This document shows, piece by piece, positions 1 to 43,710 of a DNA stretch of 43,710 nucleotides. Each line of letters begins with the position of its first letter. Position 1 is the first letter of the stretch. The position numbers and the translations under genes are program-made. Below the pieces are notes generated by a model. The model was given only the letters and a program-made list of their open reading frames with translations, was not told the DNA's origin and ran no database searches. The stretch is from positions 1 to 43,710 of the forward strand of contig JAGWGZ010000003.1 in assembly GCA_028867075.1 (NCBI GenBank). Direction: 5' to 3'. The DNA is from Nanobdellota archaeon (GTDB taxonomy: Archaea > Nanobdellota > Nanobdellia > Pacearchaeales > GW2011-AR1).

Positions 1-30
1 TTCATATTGTTGAAAGGAGGTTTAAATTAA

Positions 31-2730
31 ATGGGATTTAACTTTAGAAAAATCGCAGCAATCGGAACCAGCGTTTTGTTAGCAGGTATGACAATGGGCT
101 TTGCCGCAGCAGCAAACTATCCTGCACCTTTCGTGCAGAATGGAGCATCTAATGTGGCAATAGTTGTCGGAAGCAGTGCATTACCAGCAGATTCTGTTAC
201 TGCAGGAAACATTGTTACTAACCTTAATTCCTCTTTGAGCTCATCAACAAGTTCTGGAGGATCAGTTAGTACAAGTGGAGAAGTCGTTGCATTGGACAAA
301 GGAACAACTTCCAGAATATGGTTAAATACTTCCTTGGCAAATGCACAAACAGTCTTTACAAAGACAGACTTTCCAACACTTCTTGCAGACGGTTCACTGT
401 CAGGTTCAAGCACAGCTACAGTTTCACAGACCATAACTATGGGTGCTGGAACGGCTGATGGAGGAGCAAACTCAGGAAGAGTAATCTTCGCAAGTCAACC
501 AACAAGTAATAGCGACCCTTCAGTAGGAGTAAGTCTTGGAGCTCCGCAATCAAACCCAATGTATAATATGACCATTACTTTCAGCACACCTGTTAACTTT
601 ACATCCAGCCTTACACAAGGGCAGACATTTACTATGTTTGGAAAACAATTCATAGTAAGTTCTTCCAGTAGTGCTTCAAATGGAATTGTTTTGTACTCTT
701 CTGCTTCAACATTAAATATGAATCAGGGAGATACAAATACAGTTACTATAAGCGGAACAAGTTATACAGTTACACTTGGAGCAGTAAGTAGCACAAGTGC
801 GCAGGTTACGGTTAATGGTGTTCAACAAAATGTTAACACTGGAACAACTGTAAATCTTGGTGGACTTAATGTAGGTGTTACAAGCCTATATCCTAGCTCA
901 GGACAAGCAAAGGCAGCAGCTACAGTTCTTGTAGGTTCAAACCAGATTAATATTGTAAGTGGTTCTGCAGTTACTCTTGGAAGTAACAAGCAGGTACTTG
1001 CAGGAACATACGCTAATATAACTGGTGGAGTAAATGCTACGACACAGATCAACATCGCTGTAGGATACACAGATACCTCTCATGATGCAATACTCAAGGG
1101 GCAATCTTTCGTAGACCCTATATTTGGAAGTTTCCAAGTCACTAATGCCGGATTAAGTTCTGGTACTAATGATACATCTAGGGACACTATAAAGGTTGGA
1201 ACATCTGGATCTACAACTATGACTCTTACAATGACAGACCATAGTGGAAATTCTGGTACATTTGATTTTGCAACAAACAAATCTGGTTATTGGAACTTGA
1301 CAACCTCAACAGGTTATCCAATTCTTCCATATGAAATGGCCAACCTTTCCCTCAATAGTGAAACTATTGTTGGAACAGGGACAAACAATCAGAACAATGG
1401 ACATTTACTTCAGTTGCAAACAGTGTACAATGATTCCAGCTCTGCTACAAGCAGTTATGTGACATTCCTTGATGTATTAAGTGGACAAACTTATACAGCA
1501 ACAGGATCAAGCACATATGGAACAGCAACATTGCCACTTGATGGTGTTCAATACACTGTAACATATAACACCCAAGGAGCTTCAGGAAGTCCACAGGGTG
1601 CATGGGCACAGATACAACAGTCAGCAAGCGCAGGTCAATTCGTATTATATCCAGCACTCTTAGCTAAAGGCGGAGAATCAGTTGAGTTATATACAAATTT
1701 GTCGAGCTTGAACCTTGGAAAGTTTGATGGAACTAACAAAGTATCCACATTCTACATTCCAAACGGTAATGGATATACATCTGTAACTGTGGCTGCTACA
1801 GGTATCAACAACACAGATACTAACTGGACATTTAGCGGTACTGGAATAACTACAACCATCATAAATAGTGGTACAAGTTATCCAAGTTCTATACACTATG
1901 TTAATATAACAGCTGGAAAGCTGGTATATAACCTTAGTATGACTGCAGCTGCAACCAACTTGAGCTCAGTACAGTTGTATAAACCTGGAACAGGAAGCTA
2001 CATTTCAGAACCAGCAGTTGTTGTATTTGAAGGAAAAGACAATAATAACAACTATAATGCTGTTGTTATTGACAGCACTGCTGTTCCAGTCGGAACAAGT
2101 ACAAGTGGTGTTGGTGTATCTGGTGTCTATTTCACTCAGGGAACACAATACGGAAGCGGTACATCTGGTGTACAGTTGTACAGCAACTCAAACCTTCAGC
2201 AATACATGGATGGATATGGAACACTTATAACAAAGGATTCCACATCATCAAGCCAGCCAATTGTAACATTGACTTACCCTACAACAGGGCAGGCATATGA
2301 GCAGTTGTATCTTGGTTCTGTAAGCGCTAGTGTTTCATCAAGCGGAGGTTCTGCTAACATTGGAAACATCATTGTTAGTGACTCACAGGTTTCAAGTGTC
2401 AATACAAAGAACCTGATTGTACTTGGTGGAAGCTGTGTTAACAGTGCTGCGGCTACATTGCTTGGCGTTCCTATGGGAACATGCACAACTGATTGGACAA
2501 CTGCAACAAGTGTTGGATCAGGGCAATTCCTTGTTCAGAGCTTCAGCTCTTCAAGCCAGAACCTTACAAGCGGAATCGCGGTATTGGTCGCTGGATATGA
2601 TGCACCTGACACATTGGCAGCTGCTACATGGTTGACAACAAGCAAGACAAATGGCGTTGGAGTTGATTTGAGTCCTGGTAAGAAATATACCGGAACAACA
2701 ACTACAGGTCAGGCTACACTTGTAAGCTAA
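31..2730 (+). CDS. Major S-layer protein (Methanococcales/Thermococcales-like N- and C-terminal S-layer domains), 899 aa
   Basis: Signal peptide; N-terminal AIVVGSSA..D..A..I and C-terminal NLIVLGGSCVN...LVAGYDAPDTLAAA S-layer motifs; Ser/Thr/Gly/Asn rich with many N-x-S/T sequons; GGAGG SD at 16-20. Confidence 0.85.
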   Translation: MGFNFRKIAAIGTSVLLAGMTMGFAAAANYPAPFVQNGASNVAIVVGSSALPADSVTAGNIVTNLNSSLSSSTSSGGSVSTSGEVVALDKGTTSRIWLNTSLANAQTVFTKTDFPTLLADGSLSGSSTATVSQTITMGAGTADGGANSGRVIFASQPTSNSDPSVGVSLGAPQSNPMYNMTITFSTPVNFTSSLTQGQTFTMFGKQFIVSSSSSASNGIVLYSSASTLNMNQGDTNTVTISGTSYTVTLGAVSSTSAQVTVNGVQQNVNTGTTVNLGGLNVGVTSLYPSSGQAKAAATVLVGSNQINIVSGSAVTLGSNKQVLAGTYANITGGVNATTQINIAVGYTDTSHDAILKGQSFVDPIFGSFQVTNAGLSSGTNDTSRDTIKVGTSGSTTMTLTMTDHSGNSGTFDFATNKSGYWNLTTSTGYPILPYEMANLSLNSETIVGTGTNNQNNGHLLQLQTVYNDSSSATSSYVTFLDVLSGQTYTATGSSTYGTATLPLDGVQYTVTYNTQGASGSPQGAWAQIQQSASAGQFVLYPALLAKGGESVELYTNLSSLNLGKFDGTNKVSTFYIPNGNGYTSVTVAATGINNTDTNWTFSGTGITTTIINSGTSYPSSIHYVNITAGKLVYNLSMTAAATNLSSVQLYKPGTGSYISEPAVVVFEGKDNNNNYNAVVIDSTAVPVGTSTSGVGVSGVYFTQGTQYGSGTSGVQLYSNSNLQQYMDGYGTLITKDSTSSSQPIVTLTYPTTGQAYEQLYLGSVSASVSSSGGSANIGNIIVSDSQVSSVNTKNLIVLGGSCVNSAAATLLGVPMGTCTTDWTTATSVGSGQFLVQSFSSSSQNLTSGIAVLVAGYDAPDTLAAATWLTTSKTNGVGVDLSPGKKYTGTTTTGQATLVS

Positions 2731-2737
2731 AACTGAA

Positions 2738-2772
2738 TTTTACTTTTTCTTTTTTCTTTTTTCTTTTTTTTT
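2738..2772 (+). terminator. Archaeal oligo-T terminator of the S-layer gene
   Basis: About 35 nt T/C tract starting 8 nt after the stop codon. Confidence 0.75.
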
Positions 2773-2778
2773 AACATC

Positions 2779-2990
2779 TGGCGAATGCCATCGAGGTTCA
2801 CTCTTTTGCAGATTCTATTTGCTGCTCGCTTCGCTCGCAGAATTTCTTGAAGAATTAATGATAATAGTTCTCTTATTTACAAGGAATTAGTTTTATGGGA
2901 CATAAAATTAGATTCAATTTTTTATTAACAATCTAATTAAATTGTGAGCGGAGTGAACGTATCTTTTAAGATTTTATAATATGGCATCTT
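2779..2990. repeat. Structured intergenic element with nested inverted repeats (candidate ncRNA or REP/MITE-like element)
   Basis: 2824-2838 pairs with 2944-2958 (14/15 including 3 G-U); 2796-2803 with 2951-2958; 2785-2791 with 2981-2987; internal hairpins 2891-2907 and 2906-2938. Confidence 0.5.
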
Positions 2991-3042
2991 GAAGGCGAGG
3001 AAAAAACAAAAAAGTTATAAATTAAACTTAATTTTAATAAAA

Positions 3043-3654
3043 ATGAGAAAAATAATCTCCAAGCAGGAGGAAGAGAGAAAAAAGAGAAGAAACCAGCTTA
3101 TAGTCGGCGGAATTCTCATCGGAGTAATGCTGCTCAGCACACTGGGTTATGCATTCCAAAGTTATCTTTATGGGGATACTTCTTCAACTGCAGGAACAAA
3201 TCAGACCGCTACATATAATGGGATAACTTTTGTGAACCAGAACGGATACTGGGTGCTCCAGTATCAAAACCAAAGGCTGGCATTTGCATACAACCCTCTC
3301 CAAATTTCATTAAAGAATCTGAGCGGAATTTCAATGAGCCTTAATTCTCTTGCAAATAAAACCCTTTATATTTATTCTGAAGATTATAATTCAGAATCAG
3401 AGCTAAGGATAAACTTACTGCACCTTACTGACAATATTCAAAATGCCTGCCCAGAAGGAATCCAATGCAATCAGTCACTTTACCAGGGACAACAACTTCC
3501 TGCTAAAGATTGCAGCAATAATTTCATAATAATACAGTCAGGCTCTCCCGGGATAAAGCAAGAGCAAAATTGCGTGTTTATATCAGGGCAGGGGCAAAAT
3601 TTAATAAGCTCAACTGACAATTTTTTATTTAAATTGTTTGGAATAGCACAATAA
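3043..3654 (+). CDS. Hypothetical membrane-anchored extracellular protein with Cys residues
   Basis: ATG 3043 preferred over the TTG at 2989 because TTATAAAT lies at 3015-3022; basic N-terminus, one TM helix, Cys-containing outer domain. Confidence 0.75.
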   Translation: MRKIISKQEEERKKRRNQLIVGGILIGVMLLSTLGYAFQSYLYGDTSSTAGTNQTATYNGITFVNQNGYWVLQYQNQRLAFAYNPLQISLKNLSGISMSLNSLANKTLYIYSEDYNSESELRINLLHLTDNIQNACPEGIQCNQSLYQGQQLPAKDCSNNFIIIQSGSPGIKQEQNCVFISGQGQNLISSTDNFLFKLFGIAQ

Positions 3655-3655
3655 A

Positions 3656-4396
3656 ATGGCTGAAAAAAAGAAATCAGAAAAAGAAAGTGAAAAAAAAATA
3701 AAAAAACCTGCTGAAATTGAAAAGATAAGGGAAGAGATTATAGAAGACATAAACAAGTCAGAACAAGCCGAAGAAAAAAAAGAGGAAGAAGTCAAACCAG
3801 GGAAGACTCAAGTATTCAGGGAAAATAAGATACTGTTCAATGTCCTTCTTGTGATGGGTGTGATTGTTGTTTTCTTTATTGTCTTCCTCATAATTTCCAA
3901 TGATTCAAGCAGCTTCACACTGAATGGGGTAAAATATACTCTGATAAAACAGGGAAGTCTGTTTTTCTATAACACAAAGATTCCGGTAACACTAAATGGA
4001 AGTCCTGCAAATTATAATTTTTATCTGCAAAATGATCCAAGGAAGCTAATGTCAGAAATTCCATTCAGCGGGAACTTAAAGGTGGGGCAAGACACAATAA
4101 TTAACATCAACAATGATTTGGCATGCAATGGCGACGGTTCTGTCGGTGCATTGAATCTTGCAACGCTTTACAGAGTCATCGGCTCTAATGTTACAGCAAG
4201 CTCAAATGAAACATGCATGAACCAAACAAACTCGGTTTTCATAGATATTCAGCCTGCAAATGATACTTCAATAAGTCAGATTTCGCCTTACTGTTACAAG
4301 ATAGATGTAAGTAACTGCCAGATTTTAGCTGCAAGTGAGAGGTATATGGTGGAAACATTTTCAACCTTGGCTCCTTATTTTAATTCTTCCCAATAG
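3656..4396 (+). CDS. Hypothetical membrane-anchored protein, probable paralog of the upstream gene
   Basis: Charged N-terminus, single TM helix, 4 Cys in the outer domain; starts 1 nt after the upstream stop. Confidence 0.75.
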   Translation: MAEKKKSEKESEKKIKKPAEIEKIREEIIEDINKSEQAEEKKEEEVKPGKTQVFRENKILFNVLLVMGVIVVFFIVFLIISNDSSSFTLNGVKYTLIKQGSLFFYNTKIPVTLNGSPANYNFYLQNDPRKLMSEIPFSGNLKVGQDTIININNDLACNGDGSVGALNLATLYRVIGSNVTASSNETCMNQTNSVFIDIQPANDTSISQISPYCYKIDVSNCQILAASERYMVETFSTLAPYFNSSQ

Positions 4397-5030
4397 AATC
4401 TGCAAGTTTTTTACGGCGATTTTTTATGAAGAGTATATAAGATGAAATAATCAAGAAGGAGACAGTTAGTATGAATGCTGTGATAAATACCGGATGTTGT
4501 TTGAGCCAGAACTGGTGCTTATCTGCAAGCCAGCCAGTATAAATCAAAACAAGGCTCCAAAAACCGGCTCCGATTCCGGTAAATAAACTGAATCTAAAAA
4601 GATCCATCTTTGCAAACCCGGCTGGAAGAGAGATTAGGTGCCTTATTCCCGGCAAAAGTCTGCCAATGAAAGTTGTGATTTCACCGTGTTTTAAAAAATA
4701 TTTGTCTGTACGGTCCAATTCAGTTCTGCTAATGAATAAGAATTTCCCATATCTTGAGACAAGACTTTCAATTGCCCTCCTTCCAAAGCTCAAAGCAATA
4801 AAATAATTTATAATTGCCCCAAGAATACTCCCAAGGATTGCAGCAAGAAATACGACGGCAAAATTCATTTTTCCCTGTGAAATAAGTGCGCCTGCCGGGA
4901 TGAGCATCAGTTCGCTGGGTAGAGGAAGAAATGAACTCTCTATGGTCATTCCGAGAAAGATTCCCACATAACCAAGCTTGTCTATTGCCCCCAATACAAA
5001 AGATACGATGCCTGAAACAAATCCGATCAT
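4380..5030 (-). CDS. dedA: DedA family membrane protein (putative lipid scramblase)
   Basis: ESSFLPLPSE..LIPAG and GRLLPGIRHLISLPAG DedA motifs. Confidence 0.92.
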   Translation of the reverse strand: MIGFVSGIVSFVLGAIDKLGYVGIFLGMTIESSFLPLPSELMLIPAGALISQGKMNFAVVFLAAILGSILGAIINYFIALSFGRRAIESLVSRYGKFLFISRTELDRTDKYFLKHGEITTFIGRLLPGIRHLISLPAGFAKMDLFRFSLFTGIGAGFWSLVLIYTGWLADKHQFWLKQHPVFITAFILTVSFLIISSYILFIKNRRKKLADSIGKN

Positions 5031-5563
5031 TTTTTAATAATCCTAATTAAATATTTTATATCAGAATAGAGCGGGATTTCTTTTATTTTATAAATCTTTA
5101 TTTCTGCAAACCATATCCCGACGACAAATATTGTGCTCAGAACATACCAGAATATTTCATGTGCCAAATTAAAGAATGAATATCCTGCCATGAATATTAA
5201 TGTTAACACAATTATCCTGATGATATTCAGCACGAGAAGCGCCAAAAATGACAAAAGTATCATCTCCGTCCTCTTTTTTATTTTTATGTCTGAAATTGAG
5301 AGATTCAAAATCAGCAATAGATAATATGCGGAGCCTGCGATGCATGCGCGGATTAATTCAATCGGGATAATATTGTTCAGAAGAAGAACATTATTTCCGA
5401 GAAGAGTGACATCAAAGAATAGTCTCAGTACAAGATAAACCGGATAAACGGTGAGTGGAGTAAACACAAAATAAAAAAGCCAAAGATTGGGCACGGCAAT
5501 AAGAATTAGCAGAAGATATCTCAAAGAGATATTAAAAATCTTCAGCCTTAATCTCTTTTTCAT
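5027..5563 (-). CDS. Archaeosortase/exosortase family protein (pacearchaeosortase-like)
   Basis: Multi-TM; catalytic Cys (ELIRAC), Arg (LNIIRI) and His (LAHEIFWY) in exosortase order. Confidence 0.85.
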   Translation of the reverse strand: MKKRLRLKIFNISLRYLLLILIAVPNLWLFYFVFTPLTVYPVYLVLRLFFDVTLLGNNVLLLNNIIPIELIRACIAGSAYYLLLILNLSISDIKIKKRTEMILLSFLALLVLNIIRIIVLTLIFMAGYSFFNLAHEIFWYVLSTIFVVGIWFAEIKIYKIKEIPLYSDIKYLIRIIKK

Positions 5564-5582
5564 GCTTTAATCTGTGGAAATC

Positions 5583-5592
5583 TATTTAAATA
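5583..5592. promoter_or_regulatory. Palindromic TATA box (TATTTAAATA), probable bidirectional promoter
   Basis: Exactly 19 nt from both divergent ATGs (5563 and 5612), with purine-rich BRE-like flanks on each strand. Confidence 0.7.
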
Positions 5593-5611
5593 ACTTTTTT
5601 TTAATGAGGTA

Positions 5612-6241
5612 ATGTCCAATAAAAAGAGAGTGATTCTTATCTTTTCTGTAATCTTTATCATACTGTTTGCTTTAAGCTTTTATTTTGACGCTCAAATTTC
5701 AAGAGGGTTTGAATCTTTAAGGGGCATGTATCTCAGCACATTCTTTCTCGGAGTGAATTTTCTTAATAACGAGATAATAATTACGGCTTTCCTTACATTA
5801 ATTCTTTTATGGGGCAGAAAAAAAAGAGAGTGGATCCTCCCCCTTTGGGTTACAATATTTTTGACTGCGGCATTATCTGTGGTTTTGAAAGTTTTGGTCC
5901 ATCGGCCGAGGCCTTTTGCAGCGGGCATTGTTTCATTGCTTCCGGGCATAGCTGCAAAAGCAAGTTACTTTACATGGGACTTTTCATTCCCATCATTTGA
6001 TTCTGCATTCATATTCTGCACAATCCCCATAATTTCAAAATTCTTCCCGAGGCTCAAATATCTGTGGATTGCATTTGCAGCACTCATTGCATTGTCAAGA
6101 GTTTTCCTTGGAGTTCATTACATGAGCGACGTGCTTGCCGGGGGCGTCCTTGGGTATGGTGTCGGATTATTCATCCTATGGATTGAAAACAGGAATAGCT
6201 TCTTTGGAAAGATATACAATAAGATTTCAGGAAAGAAATAA
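5612..6241 (+). CDS. PAP2 family lipid/polyprenyl phosphate phosphatase
   Basis: KVLVHRPRP (C1), FPSFD (variant C2), SRVFLGVHYMSD (C3); multi-TM. Confidence 0.9.
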   Translation: MSNKKRVILIFSVIFIILFALSFYFDAQISRGFESLRGMYLSTFFLGVNFLNNEIIITAFLTLILLWGRKKREWILPLWVTIFLTAALSVVLKVLVHRPRPFAAGIVSLLPGIAAKASYFTWDFSFPSFDSAFIFCTIPIISKFFPRLKYLWIAFAALIALSRVFLGVHYMSDVLAGGVLGYGVGLFILWIENRNSFFGKIYNKISGKK

Positions 6242-7966
6242 TTACTTTCTCTTGGCAACTTTCACGATGATAATGACAATTGCTACAACCAGTATCAGGT
6301 TCAATAATCCGATGCCCCACACATACCAGTTTCCGCCAGAGATTGCTCCGCCGGTTATTGAAGCCCAGAATTTTGGAGTTATTGAAATCTGAAGGGGTTG
6401 CTTTGTTATCAGATAGCTGTTTGAATATGTGTCAAGGTAAAACAGTTTGTCTCCAGATGCATCTGAATTTGGATTCAAAGTTACCGTAATTACCTGCGAT
6501 TGCCCGGGCGAGAGCGTGATGTTAAGCGGGTTTATGCTTGAAAGAGTTGCCCATGAGGAATAACCCTCCAATCCGAAATTATAGCTTACTGTTCTGTTTC
6601 CGGTATTTCCGACAGTCGCTTCTATCACTAGAGGCTCTCCTGCTTTTCCACCTGATTGAAGTTGCGCATTAACCTGCGTTGTTTCCGGAGTTGCATAAAC
6701 GCAATTTCCTTTTACAGTCAATTGGGTGGTGAAGATATTATCTGACACGTACCTATAATAATTACCATCTATATAGTATCCATTATTGGTCGTCGTATAT
6801 CCATAATAAGTCAAAAATGAAAGAGTGTATGTCTTTTCTGCTGCATTCATCGGGACTGTAAATGTGAACGGCACCTGCATGCCCTCTCCGGAATTCAAAT
6901 CCCCATATAACGTCTGGTTCAAATCCAATCCCAGTTCTGTGTTATAAAGCCTTACAAACACCTGGTTTTTATAATCGGCAGAGCCTATGTTGTACACTGT
7001 CGGGGTAAGCGTAATCTGCTGGTTGCATTGTGCGGTTGTGCTTGCCGGAAGAGAACTGCTGTCAACAATCACTGCCTTTGATGAAGTTGGCGAGGTTACA
7101 GAGACATCTGCATAATAATTTGATGAGCTGTAACTGGATAAATCATTAGAATGGTCTATACATAGATTATTCTCTCCGCTATCATAAGAATATGCTTTTA
7201 TGAAAAGCCTGTATGAGCCTGTCTTAATATCGGGATTTACTTTAAATTGAAAGTCATATTTGTAATTATCCCCTGACGCTATGTCTCCAACCTGAACCTT
7301 TTCACTATCCTGAAGCCAGTCAAGATTTCCCGCCACATTATTATTTGTTCCCCCCTTAATAAGTCCCATCACAAAGTAAACATTACTAAGGTCATTATTC
7401 TGGTTGTTATCCAATTCTACCTGAACATCAATCGAATCTAATGGCTGCCACTGCGTATCGCTCGCTCCATTTCCATTATTTGTTATTGTAACATACATGG
7501 TCAATCCAGTGTCGTTCTGGTCTCCGCTGTTACAGAATGATTTCAGATAAGTTAGAGTGACATTCGTACTATTAGTTATAGAAGGATTTGTAGAATTAAC
7601 TACATTAAATTGAATAATCTCGGGATAACTGGTACCATATGTAAAACTTCCAGAATTAATATTTGAATTTAGGGATATATTATAGATTGCTGTACCTGTT
7701 GAGAGAATATTATTAATGTTTAATGGGTTTATTGCGAAATCATAAAAATTTCCATTATTATCAGTTAAGTGATTTACAACAGAACCTGAAGAAACATTAA
7801 AGCTAGAATCATAGTTTGGGTTAGATAGGGATAGTATTTGAGAACTTCCAGAACCACTAAAAGTAGAAATTCCAGATGGAGTTAAGCTCAGAGCGCTAAT
7901 ACCTGAAAGAGCCATCGTGAGTACAAGAATGCTTAATGCAAAAATGCCAAATAATCTTGATTTCAT
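6242..7966 (-). CDS. Surface/S-layer-like protein with Ig-like (CARDB/NEW3-like) domains and C-terminal TM anchor; probable archaeosortase substrate
   Basis: Signal peptide; beta-rich repeats (V.N.G, l.pGes..v.f); C-terminal motif + TM + KRK tail. Confidence 0.75.
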   Translation of the reverse strand: MKSRLFGIFALSILVLTMALSGISALSLTPSGISTFSGSGSSQILSLSNPNYDSSFNVSSGSVVNHLTDNNGNFYDFAINPLNINNILSTGTAIYNISLNSNINSGSFTYGTSYPEIIQFNVVNSTNPSITNSTNVTLTYLKSFCNSGDQNDTGLTMYVTITNNGNGASDTQWQPLDSIDVQVELDNNQNNDLSNVYFVMGLIKGGTNNNVAGNLDWLQDSEKVQVGDIASGDNYKYDFQFKVNPDIKTGSYRLFIKAYSYDSGENNLCIDHSNDLSSYSSSNYYADVSVTSPTSSKAVIVDSSSLPASTTAQCNQQITLTPTVYNIGSADYKNQVFVRLYNTELGLDLNQTLYGDLNSGEGMQVPFTFTVPMNAAEKTYTLSFLTYYGYTTTNNGYYIDGNYYRYVSDNIFTTQLTVKGNCVYATPETTQVNAQLQSGGKAGEPLVIEATVGNTGNRTVSYNFGLEGYSSWATLSSINPLNITLSPGQSQVITVTLNPNSDASGDKLFYLDTYSNSYLITKQPLQISITPKFWASITGGAISGGNWYVWGIGLLNLILVVAIVIIIVKVAKRK

Positions 7967-8105
7967 TTGTAATTATGAAGGAGTTGCTTCTTATTAAAAG
8001 CATTTCTGTGATTTAATATACGCAATGAGAATAATATGTTTGAAGACGAATAAGATTATTCCGAGAATAAACCAGAATTATCGCCGATGATTGATAAAAA
8101 TTAAT

Positions 8106-8510
8106 TTAGAAATCAGAATCAAATTTGTTTGAAGGCTTCTTGTCCTCAACAACAACTTCTGCTTCCCGGTCAACTTTTGCAAAAGAAGGTGTTGCTATCA
8201 CTATATTTTCTCTGAAACCAACAATACTTCCTTCAAGGGCATCTGTTGTTTTTTTGATTTTTGAAATGGCCCTCTTAAGTTCAATAGGGTCTTTCTGCCT
8301 TAAAATCTTTGTTTCAATAACTGCAATTGTATAACCGTCTCTAAGGGCAGCGAGTATCTTGTTTACATCATCATAGTGCTTTAGAACAAACAGCTTGATC
8401 ATCACTTTATGCTCTTCTTTTCCCTGATTCAGATCAATTTCAAGATAATCTTCGTCGGATACGCCTGAAGATTTTCCTGACAATCCTTTCCTCAATTTTT
8501 CAAACACCAT
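8106..8510 (-). CDS. sepF: Cell division protein SepF
   Basis: DYLEID motif, ELKRAISKIK..GSI.G..IIATP SepF core; ATG 8510 chosen from TATA at 8532-8539. Confidence 0.88.
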   Translation of the reverse strand: MVFEKLRKGLSGKSSGVSDEDYLEIDLNQGKEEHKVMIKLFVLKHYDDVNKILAALRDGYTIAVIETKILRQKDPIELKRAISKIKKTTDALEGSIVGFRENIVIATPSFAKVDREAEVVVEDKKPSNKFDSDF

Positions 8511-8549
8511 AGTATCAGAATAAGGGTTATCTTTATAAAGATTTCGCAA

Positions 8550-8867
8550 CTATTTTGCAAGATTGGAGAATTTATTTCTTAATTCTTGAAGTCTCTTCCC
8601 GAGAGAGTCTTCCTGCTTCTCAATTGACTTTATTCTCATGTCCAAAACTTTCTCTTTCATAATCAAATCTTCTTTTGCCTTTTCTTTGTCTGTTTTGATC
8701 ATCAATTCCCCTATTAATCTGAAGATTTCTCCTGATTTATCAATTTCTTTCAAAGCAGATTTTGTTTCGGACAATTCCATCTGAAATGCCTGCTTTTGAA
8801 GAAGTAAGTTATGCAGATTCTGCTCCAAGACCTGCATCTCCTGTATTGTCTCTTCGTCGTTCCCCAT
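8550..8867 (-). CDS. pfdB: Prefoldin beta subunit
   Basis: Coiled coils around the IFRLIGELMIK hairpin; downstream of rpo12. Confidence 0.9.
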   Translation of the reverse strand: MGNDEETIQEMQVLEQNLHNLLLQKQAFQMELSETKSALKEIDKSGEIFRLIGELMIKTDKEKAKEDLIMKEKVLDMRIKSIEKQEDSLGKRLQELRNKFSNLAK

Positions 8868-8870
8868 TGA

Positions 8871-9008
8871 TTATATTGCCTTTATTTTTTTAACAAAGGT
8901 TCTTGGCTTATAGAAAATTTTGCTTCCGCATTTTGGACAGACGAATCTTTTTTCCAGCTCGCTGTCTTTTATTGCCTTTCCGCACTTGAAGCATTTGTAT
9001 GTTGACAT
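8871..9008 (-). CDS. rpo12: RNA polymerase subunit Rpo12 (RpoP), 45 aa; not in the ORF track
   Basis: Manual translation MSTYKCFKCGKAIKDSELEKRFVCPKCGSKIFYKPRTFVKKIKAI; zinc ribbon; between rpl37ae and pfdB. Confidence 0.93.
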   Translation of the reverse strand: MSTYKCFKCGKAIKDSELEKRFVCPKCGSKIFYKPRTFVKKIKAI

Positions 9009-9038
9009 TTTTTAGATTATTCTTTTTGATTTATAAGT

Positions 9039-9257
9039 TTAACTAAGATAGTAAACATCTGATGCGAATTTCTTTCCGCATTTCTTACACTCCCATATCC
9101 CCCGCGAAGTTCTCTTTATCCCGAGTTTCCCGCAGAAAGGGCATTTTTGCTTTACTCTCTGTTTTGATTCTACTGCTGAAAGCTTGTTTCTTACACGCTT
9201 TCCATATCTTGCTCCGAATCTCCCTGCTGCACGAGCTTTTTTTGTCTTTGTTCCCAT
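9039..9257 (-). CDS. rpl37ae: 50S ribosomal protein L37ae (eL43)
   Basis: GRFGARYG; CPFC...GIWECKKC. Confidence 0.96.
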   Translation of the reverse strand: MGTKTKKARAAGRFGARYGKRVRNKLSAVESKQRVKQKCPFCGKLGIKRTSRGIWECKKCGKKFASDVYYLS

Positions 9258-9299
9258 TTTATTAATAGCATAAATTTGGTTTTTAAAACTTCTTATAAA

Positions 9300-9372
9300 T
9301 GGGGATACCCGGATTTGAACCGGGGTCGAGAGGTCCCAAACCTCTAAGGCTACCAGGCTACCCCATATCCCC
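9300..9372 (-). tRNA. tRNA-Pro(UGG)
   Basis: GGGGATA/TATCCCC acceptor, AGAGG-TT-TGG-GA-CCTCT anticodon arm, GGTTCAAATCC T arm; CCA not encoded. Confidence 0.96.
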
Positions 9373-9411
9373 CAAACTTTCCTTCAAAAGATAAAAGAAA
9401 TTTAAAAGCCT

Positions 9412-10110
9412 TTACTTTTTAGCGGGTTTTGCTGCAGGTTTTGCAGGTGCTGCAGGAGCGGTTGAAGATGGTGCTGCAGTAGGTGTGGCAGCTCCCGGAG
9501 TAGCTGTTGCCGCCTGTGCTGCTGCAGCTGCTGCCTGAGCAGCTTCTTCCTGTTTCTTGAGTTTTTCCTGTGCAGATTTCAACTCTGTAAAGAATGCGTC
9601 AAGTTTTGCCTTTTTTTCAAGAGGAGTCTCTGTTATCTCATGGGAAATCTCTTTGTCATACTTTCCCTGATCAATCTCCACCTGAACTTCATTTGGGAAT
9701 TTGCTTTCAACTAAAATTCCAAGACTGACGCAGGTTCCGACAATTTCTTTTACAGCTGCTTTCATATTTTTTGCAAGAAGGCTCGGGTATTTCGCTTTTG
9801 CAATTGAGATTATCTGCTCTATTGAAAGATTTCCTACCTTATTTTTTGATGGGGCGCCGGAGCCCTTCTCAACTCCAACTTCCTTCTTCAGTAATCCTGA
9901 AGCCGGAGGCGAAGAAACATGAACAATAATATTTTTCGTCGGAATGTCTATTTCAACTTCAACAGGGACTTTCATTCCTGAGAATTTTTTTGTTGATTCA
10001 TTGACCTTTGTTATAACCTGATTGACATTTATTCCGGTAGGGCCGAGCTTCTGGCTCAAAGCAGGTCCGGGCTTCATTGCCCCGCCCTCAACTAAAAGTT
10101 TAATCTGCAT
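9412..10110 (-). CDS. rpl11: 50S ribosomal protein uL11 with long Ala/Pro-rich C-terminal extension
   Basis: LVEGG...PGP.L...LGP.G; KEIVGTCVSLG. Confidence 0.95.
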   Translation of the reverse strand: MQIKLLVEGGAMKPGPALSQKLGPTGINVNQVITKVNESTKKFSGMKVPVEVEIDIPTKNIIVHVSSPPASGLLKKEVGVEKGSGAPSKNKVGNLSIEQIISIAKAKYPSLLAKNMKAAVKEIVGTCVSLGILVESKFPNEVQVEIDQGKYDKEISHEITETPLEKKAKLDAFFTELKSAQEKLKKQEEAAQAAAAAAQAATATPGAATPTAAPSSTAPAAPAKPAAKPAKK

Positions 10111-10573
10111 TTTCTTCCTCCTGTTCGTCTCTGCTTATTGCCCGCACATTGTCAATTTTAATCGTAACCGGTAATTGCACAAGTGCGCCAAGCAGGCTCA
10201 CAACAACATCTCCTTTTTGCTCATCAACTCTTAAAACTTTCGCTTTTTCTTTTTTGAAAGGCTCTGAAATTATCTCAACAATGTCTCCTTCTTTTATTGA
10301 AACCGGCGCTGTTGAGGTTTCAACCATGTTCTTTATTTCTTCATAAGCGAGAGTCTTTCCGATTATTCCCTTAACATAAGGCAGGTTGAAGACGGCCTCT
10401 TCTGCAGATTCCCTGTCCTCTGCTTCAAGGAGGATATATCCTCTCAAACCATGCGGCCTTATAACCGAATGCACATTAAGATTTTTCTTTTCTATTCTGT
10501 CAGTTATCAAATCAACTGCGCTTTCTTCCTTGTTTGTTGTTACTTTTATTACGAATATCATCTTTAGCTCCAT
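10100..10573 (-). CDS. spt5: Transcription elongation factor Spt5 (NusG)
   Basis: NGN domain (LRGYILLEA) plus KOW (GDIVEIISEPFK). Confidence 0.95.
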   Translation of the reverse strand: MELKMIFVIKVTTNKEESAVDLITDRIEKKNLNVHSVIRPHGLRGYILLEAEDRESAEEAVFNLPYVKGIIGKTLAYEEIKNMVETSTAPVSIKEGDIVEIISEPFKKEKAKVLRVDEQKGDVVVSLLGALVQLPVTIKIDNVRAISRDEQEEENAD

Positions 10574-10635
10574 CTAGGCTCTAATGATCCCAGAAAGAGA
10601 TAATATTATTTAAAATTTGGGTTTATAAATCTTTA

Positions 10636-12630
10636 TTAATTATTTGGATAATATCTCGGTGAACTAGAGTATGTATAATCCATGGTATGGACAGCAGTCA
10701 CTTCGGAACCATCCTTATTCATTACATAGAGTTTCGGCCATCCATCCCCCCTATAAGAAATGAAGGCTACCCTTTTTCCATCTGGAGAGAAGCTTGGGTC
10801 AAAATCAACTGCGGAATTGTTAGTAAGATTAACTGGATTAGAGCCATCTGAGCTCATCATATAAACTTCGGGGTTCCCGCCTCTTCTTGAAACAAATAAT
10901 ATTTCCTTCCCGTCTGGAGAAAATGAAGGCGAGGAATCATAAGAACTTGTTCCCGGGATCTTTTGCCTGAGAGAGCTTCCCTCGGTAATATAGAGACCAT
11001 CATAAGAAGAAAAGATAATTTTCTTTCCATCAGATGACCAGCGTGGGCTATTAACCAGATTGTATGCATTAGTCACTTCTGTCTGGTTTGATCCATCGGA
11101 GTTCATTATGTAAAGTTTATAGAGATAATTTTTATCCCGGTTTGTCACAAAAGCTATTTTTGTTCCATCGGGGGATAGGTCAGAGTCAAAATCATCTGCT
11201 GGATCCGAAGTCAACTGAGTAACCTGAGTTCCATCGGAGTTCATTATGTAAATATCTAAATTCCCATTCTGTTTTGAAGTGTAGGATATCTTTTTTCCGT
11301 CTGAAGATAAAGAGGGATTAAACTCTCCAAAGAATTGGCTGAAATTAGATACTTTTGTTAGACTTGAACTGTCTGAGCTTACAGAATATATCTGAGGATA
11401 ATCCGGACTGGAAGGCGGTATAGAAGGATAACTCATAACAAACAAAATTTTTTCCAAAATTTCAGGAGGCGTTGGAGGGGTTGGTTTTTCCCAAGACGCT
11501 AATTGCATTTCTGTTCCGGGGATATTTGTTGAATAATCTGCAAATTTGAGCCCGAATATCTTTCCTTCCACCCCCAACAGAAACTCCAAACCCCCAAGAA
11601 GTTTTCCAGAATCCTGATTCGAATCCAGTTTTAAATATGCATTGATTCCCGCATACGGCCCTGCAACATTATAAAAACGAAAATGGATCATTGGACCCAG
11701 AGCGGCTTTTACAGAGTTAATGCTGGAAATAGTCGGAGGATTATAACTAAAACTATTTGTAAATTTCTGTATAGGGGACCATTTTCCAGAATCGTAGGAC
11801 AGGCCGATTCCCAAAGAAGCGCTTTGCGTTACATTTGCCCCGGCGCTGACAGAGATATTTCCACCGATACTTCCAGTAGGTGTTACGGCAGGCGTTACTA
11901 TAATCGGCAACGGAGGCGTTGTCGGAAAATATCCTAATCTAACTGATGGTAATTTATATTCTTTGAAATCTTTTTTAATATTTATATCTGGTTTTTCAAG
12001 ATTAGACGTTAATTGAAGGGAAACAGAATCATTGCTTGTGCTCTTAAAGATAAATTTATCCAGGACAGACTCCCCTATGTCAAAACTCAAATAAAGATTA
12101 GAATCAAGAGAGACATTTCCATTTAATAAAAGCGCATTATTTATGTCTTCATCCCCATTTAAGCTATAAAGAATGAAGTTGTCTATGGGTTGATTAAAAT
12201 TAAAGAGGTTCAGAATCAATCTCGGCATGTTTGAGAGACGAAAAGTTATTGACCTGCTCGTCTCAAAGGACACATTTTTTACAGCCTCCTCAAGTGTTGC
12301 GGGGACCGTGTGAACCATACCCCCTGATACGTATGACACTTTTCTGAATAATCCATCCGGGGTCTGCGGAGTTATATCTGCGACGACTATCTCATTGATG
12401 TAATATGACGATGCGTTAGAAACTGTTATTGAGTTGTCTGAAACAGAGGATATTGAAGAAGTTTCATCTGTACTTAGAACATGAGTGTTCTCTGACAGGT
12501 TATTTTGTTCTGTTGTGACCGGTTTCGGCGGGTTTATCGGGGGAGGGCATCCGAGCAAATTCAGAGCAAGCAATCCGGCTGCAGCTGTTCTTGTTATCGT
12601 CTTCCAGATAGGGCGCTTCTTAGAAGCCAT
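10636..12630 (-). CDS. Predicted lipoprotein with C-terminal TolB-like (PD40) beta-propeller
   Basis: Lipobox-like LLGC after the signal peptide; five to six P.(W/F)SPDG..I.F.S repeats. Confidence 0.85.
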   Translation of the reverse strand: MASKKRPIWKTITRTAAAGLLALNLLGCPPPINPPKPVTTEQNNLSENTHVLSTDETSSISSVSDNSITVSNASSYYINEIVVADITPQTPDGLFRKVSYVSGGMVHTVPATLEEAVKNVSFETSRSITFRLSNMPRLILNLFNFNQPIDNFILYSLNGDEDINNALLLNGNVSLDSNLYLSFDIGESVLDKFIFKSTSNDSVSLQLTSNLEKPDINIKKDFKEYKLPSVRLGYFPTTPPLPIIVTPAVTPTGSIGGNISVSAGANVTQSASLGIGLSYDSGKWSPIQKFTNSFSYNPPTISSINSVKAALGPMIHFRFYNVAGPYAGINAYLKLDSNQDSGKLLGGLEFLLGVEGKIFGLKFADYSTNIPGTEMQLASWEKPTPPTPPEILEKILFVMSYPSIPPSSPDYPQIYSVSSDSSSLTKVSNFSQFFGEFNPSLSSDGKKISYTSKQNGNLDIYIMNSDGTQVTQLTSDPADDFDSDLSPDGTKIAFVTNRDKNYLYKLYIMNSDGSNQTEVTNAYNLVNSPRWSSDGKKIIFSSYDGLYITEGSSLRQKIPGTSSYDSSPSFSPDGKEILFVSRRGGNPEVYMMSSDGSNPVNLTNNSAVDFDPSFSPDGKRVAFISYRGDGWPKLYVMNKDGSEVTAVHTMDYTYSSSPRYYPNN
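11092..11252. repeat. 23-nt exact direct repeat TCCATCGGAGTTCATTATGTAAA (11092-11114 and 11230-11252) in adjacent propeller blades
   Basis: Read directly; both copies encode YIMNSDG. Confidence 0.8.
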
Positions 12631-12637
12631 ATTAGTT

Positions 12638-12820
12638 TCAGATTGCAGTTACAATCAGGGAAATGATAAATCCGACAAGTCCAAGAATTATAATACTAAT
12701 CGCGGAAATTTTTGAAGTCGCCTTGAATTCATCCTTTGTCGGCTTCCTCAAAACCTGCCAGACCCTTTTGCATTTCAGATAAAATGATTTCGCATTAACT
12801 GGGAATTCTTTAAGAGACAT
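12638..12820 (-). CDS. secE: Protein translocase subunit SecE (Sec61 gamma)
   Basis: RVWQVLRKPTKDEF + TM with G..GF.I; after ftsZ. Confidence 0.93.
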   Translation of the reverse strand: MSLKEFPVNAKSFYLKCKRVWQVLRKPTKDEFKATSKISAISIIILGLVGFIISLIVTAI

Positions 12821-12850
12821 AACAGAATGATGAATTGAAAGTTTTTAAAA

Positions 12851-13930
12851 TTATTCAATGAACTCAATTCCGAGCTCCTCTTCTATCTCTCTGTGGCGCG
12901 ATTGTTCTCCGGCTTCTTCTTTTCCGACAATTTGATAGCTTCTTACACCGGTTATTATAAGAAGAACCCTGACTGCTTTATCCATGTCGTCAGAAATCTG
13001 CGCACCCCAGATTAATTTTGCATCAGGGCTCAGTTTTTGCCCTACTAAGGAGATTATGTTCTTGCATTCATCAAGGCTCATATTCGGGCCGCCGACGATG
13101 TTCACCAACGCCCCGGTTGCGTTTGAAACATCAACGTCAAGAAGCGGGTTGTTAAGTGCTCTTTCAACAGCTTCTATCGAGCGCTGTCCCGTCATGTCTG
13201 ATTCGCCCATACCTATAAGCGAGACTCCGCCATCAACCATGACTGCTTTTATATCTGCAAAATCAAGATTAACCAACCCTGTTGTTGTTACAAGTTCTGT
13301 TACACCTTTGACTGCATTTGTAAGGATCTCATCTGCAATCTTGAATGCTGTATGAAGCGGCAAATCAGGGGCAAGTTCAAGAAGCTTGTCATTTGGAATT
13401 ATGATAAGGGTATCAACAACTTCCTGCATCCTTTCCAGACCGTCCATCGCATTTTCTATTCTCTTTTTTCCCTCAATTGTAAATGGTAAAGTCACAACCC
13501 CGATTGTAAGAGCTCCCTGTTTTTTTGCAAGAGATGCGATAACCGGCGCGGCACCTGTTCCTGTTCCGCCGCCGAGACCACAGGTTATGAAGACCATGTC
13601 GCTATTGCCGAGCTTTTTCTTTATTTCTGATTCTGATTCTTTTGCAGATTCTTCCCCGATTCGCGGATTGCTTCCTGCTCCGAGCCCATGAGTTAATTCC
13701 TTGCCTATCAAAATCTTCTGGTCTGCATCCGTATAGAGCAAGTCCTGCGCGTCTGTATTGACTGCAATCAACTCACCGCCTTTTATTCCAATCTCTTTCA
13801 TCCTGTTAAGAGAATTATTTCCGCCGCCGCCTACACCGACCACCTTTATTTTGGCAGTTTGCTCTTTAATCAGCTCTTCAAGCTCCCTGTCTATATCTTT
13901 TACCTTAGAAGAACCATATACCTCTTCCAT
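12851..13930 (-). CDS. ftsZ: Cell division protein FtsZ (FtsZ1 type)
   Basis: GVGGGGNN, GGGTGTG, NLDFAD. Confidence 0.98.
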   Translation of the reverse strand: MEEVYGSSKVKDIDRELEELIKEQTAKIKVVGVGGGGNNSLNRMKEIGIKGGELIAVNTDAQDLLYTDADQKILIGKELTHGLGAGSNPRIGEESAKESESEIKKKLGNSDMVFITCGLGGGTGTGAAPVIASLAKKQGALTIGVVTLPFTIEGKKRIENAMDGLERMQEVVDTLIIIPNDKLLELAPDLPLHTAFKIADEILTNAVKGVTELVTTTGLVNLDFADIKAVMVDGGVSLIGMGESDMTGQRSIEAVERALNNPLLDVDVSNATGALVNIVGGPNMSLDECKNIISLVGQKLSPDAKLIWGAQISDDMDKAVRVLLIITGVRSYQIVGKEEAGEQSRHREIEEELGIEFIE

Positions 13931-13969
13931 AATCAGGATAATTTAGCCCTATTTATAAGAATTATTGTT

Positions 13970-14650
13970 CTAATCATTCACTTTACCGGCATTCTCTTCA
14001 CTTTTTGCGGATTCCATTTCTCTTGCTTCCAGTTCCAAATCAAGAATATCCTTAAACTTGTCCTTGAATAAATTCACAAACCCCATCATTTGTTTCTCAA
14101 CTTCTATAATTACGGCCTTATCTCGTGTTTCAAACTTCAAATCTCTCTGAAATAAGAATCTTATGAGCGCCTTGATTTTCTCATTTAAATCATCAATCTT
14201 TCTAATGAGCTTTACAGTGTACACTACTTCCTTTCCTGAAACAGGATTATTAAAATCAACGATAACTCTTCCCCCTGATGAAGCCAGAACTTTTCCGATT
14301 CTTCCATCAAAATTGAATATGAATCCGGGCACAGGGTTTAAGCTCTGTTCCCTAAATAATTTTACAGGGATCCTTTGAATAAGATCGGGGTTTCTCTTGC
14401 CAAATGCATTTTCAGGAGAAAGGGGAATCTCGTAAGTTGCCTGTGCATCTGGCTTGCCAATCAGGAAATTGTCTATCGCGGGAAGGAACATTCCTTCTCC
14501 TAGGCAGAACACAAAAGGCTCCGCGCTAATCTCATGATCATGCCCATGGTGTAGCTTTTCAAGATCTTCCTTTATGTTTGAATCAAAGATTTCTCCGCCC
14601 TTAACTCGTGCAGTGTATTCTATCTCAATAAAATCCTTCTTCTGAAGCAT
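13970..14650 (-). CDS. slyD: FKBP-type peptidyl-prolyl isomerase (long archaeal SlyD-like)
   Basis: IEYTAR..G.IFDS, PENAFGKR, GGRVIVDFNNP.SGK. Confidence 0.9.
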   Translation of the reverse strand: MLQKKDFIEIEYTARVKGGEIFDSNIKEDLEKLHHGHDHEISAEPFVFCLGEGMFLPAIDNFLIGKPDAQATYEIPLSPENAFGKRNPDLIQRIPVKLFREQSLNPVPGFIFNFDGRIGKVLASSGGRVIVDFNNPVSGKEVVYTVKLIRKIDDLNEKIKALIRFLFQRDLKFETRDKAVIIEVEKQMMGFVNLFKDKFKDILDLELEAREMESAKSEENAGKVND

Positions 14651-14741
14651 TTCAGAAGATAATAAGAGGCATTTTTAAGGTTTTGGTAAAATCGTGCGAG
14701 TTTATCGGAATCTTTATAAACAAATTTAATTTTTTGGTTTC

Positions 14742-15128
14742 ATGGTTTTGAAAATAATAAATGCAACAGAGGCGAAAGTCGGAACGAACATTATTCTTGA
14801 TGGGGAGCCTTATACTGTTAAAAGCATTGATATAAGCAAGACCGGAAAACACGGTGCACATAAATGCAGAATAGAAGCTGTCGGGATGATAAATGAAAAG
14901 AAAAAAGTAATTGTTGTTCCGGGCACTGACCGCTTTGAAGTCCCGCTTGTTGATAAGAGGAAGGGCCAGGTCCTTTCAATTGGAAACAGAATCGGCATCA
15001 TGGACTTGGACAATTTTGAAACAATCGAACTGGACTGCCCTGAAGAGATAAAATCACAGCTTGAAGTGAACTCAAATATTGAATATTGGGATATTGAGGG
15101 GGAAAAAATAATCAAGCGAAAGATATAA
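14742..15128 (+). CDS. eif5a: Translation factor aIF5A
   Basis: SKTGKHG hypusination loop; TATA at 14713-14720. Confidence 0.95.
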   Translation: MVLKIINATEAKVGTNIILDGEPYTVKSIDISKTGKHGAHKCRIEAVGMINEKKKVIVVPGTDRFEVPLVDKRKGQVLSIGNRIGIMDLDNFETIELDCPEEIKSQLEVNSNIEYWDIEGEKIIKRKI

Positions 15129-15252
15129 CCATCTCCTCGTTTATTAAACAGTTTTGCGGTTATCACGGCGAGCAGAAATTATTAAGGCTCACCCGTTAAC
15201 ATCATGCAACATTAACAAGTTTTAAAAATCATCTTCATTTGTTTTAATCAAC

Positions 15253-15414
15253 ATGGCGAAAATAGCTGAAGCGATGAACAGGCAATTCAAGAATGTTTTT
15301 GTATGCAAAAACTGCAAGACTAAGATAAGAGCCGATCCTCAGAAAATTCTTAAGGGTGAGGTCAAATGCAGGAAATGCAAAAAAAGAGCATTCAGGCCCC
15401 TTAAGAGGAAATAG
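15253..15414 (+). CDS. rpl40e: 50S ribosomal protein L40e (eL40), 53 aa; not in the ORF track
   Basis: Manual translation MAKIAEAMNRQFKNVFVCKNCKTKIRADPQKILKGEVKCRKCKKRAFRPLKRK. Confidence 0.85.
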   Translation: MAKIAEAMNRQFKNVFVCKNCKTKIRADPQKILKGEVKCRKCKKRAFRPLKRK

Positions 15415-16872
15415 ATGAGTTTCCTAGCCTATGACCTGACGTTTCTCAGTGTATTTATCGTACTGGTTGTTACTTTTATCTACCTCAAGAAAAAAAATCT
15501 AAAACGCGAGGGAATCCTGCTTCTGTACAAGACAAAATGGGGAATTGACCTGATACATCGCACAGGAAGCAAATACAAAAGAACAATTAGGGTTCTCAGT
15601 TACATTTCTGTATTCATCGGGTATCTTCTAGCGATAGGCGCTGTCTATTTAGTGGGAAGAATTGTATGGCTTTATGTATTTCAGCCGGCATTTGTAAGGG
15701 CTGTCGGAATTCCGCCAATCACCCCGCTATTTCCATACATAGACAAATTAGCTCCGAGCTTGCATCTGCCCCCGTTTTACTTCACTTATTGGGTAATAAT
15801 CATCGCAGTGATTGCTATCTTTCATGAATTTGCGCACGGGATTTTCGCAGCGCGAAACAAGGTAAAAATAAAGAGTACGGGTTTCGGATTCTTTCCATTC
15901 TTTCTTCCGATATTTCTGGCGGCATTTGTTGAATTGGATGAAAAGAGAATGGCCAGGAAGAAGATATTTGACCAGCTCGCGGTGCTTTCCGCAGGAACCT
16001 TTGCCAATCTAATAACTGCAATCTTGTCCTTCGGAATATTGCTTGGATTCTTTGCACTGGCATTTGCTCCGGGAGGGGTTATATTCAATCCATCTGACAT
16101 TACATCACCATCAGCGTCTTCATTCTATCCATTTACCGTCATAAATGTCTCCTCTGTAACAATGGTGGGAAATAACTCGGTTATAAATCCATCATATCAG
16201 CAGATTCTCAGTCTCATGAATAATTCGGGACTGAATGAGGTTATGGCAGGTAATGAAGATTATCTCATAACAAAATCCTCAATTGAGGCGCAGAATAACA
16301 CTGAAAAAATTGCTGTTTATTATGATGCCCCTGCAATAAGGGCAGGACTTGCCGGAATAATTCTGGACATCAATGGACAAAAAATTAATGATGCGGGTCA
16401 ATTGAGCACCGAGCTCCATAAATATTCTCCAGGAGACAGTATTGTTTTAACAATGATGAACAATAGCCGGGTTTACAATCAGACAATCATCCTTGCTGAA
16501 AATCCGGGCAACAAAGGCCATGCATGGCTTGGAATAGTTCTAATCGAAAAAGAAAATAATGGAATAATGAACCAACTTTACAATGTGGTGTCTTCTTTCA
16601 GAGATAGCAATGTATATTACGCCTCAAAGATAGGTGATTTTGGAATTTTCATTTACAACCTGCTTTGGTGGCTTGCGATAATTGCGATTAGCGTGGCCCT
16701 CGTAAACATGCTTCCTGTCGGAATCTTTGATGGGGGGAGATTCTTTTATCTTACCGTGCTGGCAATAACCAAAAGGGAAAATATCGCAAAGAATGCTTTC
16801 AAGGTCATGACCTATTTCTTCCTCTTTGTTCTGGTTGTTGTTATGGCCTTCTGGATTTTTTATATAAAATAA
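15415..16872 (+). CDS. Site-2 protease (M50) with PDZ-like insert
   Basis: HEFAH, AAFVE.DE, NMLP.GIFDGG; PA..AGL and L.INGQ.I PDZ motifs. Confidence 0.93.
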   Translation: MSFLAYDLTFLSVFIVLVVTFIYLKKKNLKREGILLLYKTKWGIDLIHRTGSKYKRTIRVLSYISVFIGYLLAIGAVYLVGRIVWLYVFQPAFVRAVGIPPITPLFPYIDKLAPSLHLPPFYFTYWVIIIAVIAIFHEFAHGIFAARNKVKIKSTGFGFFPFFLPIFLAAFVELDEKRMARKKIFDQLAVLSAGTFANLITAILSFGILLGFFALAFAPGGVIFNPSDITSPSASSFYPFTVINVSSVTMVGNNSVINPSYQQILSLMNNSGLNEVMAGNEDYLITKSSIEAQNNTEKIAVYYDAPAIRAGLAGIILDINGQKINDAGQLSTELHKYSPGDSIVLTMMNNSRVYNQTIILAENPGNKGHAWLGIVLIEKENNGIMNQLYNVVSSFRDSNVYYASKIGDFGIFIYNLLWWLAIIAISVALVNMLPVGIFDGGRFFYLTVLAITKRENIAKNAFKVMTYFFLFVLVVVMAFWIFYIK

Positions 16873-17223
16873 TCACAAGTCAATAACGCCTTCTTTTGTA
16901 AGAGCTGCGAATCTTATTCCTGCAGGCAGGTTAATCAGTGCAGAGATAAGAGCCATATGTTCTTTTCCGTTTCCGGATGCTATTGAAAGTGCGACCTCTG
17001 TCCCCTGAATCTTTCCTTTCAGTTTTTTCATGAATTCGTCTTTCAAATCAGAAATCTTCTTATCAAGATTGACGTTCACAAACTCAAACTCTTTTTCAGA
17101 ACTGAATTTTCTGGCAAAATCTCCACCCAGAACTATAATCTTTTCCCAGTCTCCATACTTTATCAACCCAGACACTTGAGCCCATGTTCCTTCGCCTGAT
17201 GATAAGAGAGCAATCAGTTCCAT
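16873..17223 (-). CDS. Small hypothetical alpha/beta protein with CARF-like topology
   Basis: Alternating strands and helices; VALSIASGNGKEHMAL resembles the CARF strand-4 motif; own TATA at about 17243-17251. The ORF is solid, the fold is inference. Confidence 0.6.
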   Translation of the reverse strand: MELIALLSSGEGTWAQVSGLIKYGDWEKIIVLGGDFARKFSSEKEFEFVNVNLDKKISDLKDEFMKKLKGKIQGTEVALSIASGNGKEHMALISALINLPAGIRFAALTKEGVIDL

Positions 17224-17350
17224 TGCCGTAAAAAATACGGGTGATTTATAAGAATTATTGTGGTAAACACGGGGGGAAGCAGATCATATACGAACTAAGA
17301 TAAGAAAGTCCAAAGCGAATAATTTATAAACAAGAAGTTTCTGGAAATTT

Positions 17351-17416
17351 CAGCCGATTGAACCATATCGCAGTGAAATAAGTTCTATGTTCATTGCGCG
17401 TAATTTGGGAGGCTAT
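17351..17416 (+). promoter_or_regulatory. Candidate uL1-binding autoregulatory mRNA leader overlapping the rpl1 SD
   Basis: AGCC/GGCT and CCA/TGG helices around an asymmetric loop GATTGAA/GA; inner hairpin 17369-17398; TATA at 17322-17330. Confidence 0.65.
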
Positions 17417-17422
17417 AATCAA

Positions 17423-18055
17423 ATGGCAGAGTTTGGAAATGAGATAAAGAAAGCCCTCATTGAGTTAAGGAAAGAGGGAGAAAGAAAGTTCAACCAGACA
17501 GTTGATTTAATTGTAAATCTGCAGAAATTTGACCCGAAAAGAGATGCTCTCAATATATTCATACAGGTTCCCCACAAGATAAGAGACAAAAAGATTTGTG
17601 CATTTCTCACCACAAAACATGCGGAACTGGACACAATAACTGAAGCTGATTTCAGAAGATATTCTGATAAGAAAGAGCTGAAAAAACTTGAAGGGAAATA
17701 TGATTTTTTTATATCACAGGCAACGCTAATGCCGAAAGTTGCGACTGTCTTCGGAAGAGTGCTTGGACCATCGGGGAAGATGCCCTCCCCTCAATTAGGA
17801 ATTGTGCAAAGCGCCGAGGACAAGTCTATTGATGAGCTTAGAGAAAAAATAAACCACAGCATAAGAATAAGGGCGAAAGAAGCAAGCATAAAGCTCGGCA
17901 TAGGGAAGCAAAAAATGAAGGATGAAGAACTTATTGAGAATATAGAATCTGTTTATCACGCTCTTCTCAAGGCGCTCCCGAAAGGAAGTGAGAACATAAA
18001 GAATGTAGGACTGAAGTTCACTATGACTAAACCACAAAGGGTATCATTAAAATGA
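17423..18055 (+). CDS. rpl1: 50S ribosomal protein uL1
   Basis: RKFNQTVDLIVNL, GRVLGPSGKMPSP, KFTM; ATG 17423 downstream of GGAGG. Confidence 0.96.
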   Translation: MAEFGNEIKKALIELRKEGERKFNQTVDLIVNLQKFDPKRDALNIFIQVPHKIRDKKICAFLTTKHAELDTITEADFRRYSDKKELKKLEGKYDFFISQATLMPKVATVFGRVLGPSGKMPSPQLGIVQSAEDKSIDELREKINHSIRIRAKEASIKLGIGKQKMKDEELIENIESVYHALLKALPKGSENIKNVGLKFTMTKPQRVSLK

Positions 18056-18933
18056 AACAGCAAAAGACCCATGTTTCAAAGAAGAAAATAGAATCGGTCA
18101 GGGAGCTTTCAAGACTACTTGAAAAAAACAGAACAACTCTTATCGCTTCCATAAAGAATATACCGGCATCTCAATTCCAGGAAATCTCAAAAAAACTGAG
18201 GGGCAAGGCAGTTATAAAAGTCCCGAAGAAGAACCTCACATTAAGAGTGTTTAACTCTTCAAAAGATGAAGATATCAAAAAGCTTGATGAAAAAGTTGAT
18301 GATAGTGTTGCAATAATCTTCTCTGAATTAGATCCCTTTGATCTTGCGCTTGAGCTCATGCAAAACCTGAGTTCTGTGAAGGCAAAAGCAGGGCAGGTTG
18401 CAACAGAAGACCTGGCAGTTCCTGCCGGGCCAACAGATCTTGTTCCGGGCCCGGCTATAAGCGAACTCGGAGAACTGGGAATCCCGATAATGATTGACAA
18501 GGGAAAGATAAGCATCAAAGAATCCAAGGTCGTTGCCAAGAAGAATGAGAAGATATCCCGGGGCGCCGCAGAGATTCTTGGAAAGCTGGACATAAAGCCA
18601 TTCAGAGTGGGATTCATTCCGCTGTCTGCATTTGATTCAAGGGATAAAAAACTGTATGCTGAGATAAAAATTGATAAAGAAGGGACACTTGCAGACCTGA
18701 AGCAGAAAGCCGGCAAGGCTCTCGCATTTGCATTAAAGATTGGATATACTTCAGAAGACACAATAAAGATACTTCTTTCAAAAGCAGCCGCAGAAGCGAA
18801 GAAGATAAACAGAATAATAACGGGTGAGTCGGAAGAGGCTCCTGTTGTACAACCTGCGGAAGAAGAAAAAGTAAAAGAAGACAAGGAGGAAAAAGTGGAG
18901 GCAACAGCGGGCCTCGCAAGCCTTTTTGGATAA
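18052..18933 (+). CDS. rpl10: 50S ribosomal protein uL10 (P0)
   Basis: AGPTDLVPGPAISE; C-terminal GLASLFG. Confidence 0.96.
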   Translation: MKQQKTHVSKKKIESVRELSRLLEKNRTTLIASIKNIPASQFQEISKKLRGKAVIKVPKKNLTLRVFNSSKDEDIKKLDEKVDDSVAIIFSELDPFDLALELMQNLSSVKAKAGQVATEDLAVPAGPTDLVPGPAISELGELGIPIMIDKGKISIKESKVVAKKNEKISRGAAEILGKLDIKPFRVGFIPLSAFDSRDKKLYAEIKIDKEGTLADLKQKAGKALAFALKIGYTSEDTIKILLSKAAAEAKKINRIITGESEEAPVVQPAEEEKVKEDKEEKVEATAGLASLFG

Positions 18934-18934
18934 A

Positions 18935-19120
18935 ATGAACGACATAGAAATAGACTACGAAACAATGAGGGAAATATTGGTTTCAGAAAGAAATTCCCTT
19001 TACAGAGAGAATTTGGAGATGAGGGATGAAAAAACCGAATCAAGGCTACAAATGCTAACCCGAGAGATAGTGATACTTACAGACTATATTCACCAAAATA
19101 AATTCGGAGAAACAGCCTAA
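18935..19120 (+). CDS. Small hypothetical helical protein (61 aa) between rpl10 and rpl12
   Basis: ATG 1 nt after the rpl10 stop; stop overlaps the rpl12 start (TAATG). Confidence 0.6.
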   Translation: MNDIEIDYETMREILVSERNSLYRENLEMRDEKTESRLQMLTREIVILTDYIHQNKFGETA

Positions 19121-19413
19121 TGGAGTACGTATATGCGGCTCTTTTGCTGCACAAGCTTGGCAAAGAAGTTAGCGAAGAACATCTGAGAAAGGTCATAGAG
19201 TCAGCCGGCGCTGGCGCTGATGAAACTCAGATAAAATCGTTGGTAGCTAGCCTGAAAGGCGTGGACATTGACAAGGAACTTGAAAACGCAACCCTTGCAA
19301 TGAGCAGCGCACCGGCACCAGCTGGTAGCCATGAACATGCGGCCAAAAAAGAAGAGCCAAAAGAAGAGAAGCATGAAAGCGCAGCAGAAGGACTGTCTGC
19401 ATTGTTCGGTTAA
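19120..19413 (+). CDS. rpl12: Stalk protein P1 (archaeal L12)
   Basis: MEYVYAALLLH...GLSALFG. Confidence 0.97.
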   Translation: MEYVYAALLLHKLGKEVSEEHLRKVIESAGAGADETQIKSLVASLKGVDIDKELENATLAMSSAPAPAGSHEHAAKKEEPKEEKHESAAEGLSALFG

Positions 19414-19464
19414 ATTTTTATTAATAAAATGCAGAACAGCCCGCTTGGATATTTGTAAAAGCAG

Positions 19465-19608
19465 ATGAGTAAATCACAGGTATTGATGATGCTTTCCGGA
19501 GGATCGTTTCTTGCAATTTTATTTACGCCTGCCGGAACCAACTATTGGAAATATCTTTTAATACTGGGAATTCTTCTTGGAATAATCTGGCTTGGAAAAA
19601 GAGATTAA
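19465..19608 (+). CDS. Putative 47-aa two-TM membrane microprotein; not in the ORF track
   Basis: MSKSQVLMMLSGGSFLAILFTPAGTNYWKYLLILGILLGIIWLGKRD fills the rpl12-tRNA gap. Confidence 0.5.
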   Translation: MSKSQVLMMLSGGSFLAILFTPAGTNYWKYLLILGILLGIIWLGKRD

Positions 19609-19680
19609 ATCAGATTTTAATTATAAGGTGCAGTTTTTTAAGAGAAAGTTTGATAAATAAAGATATCTGCTTGTCTTCAT

Positions 19681-19791
19681 GCCTCAGTAGCTCAGCCGGA
19701 AGAGCGCTTGCTTCGTAGCATACCAGCAGATTGAAATTCCTGCAATTGCAGAAACAGCAAGAGGTCGGGGGTTCAATGCCCTCCTGAGGCT
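19681..19791 (+). tRNA. tRNA-Thr(CGU) with 38-nt intron at 37/38 (19718-19755)
   Basis: GCCTCAG/CTGAGGC acceptor; CTTGC/GCAAG anticodon stem interrupted after TT-CGT-A. Confidence 0.9.
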
Positions 19792-19801
19792 CTATTTAAA
19801 A

Positions 19802-21727
19802 ATGTGGAACTTATACTCTGATTCAGGATTTCTTGAACCTCTTAGATTTTCAAATGAAAAGACGCAGGAGGATATTGTAAGGGAAGTTATTGAGCTGATA
19901 GAAAAAGGCGAAAAAATTATTTTTATAAGAGGCATGTGCGGAACGGGAAAGAGTGCCATTGCTCTTAACATCGCGCGAAATCTTGGGAAGACTTCAATAG
20001 TTGTTCCTGGAAAGAACCTGCAAAACCAGTATAAAAAAGATTATGAAAAAGAAAAGTATTTGCTGAAAGACGATGGGGAAAAGCTCAGGATAAGCATTAT
20101 CACAGGGAGGAATAACCATGAATGCGCATTCATAAAAGACAATGAATCTGCAATTCCCAGGATACAACAGGAGATCAATTCCAAGCTCAGCGACGTGTTC
20201 GCGCCATCCGAAAGAGATGAACAAGATATAAAAAGAGATAAATCTGCTGACAATCCGGAGCTTCCGTGCAAGATAGAAATAAAAGAGAAGAACTTCAGGA
20301 AGATAAGAGAATATCTAAGAAAAAACAAGAATATAAATCCGGGAAATATCCTGCAGATAAATGATGTAAAGAGGCTTCCACTTGCAAGTGTTTGCCCGTA
20401 TTGGTCCCCGGTGTTGCCGGAGATATACGAGCCCAAGAATCTTGATTACACCCGCAAGAGAGAGTATCTTGGTCTCAATGGAACCAAGTTTATAATTTAC
20501 CAAAGAAGGCCCGGATGCGGATTTTACGAACAGTTTAACTCTTACATTGATTCTGATGTCATAGTCTTTAACTCCCTGAAATACAAATTAGAATCAGCAC
20601 TGAACCGAAAGCCGTTCACAGAGGCGGAAATCATCGATGAGTGTGATGAATTTCTCGACGGATTTACTAATGAACGGCACATAAATCTTGACAGGCTACA
20701 GAACTCTCTCATCCATCTGGCTTCGCAGGATGAAAAGGCAATAAAAACTGCCGAAGAACTCAACAGTATAGTCTCCTATTTAAGAATAAATGAAGAAATC
20801 AGAGAAGCAATTCTCTCTGGCGATGCTCTTGCACTCAAAAAGACAGGTCTTTACGATTTGCTGAGGATCTTTATTGACTCAAAAGAATTTCTAGAAGATT
20901 TAGATGAGGAAAGTTACCTCTTTGAAATTGAAGAAACAGCAAGAATGTTTGAGGATTTCATGAATGAATCTTTTGTTATATTCTCAAAAAAAGACGGAAA
21001 CACAGTCGCGAATATTGTGACAACAAACCTTTCAAAGAAATTTCAGGAGATGGTAAATAAAAACCAGATTATCATACTGATGTCAGGGACATTACATTCC
21101 GAGAAAGTCCTTAAGGAAATTTTCGGACTGAATAAGTTCAGCATAGTTGACGCGGAAACAAAACAGCCCGGAACAATTGAGGTCCAGAGAACAGGCATGG
21201 AATTTGACTGCAAATATGAGAATTTTTCAGGAGGGAAGTTTTCTCGGGAAGATTACCTGCGTGCCCTGGATAAATGCATCGCAGTTGCAAAGAAACCTGT
21301 TCTTATACATGTAAGCGCCTTTTCAGATTTACCGACAGAATGGGAGATTTCTGAATTAAATCTGGAAAATCTGCAAAGCAAAGAGAGCCTGATTCAGGAA
21401 CAAAGCGAGGATAAAAACGGGGAGATGATCCAGAAGTTCAAAAGAGGAGAGACTAAGGTTTTATTTACAACAAAATGCGCGAGAGGCGTTGATTTCCCGG
21501 GAGAGCAGTGCAACAGCATTGTTTTCACCAAGTATCCAAACCCAAATCCATCAGAACCTTTCTGGAAGATTCTGAAGAAGACAAACCCGAACCAATACTG
21601 GGATTTCTACAAGGACAAAGCAAAACGTGAGCTGCTGCAAAAAGTTTACAGGGGCACAAGATTCATGGGCGATCATGTTTTCCTGCTGAGCCCTGATGTG
21701 CGGGTGCTGAGAGAATTTGAGGAATAA
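19802..21727 (+). CDS. SF2 helicase, XPD/Rad3/DinG-like
   Basis: GMCGTGKS Walker A, IIDECDE, MSGTL, RGVDFPG; four Cys between motifs I and II (possible Fe-S ligands). Confidence 0.85.
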   Translation: MWNLYSDSGFLEPLRFSNEKTQEDIVREVIELIEKGEKIIFIRGMCGTGKSAIALNIARNLGKTSIVVPGKNLQNQYKKDYEKEKYLLKDDGEKLRISIITGRNNHECAFIKDNESAIPRIQQEINSKLSDVFAPSERDEQDIKRDKSADNPELPCKIEIKEKNFRKIREYLRKNKNINPGNILQINDVKRLPLASVCPYWSPVLPEIYEPKNLDYTRKREYLGLNGTKFIIYQRRPGCGFYEQFNSYIDSDVIVFNSLKYKLESALNRKPFTEAEIIDECDEFLDGFTNERHINLDRLQNSLIHLASQDEKAIKTAEELNSIVSYLRINEEIREAILSGDALALKKTGLYDLLRIFIDSKEFLEDLDEESYLFEIEETARMFEDFMNESFVIFSKKDGNTVANIVTTNLSKKFQEMVNKNQIIILMSGTLHSEKVLKEIFGLNKFSIVDAETKQPGTIEVQRTGMEFDCKYENFSGGKFSREDYLRALDKCIAVAKKPVLIHVSAFSDLPTEWEISELNLENLQSKESLIQEQSEDKNGEMIQKFKRGETKVLFTTKCARGVDFPGEQCNSIVFTKYPNPNPSEPFWKILKKTNPNQYWDFYKDKAKRELLQKVYRGTRFMGDHVFLLSPDVRVLREFEE

Positions 21728-21728
21728 A

Positions 21729-21808
21729 CGCCCCCGCCAGGAATCGAACCTGGAGGCCCATAGGGCCCGGTTCTCAAGACCGGTGCAATACCATTATGCG
21801 ACGGAGGC
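21729..21808 (-). tRNA. tRNA-Ser(UGA)
   Basis: CCGGT-CT-TGA-GA-ACCGG anticodon arm, long variable arm GCCC-TAT-GGGC, discriminator G. Confidence 0.95.
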
Positions 21809-21853
21809 TTATACCCATCTGTAAGAATTAACAGGATTAAAAAATCTTTGTGA

Positions 21854-22135
21854 TCACCTGCGGCCAAACAACTTTTTCCAAAACGATGGTTTGCTTGACT
21901 TCACAAGGCGGTTATTCTCATCATAAATCTGATAAGTTATTTTTGGTTTCTCCTTTTCCTTTTTTGCTTTCTCTTCTTCTGCGAGTTCTTTCAGTGCTTG
22001 ATCCAAAGCTCTATCAATGACAACATCTGAGTAACCCTGGTTCAAAAGAGCTGTTCTGAGAGACTGTTCTTTGTATCCCTTGGACAAAGTTCTCTTTAAA
22101 TGGTTGACAAAATCTCTTCTGTATCCTTCCCCCAT
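21854..22135 (-). CDS. Small hypothetical helical protein
   Basis: KGY...L..AL..QGYS...I..A pattern; amphipathic FWKKLFG tail; upstream TATA. Confidence 0.7.
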   Translation of the reverse strand: MGEGYRRDFVNHLKRTLSKGYKEQSLRTALLNQGYSDVVIDRALDQALKELAEEEKAKKEKEKPKITYQIYDENNRLVKSSKPSFWKKLFGRR

Positions 22136-22173
22136 AAAAAATTAAAATACCGGCACTTTAAAAATTTAAGCAA

Positions 22174-23205
22174 TCATTCGGCTTTTATCAAAAGCCCGGA
22201 GAACCTCTTGTTTCTGTAAATTTCAAGAAGGATAAGCAGGTATGCAATTATGAGCGGCCCCAGAATAAGTCCCATGACTCCAAAGAAGATTATTCCTCCG
22301 ATAGTTCCAAGAAGTGCAAGTAGGGAATTCATCATCAATCTTCTAGATATCACAATAGGCCTGAGGAAATTGTCAACAACTATTGAAGCTATTCCGAAGA
22401 TAGTCACACCCACACCTGCGAGATTATTGCCCGTGACTACAAGATAGACAGCAACCGGCATCCATACAATCGAGGGCCCAAGTATTGGAAGCACTCCTGC
22501 AAGAATCGCAAGTATCATAAGGAGCAGTGAATTCTGAACCCCAAACAGGAAAAATCCCAACCCTGCAATCAGCCCCTGGAAGAACCCGATAACTATCTGA
22601 CCGTAGAGAACTGAAGCGGTTACGTCCTTGGTCGCCTTGAGAAGTTTTTCCTGAACATCTTTTGGAAATGGGAGGATGCTTTTGAGATACTCTATAAATT
22701 CTTCTTTATCGCGCATTACGAAAAAGAAGGTAAACAAGACCACAGTCATCTGCAGAAGTATTACTGGAATGTCAAGGAGAAAGTTGAAAGCAGAGTTAAC
22801 CATCCCAGTGGTCACATTTGTTATGAATGTGTGGAGGATGGAATCAACTTCGCTTGGGAAGACTCCTGTGCTTGAAAGTGACGGGAACAGGTTCTTGACG
22901 GGAGTTACAAAATCAATTTGCTGTGCAAAAGTGAAAATTTTTATTGTCTCGTTAATCATTATCGGGACCAGGAAGATTGACGGCACTATCAGCACTATGA
23001 GAAGTATTGCAGTGATTATTGTGGATGAGAGATTTTTTGACTTTATTTTCTTGCGAATCAGGTTGTAAAACGGCGCGAAGATAAATACCAGGACAAAACC
23101 GAGAATTATCGACATCAATATTGGTTTGAGTAAGAAAAAAGATAATACTGAAAGAGCAATTAATATTGCCGCTACAATTATCTTTTCTAAAGAAGTTTCT
23201 TCCAT
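22174..23205 (-). CDS. AI-2E family transporter
   Basis: FFVMRD, LPILGP.IVW.P, DNFLRP, GG...FG..GLILGP. Confidence 0.92.
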   Translation of the reverse strand: MEETSLEKIIVAAILIALSVLSFFLLKPILMSIILGFVLVFIFAPFYNLIRKKIKSKNLSSTIITAILLIVLIVPSIFLVPIMINETIKIFTFAQQIDFVTPVKNLFPSLSSTGVFPSEVDSILHTFITNVTTGMVNSAFNFLLDIPVILLQMTVVLFTFFFVMRDKEEFIEYLKSILPFPKDVQEKLLKATKDVTASVLYGQIVIGFFQGLIAGLGFFLFGVQNSLLLMILAILAGVLPILGPSIVWMPVAVYLVVTGNNLAGVGVTIFGIASIVVDNFLRPIVISRRLMMNSLLALLGTIGGIIFFGVMGLILGPLIIAYLLILLEIYRNKRFSGLLIKAE

Positions 23206-23286
23206 TTTGCCTCTTGATTATAGAGAGCTGTAAATTTATAAAGGTTTTTAGAAAAAATTTAAAAGATAGACTCTTCACTAGATATC

Positions 23287-23994
23287 ATGAATTTCATTGA
23301 AAAGATTTTTCTCGGCAAAACAGATGGCCTAGTGCATCTGCAGTTTCAGAAGTTTAGCAGGGGTGAATTTAGCAATAGGGCATTAATTAATACAAAAAAG
23401 ACAGGAAACAAGTATATGATTTCTACGAGTGCTGAATTTGCAAATGAACTTGTGAGGGATGTTGCAGGAAAACTTGGAAACAAAAAGACTAAAATCACAG
23501 GGGCAATAATCTCCACTAATGATTTCACGGGAAAGCTGGATTTCAAAGACAAAAAACAGTTTCAGGGCGTGAAAAGTTACCTCATTGAAAAGGAAATGTC
23601 TGGGGATGAAATAATAAAATTACTTGATGAATTTCCAAAGGCATTTTTTGCACTTAGTTTTGAAACGAGCGAGACAAAATTGAAAATAAAGGCTAAAGCG
23701 CCAAAATCCGGAAAACCCAAGAACAAGGAAGATGAAAAAGTAAAAGCAGATTTCTGCAAGCTCATAACAACCGATGAAAAACTCGGAGAAGGATTTGTCT
23801 TTGAGAAAAAAGACTTCAAAAAAGCAGACATCTCGCATACGTTTGTGATAGAAGAGATAGTAATTCCTGAAAATCTGAAAAAATCAGAAGACTTTCAGCT
23901 CATAAGAGAGGAATCAAAAAGGAAGGGAAAGATAATAAGAGAGGCTGAAATTGACGGGAATAAGATAAGAAAGGAAATGAATTTTGAAGCTTAG
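23287..23994 (+). CDS. Hypothetical protein upstream of rpl3
   Basis: 235-aa Lys-rich ORF with its own TATA; no family recognised. Confidence 0.75.
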   Translation: MNFIEKIFLGKTDGLVHLQFQKFSRGEFSNRALINTKKTGNKYMISTSAEFANELVRDVAGKLGNKKTKITGAIISTNDFTGKLDFKDKKQFQGVKSYLIEKEMSGDEIIKLLDEFPKAFFALSFETSETKLKIKAKAPKSGKPKNKEDEKVKADFCKLITTDEKLGEGFVFEKKDFKKADISHTFVIEEIVIPENLKKSEDFQLIREESKRKGKIIREAEIDGNKIRKEMNFEA

Positions 23995-24071
23995 AAAACC
24001 TTTAAAAAGCCGCTTTTCTCAATAAATACATTCCAGGGTAAGTAAAATGTTCTTCGCTAATATATTGATAA

Positions 24072-25028
24072 ATGGCACCACCAAGAACACCAAGAAGTGG
24101 AAGTTTGCAGTTCTGGCCGAGAAAGAGGGCCAGTAAATTCCTGCCTAGTGTAAACTGGAGTGTTTTAGAAAAATCAGATACAAGTTCTACAAGGGGGCTG
24201 AGAGGATTCATCGCTTACAAGGCCGGAATGGCTTCTGGTTTTGTTCTTGATAATACGCCGGATTCAATGACCAAAGGGAAAAAGATCATAATCCCAATTA
24301 CAATTCTTGAATGTCCTAAGGCAAAGATACTCTCTGTAAGATTCTATAAGAACGGAAAAGTTATGAAAGAGATTCTCTCAAAAAATCTTGACAAAGAATT
24401 AAAGAGAAAGCTAAGGCTTCCGAAAAAAGAGCATGAAAATCTTGAGAATGTTAAAAATTATGATGACGTGAGGACTATTATCTACTCTGTTACAAAAAGC
24501 ATTGGGGTGAAAAAGACTCCTGACCTAAGCGAGATTTCATTAACAGGAAGCTTGGATGATAAGATGAATTTCATAAAGGCAAATCTTCAAAAAGAAATTT
24601 CTGTATCTGATGTCTTTGAGGCCGGAAAGCTCATTGATATTCGCGGTTTGACAAAAGGTAAGGGTCTGCAGGGGCCTGTGAAAAGATTTGGAATAACATT
24701 AAAGTCCCATAAATCAGAAAAAGGACAGAGAAGACCGGGAAGCCTGGGGCCGTGGCATCCTGCAAGAGTAACCTTCAGGGCTCCGATGGCAGGACAGATG
24801 GGAATGTTTACGCGGGTTTTGTATAATAACAAGATAATTGAAATTGGAAATGGTGAAAAAAATTCAAAATTAAAAAATATAAAGAATTTTGGAGATATCA
24901 GAGCAGATTATATTCTGGTAAGAGGCTCTGTACAGGGTCCTGCAAAAAGGCAATTGCTCCTCACCCCTTCATTCAGAGAAACTAAAAAACAGGCTAAGAA
25001 AGACTTCCAGCTTTTGGAGATAAGATGA
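24072..25028 (+). CDS. rpl3: 50S ribosomal protein uL3
   Basis: PRSGSLQFWPRKRA, TKGKG.QGPVKRFG, GSLGPWHP. Confidence 0.98.
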   Translation: MAPPRTPRSGSLQFWPRKRASKFLPSVNWSVLEKSDTSSTRGLRGFIAYKAGMASGFVLDNTPDSMTKGKKIIIPITILECPKAKILSVRFYKNGKVMKEILSKNLDKELKRKLRLPKKEHENLENVKNYDDVRTIIYSVTKSIGVKKTPDLSEISLTGSLDDKMNFIKANLQKEISVSDVFEAGKLIDIRGLTKGKGLQGPVKRFGITLKSHKSEKGQRRPGSLGPWHPARVTFRAPMAGQMGMFTRVLYNNKIIEIGNGEKNSKLKNIKNFGDIRADYILVRGSVQGPAKRQLLLTPSFRETKKQAKKDFQLLEIR

Positions 25029-25819
25029 AGACACAAATCTTAAACCATGACGGAAAATCGATAAAGGAAATTGAAATGCCTAGTTTCTTCTCTGCAAAAA
25101 TCCGGGAAGACATTGTCTCAAAGGTTCTTGAAGCAATGAAGAAAAAACAGCCTTATGCGCCTTCGCCCGTTGCGGGAAAACAACATGCTGCAAAGGGAAA
25201 GATTGTTCACAGGAGGCATGTGTGGAGAAGCGGTTATGGAAAGGGAATATCCCGTGTACCGAGAAAGATATTTTCAAGAAGAGGGGAGCAGTTCAACTGG
25301 GAGGCTACGGAAGTTCCAAATGCGAAAGGCGGAATCAGAGCTCACCCTCCAAAGGTTCTGTCAATGATTGAACTCCCAAAGATTAATAAAAAAGAAATGA
25401 AGATTGCGTTTACCTCTGCATTAAGTTCAACAGCAAACATCAATGAGTTAAAAAAGAGATACAAAACTCTTGGGGGAATGAAGGTTGAACCACACTTTCC
25501 GATGATCATATCCGAACTTGGTTTTAAGAAAACAAAAGATACAGTTTCTGCAGTGAAGAACATTCTCGGAAATGAACTCTTTAAGATTGCGCTTCCTAAA
25601 AAGAAGATCAGAAGCGGGAAAGGAAAAATGAGGGGAAGAAAGTACAAAACAAGTGCCGGTCTTTTAATAGTTCTCTCAGACAAAGAAAAGATTAATTCAA
25701 ATGTCTTTGATGTAAAAAAGGCAAGAGAACTCAGCTTAAATGACATAGAGCTTGGGAGGCTCACAATTTACTCTGAAGGTGCAATTAAAGAATTGGGGGA
25801 AAGAATAAATGGAAAATGA
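25025..25819 (+). CDS. rpl4: 50S ribosomal protein uL4
   Basis: GKGISRVPR, GG.RAHPPK, GKGKMRGR. Confidence 0.96.
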   Translation: MKTQILNHDGKSIKEIEMPSFFSAKIREDIVSKVLEAMKKKQPYAPSPVAGKQHAAKGKIVHRRHVWRSGYGKGISRVPRKIFSRRGEQFNWEATEVPNAKGGIRAHPPKVLSMIELPKINKKEMKIAFTSALSSTANINELKKRYKTLGGMKVEPHFPMIISELGFKKTKDTVSAVKNILGNELFKIALPKKKIRSGKGKMRGRKYKTSAGLLIVLSDKEKINSNVFDVKKARELSLNDIELGRLTIYSEGAIKELGERINGK

Positions 25820-26072
25820 AAGAGAAAAAATAAGGATGAGGCCGATAATTACGGAAAAGGCAGTTATGCTCATAGAATCTCAGAATACCCTCACATTCCA
25901 AACCGGAATAGGGACAAATAAAGAACAGATGAAGCGGGAAATTGAAGAGATGTTCAGCGTGAAAGTTGAATCTATGAGGGTGATGAATAAGAAAGGAAAG
26001 AAATATGCCTATGTTAAACTAAATGCCAAGACTCCTGCAATTGATATTGCAACGAAGCTAGGGATGATATAA
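25809..26072 (+). CDS. rpl23: 50S ribosomal protein uL23
   Basis: PIITEKA, K.AYVKL, A.DIATKLG. Confidence 0.96.
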   Translation: MENEREKIRMRPIITEKAVMLIESQNTLTFQTGIGTNKEQMKREIEEMFSVKVESMRVMNKKGKKYAYVKLNAKTPAIDIATKLGMI

Positions 26073-26073
26073 A

Positions 26074-26781
26074 ATGGGTAAACGAATAATACAGCAGGCA
26101 CGGGGACATGGAAGCTTCCCTTACAGGGTAAGAAAGCAGGCATTTAAATATAAGATACAATATCCAAGCAAACTAGAGGGGGATGGAATTGTTCTGAAAC
26201 TTCTCAATTCACTTGGCCATTTTGCACCTTTGGCAAAAATAAGGTATAATGGCGGAATATTTTATATCCCTGCATTTAAGGGGATGGTTGAGGGGCAGAA
26301 GATTAATTTTTCAAAATCAGGAGAGAATGTTGAAAATGGAAATATTCTTGCACTTAAGGAAATTCCGGTAAAAACACAGATATACAGCATAGAAGCACGA
26401 CCGGGGGACGGGGGAATTTTCATAAAAACTGCCGGAACATATGGGACGGTCAGCAAAGTACTCGGAGAGAGAATATTCATTTTAATGCCGTCAAAAAAAG
26501 AAAAAGAATTCAACCCCAACTGCCGTGCTGTTGTGGGAATAATCGCCGGTTCAGGACGATTGGAAAAACCGGTAGTAAAAGCAGGAAAAAAGTATTATAT
26601 GAAAAGATCCAAGGGCGGAAGAATGTGGCCCCGAACATCTGCAGTCAAGGTGAACGCAGTAGACCATTACTTCGGCTCTGGAAGAGGAAAGAATCCAAAG
26701 AGCAAGATTGCAAAGAGAAATGCACCTGCCGGAAGGAGAGTAGGTTTATTAAGACCAAGGAGGACAGGACATAAGAGATAA
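26074..26781 (+). CDS. rpl2: 50S ribosomal protein uL2
   Basis: MGKRI.QQARG.G, PGDGG, NAVDH.FG.G. Confidence 0.97.
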   Translation: MGKRIIQQARGHGSFPYRVRKQAFKYKIQYPSKLEGDGIVLKLLNSLGHFAPLAKIRYNGGIFYIPAFKGMVEGQKINFSKSGENVENGNILALKEIPVKTQIYSIEARPGDGGIFIKTAGTYGTVSKVLGERIFILMPSKKEKEFNPNCRAVVGIIAGSGRLEKPVVKAGKKYYMKRSKGGRMWPRTSAVKVNAVDHYFGSGRGKNPKSKIAKRNAPAGRRVGLLRPRRTGHKR

Positions 26782-26782
26782 A

Positions 26783-26830
26783 ATGAAAAATAAATTTTTC
26801 AAAATACAAAAATTAGGAGATTTTGCATAA
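26783..26830 (+). CDS. Putative 15-aa bridge/leader peptide [15 protein letters not shown]
   Basis: ATG 1 nt after the rpl2 stop; TAA overlaps the rps19 ATG; similar to 31651-31722. Confidence 0.55.
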
Positions 26831-27231
26831 TGGAAGCAGAAGTAAGGAAAAAAGAATTTATGTTCAGAGGAAAGACGCTAGAGGAGCTTAATGCACTTGA
26901 AGTCAGGGAATTTGCAAAATATCTAAAAGCGAGAGGAAGGCGGGCAGTCTTGAGACAGTTCAATGAAATTGAAAAGTTCATAATGAGGGCAAATAAAAAG
27001 CTCTCAAAAAACAAACCGATAAAAACACACAGTAGAGAAATCGTTGTGGTTCCGAAAATGGTTGGCATGAAGATACAAATTCACAATGGCAAAGGATTTG
27101 AGCCAGTTGAAATAACAGGAAATATGCTGGGCCATAGATTGGGAGAATTCGCACTGACAAGAACAAAAGTTAAGCATGGAAGTGCTGGTGTCGGAGCAAC
27201 TAAAGGAAGCAAATTTAAGTCGAAAAAGTAA
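26830..27231 (+). CDS. rps19: 30S ribosomal protein uS19
   Basis: [26 protein letters not shown]. Confidence 0.97.
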
Positions 27232-27233
27232 AA

Positions 27234-27770
27234 ATGGCAGAAGAAAAAATGGAAACAAAATTGGAAGAGAAAAAAGAAACAAAAAAGATAGCCGAAGCTC
27301 CTGAAAAAAAATCCGATGAAAAAAAGCCTGAAGCAAAGAAAGACATGAAGAAACCAAAAACAGAAGCTGTTGTCAATTCACTCAATGCCCATCTCTCGGC
27401 AAAAACAAGCGCGGCCGTATGCAAGTTTATTGTCGGAAAAACAATCAATCGGGCCATGGATGATTTGAAGGATGTCCTGTCAATGAAAAGAGCCATCCCT
27501 ATGAAGGGAGAAATCCCCCACAGGAAAGGAAAAGGCATGATGGCAGGCAGGTTCCCAAAAAATGCCTCAAAGCATTTCATCAAAATGTTAAAAACACTTG
27601 AAGGAAATGCAAATGTCAATGGGATTGAATCCCCGGTAATTGTCGAAGCAATAGCCAATATCGGAGAGAGACCATATGGGCAGTTTGGAAGAATAAGGAG
27701 AAAGAGAGCGCACATAAAGATAATTGCCAAGAATAAAATAAAGAAGGAAAGCAGGGAGAGGAAAAAGTAA
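27234..27770 (+). CDS. rpl22: 50S ribosomal protein uL22 with charged N-terminal extension
   Basis: PHRKG...GRFPKNAS, RAHIKII; operon position. Confidence 0.93.
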   Translation: MAEEKMETKLEEKKETKKIAEAPEKKSDEKKPEAKKDMKKPKTEAVVNSLNAHLSAKTSAAVCKFIVGKTINRAMDDLKDVLSMKRAIPMKGEIPHRKGKGMMAGRFPKNASKHFIKMLKTLEGNANVNGIESPVIVEAIANIGERPYGQFGRIRRKRAHIKIIAKNKIKKESRERKK

Positions 27771-27771
27771 G

Positions 27772-28440
27772 ATGGAAGAGAAAAGTGTAGTAAAGTTCAA
27801 GAAAGATGAATTTGCGATGAAAGAGTTCATAAAATATTCTCTTGGACGGGGAAAAGTCAGCAAGGTCCGAATAGAATATACTCCAGTGGGGGAGAAGATA
27901 ATAATCTCAACGCACAAAACCGGATTAGTCATCGGACGTGGCGGAGAGAGGATAGATGAACTTACAAGAATGCTCAAGACAAAATTCAAGCTTGAGAATC
28001 CGCACATAGAGATAGAAGAGATAAAACACCCTGAGTTTGATGCTCAGATAACTGCTGATGACATAGCTCTTGGCCTTGAAAAATTCGGACCTCTGAGATT
28101 CAAGGTAATTGCATACAGAATGCTCCAGAAGATAATAGACTCAAAAGCCCTCGGGGCAGAGATAAGATTGAGCGGAAAACTTCCAGGAGCACGTGCAAAG
28201 TCATGGAGATTCGCTCAAGGGTATCTGAAAAAGACGGGAGAGAGCGCAAGAGTTGTTGATCGGGCTCAGTCGCGTGCAGAAACAAGACCGGGAACCGTGG
28301 GCGTGAAAGTCGGAATCCTCCCCCCTAATGCAGTGATAAAGGACAAGATAATAATCAATGATGAACTGATCTCAAAGATGAAATCCAATTCCGAATTTGA
28401 AGAAGAGACAAAAACTAAACCAAAGAAAAACAGAAAATGA
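27772..28440 (+). CDS. rps3: 30S ribosomal protein uS3
   Basis: GLVIGRGG KH loop, SGKLPGARA, GYLKKTG. Confidence 0.97.
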   Translation: MEEKSVVKFKKDEFAMKEFIKYSLGRGKVSKVRIEYTPVGEKIIISTHKTGLVIGRGGERIDELTRMLKTKFKLENPHIEIEEIKHPEFDAQITADDIALGLEKFGPLRFKVIAYRMLQKIIDSKALGAEIRLSGKLPGARAKSWRFAQGYLKKTGESARVVDRAQSRAETRPGTVGVKVGILPPNAVIKDKIIINDELISKMKSNSEFEEETKTKPKKNRK

Positions 28441-28604
28441 AAATAAAAGACCTTAAAGGAATGAACAAAGAAGAAAGAGAAAGCCGCCTTAAAGAGCTGA
28501 GGCTTGAACTCATAAAATCAGAGATAAATGCTTCAAAATCAGGAAGTTCAAAGATAAAAAATATAAAAAAAACAATAGCACAAATACTCACACTCAACAA
28601 ATAA
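28437..28604 (+). CDS. rpl29: 50S ribosomal protein uL29, 55 aa; not in the ORF track
   Basis: MKIKDLKGMNKEERESRLKELRLELIK...IKNIKKTIAQILT; between rps3 and SUI1. Confidence 0.92.
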   Translation: MKIKDLKGMNKEERESRLKELRLELIKSEINASKSGSSKIKNIKKTIAQILTLNK

Positions 28605-28605
28605 A

Positions 28606-28893
28606 ATGAATATATGTCCAAAATGCGGATTGCCTTTAGAGGCATGCGTTTGCGAACAGATCGTGAAGGCCGACCAGAGGATACGGGTGACCCTTGACAA
28701 GAAGAAATATGGGAAAGTGGTCACGATTGTTTCCGGCTTTGACAAGGGCGTAGACATAAAAAAGGTCGCAAAAGACCTGAAGAATGAGCTCGCCTGCGGA
28801 GGAACCTTTGAGGGAAACAATGTTGAACTCCAGGGAGACCACATGAAGAGGATAAAACCTATCCTTGAAAAGATGGGCTTTAACATCGAATAA
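28606..28893 (+). CDS. sui1: Translation initiation factor aIF1 (SUI1)
   Basis: CPKCGLP, LACGGT, ELQGDH. Confidence 0.96.
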   Translation: MNICPKCGLPLEACVCEQIVKADQRIRVTLDKKKYGKVVTIVSGFDKGVDIKKVAKDLKNELACGGTFEGNNVELQGDHMKRIKPILEKMGFNIE

Positions 28894-28909
28894 GTTCGCA
28901 CAAAATAAG

Positions 28910-29266
28910 ATGAAAACAAAAATGAAAGAAACTGAGAAGAGAAAGCCGGAAGTACCGGAAAGAACTAATTGCAATGATATTAACTGCCCAATTCATGGGG
29001 CTCTCAGCCTGCGAGGAAGAACTTTCTCCGGAAAAGTGATAAAAAAGTTCCATAAAAGAATTGTAATCGAATTCGAGAGAACAGTTTATGTAAGAAAATA
29101 TGAGAGATATGCAAAAATGAAAACAAAGATTCATGCGCGCCTTCCGGACTGCATGAGCAATGAAGTGAACCTCGGAGATTATATTACAGTGAAGGAATGC
29201 AGGCCTTTGAGCAAGCTCATCCACTTTGCAGTTACTGAAAAGATAAAGGGGGTAAATGAAAAATGA
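28910..29266 (+). CDS. rps17: 30S ribosomal protein uS17
   Basis: C.D.NCP.HG.L..RG, KYERY, ECRPLSK; start 28910 or 28922. Confidence 0.95.
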   Translation: MKTKMKETEKRKPEVPERTNCNDINCPIHGALSLRGRTFSGKVIKKFHKRIVIEFERTVYVRKYERYAKMKTKIHARLPDCMSNEVNLGDYITVKECRPLSKLIHFAVTEKIKGVNEK

Positions 29267-29454
29267 AGATTAAAAATATTTTATGGATATTTGCATCGGT
29301 TATCCTCTTGTTAAGTACCATTATGAATATTAATATCATCGATAAAAATTCAACAACTTATTTGTTGTTAGGTTACATTGGTGCTGGATTAGCGATTATT
29401 ATCACAATTATGATTATAGGATCATTAATCAAAAATAAGGGAGAAATCAAATGA
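29263..29454 (+). CDS. 63-aa two-TM membrane protein inserted between rps17 and rpl14
   Basis: ATGA overlaps at both ends; two hydrophobic helices; AT-rich. Confidence 0.7.
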   Translation: MKIKNILWIFASVILLLSTIMNINIIDKNSTTYLLLGYIGAGLAIIITIMIIGSLIKNKGEIK

Positions 29455-29852
29455 AAGCAATAGGAGCAAGGACAACACGCGGTCTGAACATCGGAGCAGT
29501 TGTGACCTCTGCAGATAACAGCGGAGCAAGGATAGTGAGAATAGTCTCTGTTAAAAGATGGAAGGCAAAGAAAGGCAGGCAGGCAACCGCAAAGGTTGCG
29601 GATTGGGTAAAAGTGAGCGTAAGGAAAGGCGTCCCTGATGTCAGAGGAAAAGTCTTTGATGCTATCGTAATAAGGCAGAAAAAATCCTACAGAAGGCTCA
29701 ATGGGGAGAGAATAGCTTTTGAGGATAATGCGGTCGCATTGCTAAAGGATGAAAAAGGAAATCCAAAAGGAACACAAATTAAAGGACCAGTCGCACGAGA
29801 GGTCATGGAAAGGTGGCCGCAGGTCGCTAAGATTGCGCAGATGGTGTATTAA
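29451..29852 (+). CDS. rpl14: 50S ribosomal protein uL14
   Basis: ADNSGA, FEDNA, IKGPVARE. Confidence 0.97.
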   Translation: MKAIGARTTRGLNIGAVVTSADNSGARIVRIVSVKRWKAKKGRQATAKVADWVKVSVRKGVPDVRGKVFDAIVIRQKKSYRRLNGERIAFEDNAVALLKDEKGNPKGTQIKGPVAREVMERWPQVAKIAQMVY

Positions 29853-29853
29853 A

Positions 29854-30273
29854 ATGAAACAAAAATTTAACAAAAACTGGAAGTCAAGCAAACAACCGAG
29901 GAAACAGAGGAAATATTCAGCGAATACTCCCCTGCATCTGAAGAATAAAGCGATAAGCGCAAACCTCTCAAAAGAACTCAGAAAGAAACATGGCAGAAGA
30001 AGCCTGCCTCTCAGAAAAGGGGACAGGGTAATGATAATGACCGGGAAATTCAGGAAGAAAGAGGGCAAAATAACAAAAGTCCTCCTTAAGACTTCAAAGA
30101 TAATTATTGAGGGTATACAGATAAAGAAGAAAGATGGTTCAAAGGTAGACATAAAAATGGAGCCTTCAAACCTCAGGATAATTGAACTTAATTCAGAAGA
30201 TAAAAAAAGACTTAAAAACAGAGAAAAGAAAATGAAACCAGAGAAGAAACAGGAGGAAAAAAATGCATCTTAA
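29854..30273 (+). CDS. rpl24: 50S ribosomal protein uL24
   Basis: SKQPRKQRK, RKGD.V.IM.G, PSNL.I; start moved to ATG 29854. Confidence 0.95.
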   Translation: MKQKFNKNWKSSKQPRKQRKYSANTPLHLKNKAISANLSKELRKKHGRRSLPLRKGDRVMIMTGKFRKKEGKITKVLLKTSKIIIEGIQIKKKDGSKVDIKMEPSNLRIIELNSEDKKRLKNREKKMKPEKKQEEKNAS

Positions 30274-30928
30274 GAGAGAAGCAAGTCCTAAGAGCTGGCC
30301 AATCGAAAGAAAAGGCACGAAATATCTTGTAAGGCCAAATTACAATACTGAAAAGGGCGTGCCCATACTTATCATACTGAGAGATATGCTGAAATTTGCG
30401 GACAACAGGACGGAGGCAAAGAAAGCCCTGCATGCAAAACAGGTCCTGCTGAACAAAAAGGCCATATTTGATGACAGGGAAAATGCGCTTCTTTTTGACG
30501 TCATAACCCTCATACCTAAGAAAGAGAGCAACCTTCCCGAGAGGAATTACAGGATAACCATGAACAAAAATAAAAAATTTGACCTTGAAGAGATCAGTTC
30601 AGAAGATTCATGGCATAAGACTGCAAAAGTCATAAACAAGAAGAGCCTAAAAAAGAAGAGGGTGCAGATAAATCTCAGCGATGGAAGAAACTTCATTTCT
30701 GACATGAAATGCAATGTAAATGATTCTATGAGGATAAACCTTAAGGACAGGAAAATAGAGAAGTGCATTCCTCTTAAGGAAAATTCAGATGCATTTGTAT
30801 TTGCGGGAAAACATGCCGGAGAGAGCGGGGTAATTGAACAAATAGATAAGGGAATGAACCGGGTAAGACTTAACAGTGGGGGAAATCAGATTAACATATT
30901 AATTAAACAGCTTATGGTGCTGAAATGA
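30263..30928 (+). CDS. rps4e: 30S ribosomal protein eS4
   Basis: HLKR...P..WPI.RK, QINL.DGRN, GKHAG. Confidence 0.95.
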   Translation: MHLKREASPKSWPIERKGTKYLVRPNYNTEKGVPILIILRDMLKFADNRTEAKKALHAKQVLLNKKAIFDDRENALLFDVITLIPKKESNLPERNYRITMNKNKKFDLEEISSEDSWHKTAKVINKKSLKKKRVQINLSDGRNFISDMKCNVNDSMRINLKDRKIEKCIPLKENSDAFVFAGKHAGESGVIEQIDKGMNRVRLNSGGNQINILIKQLMVLK

Positions 30929-31422
30929 GTAAAGACATGAGGGAGATAAAGATAGAAAAGGTTGTACTTAGCGTCGGCGGGACAGAGGACAAACTCGAGA
31001 AAGGAATAAAGTTGCTGGAACTGATTACGGGGGCCAAGGCTTCAAAAATGAAGACACGAAAGAGAATCCCTTCCCTTAATGTGCGCCCGAAGCTGAATGT
31101 TGGCGCGGTCATAACCCTGAGGAGAGATACAGAAGCATTGCTAAAGAGATTGCTGGCATCTGTTGAAAACCGGCTTAGGAGGAAGCAAATCAGTGAGAAT
31201 ACATTTTCATTCGGAATCAAAGAGTACATAGAAATCCCGGGAATGGAATATCAGAGAGATTTGGGAATCCTCGGACTTGATGTAACTGTCACATTCTCCC
31301 GTGCAGGAAAGAGAATACAATTAAGAAAAGTTGGAAAGAAGATTCTTCCGGTAAAACAAAGAGTAAGCAGAGAAGAAATAATAAAATACATGGAGGAAAA
31401 GTTTCAGACAAATTTCAGATGA
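30925..31422 (+). CDS. rpl5: 50S ribosomal protein uL5
   Basis: [20 protein letters not shown]...GI.GLDV. Confidence 0.96.
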
Positions 31423-31649
31423 CGGCAAGTGATTGGAAGAAAACATTGAAGCAGTTGAAGAGCAAGCCAACAGTCATGGAAAAGTTTATCAGGCACAATA
31501 AACCAAAGGCGAGAAAGAACGGCGTTGCATCAAAGAAGTGTGAAAGATGCGGAAGATTTGGAGCCCATATAAAATCATACGGATTAAATTTATGCAGGCA
31601 ATGCTTCAGGGAAGTCGCTGAAGACATCGGCTTTAAGAAATATTCATAA
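31419..31649 (+). CDS. rps14: 30S ribosomal protein uS14 (Zn type)
   Basis: CERCG...[12 protein letters not shown]. Confidence 0.96.
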
Positions 31650-31650
31650 A

Positions 31651-31722
31651 ATGGAAAAAATAAATTTTTTAATGTCCTTGAATAAGAAATCCTGCGAGTA
31701 CAGGATCGGAGGTTTTGCATAA
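31651..31722 (+). CDS. Putative 23-aa bridge/leader peptide MEKINFLMSLNKKSCEYRIGGFA
   Basis: ATG 1 nt after the rps14 stop; TAA overlaps the rps8 ATG; hairpin 31689-31706; similar to 26783-26830. Confidence 0.55.
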   Translation: MEKINFLMSLNKKSCEYRIGGFA

Positions 31723-32102
31723 TGGCACAAGATACAGTAGCAGATGCACTGAATATGATAAAGAATGCCAAAAAGACTGGCAAGGAGAGCGTCAGGATAA
31801 CCAGGATTTCAAACCTCTTAATTGAGATACTCAAGATCATGAAACAGAAAGAAGCTGTAAAGAGATACAAGATAGACAGCAAAGGCAGAACTGTTGAAGT
31901 TGTCCTCGGAGATTTCATAGAATGCAGGGCAATAAAGCCAAGATTCAGCGCTGACAAAAGCCAGATAGAAAAATACAGAAGGAGATATCTGCCTGCAAGG
32001 AATCTTGGAACAATGATAATCTCAACAAACCAAGGACTAATGAGCCACGAGGAGGCAACGGAGAAAGGCGTCGGAGGAAGCCTTATCGCATATTTTTACT
32101 AA
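31722..32102 (+). CDS. rps8: 30S ribosomal protein uS8
   Basis: D.VADAL..I.NA, IKPRF, STNQGLMSH.EA...GG.LIAY. Confidence 0.97.
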   Translation: MAQDTVADALNMIKNAKKTGKESVRITRISNLLIEILKIMKQKEAVKRYKIDSKGRTVEVVLGDFIECRAIKPRFSADKSQIEKYRRRYLPARNLGTMIISTNQGLMSHEEATEKGVGGSLIAYFY

Positions 32103-32103
32103 A

Positions 32104-32646
32104 ATGAAACGCGAGATAATTCAAAAGATAGAAGTTCCGGAAAATGTCAAGATTTCTATAGAAGGGAATATGGTCTCCGCAAGGGGCCCTGAGGGGGAGA
32201 ACAAGAAAAAGTTCAACTTCAGCGGGCTTGATGTAAGAATAGAGGGCAACAGAATAACTCTCGAATGCAAAAAAGCGACAAAGAAAGAAAAGAAAATGAT
32301 AAACACGGCGATGGCGCACCTAAGAAACATGATTGAGGGAGTTTCAAAGAAATTTGAGTATCTCCTCAAGATTTGTTATTCCCACTTCCCGATAACTGCA
32401 GAAGTAAAAGGAAATGAACTGGTGATAAAAAACTTCCTCGGTGAAAGGACAAACAGGAAATGCAGGATACCGCAGGGCGCGGAGGTTAAGGTGGACAAGG
32501 AAATAATAACAGTGATCTCCTCTGATAGGGAAATAGCAGGCCAGGCAGCAGCAAACATAGAACAGGCAACAAAAATAAGAAAAAGGGACCTCAGAGTATT
32601 CCAGGACGGAATTTTCATGATAAATAAGGCGGGCAAAGAGATATGA
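32104..32646 (+). CDS. rpl6: 50S ribosomal protein uL6
   Basis: YSHFPI, NFLGE, RD.RVFQDGI. Confidence 0.97.
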   Translation: MKREIIQKIEVPENVKISIEGNMVSARGPEGENKKKFNFSGLDVRIEGNRITLECKKATKKEKKMINTAMAHLRNMIEGVSKKFEYLLKICYSHFPITAEVKGNELVIKNFLGERTNRKCRIPQGAEVKVDKEIITVISSDREIAGQAAANIEQATKIRKRDLRVFQDGIFMINKAGKEI

Positions 32647-33014
32647 CGACTAAATTTCTAAGGCGCGGATGGAGCAGATATTCAAAACTCGGGCTAAGAA
32701 GGAAGAAAAAGCAGATTTGGAGAAGGCCTCACGGAAGAGACAACAAGATGAGAGAAAAAAGAAAAGGTTATCCGTCTGTTGTAAGCATAGGGCATCGAAA
32801 AGAGAAGAATTCAAGGGGAAAAATCAATGAGCAGAAAACAATTGTTGTAAGAAACATCAATGAACTGAAAAAAACCGGAAAGGGGGAGATGGCGGTATTC
32901 GGAAAAATCGGAAAAAAGAAAAAGATTGAAATGGCAAAATTCGCTCTTGAAAACAAAATCCAGGTGCATAACCTCAACATAAATAAATTCCTTAAAGAAC
33001 AAAAGAAAAAATGA
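32643..33014 (+). CDS. rpl32e: 50S ribosomal protein eL32
   Basis: KFLR, WRRP.G.DNKMR. Confidence 0.95.
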   Translation: MTTKFLRRGWSRYSKLGLRRKKKQIWRRPHGRDNKMREKRKGYPSVVSIGHRKEKNSRGKINEQKTIVVRNINELKKTGKGEMAVFGKIGKKKKIEMAKFALENKIQVHNLNINKFLKEQKKK

Positions 33015-33418
33015 AACTCGATAAGAAGAAGGCTTTGGCTGCGAAAATACTTAAGGTGGGAAAAGGGCGGATCATATTCGTGGAGCCAAGGCTGGAGGAG
33101 ATAAAGGAAGCAATTACAAAAGAGGACATCCGAGGGCTTAGGGATGATGGCGCGATAATAATAAAACCGATACGGGCAAGGAAATCGCGCGGGAAGAAAG
33201 CAAAGATACGAAGAAGCCCTGGAAACATAAGGAAGAATGCAAAGAAAACAAAGAGAGAGTATATAATCATGACAAGAAAGTTGAGAGAACATATTTCAAA
33301 ACTTAAAGAAAAGGACCTTATTACAAAAGAACAGATATCAGACATAAGAAAGAAAATAAAGAACAGATATTTCAAAAACAAGAACCAATTAAAGGAATAT
33401 ATCAATACCAAAAAATGA
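33011..33418 (+). CDS. rpl19e: 50S ribosomal protein eL19
   Basis: LAAKILKVGKGRI, AITKEDIR.L..DG.I. Confidence 0.94.
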   Translation: MKLDKKKALAAKILKVGKGRIIFVEPRLEEIKEAITKEDIRGLRDDGAIIIKPIRARKSRGKKAKIRRSPGNIRKNAKKTKREYIIMTRKLREHISKLKEKDLITKEQISDIRKKIKNRYFKNKNQLKEYINTKK

Positions 33419-33909
33419 AGAATATATTTAAGAGAAGGAAGGAAGGAAAAACAAATTATTCCAAAAGAAGGAAACTTCTAAGCAGCAACCTTCCCAGAAT
33501 AGCATTTAGGAGAACAAATAGATATGTCATCGCACAGTATATAACCTCCAATGAAGCGCGGGACAAGGTTGAAATAGGGGTAACCTCAAAAGAACTTCTT
33601 CAGCACGGGTGGCCAAAGGAAATGACCGGCAGCCTTAGGAGTTTGCCAGCATCATATCTGACAGGTCTTCTCATCGGGAAAAAGATAAAAACTGAAAAGA
33701 AAGCTGTCCCAATACCTGATTTTGGAGTTATCTCACCGAATCATAAAACAAGGCAATATGCATTCCTTAAAGGATTGGTTGACTCCGGGCTCGGAATAAA
33801 CCCCGGAGAAAAGGAAATCTTTCCAAGTTCGGAGAGGATTGAGGGAAAGCATTTAAAGAAAGATTTTTCAGCTATATTCAGGAAGATTAAATCAGAAATT
33901 GAAAAATAA
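33415..33909 (+). CDS. rpl18: 50S ribosomal protein uL18
   Basis: RRKEGKTNY.KR, SLPASYLTG, RI.G.H. Confidence 0.95.
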   Translation: MKNIFKRRKEGKTNYSKRRKLLSSNLPRIAFRRTNRYVIAQYITSNEARDKVEIGVTSKELLQHGWPKEMTGSLRSLPASYLTGLLIGKKIKTEKKAVPIPDFGVISPNHKTRQYAFLKGLVDSGLGINPGEKEIFPSSERIEGKHLKKDFSAIFRKIKSEIEK

Positions 33910-33910
33910 A

Positions 33911-34729
33911 ATGGCAGAAAAGATAAGCAGGAAAGAGCAGATCAAGAAAGAAAGCGTTGAAACTCCGGTAGCTGATGCTGCAGAAAAAATAATCGAACAG
34001 AACATAGAATCTGGCGAGAAAGAACTGGAGGAAGAACTTGAAAAGAAACTTGAGGGCAAAGAACGCATCAAAAAGGAAAGAGAAGAACCTCGCGAGGAAT
34101 TTATTCCTTGGACACCGAAAACCAAGCTCGGAAAAGAAGTCAGGGAAGGTAAAATAAAGAATATAGATGAAATCCTTGATAAGAAGACAAAGATACTGGA
34201 AGACAAGATCGTTGACTCACTTGTAAATATGAAATCTGATTTGCTCTCGGTGGGACAGGCAAAGGGAAAATTCGGGGGCGGAAAGAGAAGAGCCTGGAGA
34301 CAGACGCAGAAAAAGACAATGGAGGGAAATATTCCGAGCTTCTCAGCATTTGCAGTTGTCGGAGATGAGAACGGGCATGTGGGGGTCGGAGATGGAAAAG
34401 CGACGGAAACTTTACCTGCACGTGACAAAGCCGTAAGAAAAGCGAAACTTAATATCATAAAAATCCGCAGAGCATGTGGGAGCTTTGACTGCTCATGTTC
34501 AGAACCACACTCAATTCCGTTCAAAGTTGAGGGCAAAGCAGGAAGCGTCAGGGTCATACTTTTGCCGGCTCCACAGGGAACAGGACTTGTTGCAGCGGAT
34601 GAACTTAAAAAAGTCCTTATGCTTGCGGGAATAAAAGACATTTACAGCCAGACGTTTGGCGTTCAGAGAACAACATTCAATCTTGTAAAAGCATGCATGA
34701 ATGCGCTTGAGAAAACAAATAGAAAATGA
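33911..34729 (+). CDS. rps5: 30S ribosomal protein uS5 with acidic N-terminal extension
   Basis: W.PKTKLG, CGS.DC.C..PHS.PF, PAP.GTGL. Confidence 0.96.
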   Translation: MAEKISRKEQIKKESVETPVADAAEKIIEQNIESGEKELEEELEKKLEGKERIKKEREEPREEFIPWTPKTKLGKEVREGKIKNIDEILDKKTKILEDKIVDSLVNMKSDLLSVGQAKGKFGGGKRRAWRQTQKKTMEGNIPSFSAFAVVGDENGHVGVGDGKATETLPARDKAVRKAKLNIIKIRRACGSFDCSCSEPHSIPFKVEGKAGSVRVILLPAPQGTGLVAADELKKVLMLAGIKDIYSQTFGVQRTTFNLVKACMNALEKTNRK

Positions 34730-35082
34730 TAGCCGTAATAAGAATTAGGGGGGAAGTCGGAGTGAAGAGGGACATAGAGGAAACTCTGAACAGACTCAGA
34801 TTGAAGAAGAAGTACTCGTGCATTGTCATCCAAAGTCCAAAAGAAGAACAGATTGGAATGATAAAGAAAGTCAAGGATTTCGTGGCTTTCGGGGAAATTG
34901 ATGATGTAATGTACAAAAAGCTTGTTGAAAAAAGAGGAAAGAAGGATTCGCAAGGAAAATTGAAACCGTTCTTCAGACTTCATCCGCCGCGGGGAGGAAT
35001 AAAAAGTAAGGAAAGTTTCCCAAAAGGTGTTCTTGGCAATCACAAAGAGAAAATAAATGAACTTTTAGAGAGGATGTTATGA
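34726..35082 (+). CDS. rpl30: 50S ribosomal protein uL30
   Basis: AVIRIRG, FRLHPPRGG, INELL.RM. Confidence 0.96.
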   Translation: MIAVIRIRGEVGVKRDIEETLNRLRLKKKYSCIVIQSPKEEQIGMIKKVKDFVAFGEIDDVMYKKLVEKRGKKDSQGKLKPFFRLHPPRGGIKSKESFPKGVLGNHKEKINELLERML

Positions 35083-35552
35083 TAAAAACACACAGAAAAA
35101 GAAAAACAGGGAAATACAGAGGAAAGAGAGCAGGCACCTATGGATGGGGTGCGAGGAAGAAACACAAAAAGTCAGGGCATCGCGGAGGAAAGGGTATGGC
35201 TGGAAGCGGAAAGAGGGCAGACCAGAAAAAAACACTCCTGCTAAAACTTTACGGAAATAACTATTTCGGAAAACAAGGAATAACAAGCAGGAAGACGATG
35301 AAGGATAAATCCGATAGGATAAATCTCAGAGACATTGAGATGAATCTTGAAAGTTATATTAATAAGGGAATTGCCAAGAGAACACAAAAGGAAATTGAAA
35401 TTAACCTTAAGTCCTATAAAATTCTTGGAAGCGGGCAAGTAAAAAATAAATTTCTTATAAATGCAAAATCCGCATCACAGTCTGCAATTGAAAAAGTGAA
35501 AAAGGCAGGCGGGGAGATTATCGTCGCGAATAATCCAGAAAACCAGCAATAA
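35079..35552 (+). CDS. rpl15: 50S ribosomal protein uL15
   Basis: G.RGGKGMAG.GK, FGK.G, KILG.G, SAIEKVKKAGG. Confidence 0.96.
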   Translation: MIKTHRKRKTGKYRGKRAGTYGWGARKKHKKSGHRGGKGMAGSGKRADQKKTLLLKLYGNNYFGKQGITSRKTMKDKSDRINLRDIEMNLESYINKGIAKRTQKEIEINLKSYKILGSGQVKNKFLINAKSASQSAIEKVKKAGGEIIVANNPENQQ

Positions 35553-35590
35553 CCCAGCAGACTTAAAAACTGATTTTTATTAAATAAAAC

Positions 35591-37027
35591 ATGGATTTCA
35601 GAGGGATACTAAAGTTCATCCCGGAGATAAAATCTCCGGAAGAGAAAAAACTCAGCTTTAAGGAAAAAGCAAAGTGGACAATTATAGTTCTTCTGGCATT
35701 TTTTGTCCTTACAAATATCCCTCTTTTCGGGCTTTCGCAGAATGCACTTTCACGGTTCCAGTATCTTGCAATAATCCTTGGAACAAATTTCGGAAGCATA
35801 ATCTCACTTGGAATAGGTCCGATTGTCATGGCTTCGGTTATCCTTCAGCTTCTTGCTGGTTCCGGAATACTCAATATAGATACCACAACTGCTGAAGGAA
35901 GAAAGTTCTTCCAGGGTCTTCAGAAGATAATGGTCTTCTTTTTCATAATATTCGAGGCTGTTGTTTACGTGATGATGCAGGGGCTTCAGGCCGCCCCAGG
36001 ATTTGCATGGCTCGTAATACTTCAACTTATCCTCGGCGGACTTGCGATTTATTACATGGACGATTTAATGACAAAATGGGGGCTTGGTTCAGGTGTCAGT
36101 TTGTTCATAGCAGCGGGAGTTTCATGGAGACTCATAACAAGCTCGTTGCAGTTTATTGATCAACAAGGAAGAAACTGCCTTCTGAATTTCTCAACAGTTC
36201 CATGCTCGGGAAAGATCCTTGTCCTGATACAATCAATTATAACAAGGCAAAATGTTGAACTTTTGTCAGCCGCTGCAGCAATTGCCGTAACAATAGGGAT
36301 TTTCCTTTTGGTTGTCTGGGCACAGAGCCTCAGAGTTGAGATTCCTCTTTCATTCGGGCGAATAAGAGGGTACACTGTAAAACAACCTTTGTCTTTCTTT
36401 TATGCCTCTGTTATTCCAGTTATTCTTACAGCAGCCCTGGTAGCAAATGTCCAGTTGTTCGGGGGAATATTTGAAAATGCTGCGACCGTGTGTGCAGCGG
36501 GGGGAGCGTGCAGCGGGCTTGCTCAGTTTGCATCTCATCTTACTTTTCTGGGGCACTTTGTGCAGGGACAGCCTGTTTCAGGATTTGCATTCTGGATCGG
36601 CTCAACGAATATTCTTGATTTGCTGATAAGGGGGGGATTCCTTCCACAATATATCCTACAGGGATTCGTACATGCTCTCTTCTTCATGTTATTCTCGACG
36701 CTGTTCGCGGTCTTCTGGGTAAAGACCTCTCAGATGGATGCAAAATCCCAGGCGCATAAGATATCCGCTTCCGGACTGCAGGTTGCGGGATTCAGGCAGG
36801 ATGAAAGAGTTTTGGAGACGATACTTGACAGGTACATAATGCCTCTCACAGTAATGGGCGGGCTTGCGATCGGATTGCTTGCGGCTATAACTGATCTTAT
36901 GGGGGCATTGGTCTCTGGAACCTCAATTCTTCTTGTAATCATGATAACAAACCAGTTCTATCAGAACATCGCTCAACAGCACCCGGAAGTTATCAATCCC
37001 TCTTTGGGGAAATTTGTAAATAAATAA
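35591..37027 (+). CDS. secY: Protein translocase subunit SecY
   Basis: LGIGPIV.AS.ILQLL, KWGLGSGVSLFIAA, FYASVIPVIL, GTSILL. Confidence 0.97.
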   Translation: MDFRGILKFIPEIKSPEEKKLSFKEKAKWTIIVLLAFFVLTNIPLFGLSQNALSRFQYLAIILGTNFGSIISLGIGPIVMASVILQLLAGSGILNIDTTTAEGRKFFQGLQKIMVFFFIIFEAVVYVMMQGLQAAPGFAWLVILQLILGGLAIYYMDDLMTKWGLGSGVSLFIAAGVSWRLITSSLQFIDQQGRNCLLNFSTVPCSGKILVLIQSIITRQNVELLSAAAAIAVTIGIFLLVVWAQSLRVEIPLSFGRIRGYTVKQPLSFFYASVIPVILTAALVANVQLFGGIFENAATVCAAGGACSGLAQFASHLTFLGHFVQGQPVSGFAFWIGSTNILDLLIRGGFLPQYILQGFVHALFFMLFSTLFAVFWVKTSQMDAKSQAHKISASGLQVAGFRQDERVLETILDRYIMPLTVMGGLAIGLLAAITDLMGALVSGTSILLVIMITNQFYQNIAQQHPEVINPSLGKFVNK

Positions 37028-37057
37028 TAATTTAAACTATTCAAAATAGATAATAAA

Positions 37058-37603
37058 ATGAACAAAGAAGGAAGTTTTATGCCTCTCGTCCTGATAATGG
37101 GCTTATCAATTATTATTGTATCCTTCTGGGACAAAATACCCTATCTTAAATCTTCTGTGGATTTTATTCTCAATCCAAGCGCAGGATGGCTTCTCAACTG
37201 GAATGCGACTCTCGGAATGTTCCTCATTGTGTTTGTAATCTCCTTTTTGACGATTCTCGTCCAGAAATATGCAACAGATCAGAAAACGCTCAGAGAACTC
37301 AGAAATGAACAAAAGATCATGCAAGAAGAGATGAAGAAAGTGAGAAATGATCCTGAAAAATTCATGGAACTCCAGAAAAAGCAGATGGAATCTGTCCAGC
37401 ACACTTTCACAAAGACATTGAAGCTTAATACCAGGCCGCTCTTATTCACAGGAGTTCCATTCATACTTTTATTCAGGTGGTTCAATGATTACTTCATTGC
37501 CAATCCCATAAACTTCCTCGGATTTTTGCCTTGGTTCTGGTTTTATCTGATTTTCACCCTGATATTCAGCGCTATTCTCAGAAAGGCAATGAACGTGGTG
37601 TGA
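37058..37603 (+). CDS. EMC3/TMCO1 family (DUF106) Oxa1-superfamily insertase
   Basis: TM-coiled coil-TM-TM, RP...T.VP.I..F.W, W..FY; after secY. Confidence 0.88.
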   Translation: MNKEGSFMPLVLIMGLSIIIVSFWDKIPYLKSSVDFILNPSAGWLLNWNATLGMFLIVFVISFLTILVQKYATDQKTLRELRNEQKIMQEEMKKVRNDPEKFMELQKKQMESVQHTFTKTLKLNTRPLLFTGVPFILLFRWFNDYFIANPINFLGFLPWFWFYLIFTLIFSAILRKAMNVV

Positions 37604-37604
37604 A

Positions 37605-37997
37605 ATGGAAAACCAGGAAGTAATATTCAGGCTTGGTATGATGGAACAACAGATGCAGCAGCTTCAGCAGCAATTTGAAGCAGTTGAAAAAGGCATAGCT
37701 GAACTCAATTCCCTCCGAGAAGGATTAAACGAGATAAATGGTTCAGAAGGCAAAGAAATTTTTGCACGAATCGGGCGGGGAATTTATGCGAAGGCAAAAA
37801 TCACATCTGAAGAATTGATGGTGAATGTCGGAGAGAATAATCTTGTAAATAAAAGCGTGGCAGATACACGGGGCCTGATTGAAGAGCAGATAAAAAGGCT
37901 GCATGATGTCCGGCAGGAACTTGAAAACAACATTGACGAGACAAATAATGAACTTCTTGCTCTAATGAAAGAATATGAAGGGCAAAAAAAAGATTAA
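37605..37997 (+). CDS. pfdA: Prefoldin alpha subunit
   Basis: Coiled coils with EIF..IG.GIY.KA and L.VNVG....V.K hairpins. Confidence 0.92.
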   Translation: MENQEVIFRLGMMEQQMQQLQQQFEAVEKGIAELNSLREGLNEINGSEGKEIFARIGRGIYAKAKITSEELMVNVGENNLVNKSVADTRGLIEEQIKRLHDVRQELENNIDETNNELLALMKEYEGQKKD

Positions 37998-38035
37998 TTG
38001 CCAAAATTTAAAAATTCAAATAGCCTCAACACGGA

Positions 38036-38890
38036 ATGTTAGAATCCCTTATTAATCCAAAGAAAGCGGAACGAAGACCATGGGAAATGTTTTTTATCGG
38101 CCTCATTTATGCTTCTCTTTCCCTTCTTCTTGTTCATTGGTTCTTTTCAGGAGACCAGATACTCTCCCAATATTCAGGAATAATCGTGGTGACTTTTTGT
38201 GTAATGTTCTCTCTGCCGTTTATGTACTTTATAATCAAGCGCGAAGAAAGGAATGATGAGGAAGAATCAGGCAGCATATGGAGAATTCACAAAGATGCAA
38301 TTTACGCGCTGATGTGGCTGTTCCTGGGATTTATTCTTGCATTTTCATTTTGGTATATTGCCCTTCATGATAACAATCTTCTCAATGCTCAGATAGGAAC
38401 ATATTGCGCGATAAACAGCCCAGGAAATGTAAGCGGATGCATAACCGAGTACATCTCGGGAACCCAGATAGCGACCGGCGCCGCAAGCTCCGGAACAATG
38501 CAATTTCTTTCTATTTTTGAGAATAATCTGCTTGTAATGATGTTCACTTTAGTTTTCTCGCTTGTGTTTGGCGCAGGTGCGATCTTTATACTCGCGTGGA
38601 ACGCGAGCGTAATCTCTGCAAGTATTGGGGTTTTCACGAGGTATAATCTGGTGGATATCCCCCTGGGATTAGCAAGATACATGATTCACGGATTTCCCGA
38701 GATAGCCTCTTATTTTATTGCTGCACTTGCAGGGGGAATCTTTGGGGTGGGAATCGCAAGGCATGGGATAAAAAACAGGATGTTCCTCAAGGTAGCAAGA
38801 CATGTGATCCTTCTGATACTTGTTGCAATTGCGCTTCTTGTCATTGCAGGCCTCATGGAAGTTTACCTGACTCCACTTCTGTTTCATTAA
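38036..38890 (+). CDS. SpoIIM (DUF95) family membrane protein
   Basis: IF.NN..V, WNA..I, HG.PEI.SY, AG..EV..TP. Confidence 0.88.
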   Translation: MLESLINPKKAERRPWEMFFIGLIYASLSLLLVHWFFSGDQILSQYSGIIVVTFCVMFSLPFMYFIIKREERNDEEESGSIWRIHKDAIYALMWLFLGFILAFSFWYIALHDNNLLNAQIGTYCAINSPGNVSGCITEYISGTQIATGAASSGTMQFLSIFENNLLVMMFTLVFSLVFGAGAIFILAWNASVISASIGVFTRYNLVDIPLGLARYMIHGFPEIASYFIAALAGGIFGVGIARHGIKNRMFLKVARHVILLILVAIALLVIAGLMEVYLTPLLFH

Positions 38891-38920
38891 GTTTAAAAGC
38901 GAAAAAAGATTTTTTCATGG

Positions 38921-39922
38921 ATGGTAAGCGTATGGCTATTTGGAACGGTCCTTGTTAGTTTTTTTGTTACTCTCTTTATAATGCCCTTTTGGATAAGAAA
39001 GGCAAAACAGATTGGGCTAGTCTGGGAAAATATGAATAAGTTCAATAAAGAAAAGAATATGGCTGGTTCCGGAGGGACTATAGCTGTTCTTGGCACGCTT
39101 ATAGGTATTTTTGTATATATCGCAATACAGACGTTCGTCTTCAAAAGTTCAGACGGAGTTATAACAGAAATTTTTGCAATAGTTAGCTCATTATTTTTAG
39201 TCGCGGGCATCGGATTGATTGATGATTTATTCGGTTGGCAAAGGGGGGGCATGTCAATTCGCTCCAGGTTAATCCTTGTCCTTTTTGCGGCCATACCGTT
39301 GATGGTGATAAATGCGGGAAATTCGAGCATTGCCGGAATCAATCTCGGACTTTTGTATCCTCTGATAATAATACCGCTTGGGGTTGTGGGGGCCACAACA
39401 ACATATAACTTTCTAGCAGGATATAATGGACTTGAGGCAAGACAGGGAATATTGATCCTTGGGGCACTTGCGCTTGCATCTTACTTGCAGGGCAATAGCT
39501 GGCTCAGCCTTATCGCATTAATAATGGTTGCGTCCCTGGTTGCATTTTATGTATTCAATAAATATCCTGCAAAAGTCCTCCCGGGAGATGTTATGACTTA
39601 TTCAATCGGCATAATGATTGCAGCAATAGCAATTTTGGGGAATTTAGAGCTCGTCGCTGTTTTGTTCTTCATACCTTACATCATTGAAACTATTCTAAAG
39701 GCGAGGGGCGGTCTGAAAAAATACAGCTTCGGAAAACCAAATCCGGATGGGAGTTTGGATCTTTTGTATGATAAATTCTATGGGCTGGAACACATAGCAC
39801 TCTATGTTCTAAAAAAGATAAAACCGAGCCACAAAGTTTATGAGAAAGATGTTGTGAATCTGATTAATGGATTTCAAATCGTGATTATCTTACTTGTCTT
39901 ATTATTTATGCATATCATCTAA
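38921..39922 (+). CDS. Polyprenyl-phosphate GlcNAc-1-phosphate transferase (AglH/GPT/MraY-like)
   Basis: G.IDD, N.LAGYNGLE, FN.YPAKV.PGD. Confidence 0.9.
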   Translation: MVSVWLFGTVLVSFFVTLFIMPFWIRKAKQIGLVWENMNKFNKEKNMAGSGGTIAVLGTLIGIFVYIAIQTFVFKSSDGVITEIFAIVSSLFLVAGIGLIDDLFGWQRGGMSIRSRLILVLFAAIPLMVINAGNSSIAGINLGLLYPLIIIPLGVVGATTTYNFLAGYNGLEARQGILILGALALASYLQGNSWLSLIALIMVASLVAFYVFNKYPAKVLPGDVMTYSIGIMIAAIAILGNLELVAVLFFIPYIIETILKARGGLKKYSFGKPNPDGSLDLLYDKFYGLEHIALYVLKKIKPSHKVYEKDVVNLINGFQIVIILLVLLFMHII

Positions 39923-39923
39923 A

Positions 39924-41072
39924 ATGGATTCAATACCAAAGAAAATTGCCCTTTTCCACCCTTGGATAAAAAGTAAGGGCGGGGCAGAGAGAGTTATCCT
40001 TGAATTGCTCAAAAAATCCAGACATAACATTGATATATATACATGGGCTTATGACAGAGAAAATACTTTTCAGGAATTTGAGAATTACAAGATAAATGTT
40101 ATTTCACCCTTGCTTGGAAAGAAGATGTCGCGGTTTTATATTCTTCGGGGATTATTTCTTCCATTGAGCATCTTAAAAAAGATTCCATTGTCAAGATATG
40201 ACAAGTTATTAATATCCACCTCTGGAATAGCAGAATTCTTAACATTCAGAAATTACAAAAGGGGCAGAACCTATGCTTATGTCCACACCCCACTCAGAGA
40301 AGCAAGTGATAAAATAGTAAAGTGGAATCTTGAAAACCGTTATTCTCAGAAGCCCCTTAGCAAATATCTTTATTTGATAGCTGTAAAGACTTACAAAATC
40401 TTTGAAAAGATTGCCTGGAAACGGCTGGATGTTGTCATATTCAATTCTAAGTTAAGCAAATCAAGGGCAGAGGAAAGGAATCTCATTATCAATAAAGAAT
40501 CGCATGTCGTTTATCCCCCTCTGAGTTTATCCGAGTTTAAGACGGGGGAAGACAAGAAATATTTCTTGTATGTATCCCGATTAAATCCTCCGAAAAGGCA
40601 GGATGTTCTGATTGAAGCTTGGAAGATATTTTCAGAGAAACATAAAGAGTTTAAACTTGTAATTATCGGAACACCTGAAAATGAAAGATATTATCGAGAG
40701 CTCTTGAAATCTTCTGCAGGCATAAGGTCAATAGAAGTTAAACCATACGTGTCCGATAAGGATTTAAGGACGCTGTATTCACACTGTACTGCCGGACTTT
40801 TCATCGGTTATCAGGAGGATTTTGGAATTGTTCCCTTAGAGATATTATCTTCAGGGAAGCCCCTCATTGCAGTGGATGAGGGGGGATATGTTGAATTAGT
40901 GAAGAACCATCCCCATTTCCATGCAATAAAAGAGAGACATACCAGAGAAGAGATGATTCGAGAAATTGCAACTGAACTTGAATCATTTCTGAAGAAGAGA
41001 TTTCCTAAGAAAGTTGAAAAGATAAAAGTTAAGAGTTTCATAAATGAGATGGATCAAATTTTGGGAAAATGA
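39924..41072 (+). CDS. GT4 family glycosyltransferase (Alg2-like)
   Basis: HP....GGAER, Y.HTP.R, SR....KR, EDFGIVPLE. Confidence 0.9.
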   Translation: MDSIPKKIALFHPWIKSKGGAERVILELLKKSRHNIDIYTWAYDRENTFQEFENYKINVISPLLGKKMSRFYILRGLFLPLSILKKIPLSRYDKLLISTSGIAEFLTFRNYKRGRTYAYVHTPLREASDKIVKWNLENRYSQKPLSKYLYLIAVKTYKIFEKIAWKRLDVVIFNSKLSKSRAEERNLIINKESHVVYPPLSLSEFKTGEDKKYFLYVSRLNPPKRQDVLIEAWKIFSEKHKEFKLVIIGTPENERYYRELLKSSAGIRSIEVKPYVSDKDLRTLYSHCTAGLFIGYQEDFGIVPLEILSSGKPLIAVDEGGYVELVKNHPHFHAIKERHTREEMIREIATELESFLKKRFPKKVEKIKVKSFINEMDQILGK

Positions 41073-41962
41073 CATCAAGAAATAAGAAATTGCCTTTGGT
41101 ATGCATCATAATCCTTAATCTTAATGGGAAAAGTTTTACTGAGAATTGTTTGAACTCCATACAAGAAAACACAGCCTATAAGCAGTATCGCACCATCGTA
41201 GTTGATAATAACTCCACGGATGGTTCGCGGGAGATGATAAAATCCAGATTTAAATGGGTGAATCTGATAGAGAATACGGAAAACAGGGGATTTTCCGGAG
41301 GAAACAATGACGGAATATCGTGGGCTATCAAGAGATATAATCCGGACTACTTTTATCTGCTTAACAATGATACTTTGGTAATGGATGGGTGGCTTAGCGA
41401 AGCGATAAAAACTGCGGAACATGATAGCAAGATAGGTATTGTCGGGAGCAAGCAGTTTAATTTTGATAAGGAACCAACAATAAGTGCTGGTTGGATTAAA
41501 ACGACAGGTGTAAAGTACTATTATGGTGATGAAGACAGGGAGGTTAGTTGGGTGTCCGGCGCAGGATTTTTAATAAAAAAAGAGGCAATAATGAAGATTG
41601 GCCTATTCGATGAGATGTATAATCCAGCATATTATGAAGAGACTGATTTTGAAAGAAGGGCCATAATGGCCGGGTTTAAGATCTTTCATTCAATTAAATC
41701 TGTTTTCCTGCATGCCGGAGGCGGCACGACAAAAAATGAGAAGCAAAAAGATTATAATGTAATCTTCTACCGGAATAGAGCCCGATTTTTCTCCAAATAC
41801 AATCCTGTAGGATTAATCTTTCGGTTTTTTACAGATATTATAAGAGCTGGGGGCCGGATAATCTGGATCGATTTAGTCAGATCTTATTTCTTGGGAATAA
41901 AAGACAGAAATAAAAATGAAATAAAATATCCTTATAACCTAGAAAAGAATGAAACCGATTAA
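41069..41962 (+). CDS. GT2 family glycosyltransferase
   Basis: VVDNNSTDGS, N.GFSGGNN, LLNNDT, YYEETD. Confidence 0.92.
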   Translation: MTSRNKKLPLVCIIILNLNGKSFTENCLNSIQENTAYKQYRTIVVDNNSTDGSREMIKSRFKWVNLIENTENRGFSGGNNDGISWAIKRYNPDYFYLLNNDTLVMDGWLSEAIKTAEHDSKIGIVGSKQFNFDKEPTISAGWIKTTGVKYYYGDEDREVSWVSGAGFLIKKEAIMKIGLFDEMYNPAYYEETDFERRAIMAGFKIFHSIKSVFLHAGGGTTKNEKQKDYNVIFYRNRARFFSKYNPVGLIFRFFTDIIRAGGRIIWIDLVRSYFLGIKDRNKNEIKYPYNLEKNETD

Positions 41963-43049
41963 AGTTTACTTGCAGTATCCCTGGAAATTCCCAGATTCCC
42001 CCTACTATAAGTCTCTTGTAGAAAATCCTCCGAAGGGAGTTGAATTCTTAAATGCAGTCAAGGGCGGCGGAGCAATAACAAATAAGCATATGTTTAAAAT
42101 TTCGGGAATAGCAAAAAGACTCATCCGGCTTGGATTTAAGATTGTTTATCCTTCAATCCCGAATGCCCATTATCCGCGTAAGGGAGATTATGATCTGATT
42201 CATTGCGCTCATTGCCTTTCCATAAGCAAAGATAAACCATGGGTTGCAGACATAGAGATGAATACTTCGATGTTTTTGACGGGTAGAATTGGCAAATTGG
42301 GCGAAAGAAAAATAAGGAATTTAGTAATGGATAGCAAGTGTAAGAAGTTATTACCTTGGACAGAATATGCAAAACAGGGGATACTGGATGTTTTTCCTGA
42401 GTTCGGGAAGAAATTGGAAGTAGTATATCCCGCAATACCTGCAAGAAAGAATCTTAAAAAAAGCAGTAATAAAAGACTAAGAATACTTTTCGTTGCAAGA
42501 TACTTTGACATAAAGGGAGGTCTTATAGCCTTGGAAATTCTTGAAAGGCTAAGGGCAAAATATGGGGTTGAGGGAATCATTGTATCTGTCGTCCCTGATG
42601 AAATAAAATTAAGATACCCTCATCTGAAGATTTATAATCTTATGCCGCAGCAAGAATTATTTCAGCTTATGGAATCTTCTGATCTTTTTCTATACCCCGG
42701 ATCCTATGATACCTTTGGGTTTGCTCTTCTTGAAGCTATGAGTTTTGGCCTTCCAATACTGACCATAATTACTCCAAATTCCGCGAGCAGAAAAGAAATT
42801 GTCTCTGCCGGAAAAACAGGAGAATATATAGAACTGGATAAAAATCTCTCCGGAACATCAATAGGAGAATATGAAGAGAGAGCAATTTCTGAGATAATGA
42901 AGAAGGCCGAATTATTTATTAAAAACAGGAAGAGAATTGAAGTGATGAAAAAACAATGCCTTAAAGAAATCTCTTCCGGAAGATTCTCACTCGTCAAAAG
43001 GAATAAACAGTTACGGAGGATATATGAAGAAGCAATCAGGCAAAGATAA
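41949..43049 (+). CDS. GT4 family glycosyltransferase
   Basis: FVAR....KG, DTFGFALLEAMSFGLP. Confidence 0.9.
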   Translation: MKPIKVYLQYPWKFPDSPYYKSLVENPPKGVEFLNAVKGGGAITNKHMFKISGIAKRLIRLGFKIVYPSIPNAHYPRKGDYDLIHCAHCLSISKDKPWVADIEMNTSMFLTGRIGKLGERKIRNLVMDSKCKKLLPWTEYAKQGILDVFPEFGKKLEVVYPAIPARKNLKKSSNKRLRILFVARYFDIKGGLIALEILERLRAKYGVEGIIVSVVPDEIKLRYPHLKIYNLMPQQELFQLMESSDLFLYPGSYDTFGFALLEAMSFGLPILTIITPNSASRKEIVSAGKTGEYIELDKNLSGTSIGEYEERAISEIMKKAELFIKNRKRIEVMKKQCLKEISSGRFSLVKRNKQLRRIYEEAIRQR

Positions 43050-43710
43050 GGAAATAGAAGTCTCATTCATAATTGTAAATTATAATGGCGGGGAGACTCT
43101 TGAGAGAGCCATCAGATCAATAAAGGAGCAGAATTTTTCCGAAGACAAACGGGAGATAATACTTGTAGATAATAATTCCGGAGATGGAAGCGCGGATGAA
43201 TTTGCAGATGATAAAAGTATTACACTAATACGGTCGGATGAGAATCTTGGTTTTGCAGGAGGAAATAATCTGGGGATTGACAAAAGCTCCGGAAAATATC
43301 TTGCATTGATAAATAATGATGTTCTTCTGGATAGAGATTGGACAAGAAAGATAGTCTCCAAGATGAACAGTGATTACAAGATAGGTATTATTGGAAATGA
43401 GATATTTCTAAGAGACACAGGCATTGTCTGGCATGGGGGGGCAAAAATCTTCTTTCCAGGCTTTGTGAAACATCTAAATATAAAAAAAGAAAGTGAAATG
43501 AACTTCGTAAACTTTGCTTCGGTAATGATAAGAAGAGACGCAAATGTAAGATTCGATGAGAATTTCTTTATGTACTATGAAGACGTAGATTACTGCAGGC
43601 AAATAATGAAAAAGGGTCTGAAGATTGTCTACATGCCTGAAGCAAAATCTTACCACTTCATAAAACCAAGGAGGGCATCAGCTGCTGAAGAGTATTATAT
43701 CAACCGGAAT
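43024..43710 (+). CDS. GT2 family glycosyltransferase, truncated by the window end; not in the ORF track
   Basis: Manual translation: VSFIIVNYNG, LVDNNSGDGS, NLGFAGGNN, LINND, FFMYYEDVD; open to 43710. Confidence 0.9.
   Translation, partial: MKKQSGKDKEIEVSFIIVNYNGGETLERAIRSIKEQNFSEDKREIILVDNNSGDGSADEFADDKSITLIRSDENLGFAGGNNLGIDKSSGKYLALINNDVLLDRDWTRKIVSKMNSDYKIGIIGNEIFLRDTGIVWHGGAKIFFPGFVKHLNIKKESEMNFVNFASVMIRRDANVRFDENFFMYYEDVDYCRQIMKKGLKIVYMPEAKSYHFIKPRRASAAEEYYINRN

Follow-up and report, generated by a model that had tools for sequence, protein, structure and literature searches.

A dispersed repeat inserted at start codons of ultra-small archaea, with two copies in a ribosomal-protein operon, probably relays ribosomes to the genes it displaces

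Short dispersed repeats of 40–100 bp, the MIRUs, have been described in mycobacteria (Supply et al. 1997, as summarised in PMC12548453 and PMC3184786). In the leaderless bicistronic designs (BCD) reported for C. glutamicum, output required both translation of the fore-cistron and its Shine–Dalgarno (SD) sequence (PMC10367133). Reinitiation tests reported for H. volcanii indicate that an untranslated gap of ~20 nt abolishes reinitiation and that the last 15 nt of the upstream ORF suffice for it (PMC10666635), and for leaderless-rich archaea the role of the SD is described as reinitiation, not de novo initiation (PMC6728339).

The window, that is the whole stretch of 43,710 nucleotides analysed here (Nanobdellota archaeon, contig JAGWGZ010000003.1), contains an rpl3–rpl15 run in which genes lie ≤2 nt apart or overlap except at two spacers of 48 and 72 nt (ORF table). 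A sequence-only reading had singled out these two largest gaps and placed a mini-ORF in each, and both mini-ORFs were confirmed, one from the ATG at 26783 to the TAA at 26828–26830 and the other from the ATG at 31651 to the TAA at 31720–31722 (all features given here are on the + strand). The first spacer is a short-type repeat copy (26783–26832) between rpl2 (26074–26781, tblastn to relatives) and rps19 (26830–27231, PF00203); it consists of a 15-codon mini-ORF (26783–26830 including the stop) and a new rps19 start codon (26830–26832), and was matched by core model R1 at 26797–26832 (E 7.9e-6). The second is a diverged long-type copy (31651–31724) between rps14 (31419–31649, PF00253) and rps8 (31722–32102, PF00410), with a 23-codon mini-ORF (31651–31722 including the stop) that translates as MEKINFLMSLNKKSCEYRIGGFA and a new rps8 start codon (31722–31724); it was matched by nhmmer at E 8.8e-16 and by core model R1 at E 7.5e-7. 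As the reading had it, each mini-ORF stop overlaps the ATG of the next gene, rps19 or rps8 (Pfam S19, S8 and, for the neighbour, S14). From ATG to ATG the copies measure 47 and 71 nt, in each case 2 mod 3, so that the first ATG is in frame with the TAA of TAATG.

Both copies close with the segment GGAG(A/G)TTTTGCATAATG (26816–26832 and 31708–31724), identical at 16 of 17 positions as previously noted. This segment includes an SD-like GGAG (26816–26819), 10 nt 5′ of the rps19 ATG, or GGAGG (31708–31712), in each case within the mini-ORF, followed by the invariant 3′ end TTTTGCATAATG (26821–26832 and 31713–31724) with its TAATG stop/start overlap (26828–26832 and 31720–31724). Near the other end stands a palindrome, GAAAAAT-AA-ATTTTTC in copy 1 (26785–26800; helix 1, common to long-type copies, where the spacer is 5 nt) and AAAAAAT-AA-ATTTTTT in copy 2 (31655–31670). 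The best conserved internal block of the family, the core ATACAAAA, occupies 26804–26811 in copy 1, where it is read as codons ATA-CAA (I-Q), and is replaced by GTACAGGA in copy 2. The motif AAAAATAAATTTTT, said to follow directly on the ATG, is present in both copies but at offsets +3 and +5, and hence in different codon phases. With ≤1 mismatch it had 4 matches in the window against 0.53 expected, a number reached by 0 of 100 shuffles; the 17-mer end, with ≤3 mismatches, had 2 matches against 0.42 expected and is weaker alone, since 10 of 100 shuffles reached 2. The hairpin proposed for copy 2, ATCCTG-CGAGTA-CAGGAT (31689–31706), exists as an inverted repeat but lies outside the minimum-energy fold and is not significant, and for both spacers the fold is no better than in shuffles (z = −0.13 and −0.05).

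The two spacers are two copies of a dispersed repeat family rather than something peculiar to the ribosomal operon. In the 575-kb genome G000 the 12-mer TTTTGCATAATG was counted 9 times (reversed control, 0), each time at the ATG that opens an ORF; these ORFs are 16 to 142 aa long (≥92 aa in 7 of 9), and nhmmer found four copies of ~75 nt in this genome at E ≤ 8.8e-16 plus the rps19 copy. Copies elsewhere in G000 precede S19e, a cupredoxin-like gene, a Pop5-like gene, a Zn-ribbon gene and gyrA. The reading was thus right to see two related copies of a lineage-specific cassette; the control of entry into ribosomal-protein sub-blocks that it proposed finds no support in a family that is dispersed and stands before unrelated genes too. 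Counts of the 12-mer were 10 in G011, 6 in G010, 4 in G007, 1 in G004 and 0 in 8 other congeners, with the reversed control at 0–1 across genomes. Core model R1 had matches in 10 of 41 genomes, and a pattern scan of public MAGs returned 109 stretches labelled Pacearchaeota, Woesearchaeota or Nanoarchaeota; at least 35 assemblies carry the family, as judged from 80 rows among the matches listed. The repeat, 32–107 nt long, is widespread in ultra-small archaea (Pacearchaeota/Woesearchaeota-type DPANN). In the wider set it was found at 13 different junctions of the rpl3–secY cluster, and copies in other genomes lie at rpl4|rpl23 (G007), rpl23|rpl2 (G024) and rpl19e|rpl18 (G001). In one tandem chain (L160), 16-codon ORFs follow each other as identical 50-nt units, at least 5 in number, connected by TAATG joins; smaller relay chains occur in G000 (C22) and G011 (C17).

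Copies were found inserted exactly at start codons, with an ATG at both ends of the filled site. Each of the 11 congeners with data at the rps14–rps8 junction has TAAAATGGCA or TAATG there, and because these congeners join rps14 and rps8 directly, both spacers are lineage-specific insertions exactly at the start codon. The rpl2–rps19 junction has an ATG 0–3 nt past the stop in 10 of 10 congeners; empty rps19 sites in relatives read TAAAATG followed at once by rps19 codons. Compared with the empty junctions the copies add 47 nt at rps19 and 71 nt at rps8, and their first ATGs (26783–26785 and 31651–31653) take the positions of the ancestral rps19 and rps8 start codons. The TAA-A-ATG seen after the upstream gene at both spacers is consequently the ancestral junction, kept, and not a designed feature. 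Sixteen of the 18 element-bearing genes of G007, G010 and G011 have an orthologue in G000 without the element. A TATA-like box was seen by eye 18–25 nt 5′ of the gene ATG at 14 of 15 distinct sites, and filled sites show the same box at an equal distance from the element's first ATG. The presence/absence pattern and near-identical copies in different genera suggest that the element is, or was, mobile. No transposase was found, nor any target duplication beyond ATG/AATG; even the best terminal inverted repeats are imperfect (ATGAAAAAT versus ATTTTGCAT, 8/9) and are seen in some subfamilies only.

What the copies preserve is a reading frame rather than a peptide, because their lengths step by three and the core is read in all three frames. 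In a set of 86 copies, 76 had an ATG 20–110 nt upstream that was open to the TAA, compared with 8 and 11 in shifted control frames, and ATG triplets numbered 96 in the mini-ORF frame versus 29 and 31 in the others. In a larger set a mini-ORF (first ATG in frame, open to the TAA of TAATG) was present in 92 of 110 copies, which are not independent, orthologous insertions in related MAGs being counted separately after deduplication by exact 150-nt context. Their lengths change in multiples of three, with 20 distinct values from 32 to 107 nt, all 2 mod 3. The element interior has few stops in any frame (by eye), and 'open' is therefore less telling than the ATG-phase statistic. In one G001 copy, where the TAA has become CAA, the frame closes at an ATGA overlap instead. 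These data support the reading frame, with its stop overlapping the next ATG, as a selected feature, and the translational relay suggested earlier fits them. The relay is not indispensable, as no open in-frame ATG is present in 18 of 110 copies. Within G000, AAG replaces ATG in the copies before S19e and the Pop5-like gene, and one copy (C18) is out of frame. The SD alone may be enough for some genes. Copies near an upstream ORF have kept the mini-ORF no differently (73/86) from those with none nearby (19/24), so coupling is not singled out as the selected trait.

Sequence signals mark the host as leaderless and coupled. TATA-like hexamers, counted over 264 genes, are most frequent at −30 to −26 from the ATG (228 versus about 25 in a bin), GGAG/GAGG at −16 to −5 precedes 8% of genes after a gap of ≥60 nt versus 23% at tight junctions, and the 16S rRNA keeps CCUCC, with the 3′ end GGATCACCTCCT. 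By start context, the 92 mini-ORFs divide into 52 that adjoin the stop of an upstream ORF of ≥60 codons (15 with a spacing of −4, 20 of +1 and 3 of −1), 22 preceded by a TATA-like box at −33 to −24, 3 placed behind another unit and 15 left unclassified. We consider it probable that the repeat is a start-codon insertion cassette resembling a MIRU, with a mini-ORF that relays ribosomes by termination–reinitiation. The first ATG keeps the surroundings that the old start had: heading an operon, it is at promoter distance from the TATA-like box, a leaderless architecture in which it would begin the transcript, and within operons it adjoins the upstream stop or overlaps with it. Ribosomes destined for the gene would start on the mini-ORF instead, translate 10–35 codons across the insert, reach GGAG a few codons short of its end, stop at the UAA in UAAUG and, stepping back one base, reinitiate on the true gene. 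Published reinitiation tests, as far as they are described in PMC10666635 and PMC6728339, would explain the frame constraint on the repeat. The insert would be near neutral for expression of the gene hit, and we propose that the repeat can for this reason persist and spread, even in ribosomal-protein operons. The relay itself gives no explanation for the nucleotide conservation of ATACAAAA and TTTTGCAT, which a weak hairpin with the SD in its loop may cause.

The same mechanics could benefit the host, the element being kept for raising or insulating translation rather than merely tolerated as a selfish insert, with an SD-less leaderless or coupled start turned into an SD-assisted reinitiation start as in engineered bicistronic design. 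The element does supply an SD where these are rare at gene starts (8% and 4% versus 23% at tight junctions), some copies put it in a hairpin loop, 23 of 93 copies lie in the highly expressed rpl3–secY cluster (~25 of ~600 genes), and all leaderless bicistronic designs tested in C. glutamicum are reported to beat monocistronic expression (PMC10367133). We nevertheless regard this explanation as rather unlikely: positions differ among close relatives, 8 of 12 congeners are without the element by 12-mer count, the target genes share nothing, and tandem amplification to at least 5 units is repeat-like dynamics rather than tuning.

Less probable still is an RNA- or DNA-level element in which the mini-ORF would be a by-product; candidates are a hairpin displaying AGGAG, an internal promoter, or a site for protein binding or processing. 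Such an element would give no reason for lengths of 2 mod 3 over 20 length classes or for the 3:1:1 phasing of ATGs, although ATACAAAA, TTTTGCATA and the AAAAAT/ATTTTT palindrome are kept as nucleotides whatever the frame. RNAalifold proposes three small hairpins, an A×C mismatch beside the CAAAA/UUUUG stem is replaced by C-G in two copies of G011 and by A-U in one of G007, and three copies fold better than shuffles (z −1.8 to −3.2); against this, z is about 0 for both copies in the window, the consensus structure is weak, at −7.1 kcal/mol with a covariation term of −0.75, the nearly invariant stems yield no covariation evidence, and Rfam gave no match at E ≤ 1. The repeat fails as an internal promoter, since the TATA-like boxes lie outside it and are retained from empty sites and short-type copies are without any A/T box; the core was found within 60 nt upstream of 0 of 25 G000 tRNA genes. 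A peptide-level mechanism, which the reading had entertained, would have the peptide (for example its ...G-D/G-F-A end) stall ribosomes or act in trans; we think this very improbable. Many copies do share an N-terminal MKNKFF or MTEN... and a C-terminal ...FA before the stop, and uORF-based regulation is described as common in leaderless-rich bacteria (PMC12548453, citing Shell 2015). Yet F-A-stop follows from the invariant TTTTGCATAA, and where synonymous variation at the peptide end had been proposed as a check, the five variants found with the 12-mer left unfixed include no synonymous change (three are GGA, one is GTA and one has CAA for the stop), and none is at a third position. The mid-peptide is read in three frames (39, 31 and 22 copies for the core in frames 0, 1 and 2), compensated frameshifts (C7 versus L092, L103 versus L109, and G024 versus G000 rps19) alter most of the peptide, lengths run from 10 to 35 codons, and the targets are unrelated and differ between sister genomes. 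The observation made by the sequence-only reading is confirmed, and its interpretation is partly supported.

The relay cassette shares with known termination–reinitiation gene pairs, in which coupling falls steeply with untranslated distance, the −1/−4 overlaps and the SD inside the upstream ORF; there, however, the upstream partner is a real protein gene, whereas here it is a repeat-borne frame of 10–35 codons with an unconserved peptide. Rickettsia palindromic elements (RPEs) leave the host reading frame intact by inserting in frame and end up inside the host protein, unlike the archaeal element, which stays a separate cistron ahead of it. MITEs (reviewed in PMC3184786) and RPEs are likewise small non-autonomous repeats tolerated in compact genomes, but clear terminal inverted repeats, target duplications and a parent IS are not evident here. 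Bicistronic designs have the same short fore-cistron with the SD in its 3′ end and the TAATG overlap, and the leaderless ones also place the fore-cistron AUG at the transcript start (PMC10367133); those described are engineered and bacterial, whereas the repeat is natural, repeated, apparently self-propagating and archaeal, with a putative function. Our literature search found no description of the archaeal family, in line with the earlier claim of novelty, but its kind is known from the mycobacterial MIRUs. According to the summaries (PMC12548453, PMC3184786), both are short dispersed repeats at operon gene junctions and start codons, with empty and filled orthologous sites, in hosts with many leaderless transcripts, and MIRUs serve as tandem-copy typing loci just as the archaeal repeat forms arrays. 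Against MIRUs as there described, the archaeal repeat has an archaeal host, an A/T-rich sequence and no evident sequence relation (as judged from descriptions of MIRUs), lacks 4-nt direct repeats beyond ATG/AATG, numbers 4–12 copies per genome instead of 40–50, hands over at TAATG (−1) instead of −4, has an explicit GGAG inside the ORF, and in many copies sits at promoter-proximal leaderless starts, not in operon interiors alone. The hand-over to the displaced gene probably resembles what MIRUs are thought to do.

The two tiny open reading frames that a sequence-only reading had placed in front of rps19 and rps8 are present as described and fill their spacers exactly. The mini-ORF of copy 1, a short-type copy between rpl2 and rps19 (26783-26830), begins 1 base past the TAA of rpl2, and its own TAA overlaps the ATG of rps19. 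The mini-ORF of copy 2, a long-type copy between rps14 and rps8 (31651-31722), reads MEKINFLMSLNKKSCEYRIGGFA followed by a stop, begins 1 base past the TAA of rps14 and ends with a TAA overlapping the ATG of rps8. The identities of the flanking S19, S8 and S14 genes were backed by Pfam, and by the ORF table these two spacers are the only gaps of more than 2 nt within rpl3-rpl15. Both mini-ORFs end with GGAG(A/G)TTTTGCATAATG. The block AAAAATAAATTTTT, reported for both ORFs, was indeed found in each, but its codon phase differs (offset +3 vs +5 from the ATG). Similarly, the inverted repeat of the longer copy is present at 31689-31706 but lies outside the predicted minimum-energy fold. Neither window spacer folds better than its own shuffles (z = -0.13 and, for spacer 2, -0.05), and Rfam covariance models gave no match at E <= 1 between window positions 26500 and 32000.

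Scanning the genome for the shared motif revealed a family of copies and not a pair: G000, the genome of the window, holds 9 core copies. The 12-mer TTTTGCATAATG occurs 9 times in its 575 kb, each time at an ATG opening an ORF of 16-142 aa, and 7 of these 9 ORFs are of at least 92 aa. A search with nhmmer using five seeds returned the shorter rps19 copy and, at E <= 8.8e-16, four copies of about 75 nt. In G000 the genes preceded by copies encode S19, S8, S19e and a cupredoxin-like protein, together with a weak Pop5 match and a weak Zn-ribbon match, and the GyrA gene stands behind a degenerate copy. Across 41 genomes the 12-mer was counted 9 times in G000, 10 times in G011, 6 times in G010, 4 times in G007 and once in G004; the count was 0 in eight congeners and 0-2 in other genera, with 0-1 for a reversed control. 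A 36-nt core model agreed with the 12-mer, with matches in 10 of the 41 genomes, and over the two measures three congeners carry 4-12 copies per genome. Since a DNA search with the 80-nt spacer in the 41 relatives returned mostly short low-complexity matches, protein-anchored junctions and the core model were used instead. In a pattern scan covering one genome per prokaryotic species, 109 stretches carried the element, and at least 35 assemblies hold it by our count over the 80 listed of these stretches. The listed holders are labelled Pacearchaeota, Woesearchaeota, Nanoarchaeota or 'archaeon', plus one Omnitrophota; the last is a single assembly titled Omnitrophota bacterium with two element-bearing contigs (L143 and L189), all remaining listed holders being labelled archaea, and its label is probably a matter of labelling or binning. 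The unit length across the family is 32-107 nt, that of a short dispersed repeat.

Among the 93 copies with a downstream ORF of at least 40 aa, 23 precede genes of the rpl3-secY cluster. Thirteen different cluster genes are concerned, rpl2 six times, rps3 four times and the others once or twice. With about 25 genes in the cluster against about 600 in total, copies are enriched there, in part through insertions that were inherited; the preference does not single out rps19 or rps8. The two spacers had been proposed to form a relay or regulatory cassette for entry into ribosomal sub-blocks. The relay part of this proposal is supported, but the part concerning a regulator of sub-blocks is not, because the family is dispersed, before many different cluster genes and also outside the cluster. 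No tRNA gene of G000 has the element core upstream, and the endA-side intergenic region is without a copy. On the upstream side of three G000 tRNA genes (C7:33867(-) tRNA-Ser, C10:7195(+) tRNA-Glu and C24:9284(+) tRNA-Ser) there is a common block of about 45 nt, which begins like the 5' part of its following tRNA and holds the hairpin CAAAUC-AGGAAG-AUUUG. Given the lack of the core upstream of any tRNA gene, this block is a different thing from the element, and its origin may lie in duplication of a tRNA 5' half or in an unusual intron or leader.

The rps14-rps8 and rpl2-rps19 intergenics, which the earlier reading had named as the place to look, were extracted across the relatives via tblastn anchors, and both window spacers turned out to be lineage-specific insertions at start codons, the congener sites being empty. 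In 11/11 congeners with data the rps14-rps8 junction reads TAAAATGGCA, TAAAAATGGCA or TAATG(G/T)CA, where the ATG is the start of rps8, and in 10/10 congeners the rpl2-rps19 junction has the ATG 0-3 nt past the stop. The TAA-A-ATG that opens each window mini-ORF is therefore the ancestral junction, and the old and new starts are separated by 71 nt (rps8) and 47 nt (rps19). Other cluster junctions are filled elsewhere: rpl4|rpl23 in G007, rpl19e|rpl18 in G001 and rpl23|rpl2 in G024, where the copy is nearly identical to the G000 rps19 copy despite the different genus. The reverse comparison took 18 genes preceded by the 12-mer in the carrier congeners G007, G010 and G011; 16 have an orthologue in G000 (15 distinct sites), and the element is absent from all of them. 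In 14/15 of these empty sites, judged by eye, a TATA-like box lies 18-25 nt before the gene ATG and there is no SD, and at the filled sites the same box lies at an equal distance from the first ATG of the element. By the equal box distance, the element sits precisely on the start codon and is bounded by an ATG on either side, and to judge from the junctions the original start could be either of the two. The repeat common to both ends is the ATG, sometimes AATG. As for the traits of a MITE, target-site duplication does not go beyond ATG, and a terminal inverted repeat, in which ATGAAAAAT agrees with ATTTTGCAT in reverse complement at 8/9 positions, is imperfect and confined to the subfamilies starting with MKN.

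Unrelated inserts occupy the same two junctions in distant relatives: L024 in G014, L028 in G017, L026 and L057 in G020, and L027 and L056 in G022. Each is exactly filled by an ORF running from the old junction to the next start or overlapping it (frames read by eye), with 95, 59, 18 and 19 codons at rps14|rps8 and about 108 and about 91 codons at rpl2|rps19. The G022 insert carries the 15-nt direct repeat TAAAATGGAAATAAA on both flanks. These inserts suggest that survival in the ribosomal protein operon is, as a general rule, restricted to 'bridging' inserts.

What the family retains was examined in a set of copies gathered blind to the 5' part and to the reading frame. An ATG lying 20-110 nt upstream and open to the TAA of TAATG was found in 76 of 86 copies, with 8 and 11 in the control frames, and the ATG triplets in that interval were distributed over the three frames as 96 : 29 : 31. 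In a larger set of 110 copies, which are not phylogenetically independent, the mini-ORF was present in 92. The earlier expectation that length would change in multiples of three was borne out: the twenty classes of ATG-to-ATG distance (32, 41, 44, 47, 50, 53, 56, 59, 62, 65, 68, 71, 74, 77, 86, 89, 92, 95, 98 and 107 nt) are all 2 mod 3. Indels that are not multiples of three compensate each other, as between the copy on contig C7 of G000 and L092 of G011 (-1 near the 5' end, +1 near the SD), between L103 of G010 and L109 of G011 (-1 and -2) and between the G024 and G000 rps19 copies (+1 and -1). In the G001 copy, where the TAA is changed to CAA, the frame stops at the next possible place, with an ATGA overlap. 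The mini-ORF is retained alike with a nearby upstream ORF (73/86) and without one (19/24). Among the 18 copies without it are frameshifted ones (d = 48 or 49), ones with the ATG replaced and 27-nt tandem units. In G000 the S19e and Pop5-like copies have AAG at the place of the ATG.

The peptide itself is not kept. For the invariant core ATACAAAA the reading is ATA-CAA in 39 copies, xAT-ACA-AAA in 31 and xxA-TAC-AAA in 22, and the F-A-stop ending is set by invariant nucleotides; action at the peptide level, one of the options raised from the sequence, is thus disfavored. The synonymous variation looked for in G-x-F-A did not appear among the usable variants. As the loci had been fetched by the exact 12-mer, only the five variants found by the model search, without fixing the 12-mer, could be used for the third codon positions of TTT-GCA, and all five are non-synonymous. 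An internal promoter in AAAAATAAATTTTT was also considered and rejected, since the two window copies have this block at distances from the gene ATG that are 24 nt apart, the block is absent from short-type relatives and the actual TATA-like boxes are situated outside the repeat. For the nucleotide-level conservation, a weak hairpin CAAAA(U)/(A)UUUUG with GGAG in its loop may be an explanation, though a tenuous one.

Of the 92 mini-ORF starts, 52, including those of both window copies, adjoin or overlap the stop codon of a preceding ORF at least 60 codons long, with a spacing of -4 in 15, -1 in 3, 0 in 2, +1 in 20 and +2 to +5 in 12. Another 22 starts have a TATA-like box at promoter distance, 3 come behind another unit and 15 are unclassified. 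Comparison across loci and genomes showed tandem copy-number variation. In L160 a long-type copy leads into five or more identical units of 50 nt and then a large gene, each unit being an ORF of 16 codons linked to its successor by TAATG; two units stand in tandem on contig C17 of G011, and on contig C22 of G000 one unit separates two tandem 3' cores. Tandem arrays of 27 nt, with units GATACAAAACAGGAAATTTTGCATAA-N-G, were found in three public MAG contigs (L166, L169 and L214). Their units are a multiple of three and are read in frame into the downstream gene with no TAATG ending, so that this variant would extend the N-terminus of the downstream protein. Contig C18 of G000 (13297-13500 and 60200-60282) has a chain in which a 7-codon mini-ORF, MKNRSFA and stop, precedes an out-of-frame unit; this unit contains CGCGAT...ATCGCG as a palindromic insert. 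The degenerate copy in front of a GAPDH-like gene has a comparable palindrome, GCGATTATTCATCGCGAAGGAAAAA; the palindrome may be a second small repeat nested inside the first.

The host is a DPANN archaeon by its archaeal 16S and its archaeal ribosomal proteins (S19e, L32e-type operon). Crude gene calling in G000 gave 602 ORFs. For the 264 genes with 60 nt or more upstream, the TATA-like hexamers are concentrated at -30 to -26 relative to the ATG, 228 in this 5-nt bin vs about 25 per bin otherwise. GGAG or GAGG at -16 to -5 was found in 8% of these genes, 4% of genes with gaps of 6-40 nt and 23% of those with gaps of at most 5 nt, and the 3' end of the 16S rRNA, GGATCACCTCCT, keeps the anti-SD. 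The G000 genome is thus leaderless and tightly coupled, with the SD found for the most part at junctions; PMC6728339 describes the same initiation pattern in haloarchaea and one crenarchaeal group.

According to PMC10666635, reinitiation in H. volcanii is lost when about 20 nt of untranslated sequence intervene, and it needs no more than the last 15 nt of the upstream ORF. PMC6728339 reports that the SD of H. volcanii has no role in de novo initiation and contributes variably to reinitiation. By these data, an insert of 47-71 nt at a coupled or leaderless start would silence the gene unless it were translated up to the new start, and translatability up to the new start appears to be exactly the property conserved in the family. 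In the mechanism we propose, the first AUG would be used like the old start, leaderless or coupled; the ribosome would read the mini-ORF, terminate at UAAUG beside GGAG and then restart on the displaced gene. The conservation of frame supports, only indirectly, a possible dependence of downstream expression on fore-cistron translation. In its fullest form, which we consider rather unlikely, the element would be a self-propagating 'natural bicistronic design' of Pacearchaeota/Woesearchaeota-type DPANN that targets start codons by a mechanism new to archaea, captures leaderless or coupled initiation with a mini-cistron of its own, passes it on by SD-assisted restart at UAAUG and is exploited by the host to boost or insulate core genes such as those of ribosomal proteins. 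If this were true, natural copies varying in length, frame and SD context would form a mutational series for reinitiation in archaea that cannot be cultured alone.

The family explains two odd unannotated spacers of a core operon and reveals a whole class of putative tiny cistrons that gene callers overlook in DPANN genomes. One and the same cassette would serve leaderless starts close to a promoter as well as internal starts that are coupled, in a genome with otherwise very little use of the SD. The more than 100 natural variants, with their 2-mod-3 lengths and scrambled peptide, would be strong comparative evidence for termination-reinitiation in uncultured archaea and provide designs for context-independent expression cassettes. 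Polymorphism in presence and copy number could mark strains in metagenomes, as MIRU-VNTR does in tuberculosis typing.

We found no archaeal or DPANN description of such an element in the open-access literature, and the closest known systems come from elsewhere. The short fore-cistron, the SD within its 3' end and the TAATG overlap with the gene give the cassette the architecture of synthetic bicistronic designs (BCD), especially of the leaderless BCD, which according to PMC10367133 has TAATG and an SD inside the fore-cistron and requires both the SD and fore-cistron translation. Closest in kind is the mycobacterial interspersed repetitive unit (MIRU), described in PMC12548453 as mobile, with start codons as its insertion sites and an internal ORF whose coupling to the gene is at -4 nt, and in PMC3184786 as a unit of 40-100 bp in 40-50 copies with ORFs overlapping adjacent genes, empty and filled sites and 4-nt direct repeats. 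Like MIRU, the archaeal element is a short repeat at many loci with an ORF abutting or overlapping the flanking genes, empty and filled orthologous sites and tandem copies. Unlike MIRU, whose coupling is at -4, it has the 3' junction TAATG (-1) in all copies collected, and in place of tetranucleotide direct repeats it has ATG, sometimes AATG, at both ends; it also differs in domain of life, sequence, explicit SD, leaderless contexts and copy number. We liken the element to MIRU by description and, its host being archaeal, do not claim membership in the mycobacterial family proper. It would carry the MIRU principle, by which a repeat survives because ribosomes are relayed across it, beyond mycobacteria into archaea, and we regard it as a putative new archaeal variant of the MIRU kind, with what appears to be unusually strong comparative evidence for a frame-only constraint.
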